Notes: generated by a model from the sequence alone, not told the origin. A DNA stretch of 43,301 nucleotides from an uncultured Bifidobacterium sp. (GCA_964632715.1 CAZWCU010000005.1:1-43301); one strand, 5' to 3'. Numbered from the stretch's first letter, positions 1 to 43,301 are shown. Numbers and translations are program-made.

Positions 1-46
1 AGCGCGGACACGAGCAGCCCAGAACCGAGCAGCGAGGACACGACCG

Positions 47-1042
47 ATGTCTGATCAGACGGCCACGGCCACTCCACTGCTCCAGGTCGACCGCCTGAGC
101 ATCCGCTTCCCGGTCGGTCGCAGCGGCTTCTGGGGCAAGCAGGTCAACTACGTCAGCGCCATCGACGACGTCTCGTTCTCCATCTCCCCCGGCGAGACGC
201 TCGGGCTGGTGGGCGAGTCCGGTTCCGGCAAGACCACGCTCGGGCGCGCCGTCCTGCGCCGGCTCACCCCGGCCGCCGGTTCCATCACGTTCAAGGGCAA
301 CGACATCACGGCCACCACGGGCGAGGAGCTGCGGCAGCTGCGGCGGCACATGCAGCTCGTGTTCCAGGACCCGTACGCCAGCCTCAACCCGCGCAAGACG
401 GTGCTGCAGCTGGTGGCCGAGCCGCTCGTCGTGCACGGGCTGGCGAAGAACACCGAGGACGCACGCGCGACGGTCACCGACCTGCTCGACCGCTGCGGGT
501 TGCCGGTCGACACCATCGATCGCTACGCCCACGCGTTCAGTGGCGGCCAGCGCCAACGCATCGGCATCGCACGCGCGCTGTCGCTGCGCCCCGACTTCAT
601 CGTCGCCGACGAACCGGTGTCGGCCCTCGACGTGTCGGTCCGCGCGCAGGTGGTCAACCTGCTGCAAGACCTGCAGGCAGAACTAGGCCTCACCTACCTG
701 TTCATCGCGCACGACCTCTCGGTGGTGCGGCACATCTCGCACCGCATCGCCATCCTCTACTCCGGCAAGCTGGTCGAGATCGCACCGACTCACTCGCTCT
801 ACGAGTCGCCGCTGCATCCGTACACCGAGGCGCTGCTGTCCAGCGTGCCCATTCCCGATCCGCCGGTGCAGCGCGCTCGCCGCCGCATCGTGCTGCAGGG
901 CGAGATCCCGAACCCGGTGAACCCTCCCGACGGTTGCCGGTTCCAGACTCGTTGTCCCCTCGTCGAGGCTCGCTGCCGCGTCGAGACACCGCCCCTGGAA
1001 GAGAAGCTGCCCGGCCACTGGGCCGCCTGCTTCGTCCGCTGA
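47..1042 (+). CDS. Peptide/nickel-type ABC transporter ATP-binding protein (OppF/DppF-like)
   Basis: 331-aa ORF. Walker [13 protein letters not shown] signature [15 protein letters not shown] and Walker [13 protein letters not shown] are present. It also has the C-terminal oligopeptide-transporter extension ([12 protein letters not shown] ... GCRFQTRCP). An open frame entering from the left edge stops at TGA 52-54 and overlaps this ATG, as expected for an oppD-oppF pair. Confidence 0.9.
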
Positions 1043-1070
1043 ACCCACCCACTCCACCCCTGCTGCGCTG

Positions 1071-1796
1071 ATGACCACGACCGACTTCGTGCTGGCGTGC
1101 GTCGCCGTGGTGATCGGTGCCTGCGTGCAAGGGTCGCTCGGCTTCGGGTTGGGGCTCATCGGCGCGCCGGTGCTGGCGCTGCTCGACCCGGACCTGGTGC
1201 CCGCGCCGCTGCTGATGCTGGCGTTGCTGCTCACCATCGGCGTCACCGTGCGCGAGCGAGCCGTGCTCGACTGGCGCGCGTTGAAGTGGGCGTTCTTCGG
1301 TCGAGTACCGGGCAGCGTCCTGGGCACGATCGCGATCGTGTGGCTGCCCGAGCAGTGGATGCTCGTGCTGTTCTCGGTGCTGATCATCACCGGTGTCGTG
1401 CTCAGCGCCGCAGGTTGGCACGTCAGCCCGTCGGGCCCGGTGCTCTTCGGTGCGGGAGCGATGTCGGGCTTCATGGGCAGCCTCACATCCGTGGGCGGTC
1501 CGCCGATGGCCCTCGTCTACCAGCGACACAGCGGCGCACAGATGCGGGCCGCGCTGGCGCTGTTCTTCACCTTCGGTGCGTTGCTCTCGCTCGCGCTGCT
1601 GGGCGTGGCCGGCGAGGTGCACGCGGCCGACTTCGGTCGCGCGCTCACGCTGCTGCCGGCGATGCTGCTCGGGTTCGGGCTGTCGCGCTGGGCCACGCGG
1701 TGGCTCGACCGCGGCTACACCCGTGCCGCGATCCTGTGGTTCTCCGGCCTGGTGGCGCTGGGCCTGCTGGTGGTGACGATCGTCGGCTGGGACTGA
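1071..1796 (+). CDS. TauE/SafE (DUF81) family anion-exporter-like membrane protein
   Basis: 241-aa ORF, almost entirely hydrophobic with multiple TM segments. Gly-rich N-terminal helix GSLGFGLGLIGAPVLALL and overall size are typical of the TauE/SafE family. G/C-dominated third positions support this frame. Confidence 0.75.
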   Translation: MTTTDFVLACVAVVIGACVQGSLGFGLGLIGAPVLALLDPDLVPAPLLMLALLLTIGVTVRERAVLDWRALKWAFFGRVPGSVLGTIAIVWLPEQWMLVLFSVLIITGVVLSAAGWHVSPSGPVLFGAGAMSGFMGSLTSVGGPPMALVYQRHSGAQMRAALALFFTFGALLSLALLGVAGEVHAADFGRALTLLPAMLLGFGLSRWATRWLDRGYTRAAILWFSGLVALGLLVVTIVGWD

Positions 1797-1802
1797 CCGG
1801 CG

Positions 1803-2921
1803 TCAGCGCAGGCGAGCCGGCGAGAGGTCGGCCGCGCTGACCGAGCGATCGGCGAGCTCCTGCGGCAGCGACTCGTCGCGGACCAGCGCGGCGAGCAGTG
1901 CCGCCATCGCCGGCGCGGTCTTGATTCCGGCCCCGGCCTGTCCGACGAGCCAGAAGAAGCCGGGCGCATCAGGGTCCTCGCCGACGACGGGTGCACCGTC
2001 GGGGCTGAAGGTACGCAGACCCGCCCAGGCTCGGCGCACGCTGCGCAAGGGCAGTGTGGTGGCCTCGCCGAGCCGGTCGAGCGCGAGTGCCACGTCGAGC
2101 TCCTCTGCCTGCGCATCGCACGGTTCACTGGGCGACTCGTCGGCGGGCGAGACCAGCAGGCCTCCGGACTCCGGTTCGGCGTAGTAGCGCCCCGCCACAT
2201 CCATCACCAGCGGCCAGGTGGGGTCGACGTCGGCGAGCACGGCCAGGCACGCCGTGCGCCGCCGTGGCTCGAGGCCGAGCGGTGCCACGCCCGCGCTGGC
2301 GGCAACGACATCGCCCCACGCGCCGGCAGCGTTGACCACCACCGGTGCGTCGAACACGCGGCCCTCGCAGACGACGGTCCACCCGCTGGCCGAGCGGGAG
2401 AGCTCGATGGCCGTCGTCGACGTGAACACGTGACCTCCCCGCCGACGCAGGCCGCGCAGGTAACCCTGCAGGAGCGCATCGGTGTCGATCGCCATCGCGT
2501 CGGGCTCGAACGTCGCGCCGCCGGCAACGGCTTCCGGGCGGAAGTGGGGCACGAGCTCGAGCGTGGCGGCCGGCGTGAGGCGCCGGACCGTCGGCGCCAC
2601 CGCCTGCGCGCGGGCAGCCAGGTGATCGAGCGCATCGACATCGGACTCGTGCCCCACCCACAGCAGCCCGCGCGGTGACAGCAACGGATGGTCGGCGAAG
2701 TCGGAAGGTGGTGCTTCGAAGAACGCCCGACTGGCCGCGGCCAGCGCGCAGACGAGCGAGTGGCCCGAGGTCTCCGACAGCACCGATGCGGACCGTCCCG
2801 TGGCGTGGTAGCCGGCGGTGGGCGCTTGCTCGACCAGCACCACCGAAGCGCGTTCGGCCAGCGCCCACGCGGCCGACGCGCCGGCGATGCCACCGCCGAT
2901 CACGACGACGTCGACCAGCAT
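1803..2921 (-). CDS. FAD-dependent oxidoreductase (DAO / glycine-D-amino-acid oxidase-like family)
   Basis: N-terminal dinucleotide fold MLVDVVVIGGGIAGASAAWALAE. The C-terminal region GLRTFSPDGAPVVGE...WLVGQAGAGIKTAPAMA is typical of the DAO family. I placed the start at ATG 2921 (Met43 of the 414-aa track ORF) because the Rossmann motif follows immediately. The upstream extension is Arg-rich and runs over the stop of the gntR-family gene. Confidence 0.8.
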   Translation of the reverse strand: MLVDVVVIGGGIAGASAAWALAERASVVLVEQAPTAGYHATGRSASVLSETSGHSLVCALAAASRAFFEAPPSDFADHPLLSPRGLLWVGHESDVDALDHLAARAQAVAPTVRRLTPAATLELVPHFRPEAVAGGATFEPDAMAIDTDALLQGYLRGLRRRGGHVFTSTTAIELSRSASGWTVVCEGRVFDAPVVVNAAGAWGDVVAASAGVAPLGLEPRRRTACLAVLADVDPTWPLVMDVAGRYYAEPESGGLLVSPADESPSEPCDAQAEELDVALALDRLGEATTLPLRSVRRAWAGLRTFSPDGAPVVGEDPDAPGFFWLVGQAGAGIKTAPAMAALLAALVRDESLPQELADRSVSAADLSPARLR

Positions 2922-2953
2922 GGGAGCGGTGGTCGTGCTGGTGCTGACGGCGG

Positions 2954-3667
2954 TCACGAGACGCGGGTGGAGCTGCCGTCGGCAGCGTGCTGCGCCGAGT
3001 TGTCGGCGAGGTCGCGCATGACCGAGGCCATGTGCTCGAAGGTGCACGAACGCGCGGTCTCCGCATCGCCGGACTCGATGGCGTCGAAGATGCGCTGGTG
3101 TTCGTCCCAGCCGGTGACACCGCGCGTGTCGGCGAGCATGCTGAACACCAGCTCGGTCTTGTGGCGCAGCGGCGCCACGACCGCCTCCAGGTACTCGTTG
3201 CCCGAGGCTCGCTCGATGGCGATGTGGAAGTTGCGGTGGAACGTGGCGGCAGCCACGAGATCGTTCACCGCCGACGCGGCGCGGCCCGACGCGAGGATGG
3301 CGCGGAGCGCTGCCAGGTCGTCGTCGCTGCGGTTGGTGGCCGCCCGCTCGGCCGCGTAGGCCTCGATGACGCTGCGCAGCTCGAGCAGTTGCCGCAGCTG
3401 CAGCGGGTCGAGCTTGCTGACGTAGGCCCCGCGGCGGGCGACGACCTCGACCAGCCCCGTGCCCTCGAGCGCTCGGATGGCCTCGCGCACCGGGTTCCTG
3501 GAGACGCCCAGCTGTTCGGCCAGGCGGTCCTCGAACAACCGCTCGCCCTGCTGCAGCTCGCCGCGCATGATCATGCCGAGGATCTCGTCAGCGGCCACTT
3601 CACGGAGGGTCTGATGCGCGCTGCCGACAGTCACGCCCCTCACGATAGGCCGTCGGGCGCCGTCCAT
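2954..3667 (-). CDS. GntR-family transcriptional regulator, FadR subfamily (FCD ligand domain)
   Basis: Winged-HTH region [42 protein letters not shown] is followed by an all-helical FCD-like C-terminal domain. Start chosen at ATG 3667 (MDGARRP). The track ORF extends to 3925, but that stretch overlaps the divergent TauE gene and is low-complexity. Confidence 0.85.
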
Positions 3668-3770
3668 CGGACGCTGCCGCGACTCTGCGACCTGCGGTCG
3701 AGCGAATTCGACCGGGAAGTCGTGCCAGCTCCGTCGCATGGTGCATAATGTATACGAAACGGAGGAACGA

Positions 3771-4538
3771 ATGACGGACATCTCAGTGCTGGCCCACGTT
3801 GCGGCCGCGGGCGCCGCTGTCGGAGCCGGCCTCGTCAACGCCGTCGCCGGCGGTGGCACGCTCGTGTCGTTCCCCATCCTCACCGCCATCGGTGTGCCGG
3901 CCATCCGCGCGAACGCGACCAACACGGTCGCACTGTGCCCCGGCTACATCGGCGGCACCTACGCACAGCGCGCCGATCTTGCCGGGCTGCAACGCGGCTT
4001 GCGCCCGCAACTGGTCGCCGCCGCGCTCGGAGGCCTCACCGGCTCGGTGCTGCTCATCATGAGCAGCGAGGCCGTCTTCAAGTCCCTCGTGCCGTTCCTC
4101 ATCCTCGGGGCCTGCGTGCTCCTCGGGTTCCAGGACCGTCTCCGCCGGTGGCTGCTCGGCCGCGCGCGCGGCGGTCGCTCGCACGCCGCGCTGGAACTGG
4201 CGTCGGTCACCATCGCGTCGGTCTACGGCGGATACTTCGGCGCCGGCCTCGGCATCATGCTGATGGCCGTGCTCGGGCTGTTCTCGGAGCTGCCGTTCAA
4301 CCGCCTCAACGCGGTCAAGCAGCTGCTGTCGTTCCTCGTCAACATCTCGGCGGCGCTGTTCCTGTCGTTCTCCGGCAAGGTCGTCTGGTCGCTGGTCCTG
4401 GTGATGGCACCGGCCAGCCTGATCGGCGGCCACTTCGGTGGCCGCGTCGCCAGCTCCCTCCCCGCCGGCAAGATGCGAGCCGGCGTCATCGTGTTCGGCG
4501 TGACCGTGGCGCTCATCTACCTCAGCCGACTGTGGTGA
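3771..4538 (+). CDS. TauE/SafE (DUF81) family membrane protein, second paralog
   Basis: ATG 3771 lies 5 nt downstream of the end of a GGAGGA Shine-Dalgarno (3761-3766). N-terminal motif [20 protein letters not shown] and multiple TM helices fit the family. The gene is divergent from the GntR gene. Confidence 0.8.
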
Positions 4539-4574
4539 CCCGAACGACCGTGGTGACCTGAACGACGGTGGTCC
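4533..4574. repeat. 18-bp tandem direct repeat (2 copies plus a partial third) spanning the TauE stop codon
   Basis: TGGTGACCCGAACGACCG (4533-4550) and TGGTGACCTGAACGACGG (4551-4568) match at 16 of 18 positions. They are followed by TGGTCC. Copy 1 contains the TGA stop at 4536-4538. Confidence 0.7.
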
Positions 4575-4608
4575 GCCGCGATCGGCGCAGCACCTACGCT
4601 CGCACGTC

Positions 4609-5298
4609 GTGAGCGCGGACCAGATGAGTGCGACGGCATGGGCGGGGCTGGCCGTTCCGTTCCAGCGTTGCCTCGAGTTGGCCTGGGAGAGCTGCGCAGC
4701 GGGCACGTTCGCGTGCGGGGCGGTCATCACCGACCCGAGTGGTCGCGTCGTCGCCGAAGGCCGCAACCGCACGTTCGACGCACCCGGTGGCAGCGAGCCG
4801 CTGCAGGGCACCGCACTCGCACACGCGGAGATGAACGCACTGGCACGGGTGCCCACCAGCGTGTCGCTCGCCGAGTGCACGTTGTGGAGCAGCCTCGAGC
4901 CGTGCCTGATGTGCCTCTCGTCGGCCATCCTCTCCAACGTCGGTTCCATCCGCTACCTCGCACCCGATCCGCTGTGGGACGGGTGCGAGCAGCTCCCCTC
5001 GCTCAACGCTCACGTCGAGTTCAGGTGGCCGGTGCACCACGAGCCCCTCGAGCACGAGTGGGCCGTGCTGGGCATGGGCCTGGGTCTGCACCTGTTCGCC
5101 TTCTGGCACCCCGACAGCCGGGCGCTCGCGGCGCACGACATCGAGGAACCGGAGACCGCCGAGCTCGTTCGCCGGTGGGCCGCGCAGCGAACGCTGGTCG
5201 ACCTCGCCGCGCAGCAGGTCTCCGCTCCCGACGCGGTGGCAGCCGTGTGGACCGACGTGTGCGCGGCGTCCACGGCACGGCGCGAACGCCTCGGCTGA
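4609..5298 (+). CDS. CMP/dCMP-type zinc deaminase-fold protein with a long C-terminal extension
   Basis: Deaminase zinc motifs HAEMNAL and PCLMC are in the N-terminal ~110 aa. About 120 further residues have no motif I recognise. The start is either GTG 4609 or ATG 4624. Confidence 0.7.
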   Translation: MSADQMSATAWAGLAVPFQRCLELAWESCAAGTFACGAVITDPSGRVVAEGRNRTFDAPGGSEPLQGTALAHAEMNALARVPTSVSLAECTLWSSLEPCLMCLSSAILSNVGSIRYLAPDPLWDGCEQLPSLNAHVEFRWPVHHEPLEHEWAVLGMGLGLHLFAFWHPDSRALAAHDIEEPETAELVRRWAAQRTLVDLAAQQVSAPDAVAAVWTDVCAASTARRERLG

Positions 5299-5308
5299 CG
5301 CGAGTCGG

Positions 5309-6481
<1,173 letters not shown>

Positions 6482-6515
6482 CGGCGGGCTCCAATCGTGT
6501 AGGCGGCTCGCAAGG

Positions 6516-7847
6516 TCAGCGAACGCGTTCGATGTGGCGGGCGACGAGCCGCTCGAGCAGCTCTTGCCGTCCGCTCGTGTGGGCCGGCTCGACGTCGTGC
6601 GCGATCAACTCGTCGTGGATCTGCTGCAGCGACACCTTGCCGTCGAGCAGGTCCTGCTCGGAGTTCCAGCCGGCGTACCGCGCGTCGCGGAACGCGTCGA
6701 GCTCGCCGTCGTCGATGATCGACGCGGCAGCGAGCAGCGAACGAGCCATCGTGTCCATGCCACCGATGTGCGCGATGAACAGGTCGTCGCGCGACACCGA
6801 CTGGCGGCGCAGCTTCGAGTCGAACATCAGACCACCGGTGGTGAAGCCACCGCCGCGAAGGATCTCGAGCATGCCGAGGGTCATCTGCTCCACGCTGCTC
6901 GGGAAGCGATCGAGGTCCCAGCCCAGTCGGTCGTCGCCGGCGTTGGCGTCGATGGACCCGAAGATGCCGCTGTTGACCGCGGTGGCGATCTCGTGCTGGA
7001 AGTCGTGACCCGACAACGTGGCGTGGTTGACCTCGATGTTCACCTTGATCTCGTTCTCGAGGCCGTACTTCTTCAGGAACCCGTAGACCGTGGCGACGTC
7101 GTAGTCGTACTGGTGCTTCGTGGGCTCGAACGGCTTCGGCTCGATGAGCAGCGCGCCCTCGAAACCGATGGCGTACTTGTGCTCGACCACCAGGTTCATG
7201 AACCGTCCGAGCTGATCGAGCTCGCGCGTGAGGTCCGTGTTGAGCAGCGTCTCGTACCCTTCACGCCCACCCCAGAGCACGTAGTTCGCGCCGCCCAGCC
7301 GCTTGGTGGCGCTCATGCAGTGCGCCACCTGCGCGGCGGCATAGCGGAAGGCGGTCGGGTCGGGGTTGGTGGCCGCGCCCGCCATGAACCGACGGTGCGA
7401 GAACGCATTGGTGGTGCCCCACAGCAGCTTCGTGCCGGTGCGCTCCATGTGCCCGGCGGCGAGGTCGATCATCTCGTCGAGGTTGCGGCAGCTCTCTGCG
7501 AACGTGGCGCCTGCGGGAGCGATGTCGATGTCGTGGAACGAGAAGAACGGTGCGCCCAGCTTCTCGAAGAACTCGAACGCGGCTTCCATCTTCATCTTGG
7601 CCGCGTCCATCGGATCGAGCGCGGCGTCCTGGCTGGGGTGCCACGGACGGTCCTGCGTGCTGGCGCCGAAGATGTCGAAGCCGTCCCACGTGAACGAGTG
7701 CCAGTAGCAGACCCCGAACCGCAGGTGCTCGGCCATCGTGCGGCCGGCAACGACGCGGTCCGCGTCGTACCACCGGAACGCGAACGGGTTGTCGGACTCT
7801 GGACCTTCGTACCGGACGGTGTCGACGGTGTCGAAGAACTCGGACAT
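6516..7847 (-). CDS. xylA: Xylose isomerase
   Basis: 443 aa starting [16 protein letters not shown]. Hallmark motifs [18 protein letters not shown] and [16 protein letters not shown] are present. GAAGGAG lies upstream. The ATG shares its A with the TGA stop of the preceding GH3 gene (TGATG). The track ORF continues to 8483, but that part lies inside the GH3 gene in another frame. Confidence 0.92.
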
Positions 7848-10252
7848 CACAGTGCTCCTTCGATGATCACTTGGTTGGTTGACGAACGAACCGTCGGCAT
7901 CGGCTTGTCTCCAGTGACGGTGACCGTGCCGGCATGCACGAGATCGCTCGACGAGGCGCCGACGAAGAACTCGAAGTCGCCCGGTTCCACAACATACGTC
8001 AGCTCGCGGCCGCAGAAACCGAGCGCCGTGACCGGCACGCAGAACGTGAGCACCGCGGCGGCGCCTGCGTCGAGGGTGACCCGCTCGAAGCCGAGCAGTT
8101 CGCGCACCGGTCGAGTGATCGTGGCGACCGGATCGCGACCGTAGAGCTGCACCACTTCGTCGGCTCGACGGGCGCCGGTGTTGGTGACGCGCACGCGCAC
8201 TGCGACCGTGTGGTCGAGCCCGGCGTGCAGGGGTGAGACCTCCTCGGGCTCGATGCTGAACGAGGAGTAGCCGAGCCCGTGACCGAACGGGTAGAGCGGC
8301 TCGTTCGACTCGTCGACGTAGCTGCCCTTCCAGTGCGACCGGCCGCCCGACACCTTGTGTGCGTAGAAGATGGGGATCTGGCCGGAGCTGCGCGGATAGG
8401 TGACCGGCAACTTGCCGCTCGGGCTGATCGCACCGGTGAGCACGTCGGCGATCGCGGTGCCGCCCTGCTCGCCCGGCAGCCATGCCATCAGCACGGCGTT
8501 CGCCGCATCGTGCACCGCCGGCGAACCGACCGGGCGCCCTGCGATGAGCACCATCACCACCGGCGTTCCGGTGGCCGCGACCGCGTGCACCAGTTCCTCC
8601 TGCACTCCCGTCAGCCGCAGCGACGCCACGTCGCGGCTCTCTCCGGTGGTGCAGTCCTCGGTCAGCCCGGAGCGCTCACCCATCACCATCACCGCGACGT
8701 CGCTGGCCGCAGCCGCCGCGATCGCGGCCTCGAAGCCCGATCGATCGTCGCCGCTCACCGCGCACCCCTGCTCGTACGTGACGGATGCACCCGGCAACGC
8801 GGCCACGAGCGCGTCGTGGACGGTGACGACGTGCCCGAGATCCGTCTCGCCGTCGAGGTCGACACGTTCGATGGGCATCGCGAAGACGTTGCGTCCGCTC
8901 TTCAGCACTTCCAGCAGTGACTCGACGTGCGTCGCGTAGCTGTAGTCGCCGAGCAGGTGCCGCGCACTCGCCGCGTTCGGACCGATGACCGCCACCGACG
9001 TGAGCTCGGGCGCCAACGGCAGCACGCCATCGTTGCGCAGCAACACCACGCTCTCCGTGGCCACCTGTCGCGACAGCGCGATCTGGTCGGGCGTGCGCGT
9101 GACGGCAGCGACGCGATCCACCTCGACGAACGGCTGCTCGAACAACCCGAGCCGCAGCTTCGACTCGAGCACCCTGCGGACTGCTTCGTCGACGTCGCCG
9201 ATGGAGATGCCGCCCTGCTCGATCGCGGTCTGCAGCACGCTGCCGTAGCACTCGGTGCTGGGCAGCTCCACGTCGATGCCGGACGTGAGGGCCAGCACCG
9301 CCGCGTCCTCCCACGAGGTGACCACCTGGTGGTAGTCGGCCAGCTGCTTGACGGAGAAGTAGTCCGACACGACCGTGCCGTCGAAGCCCCACTCGCCGCG
9401 CAACAGGTCGGTCATCAACCACCGGCTCGCCGCGCACGGGATGCCGTCGAGCTCCTGGTACGCGTTCATCAGCGAGGCGAGTCCGGCCTCGCGCACGGCG
9501 GCCTCGAACGGCCGCAGGTACACGTCGCGCAGCTCGCGTTCGGGAAGGTGTGCGGGCGCCCAGTTCAGCCCGCCCTCCGAGGCTCCGTACCCGACGAAGT
9601 GCTTCGCCGTCGCGACCACACCGTCGCGAAGGTCCTTGCCGTCGTCGCTGCCCTGCAGGCCGGTGATGAACCCGATGCCCATCTGCGAGACGAGGAACGG
9701 GTCTTCGCCGTACGTCTCCTCCAGGCGGCCCCAGCGCGGATCGCGGCACACGTCGAGCACCGGCGACAGCCCGTGATGCGTTCCCATCGCACGCATCTGC
9801 ACGCGCACCGCGTCGGCGAGCCGGCGGTTGAGCGCCGGGCGGAACGTGGCGGCCACGCCGATGGCCTGCGGGAACACGGTGGCTTCACGAGCCATCAGGC
9901 CGGAGCAGATCTCCTCGTGGATGATGGCGGGGATGCCGAGTCGGGTGTGCTCCACGAGGTGACGCTGGATGGCGTTGGCGAGCGTGGCGGCCTCGGCCGC
10001 ATCGAGGCTGCTCGCGCCACTCAAGCGGGTGATGTGGGAGATGCCGTCGGCGAGCAGGGGCGTCGCGCGCTCGGCATCGAAGCCGTCCTGGCCGGCGATC
10101 TGGAACACCCAGACGCTGCCCAACTGGGCCAGCTTCTCCTCCACCGACATGCGGGCCAGCAGGTCGGACGCGCGCTCGGCGACGGGCAGCGACGAATCGC
10201 GGTACGGCAGCGTGTGGGGGCTCGACATCAGGTCATCCATTTCGTGGGTCAT
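7847..10252 (-). CDS. Glycoside hydrolase family 3 (beta-glucosidase / beta-xylosidase type)
   Basis: 801 aa. N-terminus [30 protein letters not shown]. Nucleophile region [10 protein letters not shown]. The C-terminal Fn3-like domain is present. ATG 10252 overlaps the permease stop codon (ATGA). Confidence 0.88.
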
Positions 10253-11136
10253 TCGCGCACCGCGCCGGCGGTGAGCCCGCCGATGATCTGGCGTTCGGCG
10301 ATCGCATAGAAGATCAGCGCCGGGACCATCGACAAGGTGGTGTAGGCGAGCACTCGCGCGAAGTCGGTCGAGTACTGCGAGGAGATGTTGTTCACACCGA
10401 TGGGCACGGTGTGCTCGTTGGGGTCGATCAGCACCAGCAGTGGCAGCAGGAACGAGTTCCAGCTGCCGACGATCGTGATGACCGCGATGGTGCTCAGGAC
10501 CGGCCGCGACAGCGGCAGCATGATGGACCAGTAGAAGCGCATCGGCCCACACCCGTCGATGGCCGCCGCGTCTTGGATCTCTTGCGGGATCGCGCGGAAG
10601 AACGGGCGCATGATGACGATGGCGATGGGGAGGCCGAACGCGGCCTGCGGCAGCGCGACGCCCAGCGGGTTCGACAGCAGGCCCGCCTGGCGCAGCGTGA
10701 TGAACAGCGGCAGGATCGCCACCGCCGCGGGGAACAGCAGCCCGAGCGTGAACAGTCCGTAGATCAGCTCGCGACCGCGGAACGAGTAGCGGGAGATGAC
10801 GAACGCCGCCATCGACGCGGCCGGCAGCACGACGAACGCGGCGAGCAGCGCGATGAACGTGCTGTTCCACACCTGCCGCCAGAACGACCACGAGGCGAGG
10901 ATGCTCGTGTAGTTCTCGAACACCCACGGGTCGGGCAGGCCCACCGGGCTCTCGACGAGCTGCTTGTTGCTGCGGAAGCCGCCCAGCACCGAGAAGCTGA
11001 TCGGCAGGACGATGATGCCGAGCACGAACATCGCCACCACGTAGAGCGCCAGCCGGTCGATGCGCCACCGGCGCGGCTTCGGCGGCACGGGGTCGTCGGT
11101 GTCGAGCGGTGCGTCGCGGAGTTCGAGCTCAGCCAA
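10249..11136 (-). CDS. Carbohydrate ABC transporter permease (MalG-like)
   Basis: Six predicted TM helices and an EAA-type loop (AAIDGCGPMRFYWSIMLPLSRP). There is no ATG near the N-terminus. TTG 11136 has AAGGGA upstream and an 8-nt overlap with the upstream permease, so it is my choice. GTG 11088 is an alternative start. Confidence 0.8.
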   Translation of the reverse strand: MAELELRDAPLDTDDPVPPKPRRWRIDRLALYVVAMFVLGIIVLPISFSVLGGFRSNKQLVESPVGLPDPWVFENYTSILASWSFWRQVWNSTFIALLAAFVVLPAASMAAFVISRYSFRGRELIYGLFTLGLLFPAAVAILPLFITLRQAGLLSNPLGVALPQAAFGLPIAIVIMRPFFRAIPQEIQDAAAIDGCGPMRFYWSIMLPLSRPVLSTIAVITIVGSWNSFLLPLLVLIDPNEHTVPIGVNNISSQYSTDFARVLAYTTLSMVPALIFYAIAERQIIGGLTAGAVRE

Positions 11137-12082
11137 CGAGACCAGTCCCTTGCAGATCGCGACGCAGTGCGAAGCGTTGGTAGAGGAGCGCGACGACCAG
11201 CGACAGCGTGAAGATGACGATGGAGACCGCGCTCGCGTAGCCGAACAGGCTCTTGCGGAACTGGTCGTAGAGATAGGTGGCCATCGTGGAGGAGGCACCG
11301 ATGGGGCCGCCCTTCGTGGTGACCCACACGATGTCGAACAGTTGCAGCGCGCCGATGATCGAGAGGAACACCGACACGCGGATCGTGGGTCCGAGCAGTG
11401 GCAGCGTGACGTAGCGGAACTCCTGCCACGCGGTCGCGCCGTCGATCGAGGCGGCCTCACCGAGCTCCTTGGGCACCTGTTGCAGCCCGGCCAGCAGCAG
11501 CACCATGTGGAAGCCGAAGTACTTCCACGAGATCACGAAGAACAGTGCGTAGAGCACCACGTCGGGGTCCGACAGCCAGCCCTGCGTGTGCGCACCGAGA
11601 CCGACCGAGGTCATCATCTCGTCGAGCAACCCGTTGGGTCGCAACATCTGACGCCACACCACACCGGTGACCACTTCGGACAGCACGTAGGGGGCGAAGA
11701 ACAGCGTGCGCAGGACCGCGCGACCCTTGATCTTCGAGTTGAGCAGCATCGCCAGGCCGAGCGCGAACGGGATCTGCAGCACGACCGACAGCGTGATGAG
11801 GATCATGTTGTGCTGCAGGGCGTCGGTGAACACCTCGTCGGAGAACGCTCGACGGAAGTTGTCGAGCCCGACGAAGTTGTCGAGCGACTCGAGCCCGTTC
11901 CAGTCGTACAGGCTGTAGCGCATGCTCTGCGCGATGGGGTAGAGCACGAACACGGAGTAGAGGATCAACGCCGGCGCGAGGAAGACGACGATCATCGGCC
12001 ACGGCATCCGTACCAGCTCGCGCGTGCGCGGCTTGGGCTGGCGAGGTGGCGCGGACGCTGCCGTTGGGGTGGCGGTGCTCAT
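11129..12082 (-). CDS. Carbohydrate ABC transporter permease (MalF/UgpA-like)
   Basis: 317 aa. A positively charged N-terminus precedes TM1 (MPWPMIVVFLAPALILY). EAA loop EAASIDGATAWQEFRYVTLPLLGP. Confidence 0.88.
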   Translation of the reverse strand: MSTATPTAASAPPRQPKPRTRELVRMPWPMIVVFLAPALILYSVFVLYPIAQSMRYSLYDWNGLESLDNFVGLDNFRRAFSDEVFTDALQHNMILITLSVVLQIPFALGLAMLLNSKIKGRAVLRTLFFAPYVLSEVVTGVVWRQMLRPNGLLDEMMTSVGLGAHTQGWLSDPDVVLYALFFVISWKYFGFHMVLLLAGLQQVPKELGEAASIDGATAWQEFRYVTLPLLGPTIRVSVFLSIIGALQLFDIVWVTTKGGPIGASSTMATYLYDQFRKSLFGYASAVSIVIFTLSLVVALLYQRFALRRDLQGTGLVG

Positions 12083-12106
12083 GCGGATGGTTCCAGTCAG
12101 GTCCGT

Positions 12107-12138
12107 GGGCCGGCGGGCGACGAATCGCCCACCGGCCC
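12107..12138 (-). terminator. Intra-operon GC-rich stem-loop between the SBP and permease genes (mRNA stabiliser or partial terminator)
   Basis: Plus strand reads GGGCCGGCGGGCGA-cgaa-TCGCCCACCGGCCC. In the minus-sense mRNA this is a 14-bp stem capped by a UUCG tetraloop. The single non-Watson-Crick position is a G-U wobble only in the sense orientation. No U-tract follows. Confidence 0.5.
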
Positions 12139-12154
12139 AGACGTGAGGATTCGG

Positions 12155-13510
12155 TCAGCCGCCGGCGACGGCGGTGATCGCGTCGGCGGCGTCCTGCGGC
12201 GACGTGGCGCCGGCGAACAGTAGCGCCGTCTGATCGTTGACTGCAGCGCCCACCTCGGCCGTGAAGAACTGGTCGAGGAACAGCTGCGTGAAGGTCGCTG
12301 CGTTGAGCCCGTCGAGCACTGCCTGCATGTTCGGGTCGGTCACCGCGTCGGCGGCCTCCTTGTTCACCGGCAGGCCGCTGTTCTGTGCCCAGATGCGCTG
12401 GTTGTCGGCGTTGGTGATGAACTTCAGGAAGTCGACCGCTTCCGGCGGAGCGTCCTTGCCCACCGCGAAGCCGTCGGCACCACCGAACGCGTCGGTCGCG
12501 AGACCGTCGCCACCGTCGACGCTGGGGAACGGGAACCAACCGAGCTCGAACGGCAGATCCTGGTCGGGCTCGAGACCCGCCTGGTTCTTGAACGCACCAG
12601 GGGCCCACTGACCCATCAGGTCCATCGCCGCGGCGCCCGTGGCCATCGTGCCCGACTCACCGTCGGGTGCATCCCAGCCGGCTCCGAGGAAGCCTTCCTG
12701 GAAGGGCTCCATCGCCACCAGATCGGCGAGCAGCTCACCGGCGCCGACCACGTTGGGCACCGAGAAGTTGTTGTCGGCAGCGATCTGGTTCATCGCATCG
12801 GCACCGCCGAGGCGGAGCATCAGGTACGAGTACCAGAAGTGAGCCGGCCACTTGTCGCCGGCGCCGACCGCGATGGGCGTGATGCCGGCGTCCTTCAGCT
12901 TCTGGATGTCGACGAGCAGCTCGTCCCAGGTGGCCGGCGGTGCGTCGATGCCGGCCTCGGCGAAGAGGTCCTTGTTGTACCAGAAGCCGACCATGCCGGC
13001 GTTGAACGGGATGCCGTACTGCTTGTCGTCCACCTGGTAGAGCTTCACGGCACCTTCGCCGAGGTCGCCGACGAACGACGCCGACTCGTCGGTGATGTCG
13101 CGCACCACGCCGGCCGCGACCTGATCGCGCAGGCCACCGCCGCCCCAGGACTGGAACAGGTCGGGCACGTCGCCCGACTGGATGTTGGTCTGGATGGCCG
13201 CCTTGAACGCCTCGTTCTCCATCACCGTGATGTTGATCGTGACGTTGGGGTGCTCTGCCGTGTAGGCGTCGGCCATGGCCTGCCAGTTGGCGAGACCCGG
13301 GTCGTTGTTCTGGATGTGCCACCAGTCGATGGTGACCGGCTCGTCGCTCGGCGGCGTCGTCTCCTCCGTGCCGCCGGTGACGTCGGGCGCAGTGGTGGTG
13401 TCGGCTGCGCCGCCGTTGTCGTCGTCGCCGCCGCAGGCTGCGGCCACGAACGCCAAGCTCATGACGATGGCGGCGATTCGCCGTCCTCGTCGGGTTCTGG
13501 TGCTCATCAT
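12155..13510 (-). CDS. Sugar ABC transporter extracellular solute-binding lipoprotein (family 1)
   Basis: Signal peptide and lipobox MMSTRTRRGRRIAAIVMSLAFVAAACGG are followed by a T/D-rich linker and a family-1 SBP body of about 420 aa. Start at ATG 13510 with GAGGGGG upstream. Confidence 0.88.
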   Translation of the reverse strand: MMSTRTRRGRRIAAIVMSLAFVAAACGGDDDNGGAADTTTAPDVTGGTEETTPPSDEPVTIDWWHIQNNDPGLANWQAMADAYTAEHPNVTINITVMENEAFKAAIQTNIQSGDVPDLFQSWGGGGLRDQVAAGVVRDITDESASFVGDLGEGAVKLYQVDDKQYGIPFNAGMVGFWYNKDLFAEAGIDAPPATWDELLVDIQKLKDAGITPIAVGAGDKWPAHFWYSYLMLRLGGADAMNQIAADNNFSVPNVVGAGELLADLVAMEPFQEGFLGAGWDAPDGESGTMATGAAAMDLMGQWAPGAFKNQAGLEPDQDLPFELGWFPFPSVDGGDGLATDAFGGADGFAVGKDAPPEAVDFLKFITNADNQRIWAQNSGLPVNKEAADAVTDPNMQAVLDGLNAATFTQLFLDQFFTAEVGAAVNDQTALLFAGATSPQDAADAITAVAGG

Positions 13511-13570
13511 GGTTGGTACCCCCTCAGGTATGGATGACTTGCTGGTTGCTGTTGGACTGACACTGGGTGT

Positions 13571-13584
13571 TGTAAACGATTTCA
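13571..13584. promoter_or_regulatory. Candidate LacI-family operator upstream of the sugar SBP gene
   Basis: TGTAAACGATTTCA fits the LacI/CcpA-type consensus TGnAAnCGnTTnCA exactly. It is AT-rich within very GC-rich DNA. It lies in the 94-bp gap between the lacI stop (13605) and the SBP start (13510). Confidence 0.55.
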
Positions 13585-13604
13585 ACAGGGGAAATGCGAC
13601 CGTT

Positions 13605-14657
13605 TCAGGCAGGTGCGACGCGCGGCGCCGCGGTCGACTGGCGCACGACGAGCTTGGTGGGCATCGCGACGTGGCTCGGCGGCTCGCGGCGCAGTGCGGG
13701 CTGTTCGATGAGCGCGATCAGCGTGCGCACGGCCTCGAAGCCGAGCGCCTGGATCGACTGGTCGACGGTGGTGAGCGGTGGGTGCGTGAGCGCCGACTCG
13801 GGCACGTTGTCGAACCCGATCACCGACAGGTCGTCGGGCACCCGCAGCCCGAGCTCCTGCGCAGTGCGCATGGTCTGGATGGCCGACAGGTCGTTGGCGG
13901 CGAAGACGGCGCTGGGCCGGTTCGCCAGCGCGAGCAACTGACGCGCAGGGCCCGCGGCGGTGGCCTCCTTGAAGCCGCCCTCGAGCACCAGTTCGGCGTC
14001 GAACGCAATGCCGGCCTCGTCGAGCGCGGCTCGGTAGCCCTGCTCGCGCAGGCGCGCGGACTCGAGGTCCCGACGGCCGCCGAGGAACCCGATGCGTCGG
14101 TGTCCGAGCTCGATGAGGTGGCGGGTGGCGGTGAGCGCGCCTTCGTAGTTCTGCGACGCGAACGTGGGGAACGCCGACTCGCTGGACTGCGGGTCGACGG
14201 CCACGACGGGTTGGTTGAGCGACACCTCGGCAACGGTGGGAGTGACCAGCACCGTGCCGTCGGTGAGCGTGCCGCTGAGGCGCGAGACGTAGCGACGCTC
14301 CCAGCCGACGTGATCGCCGCCGTGACCGCCGCTGTAGACGACCAGTTCGTAGTCGCCACCGCGCAGTGCGTTCGCCGCACCTTTGAGCACTTCGGCGCTG
14401 AACGGTTCGATGTCGGCGACGAGCACACCGATGACGTGCGTGCGCTGTGAGCGCAGGCTGCGTGCGATGAGGCTCGACTCGTAGCCGAGGTCGTCGATGA
14501 CCGCCTTCACCTTCTCGAAGGTGGCGGGTGCGACGCCGTAACGACTGTTGACGACGCGCGACACGGTGGCGATGGACACGCCGGCGCGCTCGGCGACGTC
14601 GCCGATCGTCACTCGCTCGTGCAGGTCAGCATCGTCGAACCTCGGCTCGTCGAGCAC
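13605..14657 (-). CDS. LacI-family transcriptional regulator
   Basis: HTH VTIGDVAERAGVSIATVSRVVN...KVKAVIDDLGYESSLIARSLR is followed by a periplasmic-binding-protein-like sugar-binding core. GTG start at 14657 immediately after an in-frame stop, with GGGGAGGTGA upstream. Confidence 0.9.
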   Translation of the reverse strand: MLDEPRFDDADLHERVTIGDVAERAGVSIATVSRVVNSRYGVAPATFEKVKAVIDDLGYESSLIARSLRSQRTHVIGVLVADIEPFSAEVLKGAANALRGGDYELVVYSGGHGGDHVGWERRYVSRLSGTLTDGTVLVTPTVAEVSLNQPVVAVDPQSSESAFPTFASQNYEGALTATRHLIELGHRRIGFLGGRRDLESARLREQGYRAALDEAGIAFDAELVLEGGFKEATAAGPARQLLALANRPSAVFAANDLSAIQTMRTAQELGLRVPDDLSVIGFDNVPESALTHPPLTTVDQSIQALGFEAVRTLIALIEQPALRREPPSHVAMPTKLVVRQSTAAPRVAPA

Positions 14658-14748
14658 GTGTCATCACCTCCCCTCGCATTCGTCGTCACGACCGACGACC
14701 GTCCACACCGTCCGATTCCCCCCAAGATGGCCGGACGGCTGGAACTGC

Positions 14749-14776
14749 TTGCAATCGTTGTCGAGAACGTTTACAA
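14749..14776. promoter_or_regulatory. 28-bp imperfect palindrome (two overlapping LacI-type half-site pairs) in the lacI / dehydratase divergent region
   Basis: TTGCAATCGTTGTCGAGAACGTTTACAA matches its own reverse complement at 22 of 28 positions and is centred on TCGA. It contains AACGTTTACA, whose complement TGTAAACGTT shares the half-site TGTAAACG with the 13571 site. It sits mid-way in the 199-bp intergenic region. Confidence 0.55.
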
Positions 14777-14856
14777 CGTACTCCTGGCCCCGGAAGTGCG
14801 CAAGACCCAACATCCGCCGCACACCGGAACGCAATCCACGAGGATGGGAGGCAGCC

Positions 14857-16773
14857 ATGTCGTCGACGAACGATCACCTGCTCGACTCGGGCGACGAGTC
14901 GCTCTACACCGTCGCCACCACCGCCGACGGGCCTGCCGGCGCGCTGCCGCTCGACGCCGAGCGCCTGGCCGCGATGTCGAGCGGTGAGCTGTTCGGCTGG
15001 ACGCAGAACGTGGCGATGGGGCTCGACCCGAAGCGGCTGGCCAGTCGCGAGTTCCTCATCATGTCGACGATGGGTGGGCTGCGCGGCGCCGGCGGGGAGT
15101 CCATTGCGCTCGGGTACCACACGGGTCACTGGGAGTTGGGCCTGCTCGTCGAGGCGGCGGCGCGTGAGCTCACCGCGGCCGGCGCCATCCCGTTCGCGGG
15201 AAACGTGAGCGACCCGTGCGACGGGCGCAGCAACGGCACCGACGCGATGCTCGACTCGCTGCCGTACCGCAACGACGCGGCCATCGTGCTGCGACGGCTC
15301 ATCCGCTCGCTCCCCTCTCGGGCCGGCGTGCTGGGTGTCGCCACCTGCGACAAGGGCCTGCCGGCGATGATGATGGCGCTCGCCGGCGTGCCCGACGTGC
15401 CGTCGGTGGTGGTGCCCGGCGGGGTCACGCTGCTCGCGCACGACGCGGAGGACACCGCCGCGGTGCAGTCGTTGGCCGCTCGCTTCGCCCGCGGTGAGAT
15501 CACGCTCGACCACGCCTCGGTGATGGGTTGCCGCGCGTGCGGGTCGGCGGGCGGCGGCTGCCAGTTCATGGGAACCGCCGCCACCTCCCAGGTGGTCGCG
15601 GAGGCACTCGGGTGGACCCTGCCGCACAGCGCGCTGCACCCGTCCGGTTCGCCGTTGTGGCTCGACATGGCCCGCCGTTCGGCGCGGGCGCTCATCGCGC
15701 TGGCCGAGCGCGGCACACGGTGCGCCGACCTCCTCACCGACGACGCGATGCACAACGCAATGGTCGTGCACGCCGCAGTGGGCGGCTCCACCAACCTCTA
15801 CTTGCACGTGCCCGCCATCGCCCATGCCGCTGGGCTGCGACGCCCCACCGTCGACGACTGGGTCGCGGTGAACCGCTCCGTGCCGCGCCTCGTCGACGCG
15901 CTGCCCAACGGGCCACGCAACTACGCCACCGTGCACGTGTTCCTGGCCGGCGGTGTGCCGGAGGTGATGCTGCAACTCGCGCGCCGTGGTGCGTTGCGCG
16001 TCGACGTGCCCACCGTGTCGGGCCGCACCCTCGCCGACAACCTGGCGTGGTGGGAGTCGAGCACACGACGCGCGCGCCTCCGGGAGCGCCTGTTCGAGAT
16101 CGACGGGATCGACCCCGACGACGTGATCCGCACCGGGCCGGATCGCGCGCTCGCCGGAACCGTCACCATCCTCACCGGCAACCTCGCGCCCGGTGGCGCC
16201 ATCGTGAAGAGCACCGCCATCGCGCCCGAACTGCTCGACGCGGCCGGCCGCTACCTGGCCACCGGCACCGCTCGAGTGTTCACCAGCGAGGCCGACGCGA
16301 TCGACGCGATCAAGGCCCGCGCCATCCATGCCGGCGAGGTGATGGTGCTGCTCGGCATCGGCGCCGCGTTCGGCATGCCCGAGACGTACCAGGTCACCGC
16401 CGCCCTCAAGCACATCGACGAGGGTGGCCGCATCCCACTCGTGACCGACGGCCGCTTCTCCGGTGTCTCCACCGGGCCGTGCATCGGGCACGTGAGTCCC
16501 GAAGCGGCTGCGGGTGGGCCACTCGGCAGGGTTCGCGACGGCGACACCATCGCGATCAGCATCGACACCGTCGCGCTCACCGGCACGGTCGACCTCGTCG
16601 GCGACCTCGCCGCGTTCGACCGCCGCGTCACCCACCCGGATCTCGCCGCGCGCCACGCCGCCATCCCTGACGACACGCGGCTGTGGGCCGCGCTGCAGGC
16701 CCGCAGCGGCGGCGCGTGGGGTGGCTGCGTGTACGACGTGGATGCGCTCGTCGACGCGCTGGAACGGCCCTGA
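14857..16773 (+). CDS. IlvD/Edd-family sugar-acid dehydratase, YjhG/YagF (D-xylonate dehydratase)-like
   Basis: 638 aa from ATG 14857, with GGGAGG 5 nt upstream. Family motifs are VATCDKGLPAMMMA, DPCDGRSNGT and TDGRFSGVSTGPCIGHVSPEAAAGGPLG. The N-terminal region (YTVATTADGPAGALPLDAE...) and the length resemble the pentonate-dehydratase branch more than IlvD or Edd. That subfamily call is from memory and is not verified. Confidence 0.8.
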   Translation: MSSTNDHLLDSGDESLYTVATTADGPAGALPLDAERLAAMSSGELFGWTQNVAMGLDPKRLASREFLIMSTMGGLRGAGGESIALGYHTGHWELGLLVEAAARELTAAGAIPFAGNVSDPCDGRSNGTDAMLDSLPYRNDAAIVLRRLIRSLPSRAGVLGVATCDKGLPAMMMALAGVPDVPSVVVPGGVTLLAHDAEDTAAVQSLAARFARGEITLDHASVMGCRACGSAGGGCQFMGTAATSQVVAEALGWTLPHSALHPSGSPLWLDMARRSARALIALAERGTRCADLLTDDAMHNAMVVHAAVGGSTNLYLHVPAIAHAAGLRRPTVDDWVAVNRSVPRLVDALPNGPRNYATVHVFLAGGVPEVMLQLARRGALRVDVPTVSGRTLADNLAWWESSTRRARLRERLFEIDGIDPDDVIRTGPDRALAGTVTILTGNLAPGGAIVKSTAIAPELLDAAGRYLATGTARVFTSEADAIDAIKARAIHAGEVMVLLGIGAAFGMPETYQVTAALKHIDEGGRIPLVTDGRFSGVSTGPCIGHVSPEAAAGGPLGRVRDGDTIAISIDTVALTGTVDLVGDLAAFDRRVTHPDLAARHAAIPDDTRLWAALQARSGGAWGGCVYDVDALVDALERP

Positions 16774-16832
16774 TCCACGGAGTGCAAGGATGGACGGCTG
16801 CGTGCCGCAGCATGACGTGCCGGGGGGCTGAC

Positions 16833-18566
16833 ATGGCTGAGAACGACCGGATCTGGGTGGCCGACATGGAGCCCAGCACCCGCTACCCGCTGTACACGCG
16901 GGCCAACGTCGGCGAAGTGTTCCCGAACGTGCTGTCGGCGCTCGGCGGGACGCTGATGGGCGACGACGTCGGCCGCGCGCAGATGGAGGTGTTCCGCGAG
17001 ATCGGCTTCGTGACGCCCCGAGACCTCGACGGCATCCGCCTCGGCACCGGCGTGTTCGGCGGCTACCTCTACGCCAACGGCTCGCTCTCACGCATCATGG
17101 GTGTGCGCACACCCGGCATGAACGCCACCACCAGCGAGGAGCAGCTGGGCACCATCGAGGGGCTGCCGCCGTACCGGCGCGAGAAGGGCGACCGGAACCT
17201 GCTGGCCACCCTGCGGATCACCGCGTTCCTCAGCAAGATCCTGCGCAACCCCGACCTGACTCCGCTCGACACGGCGCGTGCCGACGCGCACTCGTGGCTG
17301 GCGTCGATGCCCGACGTCGCCACCGCCACCGACGAGCAACTGCTCGCCTTCGTCGCCGAGTACCCGCAACGGCTGGCGGAGAGCATGAAGCGGCTGCTGC
17401 GCTTCAGCATGGTCGCGGCCGGGCCGCGGGTGGTGCTCGACATGCTGCTGGATCGCAGTTCGCTGCCGGCGGGCACCGGCAACCGGTTGGTGAGCGGCAT
17501 CGACGACGTCGACTCGGCCCGCCTCGCGCAGGAGCAGTGGGCGCTCGGGCGCTTCGTGGCCGGCGACCGGTCGCTCACGGAACTGTTCGACGGCGGACTC
17601 GACGGCATCGATGCACGCATCGTCGGCACCGCGCTCGACGAACCGATGCGCACCTTCCTCGCCACGTTCGGGCACCGCGGCAACGACGAGTACGAGCTGG
17701 CCACACCCACGTGGTCGATGACCCCTGCGCCGGTGTTCGCGGCCATCGACCGCTTGCGACACGTGCCCGACGACCGCTCGCCCGCGCGCGCGATGGAGCG
17801 CCTGGTGGCCGAGCGGGCGGACGCCGAGCGGGCCGTCGTCGCCGGGATGCGCCGGCCGCTGCGGTCGCCCGCACTGCGCGCGGCTGCGGTGTCGCGCGCC
17901 GGGTCGGTCGGGCGCGAGCGTGCCAAGGACATCCTGGTGCTCGAGAACCTCGGTGCCCGTCGTGCGCTCCACGCGCTGGTGGCACGGGCCGCCGAACGCG
18001 GCGGACCCGCCGACCCGCGCTCGGCGTTCTGCATCACCATCGACGAGCTGCCGCGCTACCTGGCGCACCCCGACGAGTTCGCCGAGGTGATCGCCGAGCG
18101 TGCGGCGCTGCAGCAGTACCTGAACGACCGCGAGCCGCCGTCGTGGTTCGACGGCCGCATCCCGCGGCCGTCGACCTGGCCGCTCCGGCGAACCGACCAC
18201 ACGCGGCCGGCAGCACCCGCGGAGGGAACGGTGCTCACCGGCATCGCGGTGGCGGGTGGCGTCGCCTCCGGCCCGGCGCGGGTGATCAGCGACCCGGCCG
18301 ACCCACGCGGACTCGAGCCCGGCGAGGTGCTGGTGTGCGCGATCACGGATCCCAGCTGGACCCCGCTGTTCCTCGTGGCCGCAGCCGTGGTGTGCGACAC
18401 GGGCGCCCAGCAGAGCCACGCATCGATCGTCGCCCGTGAGCTCGGCATCCCCGCGGTGATGAACGTTGCGGCCATCACCACCATCGCCGATGGCACCTGG
18501 CTGGAGGTCGACGGCAACTCCGGCACCGTACGCATCGGAGCCGCGCCGTCACACCGCCGGCCCTAG
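16833..18566 (+). CDS. PEP-utilising-enzyme swivel (phosphohistidine) domain protein lacking an ATP-grasp domain
   Basis: 577 aa from ATG 16833. The C-terminal mobile domain is GIAVAGGVASGPARVI...GEVLVCAITDPSWTPLF...DTGAQQSHASIVARELGIPAV, with the conserved His. N-terminal YTRANVGEVFPNVLSAL resembles the central substrate-binding domain of rifampicin-phosphotransferase-like proteins. I see no PPDK_N / ATP-grasp region. Confidence 0.72.
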   Translation: MAENDRIWVADMEPSTRYPLYTRANVGEVFPNVLSALGGTLMGDDVGRAQMEVFREIGFVTPRDLDGIRLGTGVFGGYLYANGSLSRIMGVRTPGMNATTSEEQLGTIEGLPPYRREKGDRNLLATLRITAFLSKILRNPDLTPLDTARADAHSWLASMPDVATATDEQLLAFVAEYPQRLAESMKRLLRFSMVAAGPRVVLDMLLDRSSLPAGTGNRLVSGIDDVDSARLAQEQWALGRFVAGDRSLTELFDGGLDGIDARIVGTALDEPMRTFLATFGHRGNDEYELATPTWSMTPAPVFAAIDRLRHVPDDRSPARAMERLVAERADAERAVVAGMRRPLRSPALRAAAVSRAGSVGRERAKDILVLENLGARRALHALVARAAERGGPADPRSAFCITIDELPRYLAHPDEFAEVIAERAALQQYLNDREPPSWFDGRIPRPSTWPLRRTDHTRPAAPAEGTVLTGIAVAGGVASGPARVISDPADPRGLEPGEVLVCAITDPSWTPLFLVAAAVVCDTGAQQSHASIVARELGIPAVMNVAAITTIADGTWLEVDGNSGTVRIGAAPSHRRP

Positions 18567-18575
18567 CATCGCCGC

Positions 18576-18989
18576 ATGACCGATCCGCTCCAGAAGCCCG
18601 TGCTGCAGATGCGTCTGGTCGTCGAGGTCGACGACTTCGACGCGGCGGTGGCCTTCTACCGCGATGCGCTCGGCCTGCCCGAGCAGGCCGCGTTCCAGGG
18701 TGAGGGCGACGCCAGGGTCGTCATCCTCGATGCCGGGCGAGCAACGCTCGAGTTGGCCAACTCGGCACAGAAGCGGCTGATCGATCGCGTCGAAGCCGGC
18801 GGTCGGGAGAGCAACCGCATCCGAGTCGCGTTCGAGGTGCTCGACTCGACCGCCGTCACCGACACCCTCGCCGCCGCGGGCGCCGAGGTGATCGCGCCGC
18901 CCACCGAGACGCCATGGCGCTCGCTCAACTCACGCCTGCACGCGCCCGGCGATCTGCAGCTGACGCTCTTCCAAGAGCTCGACCCCTGA
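18576..18989 (+). CDS. VOC-family (glyoxalase / bleomycin-resistance / dioxygenase fold) protein
   Basis: 137 aa. The VEVDDFDAAVAFYRDALGL beta-alpha-beta-beta-beta module and the size are typical of the family. It starts 9 nt after the preceding stop codon. Confidence 0.72.
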   Translation: MTDPLQKPVLQMRLVVEVDDFDAAVAFYRDALGLPEQAAFQGEGDARVVILDAGRATLELANSAQKRLIDRVEAGGRESNRIRVAFEVLDSTAVTDTLAAAGAEVIAPPTETPWRSLNSRLHAPGDLQLTLFQELDP

Positions 18990-18993
18990 CCCC

Positions 18994-19132
18994 CCACCAC
19001 CATCCGAGTGCCAGGCCACCATCCGAGTGGGACGCGGCCATGCGAGTGGCAGCGTCACCCCCGTCGGGACGGTGGCACTCGGATGCACTCGTCACACTCG
19101 GATGGTCGTGTGGCACTCGGATCGGTGGGTGG
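18994..19132. repeat. ~140-bp imperfect palindrome built from 19-bp periodic units (3 direct plus 3 inverted copies)
   Basis: Direct copies are CCATCCGAGTG at 19000 and 19019 and CCATGCGAGTG at 19038. Inverted copies are CACTCGGATGC at 19076, CACTCGGATGG at 19095 and CACTCGGATCGG at 19114. All pairs are symmetric about position ~19062. By hand, roughly four fifths of arm positions can pair. The element fills the gap between two convergent genes. Confidence 0.75.
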
Positions 19133-19151
19133 ACGGCTGGGTCGGGAGACG

Positions 19152-19877
19152 TCAGCGGCGGGCGCGCTTGGCCGACAGCGGCCGCACGGCAGGCGAACGC
19201 CACCCGAAGCCGGCGATCAGCCCCGGCGGCGGCCACAGGTCGTCGCGGCTGTAGGCCCACCACTCGAACGGGTTCAGGTAGTACGAGCACGACTCGATCA
19301 CCCTGCCGAGCGGCTCCCGCCGACCGCGGCGCAGCCACACCACCAGGCCGTAGAGCGCGCCGCCGATCACCCACAGCAGGTACAGCACCAGGTAGAGCGG
19401 CCCGAACGTGCGCGCCTGCCACACGTGCACCGCCTCGTGGTCGGTGATCAGCTTGCGCCGGCGGGCGCGGGTCACGTCGCCGGCGCTGGAGATGACGTTG
19501 CCGACCGTGAACGCGAACCCCTTCTGCAGGTGTGCCCCGCCGCGGTACACGTGCCGGTTCTGCCGGCGGCTGAGCGACGGCTCGTACCCCGGTGCCCGCG
19601 ACACCACGGCCACGAGATGCGCGAGCAACCCCACCGCCGCCGGTACGACGGCCCACGTGCTGTCGATCACGAACGCAGCGACACCCCACCCGGAACGCCA
19701 GTCGTACACCTGTCGCCAGCCGGAGACGGCACCGTTCACCCCGGCCACGACACCCATCACCACTCCGACCATCGGATGCAGCAGCCCACCCACGAACCAG
19801 CCCAGCGCGGCGCCCGCGGCGCACACGATCAACGCTTCGGCACCGGAGCGGTGCGAGAGCGACGACCCTGCTCGCAT
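19152..19877 (-). CDS. Hypothetical polytopic membrane protein with an HExxH motif
   Basis: 241 aa with several hydrophobic helices. HEAVH (nt 19425-19439, context LITDHEAVHVWQ) sits just before a TM helix. I recognise no family. G/C-dominated third positions support coding. Confidence 0.6.
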   Translation of the reverse strand: MRAGSSLSHRSGAEALIVCAAGAALGWFVGGLLHPMVGVVMGVVAGVNGAVSGWRQVYDWRSGWGVAAFVIDSTWAVVPAAVGLLAHLVAVVSRAPGYEPSLSRRQNRHVYRGGAHLQKGFAFTVGNVISSAGDVTRARRRKLITDHEAVHVWQARTFGPLYLVLYLLWVIGGALYGLVVWLRRGRREPLGRVIESCSYYLNPFEWWAYSRDDLWPPPGLIAGFGWRSPAVRPLSAKRARR

Positions 19878-19991
19878 GTCGCCACGCTACGACGTCCCGT
19901 CCGAGGCTTTGCTCCAACCGGAGGCTCACCTCCAGGGTTCGCCCGCGCAAACCCTCGGAAGCGGCGCCGCTGGAGGAGAGCCTCGGATCGG

Positions 19992-22900
19992 TCAGGGGGT
20001 GAGGCGGGGGCGGCGGCGGGTGCCGGCGACGAGCACGAGTCCGGCGAGCGCGGCCAGGGCCGCGACGACCAGCAGGTCGCGTGAATCGGTGCCGGTGGTC
20101 GGCAGCCGGACCGTGCCGGAGCTCGCCACCGTCAGGGAGACGACCGCCGTGTCGCACAGCCCGGTCATGTCGCAGATCTCGTAGGTGAACGTGTCGCTGC
20201 CCGTGTACCCGGCGGTGGGTGTGTACGTGACGCTGCCGTTGGCGGCCACCACGACGGTGCCGTGCAGCGGCATCGTCACGAGCGTGACCGACGTTGCGTC
20301 GAGATCACCGTCGGGGTCGGAGTCGTTGGTGGCGACCACGACGACGATCGCCGTGTTCCGCGGTGTGGTGCGCGCGTCGTCGACCGCCTGCGGCGGCTCC
20401 GGCGGCGGCGCGGCGCTCACCGTGAGCGTGACCACTGCGGTGTCGCAGAGCCCGGTGGTGTCGCAGATGGAGTACGTGAACTGGTCCGAGCCCGCGAAGC
20501 CGGCATCGGCCGAGTAGGTGATCGCACCGTTCGCAGCGATGGTGACGGAACCGTGCGACGGCCCCAGGCCGCCGATGACCGTCACCGTCGACACGTCGAG
20601 GTTGCCGTCGGGATCGGAGTCGTTGGCCGGCACCACGACGATGGTCGTCGCCCCGGCGGTGACCGTTCCGGTGTCGTCGACCGCCACCGGCGGCCGCGGC
20701 GCGGGAGTGGCCACCACGAAGGTGATGGTGGCGGTGTCGCACATCGGCACCGGTTGCAGATCGCAGATGGTGTAGGTGGTGCTGTACGTGCCGGCCGCGG
20801 CCGGCGCGGTGTAGTCGAGGGTGCCGTCGAAGTGGTTGACGACGGTGCCCTCGCCGACTGCCATCGGCACGATCGTGATCGACGCCGGATCGAGCGCGGC
20901 GAGCGGAGTCGCCACGTCGTTGGCGATGATGTTGCCGAACGTGAGCGTCGCCCCACCACCGACGCCGAACGTGTCGTCGACGGCGATCGGCACCTGCACC
21001 ACCGGCGTGACGACGGTCGACGAGTTGTTCGACGGGTTGGGATCCAGTGGCGCCACCGTCGCGGTGTTGCTCACCGACGCGTTCGGGGTGAGCTGCACGA
21101 CCGCGTCGATCGCGATCGGTGCCAGCGAGGCACCAGAGGCGAGGCCGGAGGGGTTGTCGCAGGTGACGGTGTGGCCGACGATGGTGCACGACCAGCCGGC
21201 ACCCGAGGCCGAGACCGGCAACAGGTCGGCGGGCAGCTCGTCGGTGACCGAGATGGTGCCGGCCGGCACCGGGTCGGTGTTCGCCGCGTTGCTCACCACC
21301 AGCGAGTACTCGATGGTGCTCCCGATGGCCGCTCCCGTGCTGCCACCGTCGTCCTTCACGATCGAGAGGTCGTACGGCTGGTGCACCACCACGGACGGTT
21401 GCGTCGAGAGCAGCACGCCCGCGTTCTGGGTGGCGGTGAGACCGACCTGGTTGTTCATCGTCGAGAGGTGCGGCGAGCTCGCCGGCGCGCGCAGCACGAT
21501 GCTGACCGTGAGGAGCGGTGCACCGATCGGGTAGAGCCCGTCGGTGGGGTCGCCGATGGCGTTGTCGTAGGCCGGACGCAGGCGCACGCCCGTGACCACG
21601 CCGCACGAAGGTGCACCGACCCACACAGCCGTCGCGATGCTCGGCGAGGGCGTGCACGTGTAGGCGACGTCGATCGGCTGACTGCCCACGCTGATCGACA
21701 CGAACTCGGGAGTGACGTCGCCGATGGCCGCACCGGTCGCGGGCGAGCGACCGAACAGGTCGTACACGTAGGTGTCGGCGAGGTCCGACGTGGAGTCGCT
21801 GAGGTGGTCGAGCGTCAGGACGTAGGTGACCGTGCCGCCGGCGAGGAGGGTGCTCCCACCGCCGGAGATGGTCTTGCCCAGGTTCAGCGACGGCGCACCG
21901 TTCACGGCCAGCACACCCGCGCCCGACTGCACCGCGGTCGGCGTGGAGAGGTACACCAGCGATGCGCCGGAACCACTCACAGGTCCGAAGGTCGGGTAGT
22001 TGGACACCGCGCCGAGGTCGTTGTACGAGGTGGCGGTGAAGGACTGGTCGGCGAAGGTGCCCAGGCGAACCTGGACCCGGAACCGGATCTGGAAGTTGAC
22101 CGAACCCGCACCGCTCGATGCCGTCGCGTCGACGGAGTCGCCGGTGGCGATGCACCGCACGAGGCGGGTCGCCGGTGTGTAGGTGCAGGCGGTGGGCAAC
22201 GCGACCGCGGGGTTGGCGAGGCTGCGCGGCGCGGCGACGATGGTGAAGTCGTTGCCCGCCATGGCTCCGGGCACGAAGTCGACGTCGGCAGGCAGCACCG
22301 TCTCGATCGTCCAGTCGTGCGACCCGATGTTGCCGATGAACGGGCTCTGCTGGGAAGTGATGGTCATCGTCGACTGTCCACCGGAGACCACCGACGCAGG
22401 ACCGGCGGCGATCGCCAACGTGTGATCGTTGCGGTTCAGCACGCTCACCGTGCGCGACGCGGTCTGGTCGGCGGTCGCAGGTGTGAGGTTGTCGCCGTCA
22501 CCGAAGGCGCTGTTGGTGACCAGCAGCACGTTGCCGGGCGCAGGGATGAACCCGGCACGCAGCGACACGGGCAGCTGCAACGGGTTGAGCAGCACGTCGG
22601 TGAGCGGGTTGCTGAACTGCACGCACAGCACGTCCGCCAGTGGCGGCAGCACAGTGGTCCACATCGGGTCCGTCGGGAGGGTCGACGCCGAGCAGGAGTT
22701 GTCGGTGGCGTAGCGCACCGTCCATCCGGCAGGCGGCACCGGGGCGCCGCTCAGCGCGAGCTGCGCGGGCAGGCGGTCGATGACGACCGCGTTCACCACC
22801 GGCGCGGTGGTGTTGTAGTGGATCGTGTAGCTGTTGTTCGGGCCCTGCGGGTAGAGGGTGCAGCGCGAGTCGCCGCTGACACCCGGCTGGAACGGCAGCG

Positions 22901-24131
22901 CACCCGACGTGCACGTACCCGAGCCGTTCGTGAACGACTTGATCAAGGTGAGCTCTGGGGCCGCGGTCACGATGTGCGACGCCGACCGCGTGATCGGCGC
23001 AACGCTCGCGTCCCATGCCGGATCGCGATTGATCGTGTAGGTGTTCGTGGTGGTGGTGGGCGCGGCCGGTGTCGGCACCCACACGGTCACGCGGAAGCCG
23101 CGGCGGTTCGTGGACGACGGGTACTCGATCGTGCAGCCGGTCGCTCCGGACTCGGGGAGCTCCGGCGCGTTGCCCTGCGCAGGAGCGCCCGAGGCGGCGG
23201 TGCACGACGAGTGCCAGATGAACACCGGCACCGTCACGTCCTGCGATCCGGCCACGAACTGCGTGCCGGCTGCAGGGAAGCCGGCGATGTCGATGCCGGT
23301 CGCCGGGTACGGTGCCGGCACGGTGGGCGTCGACGTGGTCGGCCCCAGGCGGTTCACCGACACCATGTACGAGTCGAGCGGCATCGTGTCGACGAGGTCG
23401 CCGACGAGCGGTCCGCAGCCGGTGGCCGTGCAGCCCATCCCCATCTGCACGTCCCACGACAGTTCGTACCCGGGCGTGGTGCCCACTCCGGGAGGCCCGA
23501 GCACCGGCACGATGGTGGCAGCGGTCTTGGAGACGTTCAGCGGGTTGGAACCGACGGTGGCGTAGTTGGTCAGCGCGATCGGTGATGCCGCGAGGCTGGC
23601 GTTGTCGCCGACGAGCGAGGCAGCGATGTCGAGCTGGGCGCCGTTGGGGTTCACACGGGCGTTGCTGCACAGGTTGACGAAGATCGAACCGGCCGTGCCG
23701 GCGACGAGGTCGGGGTTGCCGAGCGGCAGCACGATCGTCGAGTCCGGCGACGTGTAGGTGGTCGCCCAGTTGACCACCGGCGTGTTGCCGAACGGCAGCC
23801 CGCCCACCACGCGCCCGGCGGCGGGCACGCCCGACCGCCAGTCCTGCGCGGGCAGCGCCATCTCGATGCGCGCATCGGTGAGGTCTTCGCCACCGACGCT
23901 GTATTCCACCTGGACGGTGACGCAGCCGCCGGAGAGCACGGTGCCGGGACCCGCCGGCCCCTCGTCGGGGTTGCTGGTCACCGTCATCGACACGGTGAGC
24001 GTCGGCGCCGCGCTGGCGACGGACGGCATCAACGTGACGAGTGCAGGAGCGAGCACCACCGTGGCGAGTGCTGCTCGCAGCGTCGAGCGTCGTGCGGCGA
24101 CACGACGTGGTGCGTCGAAGTACCTGGCCAT
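19992..24131 (-). CDS. Giant LPXTG-anchored cell-surface protein (DUF11-type and Ig/cadherin-like repeats)
   Basis: 1379 aa from ATG 24131. Signal peptide MARYFDAPRRVAARRSTLRAALATVVLAPALVTLMPSVASA. One clear DUF11-like module (LSIVKDDGG...TISVTDELPADL...GWSCT...VTC). Three tandem ~95-102-aa units carry a VDD...ANDSDPDG...TY...FTY.ICD...CDTA signature. C-terminal sorting signal: LPTTG (20091-20105), a hydrophobic helix, then RRRPR. Confidence 0.85.
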   Translation of the reverse strand: MARYFDAPRRVAARRSTLRAALATVVLAPALVTLMPSVASAAPTLTVSMTVTSNPDEGPAGPGTVLSGGCVTVQVEYSVGGEDLTDARIEMALPAQDWRSGVPAAGRVVGGLPFGNTPVVNWATTYTSPDSTIVLPLGNPDLVAGTAGSIFVNLCSNARVNPNGAQLDIAASLVGDNASLAASPIALTNYATVGSNPLNVSKTAATIVPVLGPPGVGTTPGYELSWDVQMGMGCTATGCGPLVGDLVDTMPLDSYMVSVNRLGPTTSTPTVPAPYPATGIDIAGFPAAGTQFVAGSQDVTVPVFIWHSSCTAASGAPAQGNAPELPESGATGCTIEYPSSTNRRGFRVTVWVPTPAAPTTTTNTYTINRDPAWDASVAPITRSASHIVTAAPELTLIKSFTNGSGTCTSGALPFQPGVSGDSRCTLYPQGPNNSYTIHYNTTAPVVNAVVIDRLPAQLALSGAPVPPAGWTVRYATDNSCSASTLPTDPMWTTVLPPLADVLCVQFSNPLTDVLLNPLQLPVSLRAGFIPAPGNVLLVTNSAFGDGDNLTPATADQTASRTVSVLNRNDHTLAIAAGPASVVSGGQSTMTITSQQSPFIGNIGSHDWTIETVLPADVDFVPGAMAGNDFTIVAAPRSLANPAVALPTACTYTPATRLVRCIATGDSVDATASSGAGSVNFQIRFRVQVRLGTFADQSFTATSYNDLGAVSNYPTFGPVSGSGASLVYLSTPTAVQSGAGVLAVNGAPSLNLGKTISGGGSTLLAGGTVTYVLTLDHLSDSTSDLADTYVYDLFGRSPATGAAIGDVTPEFVSISVGSQPIDVAYTCTPSPSIATAVWVGAPSCGVVTGVRLRPAYDNAIGDPTDGLYPIGAPLLTVSIVLRAPASSPHLSTMNNQVGLTATQNAGVLLSTQPSVVVHQPYDLSIVKDDGGSTGAAIGSTIEYSLVVSNAANTDPVPAGTISVTDELPADLLPVSASGAGWSCTIVGHTVTCDNPSGLASGASLAPIAIDAVVQLTPNASVSNTATVAPLDPNPSNNSSTVVTPVVQVPIAVDDTFGVGGGATLTFGNIIANDVATPLAALDPASITIVPMAVGEGTVVNHFDGTLDYTAPAAAGTYSTTYTICDLQPVPMCDTATITFVVATPAPRPPVAVDDTGTVTAGATTIVVVPANDSDPDGNLDVSTVTVIGGLGPSHGSVTIAANGAITYSADAGFAGSDQFTYSICDTTGLCDTAVVTLTVSAAPPPEPPQAVDDARTTPRNTAIVVVVATNDSDPDGDLDATSVTLVTMPLHGTVVVAANGSVTYTPTAGYTGSDTFTYEICDMTGLCDTAVVSLTVASSGTVRLPTTGTDSRDLLVVAALAALAGLVLVAGTRRRPRLTP
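20106..20993 (-). repeat. Three tandem ~285-306-bp coding repeats (Ig/cadherin-like modules) at the adhesin C-terminus
   Basis: Units lie at about 20106-20390, 20391-20687 and 20688-20993. The two distal units are clearly similar at both protein and DNA level (for example GTGTCGCA(C/G)AGCCCGGT..TGTCGCAGAT recurs). Confidence 0.8.
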
Positions 24132-24371
24132 CTTGTTCCCCGTCCCGTCGAGTAGATCCGCCGCGAGTGCGCTCGCGTACAAAGGTCCGGATGCGTTCGA
24201 CGTCCGATGATGACGACAGGCCCCGGCAAGAAATCGTCAACGTTCATCGGCGGACGCGCGTCGAAGTTGAGTCGAGCACTTCACGTCATGCGACACGCTC
24301 AAGTGCGTCATCACCCTGCCGATAGCTCACCTACGTGGCCGACGGGGGCCACAGATCGACGGGACAACATC

Positions 24372-25196
24372 ATGCGCACTCACCTCCTCCGCCGCACGGG
24401 CAAGTACCTGACGGCGGCCGCGGTCGCGGCAGCATCACTGGTCGCGCTGCCCACTGCGGCGCACGCCGACAACGAGTTCAGCATCAGCACCACCCTCCTG
24501 CAGTTCGGCTCGGTCGACGTGGGACAGACATCACAGATCATCGTGACGCTCACTCGCATCGCGCCGGGCAGCGGCGCGGTCAACGCATACGGCGGCGCAC
24601 CCTTCGACTCGAGCAACTTCGGTGCCTCGCAGAACTGCCAGGGCGTCACCCTGGCGCAGGGTGAGTCGTGCCAGTTCTACTTCACCTTCACTCCGCAGAG
24701 CGGCGACTTCCTGCAGTCGTACACGACGTTGCAGATCGAGGCACTCGACACCGGAGGGTTCACGTCGTGGACCATCAACTTCGAAGGCAACGGCATCGGC
24801 GAGCCGACGGCGCCGACCACCACCGCCGGCGAGACGAGCCCCGGCGACACCAAGCCGGACGACACGGTGTTCGCGCCGGGCGCCTGCCGCGACGCGTCGC
24901 AGCCGGTGGAGACCGACAAGGACGGCAACCCGCGCAGCACGCTGCCGCTCTGCAAGGACGACGAGCCGCTGCCGTGCACCACCAACCCGCCGCCGCCGGC
25001 GACCGACGAGAAGGGCAACCCGGTCGACACCAAGCTGCCGCCGTGCCCGGTCGATCTGGAGTCCGCGACGGGCACGGTGACCGGCCTGCTGCCTCGCACC
25101 GGCGGCGACAGCACCGAGGTCGTCGTGATGGCCGCGCTGCTCGTGCTGCTCGGCGGCGCAGTGGTGGCCGGCACGCGCCGAGCTGCCACACGCTGA
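24372..25196 (+). CDS. Small secreted LPXTG-anchored protein
   Basis: 274 aa from ATG 24372. Signal peptide ...AAAVAAASLVALPTAAHA. A ~130-aa beta-rich domain (LQFGSVDVGQTSQIIVTLT...) is followed by a P/T/D-rich linker with two Cys-containing repeats. The sorting signal is LPRTG (25089-25103), a TM helix and RRAATR. The gene is divergent from the giant adhesin gene. Confidence 0.8.
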   Translation: MRTHLLRRTGKYLTAAAVAAASLVALPTAAHADNEFSISTTLLQFGSVDVGQTSQIIVTLTRIAPGSGAVNAYGGAPFDSSNFGASQNCQGVTLAQGESCQFYFTFTPQSGDFLQSYTTLQIEALDTGGFTSWTINFEGNGIGEPTAPTTTAGETSPGDTKPDDTVFAPGACRDASQPVETDKDGNPRSTLPLCKDDEPLPCTTNPPPPATDEKGNPVDTKLPPCPVDLESATGTVTGLLPRTGGDSTEVVVMAALLVLLGGAVVAGTRRAATR

Positions 25197-25245
25197 TCAC
25201 ATCGCAGGTGTCGACCGCCAGGGCCAGCAGGGCTATGGTGCCCCC

Positions 25246-25267
25246 AACGATTGTTGGAACAGTCGTT
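25246..25267. promoter_or_regulatory. 22-bp AT-rich imperfect palindrome upstream of the family-5 SBP gene (candidate operator)
   Basis: AACGATTGTTG|GAACAGTCGTT forms 9 of 11 symmetric pairs. It lies 44 nt upstream of ATG 25311, in an otherwise GC-rich 114-bp intergenic region. Confidence 0.4.
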
Positions 25268-25310
25268 CAATTCATGCCGGTCCACGGCACAGAGATACGG
25301 GGGTATCGCA

Positions 25311-26984
25311 ATGACTGGTCTCAACGGACTGTGGCTACCGGCGGCGCTGGGACGTCGACAGCTGCTCATGGGCGCCGGAGCGGCAGCAGCACTCGCTGCG
25401 TGCGGGAGCGACGACTCTGGCTCGAGCGCCACCGACCCCACCACCGCCGCGACAACCGGTAACACGACCGGCGACACCACGGCCACCACCACCGCCGACA
25501 CCACGGCCACCACCGTGGCGTCGGGTGGCACCAAGGGCGGCACGTTGCGCGTGGGTGTGGTCGGCAGCACCAACGACCTGATGGACGGCCAGTACATCGT
25601 GGCTCGCGCCGACCAGGCTCGGTTGATCACCGGCTGGGAACCCATCGCCAACTACGACGACGACTTCAACATCGCGTTCACGCACAGCCTGGCCGAGGAG
25701 ATCGAGGCGAAGGCTCCCGATCTCTACGTCGTGCGACTGAAGTCCGGCATCGAGTTCCACAACGGCAAGACAGTCACGGCCGAAGACCTCATCTACTCGT
25801 TCAACCGGCTCATCGATCCCGAGCTGGGCATCGCACCCAACCTCACTCAGTTCGTCGACGCCAACAGCTTCAAGGCACTCGACGACCTCACCGTCGAGAT
25901 CACGCTGCTGCAGCCGAGCGTGGCGTTCCTCAACGGCATGGCCGACTACGGCGCCACCGTCGTGCCGGTCGGCTACGAGCGCTTCAGCGGCGACCCCGCC
26001 ACGCAGATCGGCACCGGTGCGTTCAAGCTGAAGAGCTTCACGCCCGGCTCGGAGAGCGTGCACGTGCGCCACGAGAACTACTGGGGCGAGTCGTTCCTCG
26101 ACGAAGTGCAGATCATCGACTTCTCCGACCAGGCCGCCTTGGTCAACGCGCTCAGCTCGGGCGACATCGACGTGGCCATCGACCTGCCCTACGCGCAGGC
26201 GGCCGCCGTCGAGTCCAACGGCGACCTGGTGCTGCTCGAGTCGCAGGCCGGCAACTGGCAGACCATCACCATGCGGGTCGACGTCGCACCGTTCGACGAC
26301 GTGCGCGTGCGCCAGGCGATGCGCCTCATCGTCAACCGCGAGGAGATGGTGCAGCGAGTGCTCTCCGGCCACGGCCGCGTGGGCAACGACATGTACGGCG
26401 TGCTCGACGGCTCGTACCCCGACGACTTCCCGCAGCGCGAGCAGGACATCGATGCCGCCAAGGCGCTGCTCGAGGAAGCCGGTCTCGCCGGTGCCGACTT
26501 CGAGGTGTTCGCCCCGGACGACACCGCCGGCCTGCCCGAGTTCGTCACGGCGTTCGCCGAGCAGGCCAAGGCTGCCGGCATCAACGTGACGGCCACCGTG
26601 CTCGACGGCGGCACCTACTGGGGCGCCGAGTACACCCAGCGGGCCTTCGCCACCAGCTACTGGAGCACCCGCCCGTACCTCAACCAGGTGGGTTCCGGTT
26701 CGCTGCCCACGGCCACCTACCCGGAGACCCACTGGCCGCCGGAAGGCTCGAACTTCGTCGAGCTGTACCAGCAGGCGATCGCGGAGGTCGACCAGGAGAA
26801 GCGCTACGCCATCATCCGCGAGATGCAGACGCAGGAGTACGAGGAAGGCGGCAACATCATCGCCTACTTCCAGAACCTGCTCGACGGCCACGCCACGTAC
26901 GTGAAGGGTGCAGTCGCCCGACCGAACCTGCTCAACTTCGACCACTTCGGTCGCGGTTGGAAGCAGATCTGGCTCGACAGCTGA
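25311..26984 (+). CDS. ABC transporter substrate-binding lipoprotein, family 5 (peptide/opine/nickel type)
   Basis: Twin-Arg-like signal with lipobox (LGRRQLLMGAGAAAALAACGS). A Thr-rich linker follows, then a family-5 SBP body (LRVGVVGSTNDLMDG ... FHNGKTVTAEDLIYSFNR). Confidence 0.88.
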   Translation: MTGLNGLWLPAALGRRQLLMGAGAAAALAACGSDDSGSSATDPTTAATTGNTTGDTTATTTADTTATTVASGGTKGGTLRVGVVGSTNDLMDGQYIVARADQARLITGWEPIANYDDDFNIAFTHSLAEEIEAKAPDLYVVRLKSGIEFHNGKTVTAEDLIYSFNRLIDPELGIAPNLTQFVDANSFKALDDLTVEITLLQPSVAFLNGMADYGATVVPVGYERFSGDPATQIGTGAFKLKSFTPGSESVHVRHENYWGESFLDEVQIIDFSDQAALVNALSSGDIDVAIDLPYAQAAAVESNGDLVLLESQAGNWQTITMRVDVAPFDDVRVRQAMRLIVNREEMVQRVLSGHGRVGNDMYGVLDGSYPDDFPQREQDIDAAKALLEEAGLAGADFEVFAPDDTAGLPEFVTAFAEQAKAAGINVTATVLDGGTYWGAEYTQRAFATSYWSTRPYLNQVGSGSLPTATYPETHWPPEGSNFVELYQQAIAEVDQEKRYAIIREMQTQEYEEGGNIIAYFQNLLDGHATYVKGAVARPNLLNFDHFGRGWKQIWLDS

Positions 26985-26995
26985 TCCACCTGGGT

Positions 26996-27027
26996 GTGGT
27001 GGCCGGCGGGTGACCGCCGGCCACCAC
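26996..27027 (+). terminator. Perfect 14-bp GC-rich stem-loop between the SBP and first permease genes
   Basis: GTGGTGGCCGGCGG-gtga-CCGCCGGCCACCAC is a perfect stem with a GNRA-type GUGA loop. It starts 12 nt after the SBP stop and ends 17 nt before the permease ATG. No U-tract follows. Confidence 0.55.
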
Positions 27028-27043
27028 GGCCCACTCGTTCCTC

Positions 27044-28000
27044 ATGGGAATCCTCAAGCTCATCCTGCGCCGGCTCCTGCTCGGCATCGGCACGCTCTTC
27101 GTCGTCTCGATCGCGGTCTTCCTGCTCACCAACGTGCTCGGCGACCCCGTGAAGCGGATGCTGGGTCGCGGCGCACTGCCCGAGGTGGTGGCGGCCCGAC
27201 GCGCCGAGCTCGGCCTCGACGAACCGCTCGTCAAGCGCTACTTCGACTGGCTCTGGGGCCTGATCACCGGCGACCCCGGCAACTCGTTCTCCAACGACAC
27301 GCCGGTGTGGGAGCTGATGTCGGACCGCGTGAAGAACTCACTGTTCCTGATGGCCGTGTGCTCCGCCATCTCGATCCCGTTGTCGCTGTTCATCGGCGCC
27401 TACACCGCGCTGCGCCGCGACAAGTGGTTCGACCGCATCATGTCGAACAAGCTGCTCATCCTGGCCGCGATGCCAGAGTTCGTCGTCGGCGCACTGCTCA
27501 CCGTGTTGCTCGCCACCAACGTGTGGCACGTCGTCCCTGCGGTCAGCCGCATCCGGCCCGGTGAGCCACCGTGGTCGGATCTCGACGGCCTGGTGCTGCC
27601 CGTGCTCACGCTGGTGCTCGCCGTCACGCCGCACGTCGCGCGCACGATGCGCGCCGCGATGATCGACGTGTTGGAGAGCGACTACGTGGAGATGGCCCGG
27701 CTGAAGGGGCTTCCCGAGCGCGCCGTGCTGTGGCGGCATGCGTTCCCCAACGCACTCGGGCCCACGCTGCAGGTCATCGCACTCAACATCGCCTACCTCG
27801 CCGGCGGTGTGGTCATCGTCGAGTCGATGTTCAACTTCCGTGGCGTGGGCATCGCGCTGCGCGACGCCATCCCGGAGGCCAACGCACCGGTGGTGCAGTT
27901 CATCGCGATGTTCATCGCCACCATCTACGTGATCAGCAACCTGTTCGCCGACGTGGCCACCATCCTGGTCACGCCTCGACTGCGGACGAGGCTGAAGTGA
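27044..28000 (+). CDS. ABC transporter permease (DppB/OppB-like)
   Basis: 318 aa. N-terminus MGILKLILRRLLLGIGTLFVVSIAVF is typical of the family. EAA-type loop YVEMARLKGLPERAVLWRHAFPNALGP. Confidence 0.88.
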   Translation: MGILKLILRRLLLGIGTLFVVSIAVFLLTNVLGDPVKRMLGRGALPEVVAARRAELGLDEPLVKRYFDWLWGLITGDPGNSFSNDTPVWELMSDRVKNSLFLMAVCSAISIPLSLFIGAYTALRRDKWFDRIMSNKLLILAAMPEFVVGALLTVLLATNVWHVVPAVSRIRPGEPPWSDLDGLVLPVLTLVLAVTPHVARTMRAAMIDVLESDYVEMARLKGLPERAVLWRHAFPNALGPTLQVIALNIAYLAGGVVIVESMFNFRGVGIALRDAIPEANAPVVQFIAMFIATIYVISNLFADVATILVTPRLRTRLK

Positions 28001-28896
28001 GCGCCGAGCTCGCCGCCGGGCTCGACCCGGGCGCCGCGATCGTGCCGGTGGCCAAGCAGCCGGGTCTGTGGCGCAGCGCGATGCGGCTGTGGCGCACGCG
28101 CATCGGGTTGGCGCTGGTGGTGCTGCTGGTCGGCGTCGCCATCATCGGACCGATCGTCGCGCCGTACGGCCCGGCCGAGTTCGTCGGCACCGCCAACCTG
28201 CGCCACGTGGAGGGAACCTGGCTGGGCACCGACTACTTCGGTCAGGACGTGTGGTCGCGGTTCCTGCACGGTGGCCGGTCGATCCTGTTCCTCGCCACGG
28301 TCGCCACCGCGATCGGCTTCTTCTTCGGCGCCGCGATCGGACTGGTCGCCGCCTACAACCGCGGTCGCCTCGACGACGTGCTGATGCGCCTGATGGACAT
28401 CCTGCTCGCGTTCCCGCAGCTGCTGCTCGCACTCGTCGCGCTCACCACCGTCGGGCCGCAGCCGTGGCTGATCATCAGCATCGTCGGCTTCACCACCATC
28501 CCGCGCATCGCCCGCATCACCCGCGGCGCCACCGTCTCGGTGGTGGAACGCGACTTCATCGGCGCCGCCGAGGCACTTGGCGAATCGAAGTTCCGCATCA
28601 TCACTCGCGAGCTGCTGCCCAACGTCACCGGCCCGCTGCTGGTGGAGGCCAACCTGCGCCTCACGTACTCGATCGCGATCATTGCCGGCCTCGGCTTCCT
28701 CGGCTTCGCCACCGAACGCAACGCAGCCGACTGGGGACTGATGGTGCAGGAGAACCGAGTCGCACTGTCCGTGCAACCGTGGGGCACGGTGCTGCCGGCC
28801 ATCGCCATCGCGTTGCTCACCATCGGCACCGGGCTGATCACCGACGGGTTGGCGCGCACCGTCGCCGGCATCGACCGCGGGCGGCCCGACGCATGA
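27997..28896 (+). CDS. ABC transporter permease (DppC/OppC-like)
   Basis: GTG 27997 overlaps the upstream stop (GTGA). 299 aa. Motifs WLGTDYFGQDVWSRF and FIGAAEALGESKFRIITRELLPN are typical of DppC. Confidence 0.85.
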   Translation: MSAELAAGLDPGAAIVPVAKQPGLWRSAMRLWRTRIGLALVVLLVGVAIIGPIVAPYGPAEFVGTANLRHVEGTWLGTDYFGQDVWSRFLHGGRSILFLATVATAIGFFFGAAIGLVAAYNRGRLDDVLMRLMDILLAFPQLLLALVALTTVGPQPWLIISIVGFTTIPRIARITRGATVSVVERDFIGAAEALGESKFRIITRELLPNVTGPLLVEANLRLTYSIAIIAGLGFLGFATERNAADWGLMVQENRVALSVQPWGTVLPAIAIALLTIGTGLITDGLARTVAGIDRGRPDA

Positions 28897-30674
28897 GCGA
28901 GCAGGCAGTGGCCCTCACCATCCGCAACCTGCGGCTCGACGTGGCCCAGAACGGGCACGACATCGTCGACGAGATCACGCTCACGATCGCCCGCGGCGAG
29001 GTGTTCGGTCTGGTCGGCGAGAGCGGCTCGGGCAAGACCACGGTCGGTCTCGCCGTGCTCGGCCACGCGCGCAAGGGCGTCGCCATCCACTCCGGTTCCA
29101 TCCTCATCGAGGGCAGCAACTTGCTCGAGCTGGAAGGCAGGGCGATGCGCACCGCCCGCGGCCGCCTGGTGAGCTACGTGCCGCAGGACCCGGGCACCGC
29201 ACTGAACCCTGCACTGCGCATCGGCGCACAGGTGATGGAGGTGCTGCAGACCCACGGGTTCGGCGCCGACAAGGCCGAGCGCCGAGCTCGCGTGCAGGAG
29301 GTGTTCAGCGACGTGCTGCTGCCCTCGACACCCGAGTTCCTGCGGCGCTACCCGCACCAGCTGTCGGGTGGTCAGCAGCAACGCGTCGGCCTCGCGATGG
29401 CGTTCGCCACCCGCCCCGCCGTCATCGTGCTCGACGAGCCGACCACCGGGCTCGACGTGAGCACGCAGGCGCACGTGCTCGAGACCGTCCGCACACTCGC
29501 CGCCAAGCACGGAGTGGCCGCGCTCTACGTCACGCACGACCTCGCCGTGGTCGCATCGCTCGCCGATCGAGTCGGCGTGATGTACGCCGGACGCATCGTG
29601 GAGCAGGGCGCCACCGCCGAGATCTTCGCCAACCCCGCGCACCCGTACACGCGCTACCTGGTGGCGGCCGCGCCGGAGATGGGCAGCGACCGCCAGCTGG
29701 TCGGCCTCAGCGGCCGAGCGCCGTCGCCCGGCAAGCGGCCCACGGGGTGCGCGTTCGCGCTGCGGTGCGAGGTGGCCACCGCCGGGTGCCACGAGTCGTT
29801 CCCTGCGGTCACCACCGTCGGCACCGCACACGAGGTTCGCTGCTTCCACGCGTTCGCCGTGCCCGACCGCACCGCCCAGCGCGGTGCAGCCGCCGCCGGC
29901 AACCAGGCGTCGGCCGACGTGGCGCTCAGCCTGCGCGCGGTGAATGCGTCGTACACCGGCCACCAGGTGGTGCACGACGCGTCGTTCGACATCGCCCGCG
30001 GCGAGTGCGTCGCACTCGTCGGCGAGTCGGGGTCCGGCAAGAGCACGCTGTCGCGCTCGATCGGCGGCCTGCACCGCGAGTGGACCGGCGACATCCTGCT
30101 CGGCGGCTCCCCGCTGGCCCGCTCGTCGCGCGACCGCCCGGTGCAGCAGCGGCTCAGCATCCAGTACGTGTTCCAGAACCCGTACAGCTCGCTGCACCCA
30201 CGTCGCTCCGTCGCCGACTCCATCGCGCGGCCACTGGCCATCGCCGGCGTCGACGCGCACCTCATCGGCTGCGAGGTCGACCGCATGCTCGAGCGCGTGT
30301 CGCTCAACGCCAGTTACGGCAGTCGCTTCCCCGACCAGCTGTCGGGCGGCGAGCGGCAGCGCGTGGCCATCGCCCGCGCACTGGTGAGCAAGCCGGAGGT
30401 GCTCATCTGCGACGAGGTCACGTCTGCGCTCGACGTGCTGGTGCAGGCCACCATCATCGAGCTGCTCGTCGACCTCCAGCGCGACCTGGGTCTCGCGATG
30501 CTGTTCGTCACGCACAACCTGCCGCTGGTGCGGTCCATCGCACAGCGGGTGGCGGTGATGGCCGACGGTCAGATCGTCGAGCTCGGCACCGCCGCCGACA
30601 CGCTCAGCGACCCGCAGCAGGAGTACACCAAGCGACTGCTGGCCGACACGCCGTCCATCCCCGAGTTCCGCTGA
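28893..30674 (+). CDS. Fused double ATP-binding-cassette protein (DppD-DppF fusion)
   Basis: The ATG overlaps the upstream stop (ATGA). 593 aa. Two complete cassettes are present: GESGSGKTT / LSGGQQQRVGLAMA / VLDEPTTGLD, and GESGSGKST / LSGGERQRVAIARA / LICDEVTSALD. Confidence 0.9.
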   Translation: MSEQAVALTIRNLRLDVAQNGHDIVDEITLTIARGEVFGLVGESGSGKTTVGLAVLGHARKGVAIHSGSILIEGSNLLELEGRAMRTARGRLVSYVPQDPGTALNPALRIGAQVMEVLQTHGFGADKAERRARVQEVFSDVLLPSTPEFLRRYPHQLSGGQQQRVGLAMAFATRPAVIVLDEPTTGLDVSTQAHVLETVRTLAAKHGVAALYVTHDLAVVASLADRVGVMYAGRIVEQGATAEIFANPAHPYTRYLVAAAPEMGSDRQLVGLSGRAPSPGKRPTGCAFALRCEVATAGCHESFPAVTTVGTAHEVRCFHAFAVPDRTAQRGAAAAGNQASADVALSLRAVNASYTGHQVVHDASFDIARGECVALVGESGSGKSTLSRSIGGLHREWTGDILLGGSPLARSSRDRPVQQRLSIQYVFQNPYSSLHPRRSVADSIARPLAIAGVDAHLIGCEVDRMLERVSLNASYGSRFPDQLSGGERQRVAIARALVSKPEVLICDEVTSALDVLVQATIIELLVDLQRDLGLAMLFVTHNLPLVRSIAQRVAVMADGQIVELGTAADTLSDPQQEYTKRLLADTPSIPEFR

Positions 30675-31810
30675 TGCCGGCGATCGCGAACGTCGCTGCC
30701 GGTCCGCGCACGGTCACGGTCACCTGGTCCGACGGTTCCAGACCATCGGAGTTCCATCACCTGTGGCTGCGCGACAACTGTGCCTGCGCCGCCTGCCGGC
30801 ACGTAGACACATGGGAGCGCACGCTCGACACCTACGCGGTGCCGTTCGACCTCACCGCCGGCGAGGTGTCGTCCACGGCCGACGAGCTGGTCGTCGAGTG
30901 GCCCGATGCGCACGTCAGCCGGTTCGCCGCCGAATGGCTCCACGCACATCGCGTGGGCGGCAACAGCGACCCGCTCGTGCCGATTCAGGCGCCGTGGGAT
31001 GCCTCGCTGCAGCAACGACTCCCGGAGGTGGCGTACGACGACGTGCTCGCCGGCGACATGAAGAGCAGCGACGGGTTGCGTCGGTTCGTGCGTTCCGTCT
31101 GGACTCACGGCGTCACGTTCGTGCGCGGCACGCCGGGCACGCAGGACGCGCTGCTGGCCCTGGCGAGACGGGTCGGCCACTTACGCGAGACGAACTTCGG
31201 CCTCGACTGGCACGTGGAGGCGAAGCCGCAACCGAACAACGTCGCGTACACCGCCATCGAGCTGCAGCTGCACACCGATCTCCCCAACCGGGAAGCGCCA
31301 CCGGGCATCCAGTTCCTGCACTGCCTCGCGGCCGACGCGCCCGGCGGCGACTCGACGCTGGCCGACGGCCTGTGGGTCGCCGAGCAGATCCGGCACACGC
31401 ACCCCGACGCGTTCGCGCTGCTGTCGACGGTGCCCATCGGTTACCGCTTCCACGACCGCGACCACGATCTGCGCTGGCGCGCGCCCGTCATCGGCCTCAC
31501 CGACGACAGCGCGGTGCGGGAAGTGCGGTTTCACACCGCGTTGCGCGAGCCGCTCGACGTCGCCAACGCGCTGATGGAGCCGATGCACCGCGCGCTGCAC
31601 GCGTTCGAGGAGCTGTGCCGCAGCGAGCGAGCGCGAGTGACCGTGCACCTGCAGCCCGGCGACGTGATGGTGTTCCACAACCGGCGCGTGCTGCACGGCC
31701 GCACCGCGTTCGACCCCGGCGGCGGTCGACGCTCGCTCCACGGCGCCTACGTCGACGTGGACGAATGGCTCAGCCGCATCCGCATGCTCGGTACCTCGGA
31801 GGACACATGA
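30674..31810 (+). CDS. Fe(II)/2-oxoglutarate dioxygenase of the gamma-butyrobetaine hydroxylase / TauD family, with an N-terminal DUF971 zinc domain
   Basis: The ATG shares one nt with the upstream stop (TGATG). 378 aa. The N-terminal motif LWLRDNCACAACRH is the BBOX-type Cys3His module. Iron triad: LQLHTDL (HxD) plus the distal FHNRRVLHGR. Confidence 0.8.
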   Translation: MPAIANVAAGPRTVTVTWSDGSRPSEFHHLWLRDNCACAACRHVDTWERTLDTYAVPFDLTAGEVSSTADELVVEWPDAHVSRFAAEWLHAHRVGGNSDPLVPIQAPWDASLQQRLPEVAYDDVLAGDMKSSDGLRRFVRSVWTHGVTFVRGTPGTQDALLALARRVGHLRETNFGLDWHVEAKPQPNNVAYTAIELQLHTDLPNREAPPGIQFLHCLAADAPGGDSTLADGLWVAEQIRHTHPDAFALLSTVPIGYRFHDRDHDLRWRAPVIGLTDDSAVREVRFHTALREPLDVANALMEPMHRALHAFEELCRSERARVTVHLQPGDVMVFHNRRVLHGRTAFDPGGGRRSLHGAYVDVDEWLSRIRMLGTSEDT

Positions 31811-33039
31811 ACCACGATCCAGTCGCCGCCGGCTTCGACGCGACTCGACTCGACCGCATCGCCGCACACCTGCAGCGCCACTACGTGGACCCGGGCAAGA
31901 TCGCCGGCTGCCAGGTGGCGGTCGGGCGGCGTGGGCACCTCGCGTACGCAGCCTCGCTCGGGCTGCGCCACCGCGAGCGGCAGGTGCCGATCGGCGACGA
32001 CACCATCTTCCGCATCTACTCGATGACCAAGCCGCTCACCTCCATCGCGTTGATGCAGCTGTTCGAGCAGGGCATGTTCCAGCTCGACGACCCCGTCGCC
32101 CGCTTCTTCCCCTCGTGGCGCGAGCACCGAGTGTGGGTCTCGGGCGCGGGCGACGAGATGGTCACCGAGCCCGCGCACCGGCCGGTGTCGTTCCGCGACC
32201 TGCTCTCCCACACCAGCGGGCTCACCTACGGCGGCGTGCTGCCCGGCATGGGCGACCAGCATCCGGTCGATGTGGTCTACCGCTCGCTGAAGATCCGCAG
32301 CGCGGGCGTGCAGTCGACGATGACGGAGTTCATGGAGAAGCTGGCGCATGTGCCGCTGCGCTTCCAACCCGGCACCGCGTACATGTACTCGCTGGCCACC
32401 GATGCCTGCGGCGCGCTGGTCGAGCGCATCTCCGGCGTGCCCTTCGCCGAGTACCTGCAGCAGCACATCACCGGTCCGCTCGGCATGGTCGACACGTCGT
32501 TCCAGGTGGCGCCCTCCGAGTTGCCCCGGTTCGCCGCGAACTACGCGCGCAACCCCGACAAGACCACCACCCTGCTCGACGATCCGGCCACCAGCGCGTT
32601 CACGCGGCCGCCCACGTTCGTCTCCGGTGGCGGCGGACTCACCGGCACGATGGCCGACTCACTCCGGTTCTGCGAGCTGCTGCGCCGCGGTGGCGCGCCC
32701 GACGGCCACCGCATCATCGGGCCACGCCCGCACGCACTGATTCCCATGAACCACCCGCCCGGCGGCGGCGACCTGGCGACCCACGACGTCGACCTGTTGA
32801 CGCAGTACGGCAACGTCGGCGTCGGGTTCGGCCTGGGCTTCGCCTCCACCATCGACCAGGTGGCCACCGGCGCGCTCACCCGCGGCGACTTCTACTGGGG
32901 CGGAGCCGCCTCCACCGTGTTCTGGGTCGACGCGGTCGAGGACATGTGGGTGGTGTTCATGACCCAGCTGATGCCGTCGATGTCGTTCGACTTCCGTGGT
33001 CAGCTGCGCAGCCTGGTCTACAGCGCCATCGTCGACTGA
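31807..33039 (+). CDS. Serine hydrolase, beta-lactamase / transpeptidase fold (class C / EstB-like)
   Basis: The ATG overlaps the upstream stop (ATGA). 410 aa. SxxK nucleophile motif IYSMTKPLTS. YMYSLATD region. C-terminal YWGGAASTVFWVDAVEDMWVVFMTQ is typical of the family. I see no signal peptide, so it is probably cytoplasmic. Confidence 0.85.
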   Translation: MNHDPVAAGFDATRLDRIAAHLQRHYVDPGKIAGCQVAVGRRGHLAYAASLGLRHRERQVPIGDDTIFRIYSMTKPLTSIALMQLFEQGMFQLDDPVARFFPSWREHRVWVSGAGDEMVTEPAHRPVSFRDLLSHTSGLTYGGVLPGMGDQHPVDVVYRSLKIRSAGVQSTMTEFMEKLAHVPLRFQPGTAYMYSLATDACGALVERISGVPFAEYLQQHITGPLGMVDTSFQVAPSELPRFAANYARNPDKTTTLLDDPATSAFTRPPTFVSGGGGLTGTMADSLRFCELLRRGGAPDGHRIIGPRPHALIPMNHPPGGGDLATHDVDLLTQYGNVGVGFGLGFASTIDQVATGALTRGDFYWGGAASTVFWVDAVEDMWVVFMTQLMPSMSFDFRGQLRSLVYSAIVD

Positions 33040-33059
33040 GGCGGCATACAGTTCGGGCC

Positions 33060-34016
33060 ATGCGCCCGTCCATCGGCATGTGCTTCGACCGCTCGTACCC
33101 GCCGCCGGCCATCGCCGAGTTCGCGACACGGTTGGAGACCGGTGGGGTCGACCAGCTGTGGGTGATCGAAGACTGCTTCTACACCGCCGGCATCTCGCTG
33201 GCGGCCACGGCGCTGGCCCTCACGGAGCGCCTGCAGGTGGGCCTCGGCATCCTGCCGGCGGTGGCGCGCAACCCGGCCATCACCGCGATGGAGCTGGCCA
33301 CGCTGGCCAACCTGGCACCGGGCCGGCTGATCGCCGGCATCGGCCACGGGGTGCAGAGCTGGATGGAGCAGATGGGTGCGCGCACTCCGAGCCCGCTCAC
33401 CACCCTGGAGGAAGTGATCACCGTCGTGCGGCGACTGTTGCGCGGCGAGGAGGTCACGTTCCACGGTCGCGAAGTGCATCTCGACGGCGTACGGCTCGAC
33501 CAGCCGCCCGTCGAAGTTCCGCCGGTGTGCGCCGGCGTACGCGGCCCGAAGTCGATGGCGATGGCAGGTCGGGTGGCCGACGGGGTGGTGCTCGCCGAAG
33601 GCGCAGGCCCGGCGTACGTACGCGCCGCGCTGCAGCAGGCCTCACCGGCCGGCCCGTTCCGGGTGAGCGTGTTCAGCGCACTGTGCATCGAGGCCGACCG
33701 ACGCACGGCGTACGAGTGGATGGCACCCGTGGTGGCCGGTTGGCTGGGCTCGCCGAACCCGGCCATCGACGCGCACAGCCATGCCGACGAGTTGCGCGCC
33801 CGCTTCGCCGACGGCGGTGCCGACGCACTGGTCTCGATGCCTCGCGAGTGGTGGCTGCAGCTGGGCGCGATCGGCACGTTCGACGACGCGGTCGAGCACG
33901 TCACGGCGCTCGCCGATGCCGGCGCGCACGATGTGGCGCTGTTCCCCGCCCCGGACCTGGAGGTGGCACGCGGTCAGATCGACGATGTGACACGGCTGGC
34001 CGCCGCCGTGTCCTGA
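33060..34016 (+). CDS. Luciferase-like monooxygenase (LLM) family oxidoreductase, probably F420- or FMN-dependent
   Basis: 318 aa. FATRLETGGVDQLWVIEDCFY...GLGILPAVARNPAITAMELATLANLAPGRLIAGIGHG is typical of LLM TIM-barrel proteins. It starts 20 nt after the hydrolase stop. Confidence 0.8.
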   Translation: MRPSIGMCFDRSYPPPAIAEFATRLETGGVDQLWVIEDCFYTAGISLAATALALTERLQVGLGILPAVARNPAITAMELATLANLAPGRLIAGIGHGVQSWMEQMGARTPSPLTTLEEVITVVRRLLRGEEVTFHGREVHLDGVRLDQPPVEVPPVCAGVRGPKSMAMAGRVADGVVLAEGAGPAYVRAALQQASPAGPFRVSVFSALCIEADRRTAYEWMAPVVAGWLGSPNPAIDAHSHADELRARFADGGADALVSMPREWWLQLGAIGTFDDAVEHVTALADAGAHDVALFPAPDLEVARGQIDDVTRLAAAVS

Positions 34017-34039
34017 GACGCTCGTCTAGGGTTCGCGCG

Positions 34040-34267
34040 ATGAGCATGATCCCGGGATCGGAGCTGGGCAACCTCGGCGCGGCGTCGTCGGCGCAGGCGC
34101 AGCAGTTCCACGACGCCGCGATGCGCTCCGGCGCCGAGCACCTGCGCGTGTCGTACGACGCGCTCCCGCATCACAGCCATCGCCGGCGCCTCGTCGCGGC
34201 GGCCGCAGTGGTGGCGTTCCTGGCCGTCGTCGGGGTCGCCGTCGTCGCGCTGGTCGGCATCGGCTGA
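34040..34267 (+). CDS. Small hypothetical protein with a C-terminal TM anchor
   Basis: 75-aa ORF, MSMIPGSELGNL...RRRLVAAAAVVAFLAVVGVAVVALVGIG. G/C-dominated third positions are consistent with coding. No recognisable family and no clear RBS. Confidence 0.3.
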   Translation: MSMIPGSELGNLGAASSAQAQQFHDAAMRSGAEHLRVSYDALPHHSHRRRLVAAAAVVAFLAVVGVAVVALVGIG

Positions 34268-34289
34268 CGCTCACTCGCCGGCGGCGCGG

Positions 34290-34499
34290 CTACCGAGTGA
34301 CGAGGGCCGCCAGCGCGGCGACCGCCACCACCAGGCCGAGCGCGGCCATCGCCAGGCTGCGAGCGCGGGGCGCCTGTTCGAGGTCGGTGTCGGCTCTCGG
34401 GGCCTCGGGCGGGCGGATGACGGCCATCAGGTTGCCCGCGAACAGCGCGCCACCGAGTGCGAGCAACAACCAGACGATGAGGTCCTTACCGAAGAACAT
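34290..34499 (-). CDS. Small hypothetical two-TM membrane protein
   Basis: 69-aa ORF, MFFGKDLIVWLLLALGGALFAGNLMAVIRPP...AMAALGLVVAVAALAALVTR. Two clear hydrophobic helices. The rest of the 292-aa track ORF is antisense to the VOC gene and was rejected. Confidence 0.4.
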   Translation of the reverse strand: MFFGKDLIVWLLLALGGALFAGNLMAVIRPPEAPRADTDLEQAPRARSLAMAALGLVVAVAALAALVTR

Positions 34500-34556
34500 G
34501 CGCACAGTGTGCCGTTCGGTGCGAGCCGGGTTGCGCGTCGGCGCGAGAATTCCGCG

Positions 34557-35126
34557 ATGGGCTTCCACCACGTTGCACTTGCCACCCGCGATGCCGCCGA
34601 GACGCACCGCTTCTACACCGAAGTGATGGGCTTCCACCTGGTGAAGGTGGTGGCCACGCCCACGCCTCCCAACGCCGAGGGCGTCAGCACCGGGTTCAGC
34701 AAGCACTTCTTCTACGCCACCGACGAGTCGCCCAACGGCGAGACCGGCATGATGGCGTTCTGGGAGATCCACGACCCGGCCATCGGCAGCGACTTCCCGG
34801 TCGACGTCAACGTGTCGCACGGCCTGCCGGTGTGGGTGAACCACATCGCGTTCGACGCGCCGTCGATGGACGAACTGCACCGCCACCGCGATCGCTGGCG
34901 CAGCCACGGGCACACCGTGCTCGAGGTGGACCACGAGTTCTGCGTGAGCATCTACATCACCGACCCGAGCGGCAACATGGTGGAGTTCTGTCACAGCACG
35001 CGACCGTTCACCGACGACGAGCGCGCGCACGCCGCCGCCACGGTGAGCAACCCGGCACCCGAGCTGGAGACCGACCCGCCGACGATCAGCGTGTGGAAGC
35101 CGCTCGTCGACCAACCCGTCGGCTGA
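34557..35126 (+). CDS. VOC-family (glyoxalase/dioxygenase fold) protein
   Basis: 189 aa from ATG 34557. MGFHHVALATRDAAETHRFYTEVMGFHLV and VNHIAFDAPSMDEL...ITDPSGNMVEF form two beta-alpha-beta-beta-beta modules with His/Glu metal ligands. Confidence 0.8.
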   Translation: MGFHHVALATRDAAETHRFYTEVMGFHLVKVVATPTPPNAEGVSTGFSKHFFYATDESPNGETGMMAFWEIHDPAIGSDFPVDVNVSHGLPVWVNHIAFDAPSMDELHRHRDRWRSHGHTVLEVDHEFCVSIYITDPSGNMVEFCHSTRPFTDDERAHAAATVSNPAPELETDPPTISVWKPLVDQPVG

Positions 35127-35154
35127 CCATGTCGCCGGCCGGCCGCGCCGCCCG

Positions 35155-35197
35155 CCGTTCAGTGACATGGCCGTTCAGTGACATGGCCGTTTCAGTG
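35155..35197. repeat. 16-bp perfect tandem duplication plus a partial third copy, overlapping the M56 gene stop codon
   Basis: CCGTTCAGTGACATGG occurs at 35155-35170 and again at 35171-35186. CCGTTTCAGTG follows at 35187-35197. The third copy carries the real stop of the M56 gene (TCA 35192-35194 on the plus strand). Confidence 0.8.
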
Positions 35198-36067
35198 TCG
35201 ACAGATCTCGATCAGCAGCAGGCCGAGGTGGTGCAGCTGGTACGCCGCCAGCGCCATCGTGACGGCGATGGTGCCGTAGAGCGCCGCGCGATCCGAGCGA
35301 CGCGGCGCCGCCGGTTCCGGCCCCAGCAGTGCCGCCACCCTGCCGGGCACTCCGAGACCACCCACCGCCAGCGCGCCGGCCGGCGCCACGCGCCGCAGCG
35401 CCACCTTGCCCAGCGTGCGAGCGACGAACGCTCGGTCGCCGCAGACGCGCACCGCTGACTCGTCGGCCCACCGTTCCAGCGCGAACAGCACCCGCCGCGA
35501 CAGCGGGAGCAACACCGGCACCACGCTGACCGCCAGTTCGGAGGCCAGCATGAAGCGATCATGGCGGTGACGCACGTGCGCGCGTTCGTGAGCGATCACC
35601 ACCGACTGTTCGGCGTCGTCGAGCAGTGCCAGCAGCCCGCTCGACAGCACCACCTGGCCACCACGACCGGGCACCGTGTACGCGAAAGGTGCGTCGTGCA
35701 CCACGACCTCCACGTCGCCGGCGTGGTGCGTGCAGAGCGAACGGTATGCGCGCAGCACGGCGCGCACCCTGAACAGCCCGATCACGCTGACGAGCAGCGC
35801 CGGCACGCCGAGCCAGGCCGAGATCGGTTGGTGGTGCCCGAACGGGTCGCCCCACCAGGTGACCGCGCCGCGCACCGGTGGCAGGTGTGCGACGAAGCCG
35901 GCGGCCACCAACCACACTGTCGGTGCAGCCGCGACGACCACCACCACGATCGTGACCAGCAGTGCGCGCGCGGCGAGCGCGGGCGGGAACCAGCGATGCG
36001 TGGAACCGACCACCGTGGCCAGCACCAGCGACAGCGCGAGCGGCACGAGCGCCGAGGTGACGGTCAT
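35192..36067 (-). CDS. M56-family (BlaR1-like) membrane zinc metallopeptidase without a sensor domain
   Basis: 291 aa from ATG 36067 (ATGA overlap with the repressor stop). Four or more TM helices. HExxH occurs as VVIAHERAHVRHRHD. There is no C-terminal penicillin-binding/transpeptidase-like sensor domain. Confidence 0.85.
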   Translation of the reverse strand: MTVTSALVPLALSLVLATVVGSTHRWFPPALAARALLVTIVVVVVAAAPTVWLVAAGFVAHLPPVRGAVTWWGDPFGHHQPISAWLGVPALLVSVIGLFRVRAVLRAYRSLCTHHAGDVEVVVHDAPFAYTVPGRGGQVVLSSGLLALLDDAEQSVVIAHERAHVRHRHDRFMLASELAVSVVPVLLPLSRRVLFALERWADESAVRVCGDRAFVARTLGKVALRRVAPAGALAVGGLGVPGRVAALLGPEPAAPRRSDRAALYGTIAVTMALAAYQLHHLGLLLIEICRH

Positions 36068-36420
36068 CGCGACGACTCGCCGAGCAGCGCGCGCAACGCC
36101 TTCGCTTCCTTCTTGGAGAGCGAGCCGACGAAGCCGACGAGCACTCCTGCACGATCGTTGGTGGACGACAGCACATCGGTCATCCGTTGCACCGCCCACT
36201 GCGCTTCGTCGATGGCCGCCTCGTAACCGAAAGCCCTGCCCGCCTCCAGCCGGCGGACGAGCCCCTTCGACTGCAGCCGTCCGAGCACGGTGGCAACGCT
36301 CGTGTACGCGAGTGGGTGGGGTAGCTGCTCGCGCACATCGCCCGGCGTGAGCGGCGCGGTGGCGGCCCACAACACTCGCATCACGTCGAGCTCGAGCGCT
36401 CCGTCAGCACGTTTTCCCAC
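36064..36420 (-). CDS. BlaI/MecI/CopY-family winged-helix transcriptional repressor
   Basis: 118 aa from GTG 36420, preceded by GGAGGTGGAGG. ELDVMRVLWAATAPLTPGDVREQL...YTSVATVLGRLQSKGLVRR is the family wHTH. The protein contains no cysteine. Confidence 0.85.
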   Translation of the reverse strand: MGKRADGALELDVMRVLWAATAPLTPGDVREQLPHPLAYTSVATVLGRLQSKGLVRRLEAGRAFGYEAAIDEAQWAVQRMTDVLSSTNDRAGVLVGFVGSLSKKEAKALRALLGESSR

Positions 36421-36469
36421 GCCTCCACCTCCAGGCGCACAGACTAACAACGACCACTGCACTACATTC

Positions 36470-36482
36470 CTACACGGTGTAG
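36470..36482. promoter_or_regulatory. Perfect 6-1-6 palindrome CTACAC-G-GTGTAG (candidate BlaI/CopY-type operator)
   Basis: It lies in the 91-bp divergent region, 30 nt upstream of the copCD ATG and 50 nt from the repressor GTG. It contains the TACA/TGTA dyad typical of this repressor family. An extra CTACA half-site lies just upstream (36462-36466). Confidence 0.6.
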
Positions 36483-36511
36483 TTGTCATCGGGCAGCACG
36501 CACGTTCCGCC

Positions 36512-38182
36512 ATGATCCGACGCTTTCTGCTGCTCCTCCCCGTGCTCGTCGCGGCCGCGCTCGTTCCGAGCGGCCAGGCGAACGCACACAACACGCTCAG
36601 CTCGAGCACCCCGGCCGACGGCGCAACGCTGGCGACGGCACCCACCGAGATCTCGCTGGTGTACACCGGCGCGGTGCCGCTCGAGTCGGTGTCGGTGGAA
36701 GTCATCGACTCCAGCGCCGTACGCAACGAGCTCAGCGGCTTCACACACGGGCCGAGTGGCGACACGGAGATGATGGCTGCGCTGCCGGCGCTGGCAGCCG
36801 GACCGGTGACGCTGCGGTGGCACCTGGTCGGCCCGGACGGGCACGTCATCAGCGGCCGCGTCGAGTTCACCATCGCGGCGCCCGCGGTACCGACGACCAT
36901 CGGCGCGGGCGCCACTCCCACGACGGTCGCCGCCGACGTCGCCGCGCCTGTCTCCTTCTCCGAGCCGTGGAGCACTCCGAGTGCGATCCGCTGGCTCCTG
37001 CGGGTGGCCGCCTACCTCGCAGTGCTGATGGTGGCGGGAGTAGTGCTGGCGGCCGTGTACGTCTGGCCGCCCGCGGCGACCGACGGCACCATGCGTCGGC
37101 TGCTGTGGTGGGGCCTCGCGGTGAGTGCCGCCACCGCCCTTGCGCAGTGGCTCGTCGTTGCCGGCGACCTCGCCGCGTCCGCGCCGTGGAGCGCATGGGG
37201 TTCTCTGTCCACGGCGCTGGAGACCGACGTGGGAGTGGCGATGCTGGCCCGCCTGGTCATCATCACCGCGATCGCCGCACTCCTGGCAGGCCCGGCGCGC
37301 AACGACCAGCTGAGGTGGCGTGCGATCGGCGCACTCGTGGTGTCCGCACTCGTCACCTGGGCGTGGGCCGGCCACGCGAAGTCGTTGCGGTGGCCGTGGC
37401 TCGGCGTGCCGCTCGACGTGGCACATCATCTCGCGGCCGCTGCATGGTTGGGTGGGCTGGCCGTCGTCGGCGTGTGGGCCACGCGGGTCGCCGACGAGCG
37501 CGAGGTCGCGCGCGCGGTCGATCGCTTCGGCACCGTGGCACGTGCGGCGGTGATCACGCTGGTGGTGACGGGAGCGTTGCAGAGCCTTCGCCTCGACGGT
37601 GGCCCCGGGGCGTTGTTCACCACCGGGCACGGACGGCTCGTGCTGCTGAAGGTGGTGCTGCTGGCAGTGATGCTGCTGGCGGCCGACGTGAACCGTCGAC
37701 GGGTCGCCACCCGCATCACCGCGCGCGGCTCGGTGCAGCCGAGAGCGCTCGCGAACCTGCGCCGGGCGATGCTCACCGAGCTCGCGATCGGCGTGGTCAT
37801 CATCGGCGTCACCGCCGGCCTGGTGGTGTCGACGCCGGCCAGCGCCGAGTCGGCGGGCGGGTCGAACGGCGCGCCCAGCACCACCGTGACGACCGTGCCC
37901 ACCGCCACGGTGGCGCCGACCGTCGGCACACTCCCGTCCGTGCCGCTGGACTGCACGATCGAGGCGGCCAGCGTGCAGTTCGACGACGTCGGCTACGACG
38001 TCGAGTGCCTGCAGCAGGCGTTGCGCCGCGTCGGCGTGCTGCAGTTCGGCGCGGCGACACCCGGCATCTTCGACGAGGCCACCGACGCCGCCGTGCGAGC
38101 GTTTCAGGAGCAGCAGGGGCTGCTGGTCGACGGCATCGTCGGCCGCGTCACCGCCACCGCGCTCGGGATCTGGCCGCCCTGA
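36512..38182 (+). CDS. CopC-CopD fusion copper-resistance membrane protein with a C-terminal peptidoglycan-binding domain
   Basis: 556 aa. The signal peptide ends ...GQANA, followed by HNTLSSSTPADGATL, the CopC N-terminal His. LRWHLVGPDGHVISGRVEF is typical of CopC. About 8 TM helices form the CopD part. The C-terminus LQQALRRVGVL...AVRAFQEQQGLLVDGIVGRVTATALGI matches a PG_binding_1-type domain. Confidence 0.85.
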   Translation: MIRRFLLLLPVLVAAALVPSGQANAHNTLSSSTPADGATLATAPTEISLVYTGAVPLESVSVEVIDSSAVRNELSGFTHGPSGDTEMMAALPALAAGPVTLRWHLVGPDGHVISGRVEFTIAAPAVPTTIGAGATPTTVAADVAAPVSFSEPWSTPSAIRWLLRVAAYLAVLMVAGVVLAAVYVWPPAATDGTMRRLLWWGLAVSAATALAQWLVVAGDLAASAPWSAWGSLSTALETDVGVAMLARLVIITAIAALLAGPARNDQLRWRAIGALVVSALVTWAWAGHAKSLRWPWLGVPLDVAHHLAAAAWLGGLAVVGVWATRVADEREVARAVDRFGTVARAAVITLVVTGALQSLRLDGGPGALFTTGHGRLVLLKVVLLAVMLLAADVNRRRVATRITARGSVQPRALANLRRAMLTELAIGVVIIGVTAGLVVSTPASAESAGGSNGAPSTTVTTVPTATVAPTVGTLPSVPLDCTIEAASVQFDDVGYDVECLQQALRRVGVLQFGAATPGIFDEATDAAVRAFQEQQGLLVDGIVGRVTATALGIWPP

Positions 38183-38205
38183 GCGGACATCGGAACGATC
38201 GCTCT

Positions 38206-38218
38206 CTACACTGTGTAG
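38206..38218. promoter_or_regulatory. Second copy of the palindrome, CTACAC-T-GTGTAG
   Basis: It lies 42 nt upstream of the DUF305 ATG. The two sites agree at 17 of 19 positions over CTACACNGTGTAGTNGTCA, so the similarity extends beyond the dyad. Confidence 0.6.
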
Positions 38219-38259
38219 TAGTCAGTCGTTCGTTGTGCTCGTGTTCCCGAAAGGCCCCC

Positions 38260-38865
38260 ATGTCCCGTCGCTCGCTCACCCTCGTTTCCGCACTCGCTGC
38301 TCTCGCGCTCACGGCGGGCCTGGCCGCATGCGGCGACGACTCGTCCGACGACACCCGCGACACGACGGGCACCAGCGCCGGAGCGCCGGCCGGTGCCGAG
38401 TTCGGTGATGGCGACGTGCTGTTCGCACAGAGCATGATCCCGCACCACGAACAGGCCATCGAGATGGCCGACATGGCGCTCGATCCCACCGTCGGCGCAA
38501 GTGCCGCGGTGCTCGACCTGGCGGGCCGCATCAAGGGCGCGCAGGATCCGGAGATCGAACTGATGACGGGCTGGCTCACTGCCTGGGGCATGCCGATGCA
38601 GATGGACACCAGCGATGGTCACGACATGTCGTCGATGGACGGGATGATGAGCGCCGAGGAGATGGAAGCGCTCGCCGGCAGCACCGGCGCCGAGTTCGAC
38701 CGGCTGTGGCTGGAGATGATGGTGCGCCACCACGAGGGTGCGATCGCGATGGCCGACGACGTGAAGGCCGACAGCAGCAACGCCGAGGTCATCGCGTTGG
38801 CCGACGCCATCATCGCCGGCCAGCAGGCCGAGATCGACGAGATGAAGGCGCTGCTCGACGCCTGA
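38260..38865 (+). CDS. DUF305-family secreted lipoprotein (metal/copper-associated four-helix protein)
   Basis: 201 aa. Lipobox LALTAGLAACGDD. Duplicated DUF305 signature FAQSMIPHHEQAIEMA and WLEMMVRHHEGAIAMA. A Met/His-rich loop (GMPMQMDTSDGHDMSSMDGMM) is suggestive of Cu(I) binding. Confidence 0.85.
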   Translation: MSRRSLTLVSALAALALTAGLAACGDDSSDDTRDTTGTSAGAPAGAEFGDGDVLFAQSMIPHHEQAIEMADMALDPTVGASAAVLDLAGRIKGAQDPEIELMTGWLTAWGMPMQMDTSDGHDMSSMDGMMSAEEMEALAGSTGAEFDRLWLEMMVRHHEGAIAMADDVKADSSNAEVIALADAIIAGQQAEIDEMKALLDA

Positions 38866-38875
38866 TCGCGTTCGA

Positions 38876-39682
38876 TCAGCTCGCACCCTGCAGGAACTGC
38901 ACCACCACGTCGTTGAACTCGTCGGCGTGCGTGAGCGGCGCCATGTGCCCGGCACCGTCCATGGTGTGCGTGTCCCAGTCGGGTCTCGCTGCGGCGAGCA
39001 CATCGGCGACCTCACCGAGGAGCGCGCGGGTGGCGCTGCCGCGCACCAGCAGGGTGCGTGCGCCGATGGTGGCGAAGTCGGCGGTGCTCATCGGGCCCAT
39101 CGCAGCGTCTCACTCGTAGTAGTTGGGCGCGATGGCGGCGGCCACCAGCTGCTGTCGGTGCGCGGGCGTCGCGGACCAGCTGCCGTCGCCGTTGAAGTAG
39201 TCGAAGAAGCGCTCGGCCATGCCGAGCCAGTCCTGCGCGCCACCGAAGTGCTGCACGTCGCGGTACAGCGACTCGGCCTCGCTCCACGCGGCGCCTCCGC
39301 TGCCGCGCAACAGTCCGGGCAGCATCGGTTCGTGGACGACGAGATCGGTGACGCGATCGCCGAGCGTGGCAGCGGCCGCCATCAGCGCGCTGGCTCCCCA
39401 CGAATGGCCGACCGCCGTCACCGGTTCGTCGACCGACGCGCACACGGCCAACAGCACGGCCGCGGCATCGGCGATGGTGAACGGCCGGTCGCCGGGCCAG
39501 GCGGTGGTGGAGCCGTAGCCATGCAGGTTGGGGGCGATCACCCGATGGTGCTCTTGCAGGCGTGCCACCAGTGCACGCCACTGACGGTTGCCGCTCGCCG
39601 AGCTGTGCGAGAGCACCACGGTGGGGCCGGCTCCCTCGTCGATGCACTCCACCGCCAGTCCGTGATGTTCGATGATGCGCAT
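38876..39682 (-). pseudogene. Alpha/beta-fold hydrolase interrupted by one in-frame TGA (nt 39110-39112, codon 191)
   Basis: The N-terminal part (39113-39682) has the oxyanion region VVLSHSS and the nucleophile elbow GHSWGA. The C-terminal part (38876-39109) has the strand TLLVRGS and the catalytic His region GAGHMAPLTH. Both parts are in the same reading frame and are separated only by TGA. The total of 268 codons is the normal size for the fold. Confidence 0.7.
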
Positions 39683-39714
39683 CGGGCCACCGTAGACGGG
39701 CGACGAATGGGCGG

Positions 39715-40140
39715 TTACGGAGCGTCGATGAACCGCGCCATGCCGATCGAACGCGGCGCGGTGTCGGTGAAACCGTGGCGTGCGTAGAGCGCTCGCCCGG
39801 GCGGATCGGCGAGCAGGTTCACCCACGCGCCGGGAGGCGCCACCTCGCGGATGCGGTCGAGCAACGCCTGCAGGATCGCGTCGCCGAGGCCGCGGCGTTG
39901 GTGCTCGGGCAGCACGGCCATGTCGACCACGTGGAAGTACCAGCCGCCATCGCCGAGCACGCGGCCCATGCCCACCACCTCGCCGGTCGCGTCGTGCACC
40001 ACGTGGCACGCCGCCCAGCTGCCCGGCAGACCGGCCACCGCCTGCGCTTCGGTCTTCGGTGTGAGCCCCGAGTCCTTGCGCAACCGGAGGTACGCGGCCA
40101 CCGGTGGCGCGGTCATGTCGAGTCGATAGCCGGGCGTCAT
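39715..40140 (-). CDS. GNAT-family N-acetyltransferase
   Basis: 141 aa. Acetyl-CoA motif A VLPEHQRRGLGDAILQALL. C-terminal YARHGF. Confidence 0.8.
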   Translation of the reverse strand: MTPGYRLDMTAPPVAAYLRLRKDSGLTPKTEAQAVAGLPGSWAACHVVHDATGEVVGMGRVLGDGGWYFHVVDMAVLPEHQRRGLGDAILQALLDRIREVAPPGAWVNLLADPPGRALYARHGFTDTAPRSIGMARFIDAP

Positions 40141-40690
40141 GCACCCGATCCTGCCAGGTCGTCCGAGGCTCGCGGATGCCGGCGCTAGTGTCCCGGCGGT
40201 GAGGATCGAGCCGCTGGCCGCGGATCACCGGAACGCGTTGATGGCGTTCGTCGAGTCCGTCTCCGAGCAGGACCGCGTGTTCGTGGACCGCACGCTCATC
40301 TCGCAGGTGAAGGTCGCCGGCTGGACCCAGGCGGTGCCCGAACGACGACTGGTGGCGGTGGACGACGACGGCACGGTGGGCGGCCTGGTGACGGTGTCGC
40401 GCGGCGTGGGATGGTCGGCGCACACCGCCGACGTGCGCGTGCTGGTGCGCAGCAGCCATCGTGGTCGCGGTGTCGGGCGTGCGCTGGCCGAGGCCGGAGT
40501 GGAGTTGGCCGCGAGCATGGGCATCGAGAAGCTCACCGTCGAGACGATGGCCGCCAACGCCGGCGGGCAGGCGACGTTCCTGGGCCTCGGCTTCCAGGTG
40601 GAGGCCACGATGCAGGGCCAGGTGCGCGACGACACCGGCCAACTGCAGGACATCGTCATCCTCAGCCGCTGGCTGGCGCCGACTGCCTGA
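40139..40690 (+). CDS. GNAT-family N-acetyltransferase
   Basis: Motif A VRSSHRGRGVGRALAEAGV. C-terminal FLGLGFQVE. The start is uncertain. ATG 40139 overlaps the divergent gene's start (CATG). GTG 40199 (VRIEPL...) is an alternative. Confidence 0.7.
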   Translation: MHPILPGRPRLADAGASVPAVRIEPLAADHRNALMAFVESVSEQDRVFVDRTLISQVKVAGWTQAVPERRLVAVDDDGTVGGLVTVSRGVGWSAHTADVRVLVRSSHRGRGVGRALAEAGVELAASMGIEKLTVETMAANAGGQATFLGLGFQVEATMQGQVRDDTGQLQDIVILSRWLAPTA

Positions 40691-40747
40691 CACCCGGCGA
40701 ATCGGTCCCCGTGCAACGTTCTGCACGGCCGTGGCATCAGGAGTGAC

Positions 40748-41239
40748 GTGAGATCGGTGTCGGACGTGACGGACGAAGGGGTGAGCACGTCGTCGTTCGC
40801 CGGCTTCTACGAGTCGCACCGAGAAGGGGCGATACGACTGGCGTGGCTGTTGACCCACGACCCAGCCGCCGCCGAGGACGTGGTGCACGACGCGTTCACC
40901 GCGCTGTTCCATCGCTTCGAGTCCGTCGACAACCACGCCGCCTACCTGCGCCGGTCGGTCGTCAACGCCGTCTACGAACGCACTCGCCGCTCCGGCAGAG
41001 AGACCCGCCGCATGGCACTCGTCGCGACGACTGAGCCCGTCGAGGTCGACGGTCCGACTGGTGGTCTGATCGACGCGATCGCTCGTCTGCCGCTGCAACA
41101 ACGGACCGTGATCGTGCTGCGGTACTGGAGCGATCTCGACCATGCCGCCATCGCCGACGCGATGGACACCCGGGTCGGCACCGTGCGCTCGCTGCTCAGC
41201 CGAGCGACCGCCCAACTACGAACGGAGATCCAGCCATGA
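40748..41239 (+). CDS. ECF-type RNA polymerase sigma-70 family factor
   Basis: GTG 40748 has GGAG 6 nt upstream. Region 2 is AAEDVVHDAFTALFHRF...YLRRSVVNAV. Region 4 is LPLQQRTVIVLRYWSDLDHAAIADAMDTRVGTVRSLLSRATAQLR. Confidence 0.85.
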   Translation: MRSVSDVTDEGVSTSSFAGFYESHREGAIRLAWLLTHDPAAAEDVVHDAFTALFHRFESVDNHAAYLRRSVVNAVYERTRRSGRETRRMALVATTEPVEVDGPTGGLIDAIARLPLQQRTVIVLRYWSDLDHAAIADAMDTRVGTVRSLLSRATAQLRTEIQP

Positions 41240-43086
41240 ACGATCTGCTCGACCGCCAGTTCGAGGACGCGATCCGAGGAGCGCTCACCGACGATGCCCG
41301 GCGCGCGCCGCACGCGCCGAGGTGGTGGGGACCGATCGCCGCCATGACGCCACCCCCACGCGTGCGATGGGTCGCGGTTGCCGCATCGGTGTTGGTGATC
41401 GCCGTCGTGGGGGCCGTTGCGGCCCTGGCGACGCGCACGGACGACACACCGACGATCAACGGCACGCCCTCGACCACAACGTTCAGGGAACCCGCGATCG
41501 TCGACCAGTGGGTGCCATCTCCCGCCCCGACGATCACCGCTCGGTCGGGCTTCGTGTCGGTGTCGACTGGCACTGGTTGGTTCGTGTGGGGAGGCTGGAG
41601 CCGCGAGGGCGATACGGATCCCGAGGCGAGCATGGACGACGGCGCCTACTTCGACGGATCCACCGGCGAATGGAAGACGCTGCCGGATGCCCCGATCGCC
41701 AACGAATTCCAGGCGGCATATGGGCTCTGGACGGGGAGCGAGGTGATCGTGGTCGTCGCAGGGAGCGAGCCCCTCATCACCGCGTTCGACCCGGCCACGT
41801 TCCGGTGGCGGGCGATCCCCGTCCCGGACGAAATGCGCTCCGAATGGCCACGGACCGACGGCCGGTACGCCCGAGGGTGGCATCGCTTCATCGCGGGCAA
41901 GTTGGTCATGTACTTCCCCACGAGCTCGGACGGTGGGCCCGCGCTGCTCGTGTTCGACCCGTCGAACGGTCAATGGACGACGGGAGCGGCGCCACCGACG
42001 ACCAACGACGATCTCGTTCTCGGCCTGGCCGCATCGTCGGACGAGCTGTTCGTCCTGGGCGCCGGCCAACGCAACAGCGACTCCGCCTGCCTCGGGAGCA
42101 CCCCGCTGCACACCTACGACCTCGCCACCGACACGTGGGCGTCACGTGACATCCCTCACGGCAACTGGCAACCCGCAGTCGTGGCCTGGACCGGCGACTC
42201 TCTGCTGTTGGCGGGAGGGCGCGACTGCGGATCCGAGGAGGCGGTGCGAACGAGCGCCATCCTCGACCCAGAGTTGCAGACCTGGACCGACGTGGCCGAC
42301 GTCACCGACGACCTCCCTTACGTCATCACCGAACCATTGGTTGCTGGTCCGAGGGTGGTCGCTGTCGGCGAGTCAGGTCGGCCGGCCAGCTACTCCGTCG
42401 AGCTGCGGGCGTGGTGGTCCGGGCCTGCACTGTGGCCCGACCGAACCATCGGCGACCTGTCGATTGCGGTGATCGGCGACCGTCTCGTCACGTGGAGCGC
42501 AAGTCCGTGGGAGAGCGAAGATGGCGTGTGGAGCTGCTGTCAGCCGAACCCAGCCGCGTTCGCACTGCAGCTCCCAGACGCCAGCCGGGTGACCGGGCCG
42601 CCCGCGACGGTGAGCACCGCCACGACGGTGACGCTCGTCGAGTCCGGCATCTGCATCGATGGCTCCTACATCCTGCAGGAAGGTGACACGCCCCACGATC
42701 TTGCCGTCAAGTTCGACCTCTCGGTGGAAGCCCTCGCCTTCGCCAACGTCGGCACTCCCGGCTACGACGCGTTCATCGTGGGCACACGAGTATTGATTCC
42801 AACCGCTGGCCCCGGCTGCCAGATGGCGCCGAACGGCGACGGTGCAGCCATCGTGGTTACCATGCCGCCCGACTCCACCGACGCCCAGATCGCGCTCGTG
42901 CGCGCCGTGCTCGACGACCTCGGTGCGCCCATCGACGCCACGCGGACCGAGTTCCGGGCAGGTGGCGACGCAGCCGTGTTCTTCGTCTTCGCCGATCCCG
43001 CGGCCGACCCGACGACGCTCTACAGCATCGCCGAGGAGCTCCGACACCTGCCCGGCGTCGCCGGGGTGACCCGGCCGATGAACTGA
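41236..43086 (+). CDS. Single-pass membrane protein with an extracytoplasmic Kelch-type beta-propeller, a LysM domain and a C-terminal alpha/beta domain (candidate anti-sigma factor)
   Basis: The ATG overlaps the sigma stop (ATGA). There is a ~45-aa cytoplasmic segment, then a TM helix (VAVAASVLVIAVVGAVAALA). Five recurring Kelch-like blades carry the motifs YFDGSTGEW, AFDPATFRW, VFDPSNGQW, TYDLATDTW and ILDPELQTW, each preceded by a GG/AG strand. LysM is at nt 42667-42801 (YILQEGDTPHDLAVKFDLSVEALAFANV...VGTRVLIP). Confidence 0.75.
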   Translation: MNDLLDRQFEDAIRGALTDDARRAPHAPRWWGPIAAMTPPPRVRWVAVAASVLVIAVVGAVAALATRTDDTPTINGTPSTTTFREPAIVDQWVPSPAPTITARSGFVSVSTGTGWFVWGGWSREGDTDPEASMDDGAYFDGSTGEWKTLPDAPIANEFQAAYGLWTGSEVIVVVAGSEPLITAFDPATFRWRAIPVPDEMRSEWPRTDGRYARGWHRFIAGKLVMYFPTSSDGGPALLVFDPSNGQWTTGAAPPTTNDDLVLGLAASSDELFVLGAGQRNSDSACLGSTPLHTYDLATDTWASRDIPHGNWQPAVVAWTGDSLLLAGGRDCGSEEAVRTSAILDPELQTWTDVADVTDDLPYVITEPLVAGPRVVAVGESGRPASYSVELRAWWSGPALWPDRTIGDLSIAVIGDRLVTWSASPWESEDGVWSCCQPNPAAFALQLPDASRVTGPPATVSTATTVTLVESGICIDGSYILQEGDTPHDLAVKFDLSVEALAFANVGTPGYDAFIVGTRVLIPTAGPGCQMAPNGDGAAIVVTMPPDSTDAQIALVRAVLDDLGAPIDATRTEFRAGGDAAVFFVFADPAADPTTLYSIAEELRHLPGVAGVTRPMN

Positions 43087-43134
43087 CGTCCTGCGAGGGA
43101 TGGCGCCGCCGGCGGTGGCAACGAGAATGTGCGC

Positions 43135-43301
43135 TACACCCCGCGGGCGGCGTTGCCGAACTTGGTGTACTGGCCTCGGAACACCCGGCGGGCGACGCCG
43201 GTGGGGCCGGAGCGGTGCTTGGCGGTGATCAGCTCGGCGCTGGCCTTGTCGGGCGAGTCACGGTTGTACACCCCGTCCCGGGACCGGAACACACCCCGCC
43301 C
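43135..43301 (-). CDS. 3-prime end of an unidentified gene (5-prime end beyond the window)
   Basis: An open frame from the right edge ends at TAG (43135-43137). It translates as ...RDGVYNRDSPDKASAELITAKHRSGPTGVARRVFRGQYTKFGNAARGV. Strong G/C third-position bias suggests coding. I do not recognise the family. Confidence 0.35.

Follow-up and report, generated by a model that had tools for sequence, protein, structure and literature searches.

Which regulator governs the copper-handling genes of this locus, and to what signal would it respond? In the window (the whole 43,301-nucleotide stretch of DNA that was analysed) the genes of a BlaI-like repressor and a membrane protease lie divergently to those of a CopC-CopD fusion and a DUF305 lipoprotein (Table 1). 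An earlier note had proposed that a BlaR1-like pair controls an envelope copper regulon, and our analysis supports this, but only by inference where the binding of the repressor, its proteolysis and the role of copper as the signal are concerned. The gene architecture, the conservation and placement of the operators, the family-wide linkage to copper genes and the retention of catalytic and cleavage-site residues were shown in silico. We lean, by a modest margin, towards a proteolytic switch of the BlaI/BlaR1 type that was recruited for copper handling in the envelope; that the repressor binds DNA and is cleaved, and which signal acts in which direction, is inferred, without any experiment.

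Table 1. Position of genes, operators and predicted promoter elements in the window.
Feature	Position	Strand	Remarks
Membrane zinc metalloprotease gene, BlaR1-like, without sensor domain	35192..36067	-	291 aa
blaI-like repressor gene	36064..36420	-	GTG start; 118-aa product
Shine-Dalgarno of the repressor gene, GGAGGTGGAGG	36422..36432	-	Read from sequence
Predicted blaI -10 hexamer, TAGTCT on the minus strand	36441..36446	-	Inferred from conservation
Predicted copCD -10 hexamer, TACATT	36463..36468	+	Inferred from conservation; abuts O1
Putative operator O1, CCTACACGGTGTAGT, reading ACTACACCGTGTAGG towards blaI	36469..36483	.	91-bp divergent blaI/copCD intergenic region
CopC-CopD fusion gene, C-terminal PG_binding_1 domain	36512..38182	+	556 aa; Pfam CopC 64, CopD 66, PG_binding_1 54 bits
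Putative operator O2, TCTACACTGTGTAGT	38205..38219	.	77-bp copCD-DUF305 spacer
DUF305 (CopM-like) lipoprotein gene	38260..38865	+	201 aa; Pfam DUF305 160 bits

Repressor without cysteines

The repressor is a winged-helix protein of the BlaI/MecI/CopY family, with a full-length Penicillinase_R domain (PF03965, residues 7-113) that scored 82.5 bits, above the gathering cut-off of 22.6. A profile built from 43 orthologues matched the structures of M. tuberculosis BlaI, MecI and BlaI, the closest solved relative being M. tuberculosis BlaI (2g9w), and the recognition helix LAYTSVATVL was invariant in the alignment of these orthologues. GGAGG is found at the place equivalent to the Shine-Dalgarno of the repressor gene in orthologous loci.

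No cysteine and no CxC motif is present in the 118 residues, no cysteine is conserved among the 43 orthologues, and the NCBIfam CopY_TcrY model (TIGR02698) gave 34.3 bits, below its cut-off of 121.95. CopY-type direct metal sensing by the repressor was thus excluded, as had been claimed from the sequence alone. Conserved ligand-type residues were likewise absent from the 43-orthologue alignment. Residues G96-F97 align with the N101-F102 cleavage site of S. aureus BlaI and MecI, and F97, which corresponds to the P1' Phe at the scissile bond, is invariant. This is only indirect evidence for a signal-dependent cleavage in the dimerisation domain, the cleavage itself being inferred.

Partner protease

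The stop codon of the repressor gene and the start codon of the protease gene overlap by ATGA. Based on this overlap and on the adjacency of the two genes in 69 of 72 related Acidimicrobiia loci, which formed our comparison set, we count the protease gene as co-transcribed with the repressor gene. The best Pfam match of the protease was Peptidase_M48 (53 bits), and M48/HtpX was the top match in both Pfam and NCBIfam, with Pfam Peptidase_M56 reaching 15.7 bits, under the cut-off of 31. The earlier label of M56 therefore held in part only, yet the NCBI name for the orthologues is 'M56 family metallopeptidase' and the active-site motifs of BlaR1, HEXXH (HERAH, residues 160-164) and EXXXD (E198-D202), are present, with H160, E161, H164, E198 and D202 invariant in 62 homologues.

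An AlphaFold2 model (pLDDT 86, pTM 0.84) predicted four helices, TM1 (3-22), TM2 (29-60), TM3 (84-111) and TM4 (257-290, bearing H279, H280 and C289), with an outer loop at 61-83 and a cytoplasmic catalytic domain that carries HERAH and E198xxxD202. Together with the conservation in the 62 homologues, this describes four membrane helices and a cytoplasmic gluzincin domain with HEXXH and EXXXD, as in BlaR1/MecR1. Foldseek searches with the model placed BlaR1 (8exq, E=0.5) slightly behind BepA and ZMPSTE24, all at E>0.1. As M56 is also below threshold, the assignment to BlaR1/M56 at the level of the fold is weak. No Pfam match to a penicillin-binding (transpeptidase-like) sensor domain was found in the protease, and the protein stops at residue 291, right after TM4. 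The earlier description of the pair, a cysteine-free BlaI-family repressor overlapping by ATGA the gene of a 291-aa protease with HERAH and no penicillin-binding domain, thus held.

The protease could instead be a general HtpX/M48-like quality-control protease of the membrane that merely shares the operon, the repressor being under another ligand or partner. The M48/HtpX matches and the Foldseek order, with BepA and ZMPSTE24 slightly above BlaR1, speak for this. Against it stand the adjacency in 69/72 loci and the ATGA overlap in the window, the BlaR1-type EXXXD and BlaR1-like topology, the cleavage-site Phe kept in the repressor and the lack of conserved ligand-type residues in the latter. 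In addition, about 96% of M56 proteins are encoded near a BlaI homologue (PMC13081940). We consider this explanation very improbable.

The only parts of the protease predicted by the model to be extracytoplasmic are the TM2-TM3 loop (with H61, W71, H79 and, in most members, C72) and the outer end of TM4 (QxH279H280x8C289). The family conserves H79, H279, H280 and C289 but neither H78 nor the terminal H291. The resulting clade signature combines WC...H, from the outer loop, with a C-terminal QxHHx8C. It was present in 109-114 of the 127 full-length representatives examined, out of a family of 460 clusters at E<=1e-30, and persisted to about 30% identity. The Streptomyces and other M56 outgroups examined lacked the signature. 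The protease of the window is an exception in having W in place of the otherwise conserved C72. The His and Cys residues of the clade may form a copper sensor, a possibility that is inferred. The earlier note had named three His-rich segments as candidate signal inputs. All are present in the sequence, and apart from the outer loop and the HH...C near the C terminus none has support from conservation and topology; HERAHVRHRHD is the region of the cytoplasmic catalytic motif and an unlikely sensor.

Putative operators and promoter elements

Two perfect CTACAC-N-GTGTAG palindromes, CTACACGGTGTAG at 36470-36482 and CTACACTGTGTAG at 38206-38218, were confirmed as previously noted, including their agreement at 17 of 19 positions of the extended site. 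No other exact match exists in the 43.3-kb window and none arose in 100 shuffles, so the two are not expected by chance. Their distances to the genes were corrected from 30 and 42 nt to 29 and 41 nt, respectively, the copCD gene starting at 36512 and not at 36513, and the DUF305 gene at 38260.

Across the loci the consensus is a 15-bp ACTACA-N3-TGTAGT dyad that abuts conserved -10-like hexamers, with a TACA-N3-TGTA spacing versus the classical TACA-N2-TGTA. In 34 sites oriented towards copCD, the TACA core is preceded at 2 nt by a conserved TANNNT hexamer (mostly TAGACT), and for the blaI promoter a TAG(N)CT/TACGCT element is conserved at an equal distance to the start codon in the orthologous upstream regions. 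A strict sigma-70 scan found nothing, and the blaI -10 hexamer is an inference only. TACACT, embedded in O2, is a possible -10 hexamer. Apart from the operator, the TANNNT hexamer and the Shine-Dalgarno, nothing is conserved in the upstream regions. We regard O1 and O2 as putative repressor operators, as they are inverted repeats with TACA/TGTA half-sites and one of them precedes blaI itself; binding data are lacking.

In 844 kb, 117 TACA-N3-TGTA sites were found, 104 of which were within 200 nt upstream of blaI, copCD, DUF305, TlpA-like redoxin or multicopper oxidase genes. As the underlying loci were gathered by BlaI homology, such counts are no whole-genome measure of motif specificity. Upstream of blaI itself the dyad occurs 55 times, with the spacing to the start fixed at about 60 nt; the related loci also have it about 42 nt ahead of the start of copCD. 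DUF305 genes are preceded by a conserved CTACACTGTGTAGTAG in 42 instances, the start codon following after a median of 38 nt. In some loci the operators are degenerate or variant. The same type of dyad adjoins distant BlaI/M56 pairs in metagenomes. Operator-like sites were also seen before a YkuD L,D-transpeptidase gene and a LysM-NlpC/P60 hydrolase gene.

In Actinobacteria the usual copper regulators are CsoR/RicR and two-component systems. The palindromes might thus be bound by a regulator of the CsoR/RicR type or by a response regulator, with the BlaI pair as an unrelated neighbour, and the histidine kinase described below for one related locus would fit this. However, TACA/TGTA half-sites are those of the BlaI/MecI/CopY family (PMC7253601), blaI has the site in front of it at the fixed distance, no other regulator gene was seen to recur beside the pair in a non-systematic look at the loci inspected, and the dyad also accompanies the distant pairs in metagenomes. 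This explanation can be almost ruled out.

Copper genes in the window and in related loci

The signal peptide of the CopC-CopD fusion ends in ANA|H, so that the mature protein begins with His; the NCBIfam CopD and CopC matches to the fusion were below their cut-offs. The DUF305 gene is preceded by a GAAAGG Shine-Dalgarno. Its product has a LAAC lipobox at residues 21-24 and scored 84 bits with the NCBIfam model for CopM family metallochaperones, just short of the cut-off of 90.

At least one copper-related gene (CopCD, DUF305, TlpA/CcdA, multicopper oxidase or P1B-ATPase) was present in 69 of the 72 Acidimicrobiia loci, and CopCD or DUF305 in 60. The synteny of blaI, M56, copCD and DUF305 genes with the dyad in relatives, which the earlier note had named as a test, was thereby clearly met. 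The dyads stand before blaI, copCD, DUF305, TlpA-like redoxin and multicopper oxidase genes, and Pfam supports the redoxin, DsbD_TM, multicopper oxidase and HMA-bearing P-type ATPase annotations in the relatives. More distant family representatives showed the link in four of five sampled cases (CopCD, DUF305 or HMA genes), the fifth contig being too short to judge. A histidine kinase gene was seen in one related locus. No recurrent gene for another regulator was seen beside the pair in the loci inspected, in a look that was not systematic.

Proposed switch and its signal

In the reading that we favour, the cysteine-free BlaI-like dimer would bind the 15-bp operators. O1, between the divergent blaI-protease operon and copCD, would overlap the -10/start region of copCD and the -35 region of blaI, and is therefore proposed to repress both, and O2 would overlap the promoter of the DUF305/CopM lipoprotein gene. 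The co-translated four-helix zinc protease, without a penicillin-binding domain, would receive the signal, for which only the TM2-TM3 loop and the outer TM4 end are available outside the cytoplasm. This signal would most likely be envelope copper, or damage that copper causes there. The cytoplasmic gluzincin domain would then cut the repressor near G96-F97, which would break the dimer and derepress the regulon, consisting of CopC-CopD-PGB and DUF305 in the window and, in relatives, also of a TlpA-like redoxin with CcdA, multicopper oxidase and P1B-type ATPases.

It is possible that, in the same circuit, what the protease senses is damage to thiols or to the cell wall in the envelope and not copper ions, copper being one upstream cause among several. 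The signal would be the oxidation of the extracytoplasmic cysteine pair (C72 in the loop, C289 at the C terminus) or a peptidoglycan defect. The conservation of these two cysteines, the TlpA-like redoxin and CcdA among the regulon members, the operator-like sites before the YkuD and LysM-NlpC/P60 genes and the PG_binding_1 domain of CopCD are in favour, and cell-wall enzymes are also part of the C. difficile CenIR regulon (PMC13081940). However, the system is kept in the window although its protease has W for C72, the cysteines are accompanied by three conserved histidines, and proteins that bind copper make up the core and the most frequent of the targets.

Genes commonly associated with an excess of copper (multicopper oxidase, ATPase, CopM) stand in the regulon beside genes associated with copper supply or thiol reduction (CopCD, TlpA/CcdA), which leaves the sign of the signal uncertain. 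Fusions of CopC and CopD, B. subtilis YcnJ among them, have a link with copper uptake and limitation, and TlpA together with CcdA provides a known route by which CuA sites are prepared. As both are in the regulon, the switch could answer copper shortage or cuproenzyme maturation, the repressor being removed when import via CopCD/YcnJ-like uptake and delivery to envelope cuproproteins via TlpA/CcdA, ATPase and multicopper oxidase are needed. We find this unlikely, as the genes for HMA-bearing and His-rich P1B ATPases, for multicopper oxidase and for CopM-like DUF305 typically belong to the response to excess, CopM being copper-induced and protective in Synechocystis (PMC4335983), and as an irreversible proteolytic switch fits a stress response better than homeostatic uptake.

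Comparison with known systems

The locus resembles BlaI-BlaR1 and MecI-MecR1 of S. aureus and B. licheniformis in its co-transcribed genes for a winged-helix repressor and a four-helix zinc protease (HEXXH, EXXXD), in autoregulatory inverted-repeat operators with TACA/TGTA half-sites, and in the Phe kept where the N101|F102 scissile bond sits. It differs in the half-site spacing (3 nt versus 2), in the P1 residue (Gly versus Asn), in the lack of the extracellular penicillin-binding sensor and the M56 score below the Pfam threshold, and in its targets, which are copper-handling genes and not beta-lactamase or PBP2a. A truncated BlaR homologue without transpeptidase domain is shared with the sensor-less systems Rv1846c/Rv1845c of M. 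tuberculosis, BlaIR of M. abscessus, CenIR of C. difficile and PvmSR of P. aeruginosa. This class is common, the sensor domain being present in only about 6% of M56 proteins (PMC13081940). The targets in these four species are ATP synthase/energy metabolism, cell-envelope genes or virulence and the signals are unknown, whereas in the present clade the copper regulon is coherent and a His/Cys signature of its own suggests a signal.

We found no description of BlaI/protease wiring to copper genes in the literature searched. The novelty lies in this wiring, the BlaI/BlaR-type switch itself being of a known kind. The apparent control of copper genes by the pair extends over an entire group of actinobacteria from water and soil and, if true, would give the widespread sensor-less class its first predictable signal.

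CopY/CopR of Firmicutes belong to the same protein family and share the TACA/TGTA half-sites and the output in copper homeostasis (PMC7253601, PMC11672702). However, CopY senses Cu(I) directly via a C-terminal CxCx4CxC, a motif missing from the window repressor along with all cysteines, and has no partner protease. With CsoR/RicR and CopRS of Actinobacteria, the locus shares an output of multicopper oxidase, P1B ATPase and copper-binding envelope proteins; those regulators have an unrelated fold and act by reversible cytoplasmic Cu(I) binding or a phosphorelay, in contrast to the irreversible proteolysis inferred here.

Gene organization of the locus

Comparison with homologous loci gives strong in-silico evidence that the BlaI homologue of the window, acting through a palindromic dyad, autoregulates and governs a copper-centred envelope regulon; this is inferred from sequence alone, without binding data. 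The features discussed are listed in the table.

Features of the window discussed in the text
Feature	Position	Strand	Remarks
BlaI-family repressor gene, 118 aa	36420->36064	minus	GTG start, preceded by GGAGGTGGAGG (sequence reading, 35000-39200; ORF list)
Protease gene, 291 aa	36067->35192	minus	Start overlapped (ATGA) by the stop of the 118-aa repressor gene
copCD gene, 556 aa	36512-38182	plus	Divergent from the repressor and protease genes
DUF305 gene, 201 aa	38260-38865	plus	77-bp spacer after copCD
Palindrome O1, CTACACGGTGTAG	36470-36482		Exact match to CTACACNGTGTAG
Palindrome O2, CTACACTGTGTAG	38206-38218		Exact match to CTACACNGTGTAG
Additional ACTACA half-site	36462-36467		2 nt before O1 (ACTACAttCCTACACGGTGTAGT)
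Tandem repeat GCCGTTCAGTGACATG, 16 nt	35154-35197		2.7 copies, 96% match
PF00144 'Beta-lactamase' family serine hydrolase gene	31807-33039	plus	204 bits; 3 kb from the BlaI pair; among 80 loci shared only by L001, the 93%-identical relative of the window
Alpha/beta-hydrolase gene	38869-39680	minus	Single in-frame TGA at 39110-39112
ECF-type sigma factor gene and 616-aa gene	40748-43086	plus	ATGA overlap

With Pfam the repressor was identified as Penicillinase_R (82.5 bits), the 556-aa product as CopC, CopD and PG_binding_1, and the 201-aa product, which carries a lipobox (LAAC), as DUF305 (160 bits). Cleavage of the CopCD protein at the predicted ANA|H site would leave His as the first residue of the CopC domain. 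The protease matched Peptidase_M48 with 53 bits and Peptidase_M56 with just 15.7 bits against a cut-off of 31, and the NCBIfam matches (CopY_TcrY with 34 bits versus 122, CopD, CopC and CopM) were all below threshold. The earlier note had described a cysteine-free BlaI/CopY repressor and a sensor-less M56 protease with copper genes; its observation was confirmed, except for the copCD start, which shifted by 1 nt, and the M56 label, for which Pfam support is weak.

Two roles suggested by related systems were rejected. Direct metal sensing of the CopY type was ruled out, as the repressor has zero cysteines and the CopY model scored far below its cut-off. Control of a beta-lactamase was also dismissed, since the PF00144 gene has no operator and is common only to the window and L001, so that its proximity looks coincidental.

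Conservation of the gene neighbourhood

The repressor has hundreds of homologues of 118 aa with 60-80% identity, and the named sources were Ilumatobacteraceae or Actinomycetota MAGs. When 185,579 species genomes were scanned, 80 loci were obtained, 72 from Acidimicrobiia-like MAGs and 8 from Streptomyces. Onto these we mapped the four window proteins and four further proteins encoded in the loci themselves, namely a redoxin of TlpA type, CcdA, a multicopper oxidase (MCO) and a P1B ATPase, the latter four Pfam-confirmed. The protease gene was located directly 3' of blaI in 69/72 Acidimicrobiia-like loci, CopCD or DUF305 was present in 60 of the 72, and at least one copper-related gene in 69 of them. 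The most frequent complete order was DUF305 <- copCD <- operator -> blaI -> protease -> operator -> tlpA -> ccdA -> MCO, with a copA-type ATPase gene after DUF305 in some loci; the window carries the left half alone. None of this arrangement was found in the 8 Streptomyces loci. The in-silico evidence also favours, as an inference, the protease being the dedicated partner of the repressor. Two alternatives are that the protease has an HtpX-like housekeeping role and that a different DNA-binding protein occupies the dyad; both are unlikely because the genetic coupling is tight and the dyad is placed as for autoregulation.

The MAG of L001 contains a second pair (L032, 62% identical) alongside CopA, TlpA, CcdA and MCO. 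This pair (L032:453-14340) occurs together with an operator with the same core as in the window, and its recognition helix is identical, which suggests that this MAG may hold two paralogous switches with common operators but different proteases. Many relatives have a third operator and a tlpA gene where the window has the GCCGTTCAGTGACATG repeat, which lies between the stop of a glyoxalase-family gene and that of the protease gene and overlaps the last protease codons.

Operators and promoter elements

In the 43.3 kb, O1 and O2 were the only exact matches to CTACACNGTGTAG, and none occurred in 100 shuffles; allowing one mismatch in CTACA-N3-TGTAG added just two imperfect matches, both distant from the locus. 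The 17/19 agreement of the two sites over 19 nt, noted earlier, held. Across the 844 kb of collected loci there were 117 TACA-N3-TGTA sites, and 104 of these were located at most 200 nt upstream of blaI (55), DUF305 (42), copCD (34), tlpA (23) or MCO (2), with divergent promoters entering twice. Several of the remaining 13 were found at contig ends that truncate tlpA, and others precede YkuD L,D-transpeptidase or LysM-NlpC/P60 hydrolase genes. As all loci were obtained via BlaI homology, the specificity of the motif is known only in and around such clusters.

Alignment of the sites showed three elements conserved by information content, namely the 15-bp dyad ACTACA-N3-TGTAGT, a TANNNT hexamer and a Shine-Dalgarno sequence. 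The hexamer, which reads TAGACT in most loci and TACATT in the window, abuts the dyad towards copCD, and a TAG(N)CT hexamer, TAGTCT in the window, is located about 22 nt beyond the dyad on the blaI side; the distance from dyad to blaI start is about 60 nt in most loci. At the DUF305 sites the dyad centre is conserved too (TACACT) and could possibly act as a -10. These promoter elements were deduced from conservation across loci and not from a sigma-70 scan, which in its strict form gave zero matches. Their positions are compatible with repression by promoter occlusion, a possibility that remains inferred.

Some subclades had variant operators, with TGTCG halves or ACTACG-N3-TGTCGT. Such variants were seen at the usual position in L044, L045, L048, L019, L020 and L026, in the first three about 60 nt before blaI. 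ACTACG-N3-TGTCGT was found in pairs adjoining P-type ATPase genes and ACTACACCATGTCGG elsewhere, with an unaltered recognition helix. When covariation was examined, recognition helix and operator were both nearly invariant; this agrees with the model but is not an independent test, partly because the helix peptide had served as search seed.

A metagenome-wide scan for CTACACNGTGTAGTNG returned at least 120 hits. Most were in low-GC contigs devoid of any related gene; orthologous loci accounted for three hits, and about five adjoined distant BlaI/M56 pairs. Given the size of the collection we regard these as mostly chance matches and no gauge of specificity.

The additional ACTACA half-site overlaps the predicted copCD -10 and is common only to the window and L001. 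Operator-type dyads at L017:3147, L047:6236 and L022:6238 are located just 5' of PG_binding_1+YkuD L,D-transpeptidase or LysM-NlpC/P60 hydrolase genes; taken with the PG_binding_1 domain that the window CopCD carries, they hint that peptidoglycan remodelling may be part of the regulon. Exact CTACAC-N-GTGTAG sites on metagenome contigs (L131:3943, L192:528, L163:704) adjoin BlaI-like genes that are only very distantly related (profile E 1e-9 to 1e-12); some of these contigs are low-GC, and an M56-like partner is present in at least one (L163). This operator type may possibly be in broader use across the family.

The repressor as a putative protease substrate

In an alignment of 43 repressors the LAYTSVATVL helix and F97 were invariant and no cysteine was conserved. 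The best solved relative was M. tuberculosis BlaI (2g9w; E 1e-9, or 1.5e-14 with a profile), followed by MecI and S. aureus BlaI. As the family motif 'vlaGFvg' aligns with 'lvlNFve/ak' of MecI/BlaI, F97 falls on the P1' position at the N101|F102 bond, the one cleaved through BlaR1/MecR1 signalling. The inference that cleavage by the protease inactivates the repressor rests on homology, the nature of the regulon and conserved residues; cleavage itself has not been shown.

The protease and its possible signal

All 62 homologues keep H160-E161-x-x-H164 and E198-x-x-x-D202; the HEXXH and EXXXD motifs are cited for BlaR1 in a P. aeruginosa preprint. The AlphaFold2 model was confident (pLDDT 86, pTM 0.84) and comprises TM1 (3-22), TM2 (29-60) and TM3 (84-111), with a short loop (61-83) joining the last two, followed by the catalytic domain and a long terminal helix (257-290). 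Applied to this model, the positive-inside rule predicts BlaR1 topology with a cytoplasmic catalytic domain, which would leave nothing but the 61-83 loop and the final residues facing outward. Foldseek against the PDB gave weak matches only (E>0.1), to BepA, ZMPSTE24 and BlaR1, and did not separate M48 from M56; a sequence search of the PDB with the protease found nothing significant.

In the loop W71 was invariant, C72 was conserved at 90% or above and H79 at about 78%, and in TM4 Q277 and C289 were invariant, with H279 and H280 at 90% or more. These WC...H and QxHHx8C features were kept in copper-linked orthologues down to about 30% identity, whereas neither Streptomyces nor other M56 outgroups showed them. 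When 1.84 billion representatives were searched in full with an HMM, the yield was 460 clusters at E<=1e-30, nearly all of about 290 aa; among 127 full-length representatives HH and C were present in 109-114, C72 in 105 and H79 in 92. In the window protease residue 72 is W and there is an additional H78; C72 is retained in the L032 paralogue. Five distant representatives were looked up, and in all four with informative contigs BlaI adjoins the protease, the nearby genes being CopCD+DUF305, DUF305, an HMA chaperone, or HMA+DUF305+DsbD_TM; a dyad precedes blaI in one of the four.

Canonical BlaI/BlaR1 and MecI/MecR1 have the same architecture, but with a penicillin sensor. CopY shares the fold, half-sites and copper output and differs by direct Cu(I) sensing through cysteines (PMC11672702, PMC7253601). 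About 6% of M56 proteins have a transpeptidase domain and about 96% are near a BlaI homologue, and BlaIR systems without a sensor are now known to make up the majority (PMC13081940). The few studied (M. tuberculosis, M. abscessus, C. difficile CenIR and P. aeruginosa PvmSR) have unknown activating signals and no copper link, and in the full-text literature searched we found no paper linking a BlaI/BlaR-type pair to copper genes.

For the present clade the inferred signal is copper or copper-caused envelope damage, again on the grounds of homology, regulon nature and conserved residues; a metal response has not been shown. In a bolder reading the sensor-less protease would itself be the copper sensor, its outer-face His/Cys residues (WC...H in the TM2-TM3 loop, QxHHx8C in TM4) binding copper and so triggering repressor cleavage. 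This is compatible with the evidence, and we consider it possible but less likely than not. Thiol or cell-wall damage as the signal, and a role in copper limitation or cuproenzyme maturation, remain as alternatives.

The clade offers a testable signal and, with it, candidate ligand residues, a defined operator and a defined regulon. If this is confirmed, regulated repressor proteolysis would join CueR/CsoR/CopY allostery and two-component systems as a fourth way for bacteria to sense copper, and would explain why CopY and BlaI have a common fold and operator type. Should the protease be the copper sensor, metal sensing would here be proteolytic and non-allosteric, an evolutionary bridge between CopY and BlaI/BlaR1 in a family with hundreds of sequence clusters. 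The proposed circuit also provides a first regulatory model of how Ilumatobacteraceae and other Acidimicrobiia handle copper; these bacteria abound in fresh water, sea water and soil, and experimental work on them is scarce.

Other genes in the window

The in-frame TGA of the alpha/beta-hydrolase gene (...APNYYE*DAAMGPMSTADF...) may be a TGG->TGA pseudogene mutation or an assembly error; with Trp for the stop, the 268-aa product gave one Abhydrolase_6 match over residues 22-258, and L001 has no homologous stretch for comparison. The ECF-type sigma factor (Sigma70_r2/r4) is encoded next to a 616-aa protein, possibly its anti-sigma partner, for which one membrane segment is predicted and the Kelch-repeat matches are weak and below threshold.
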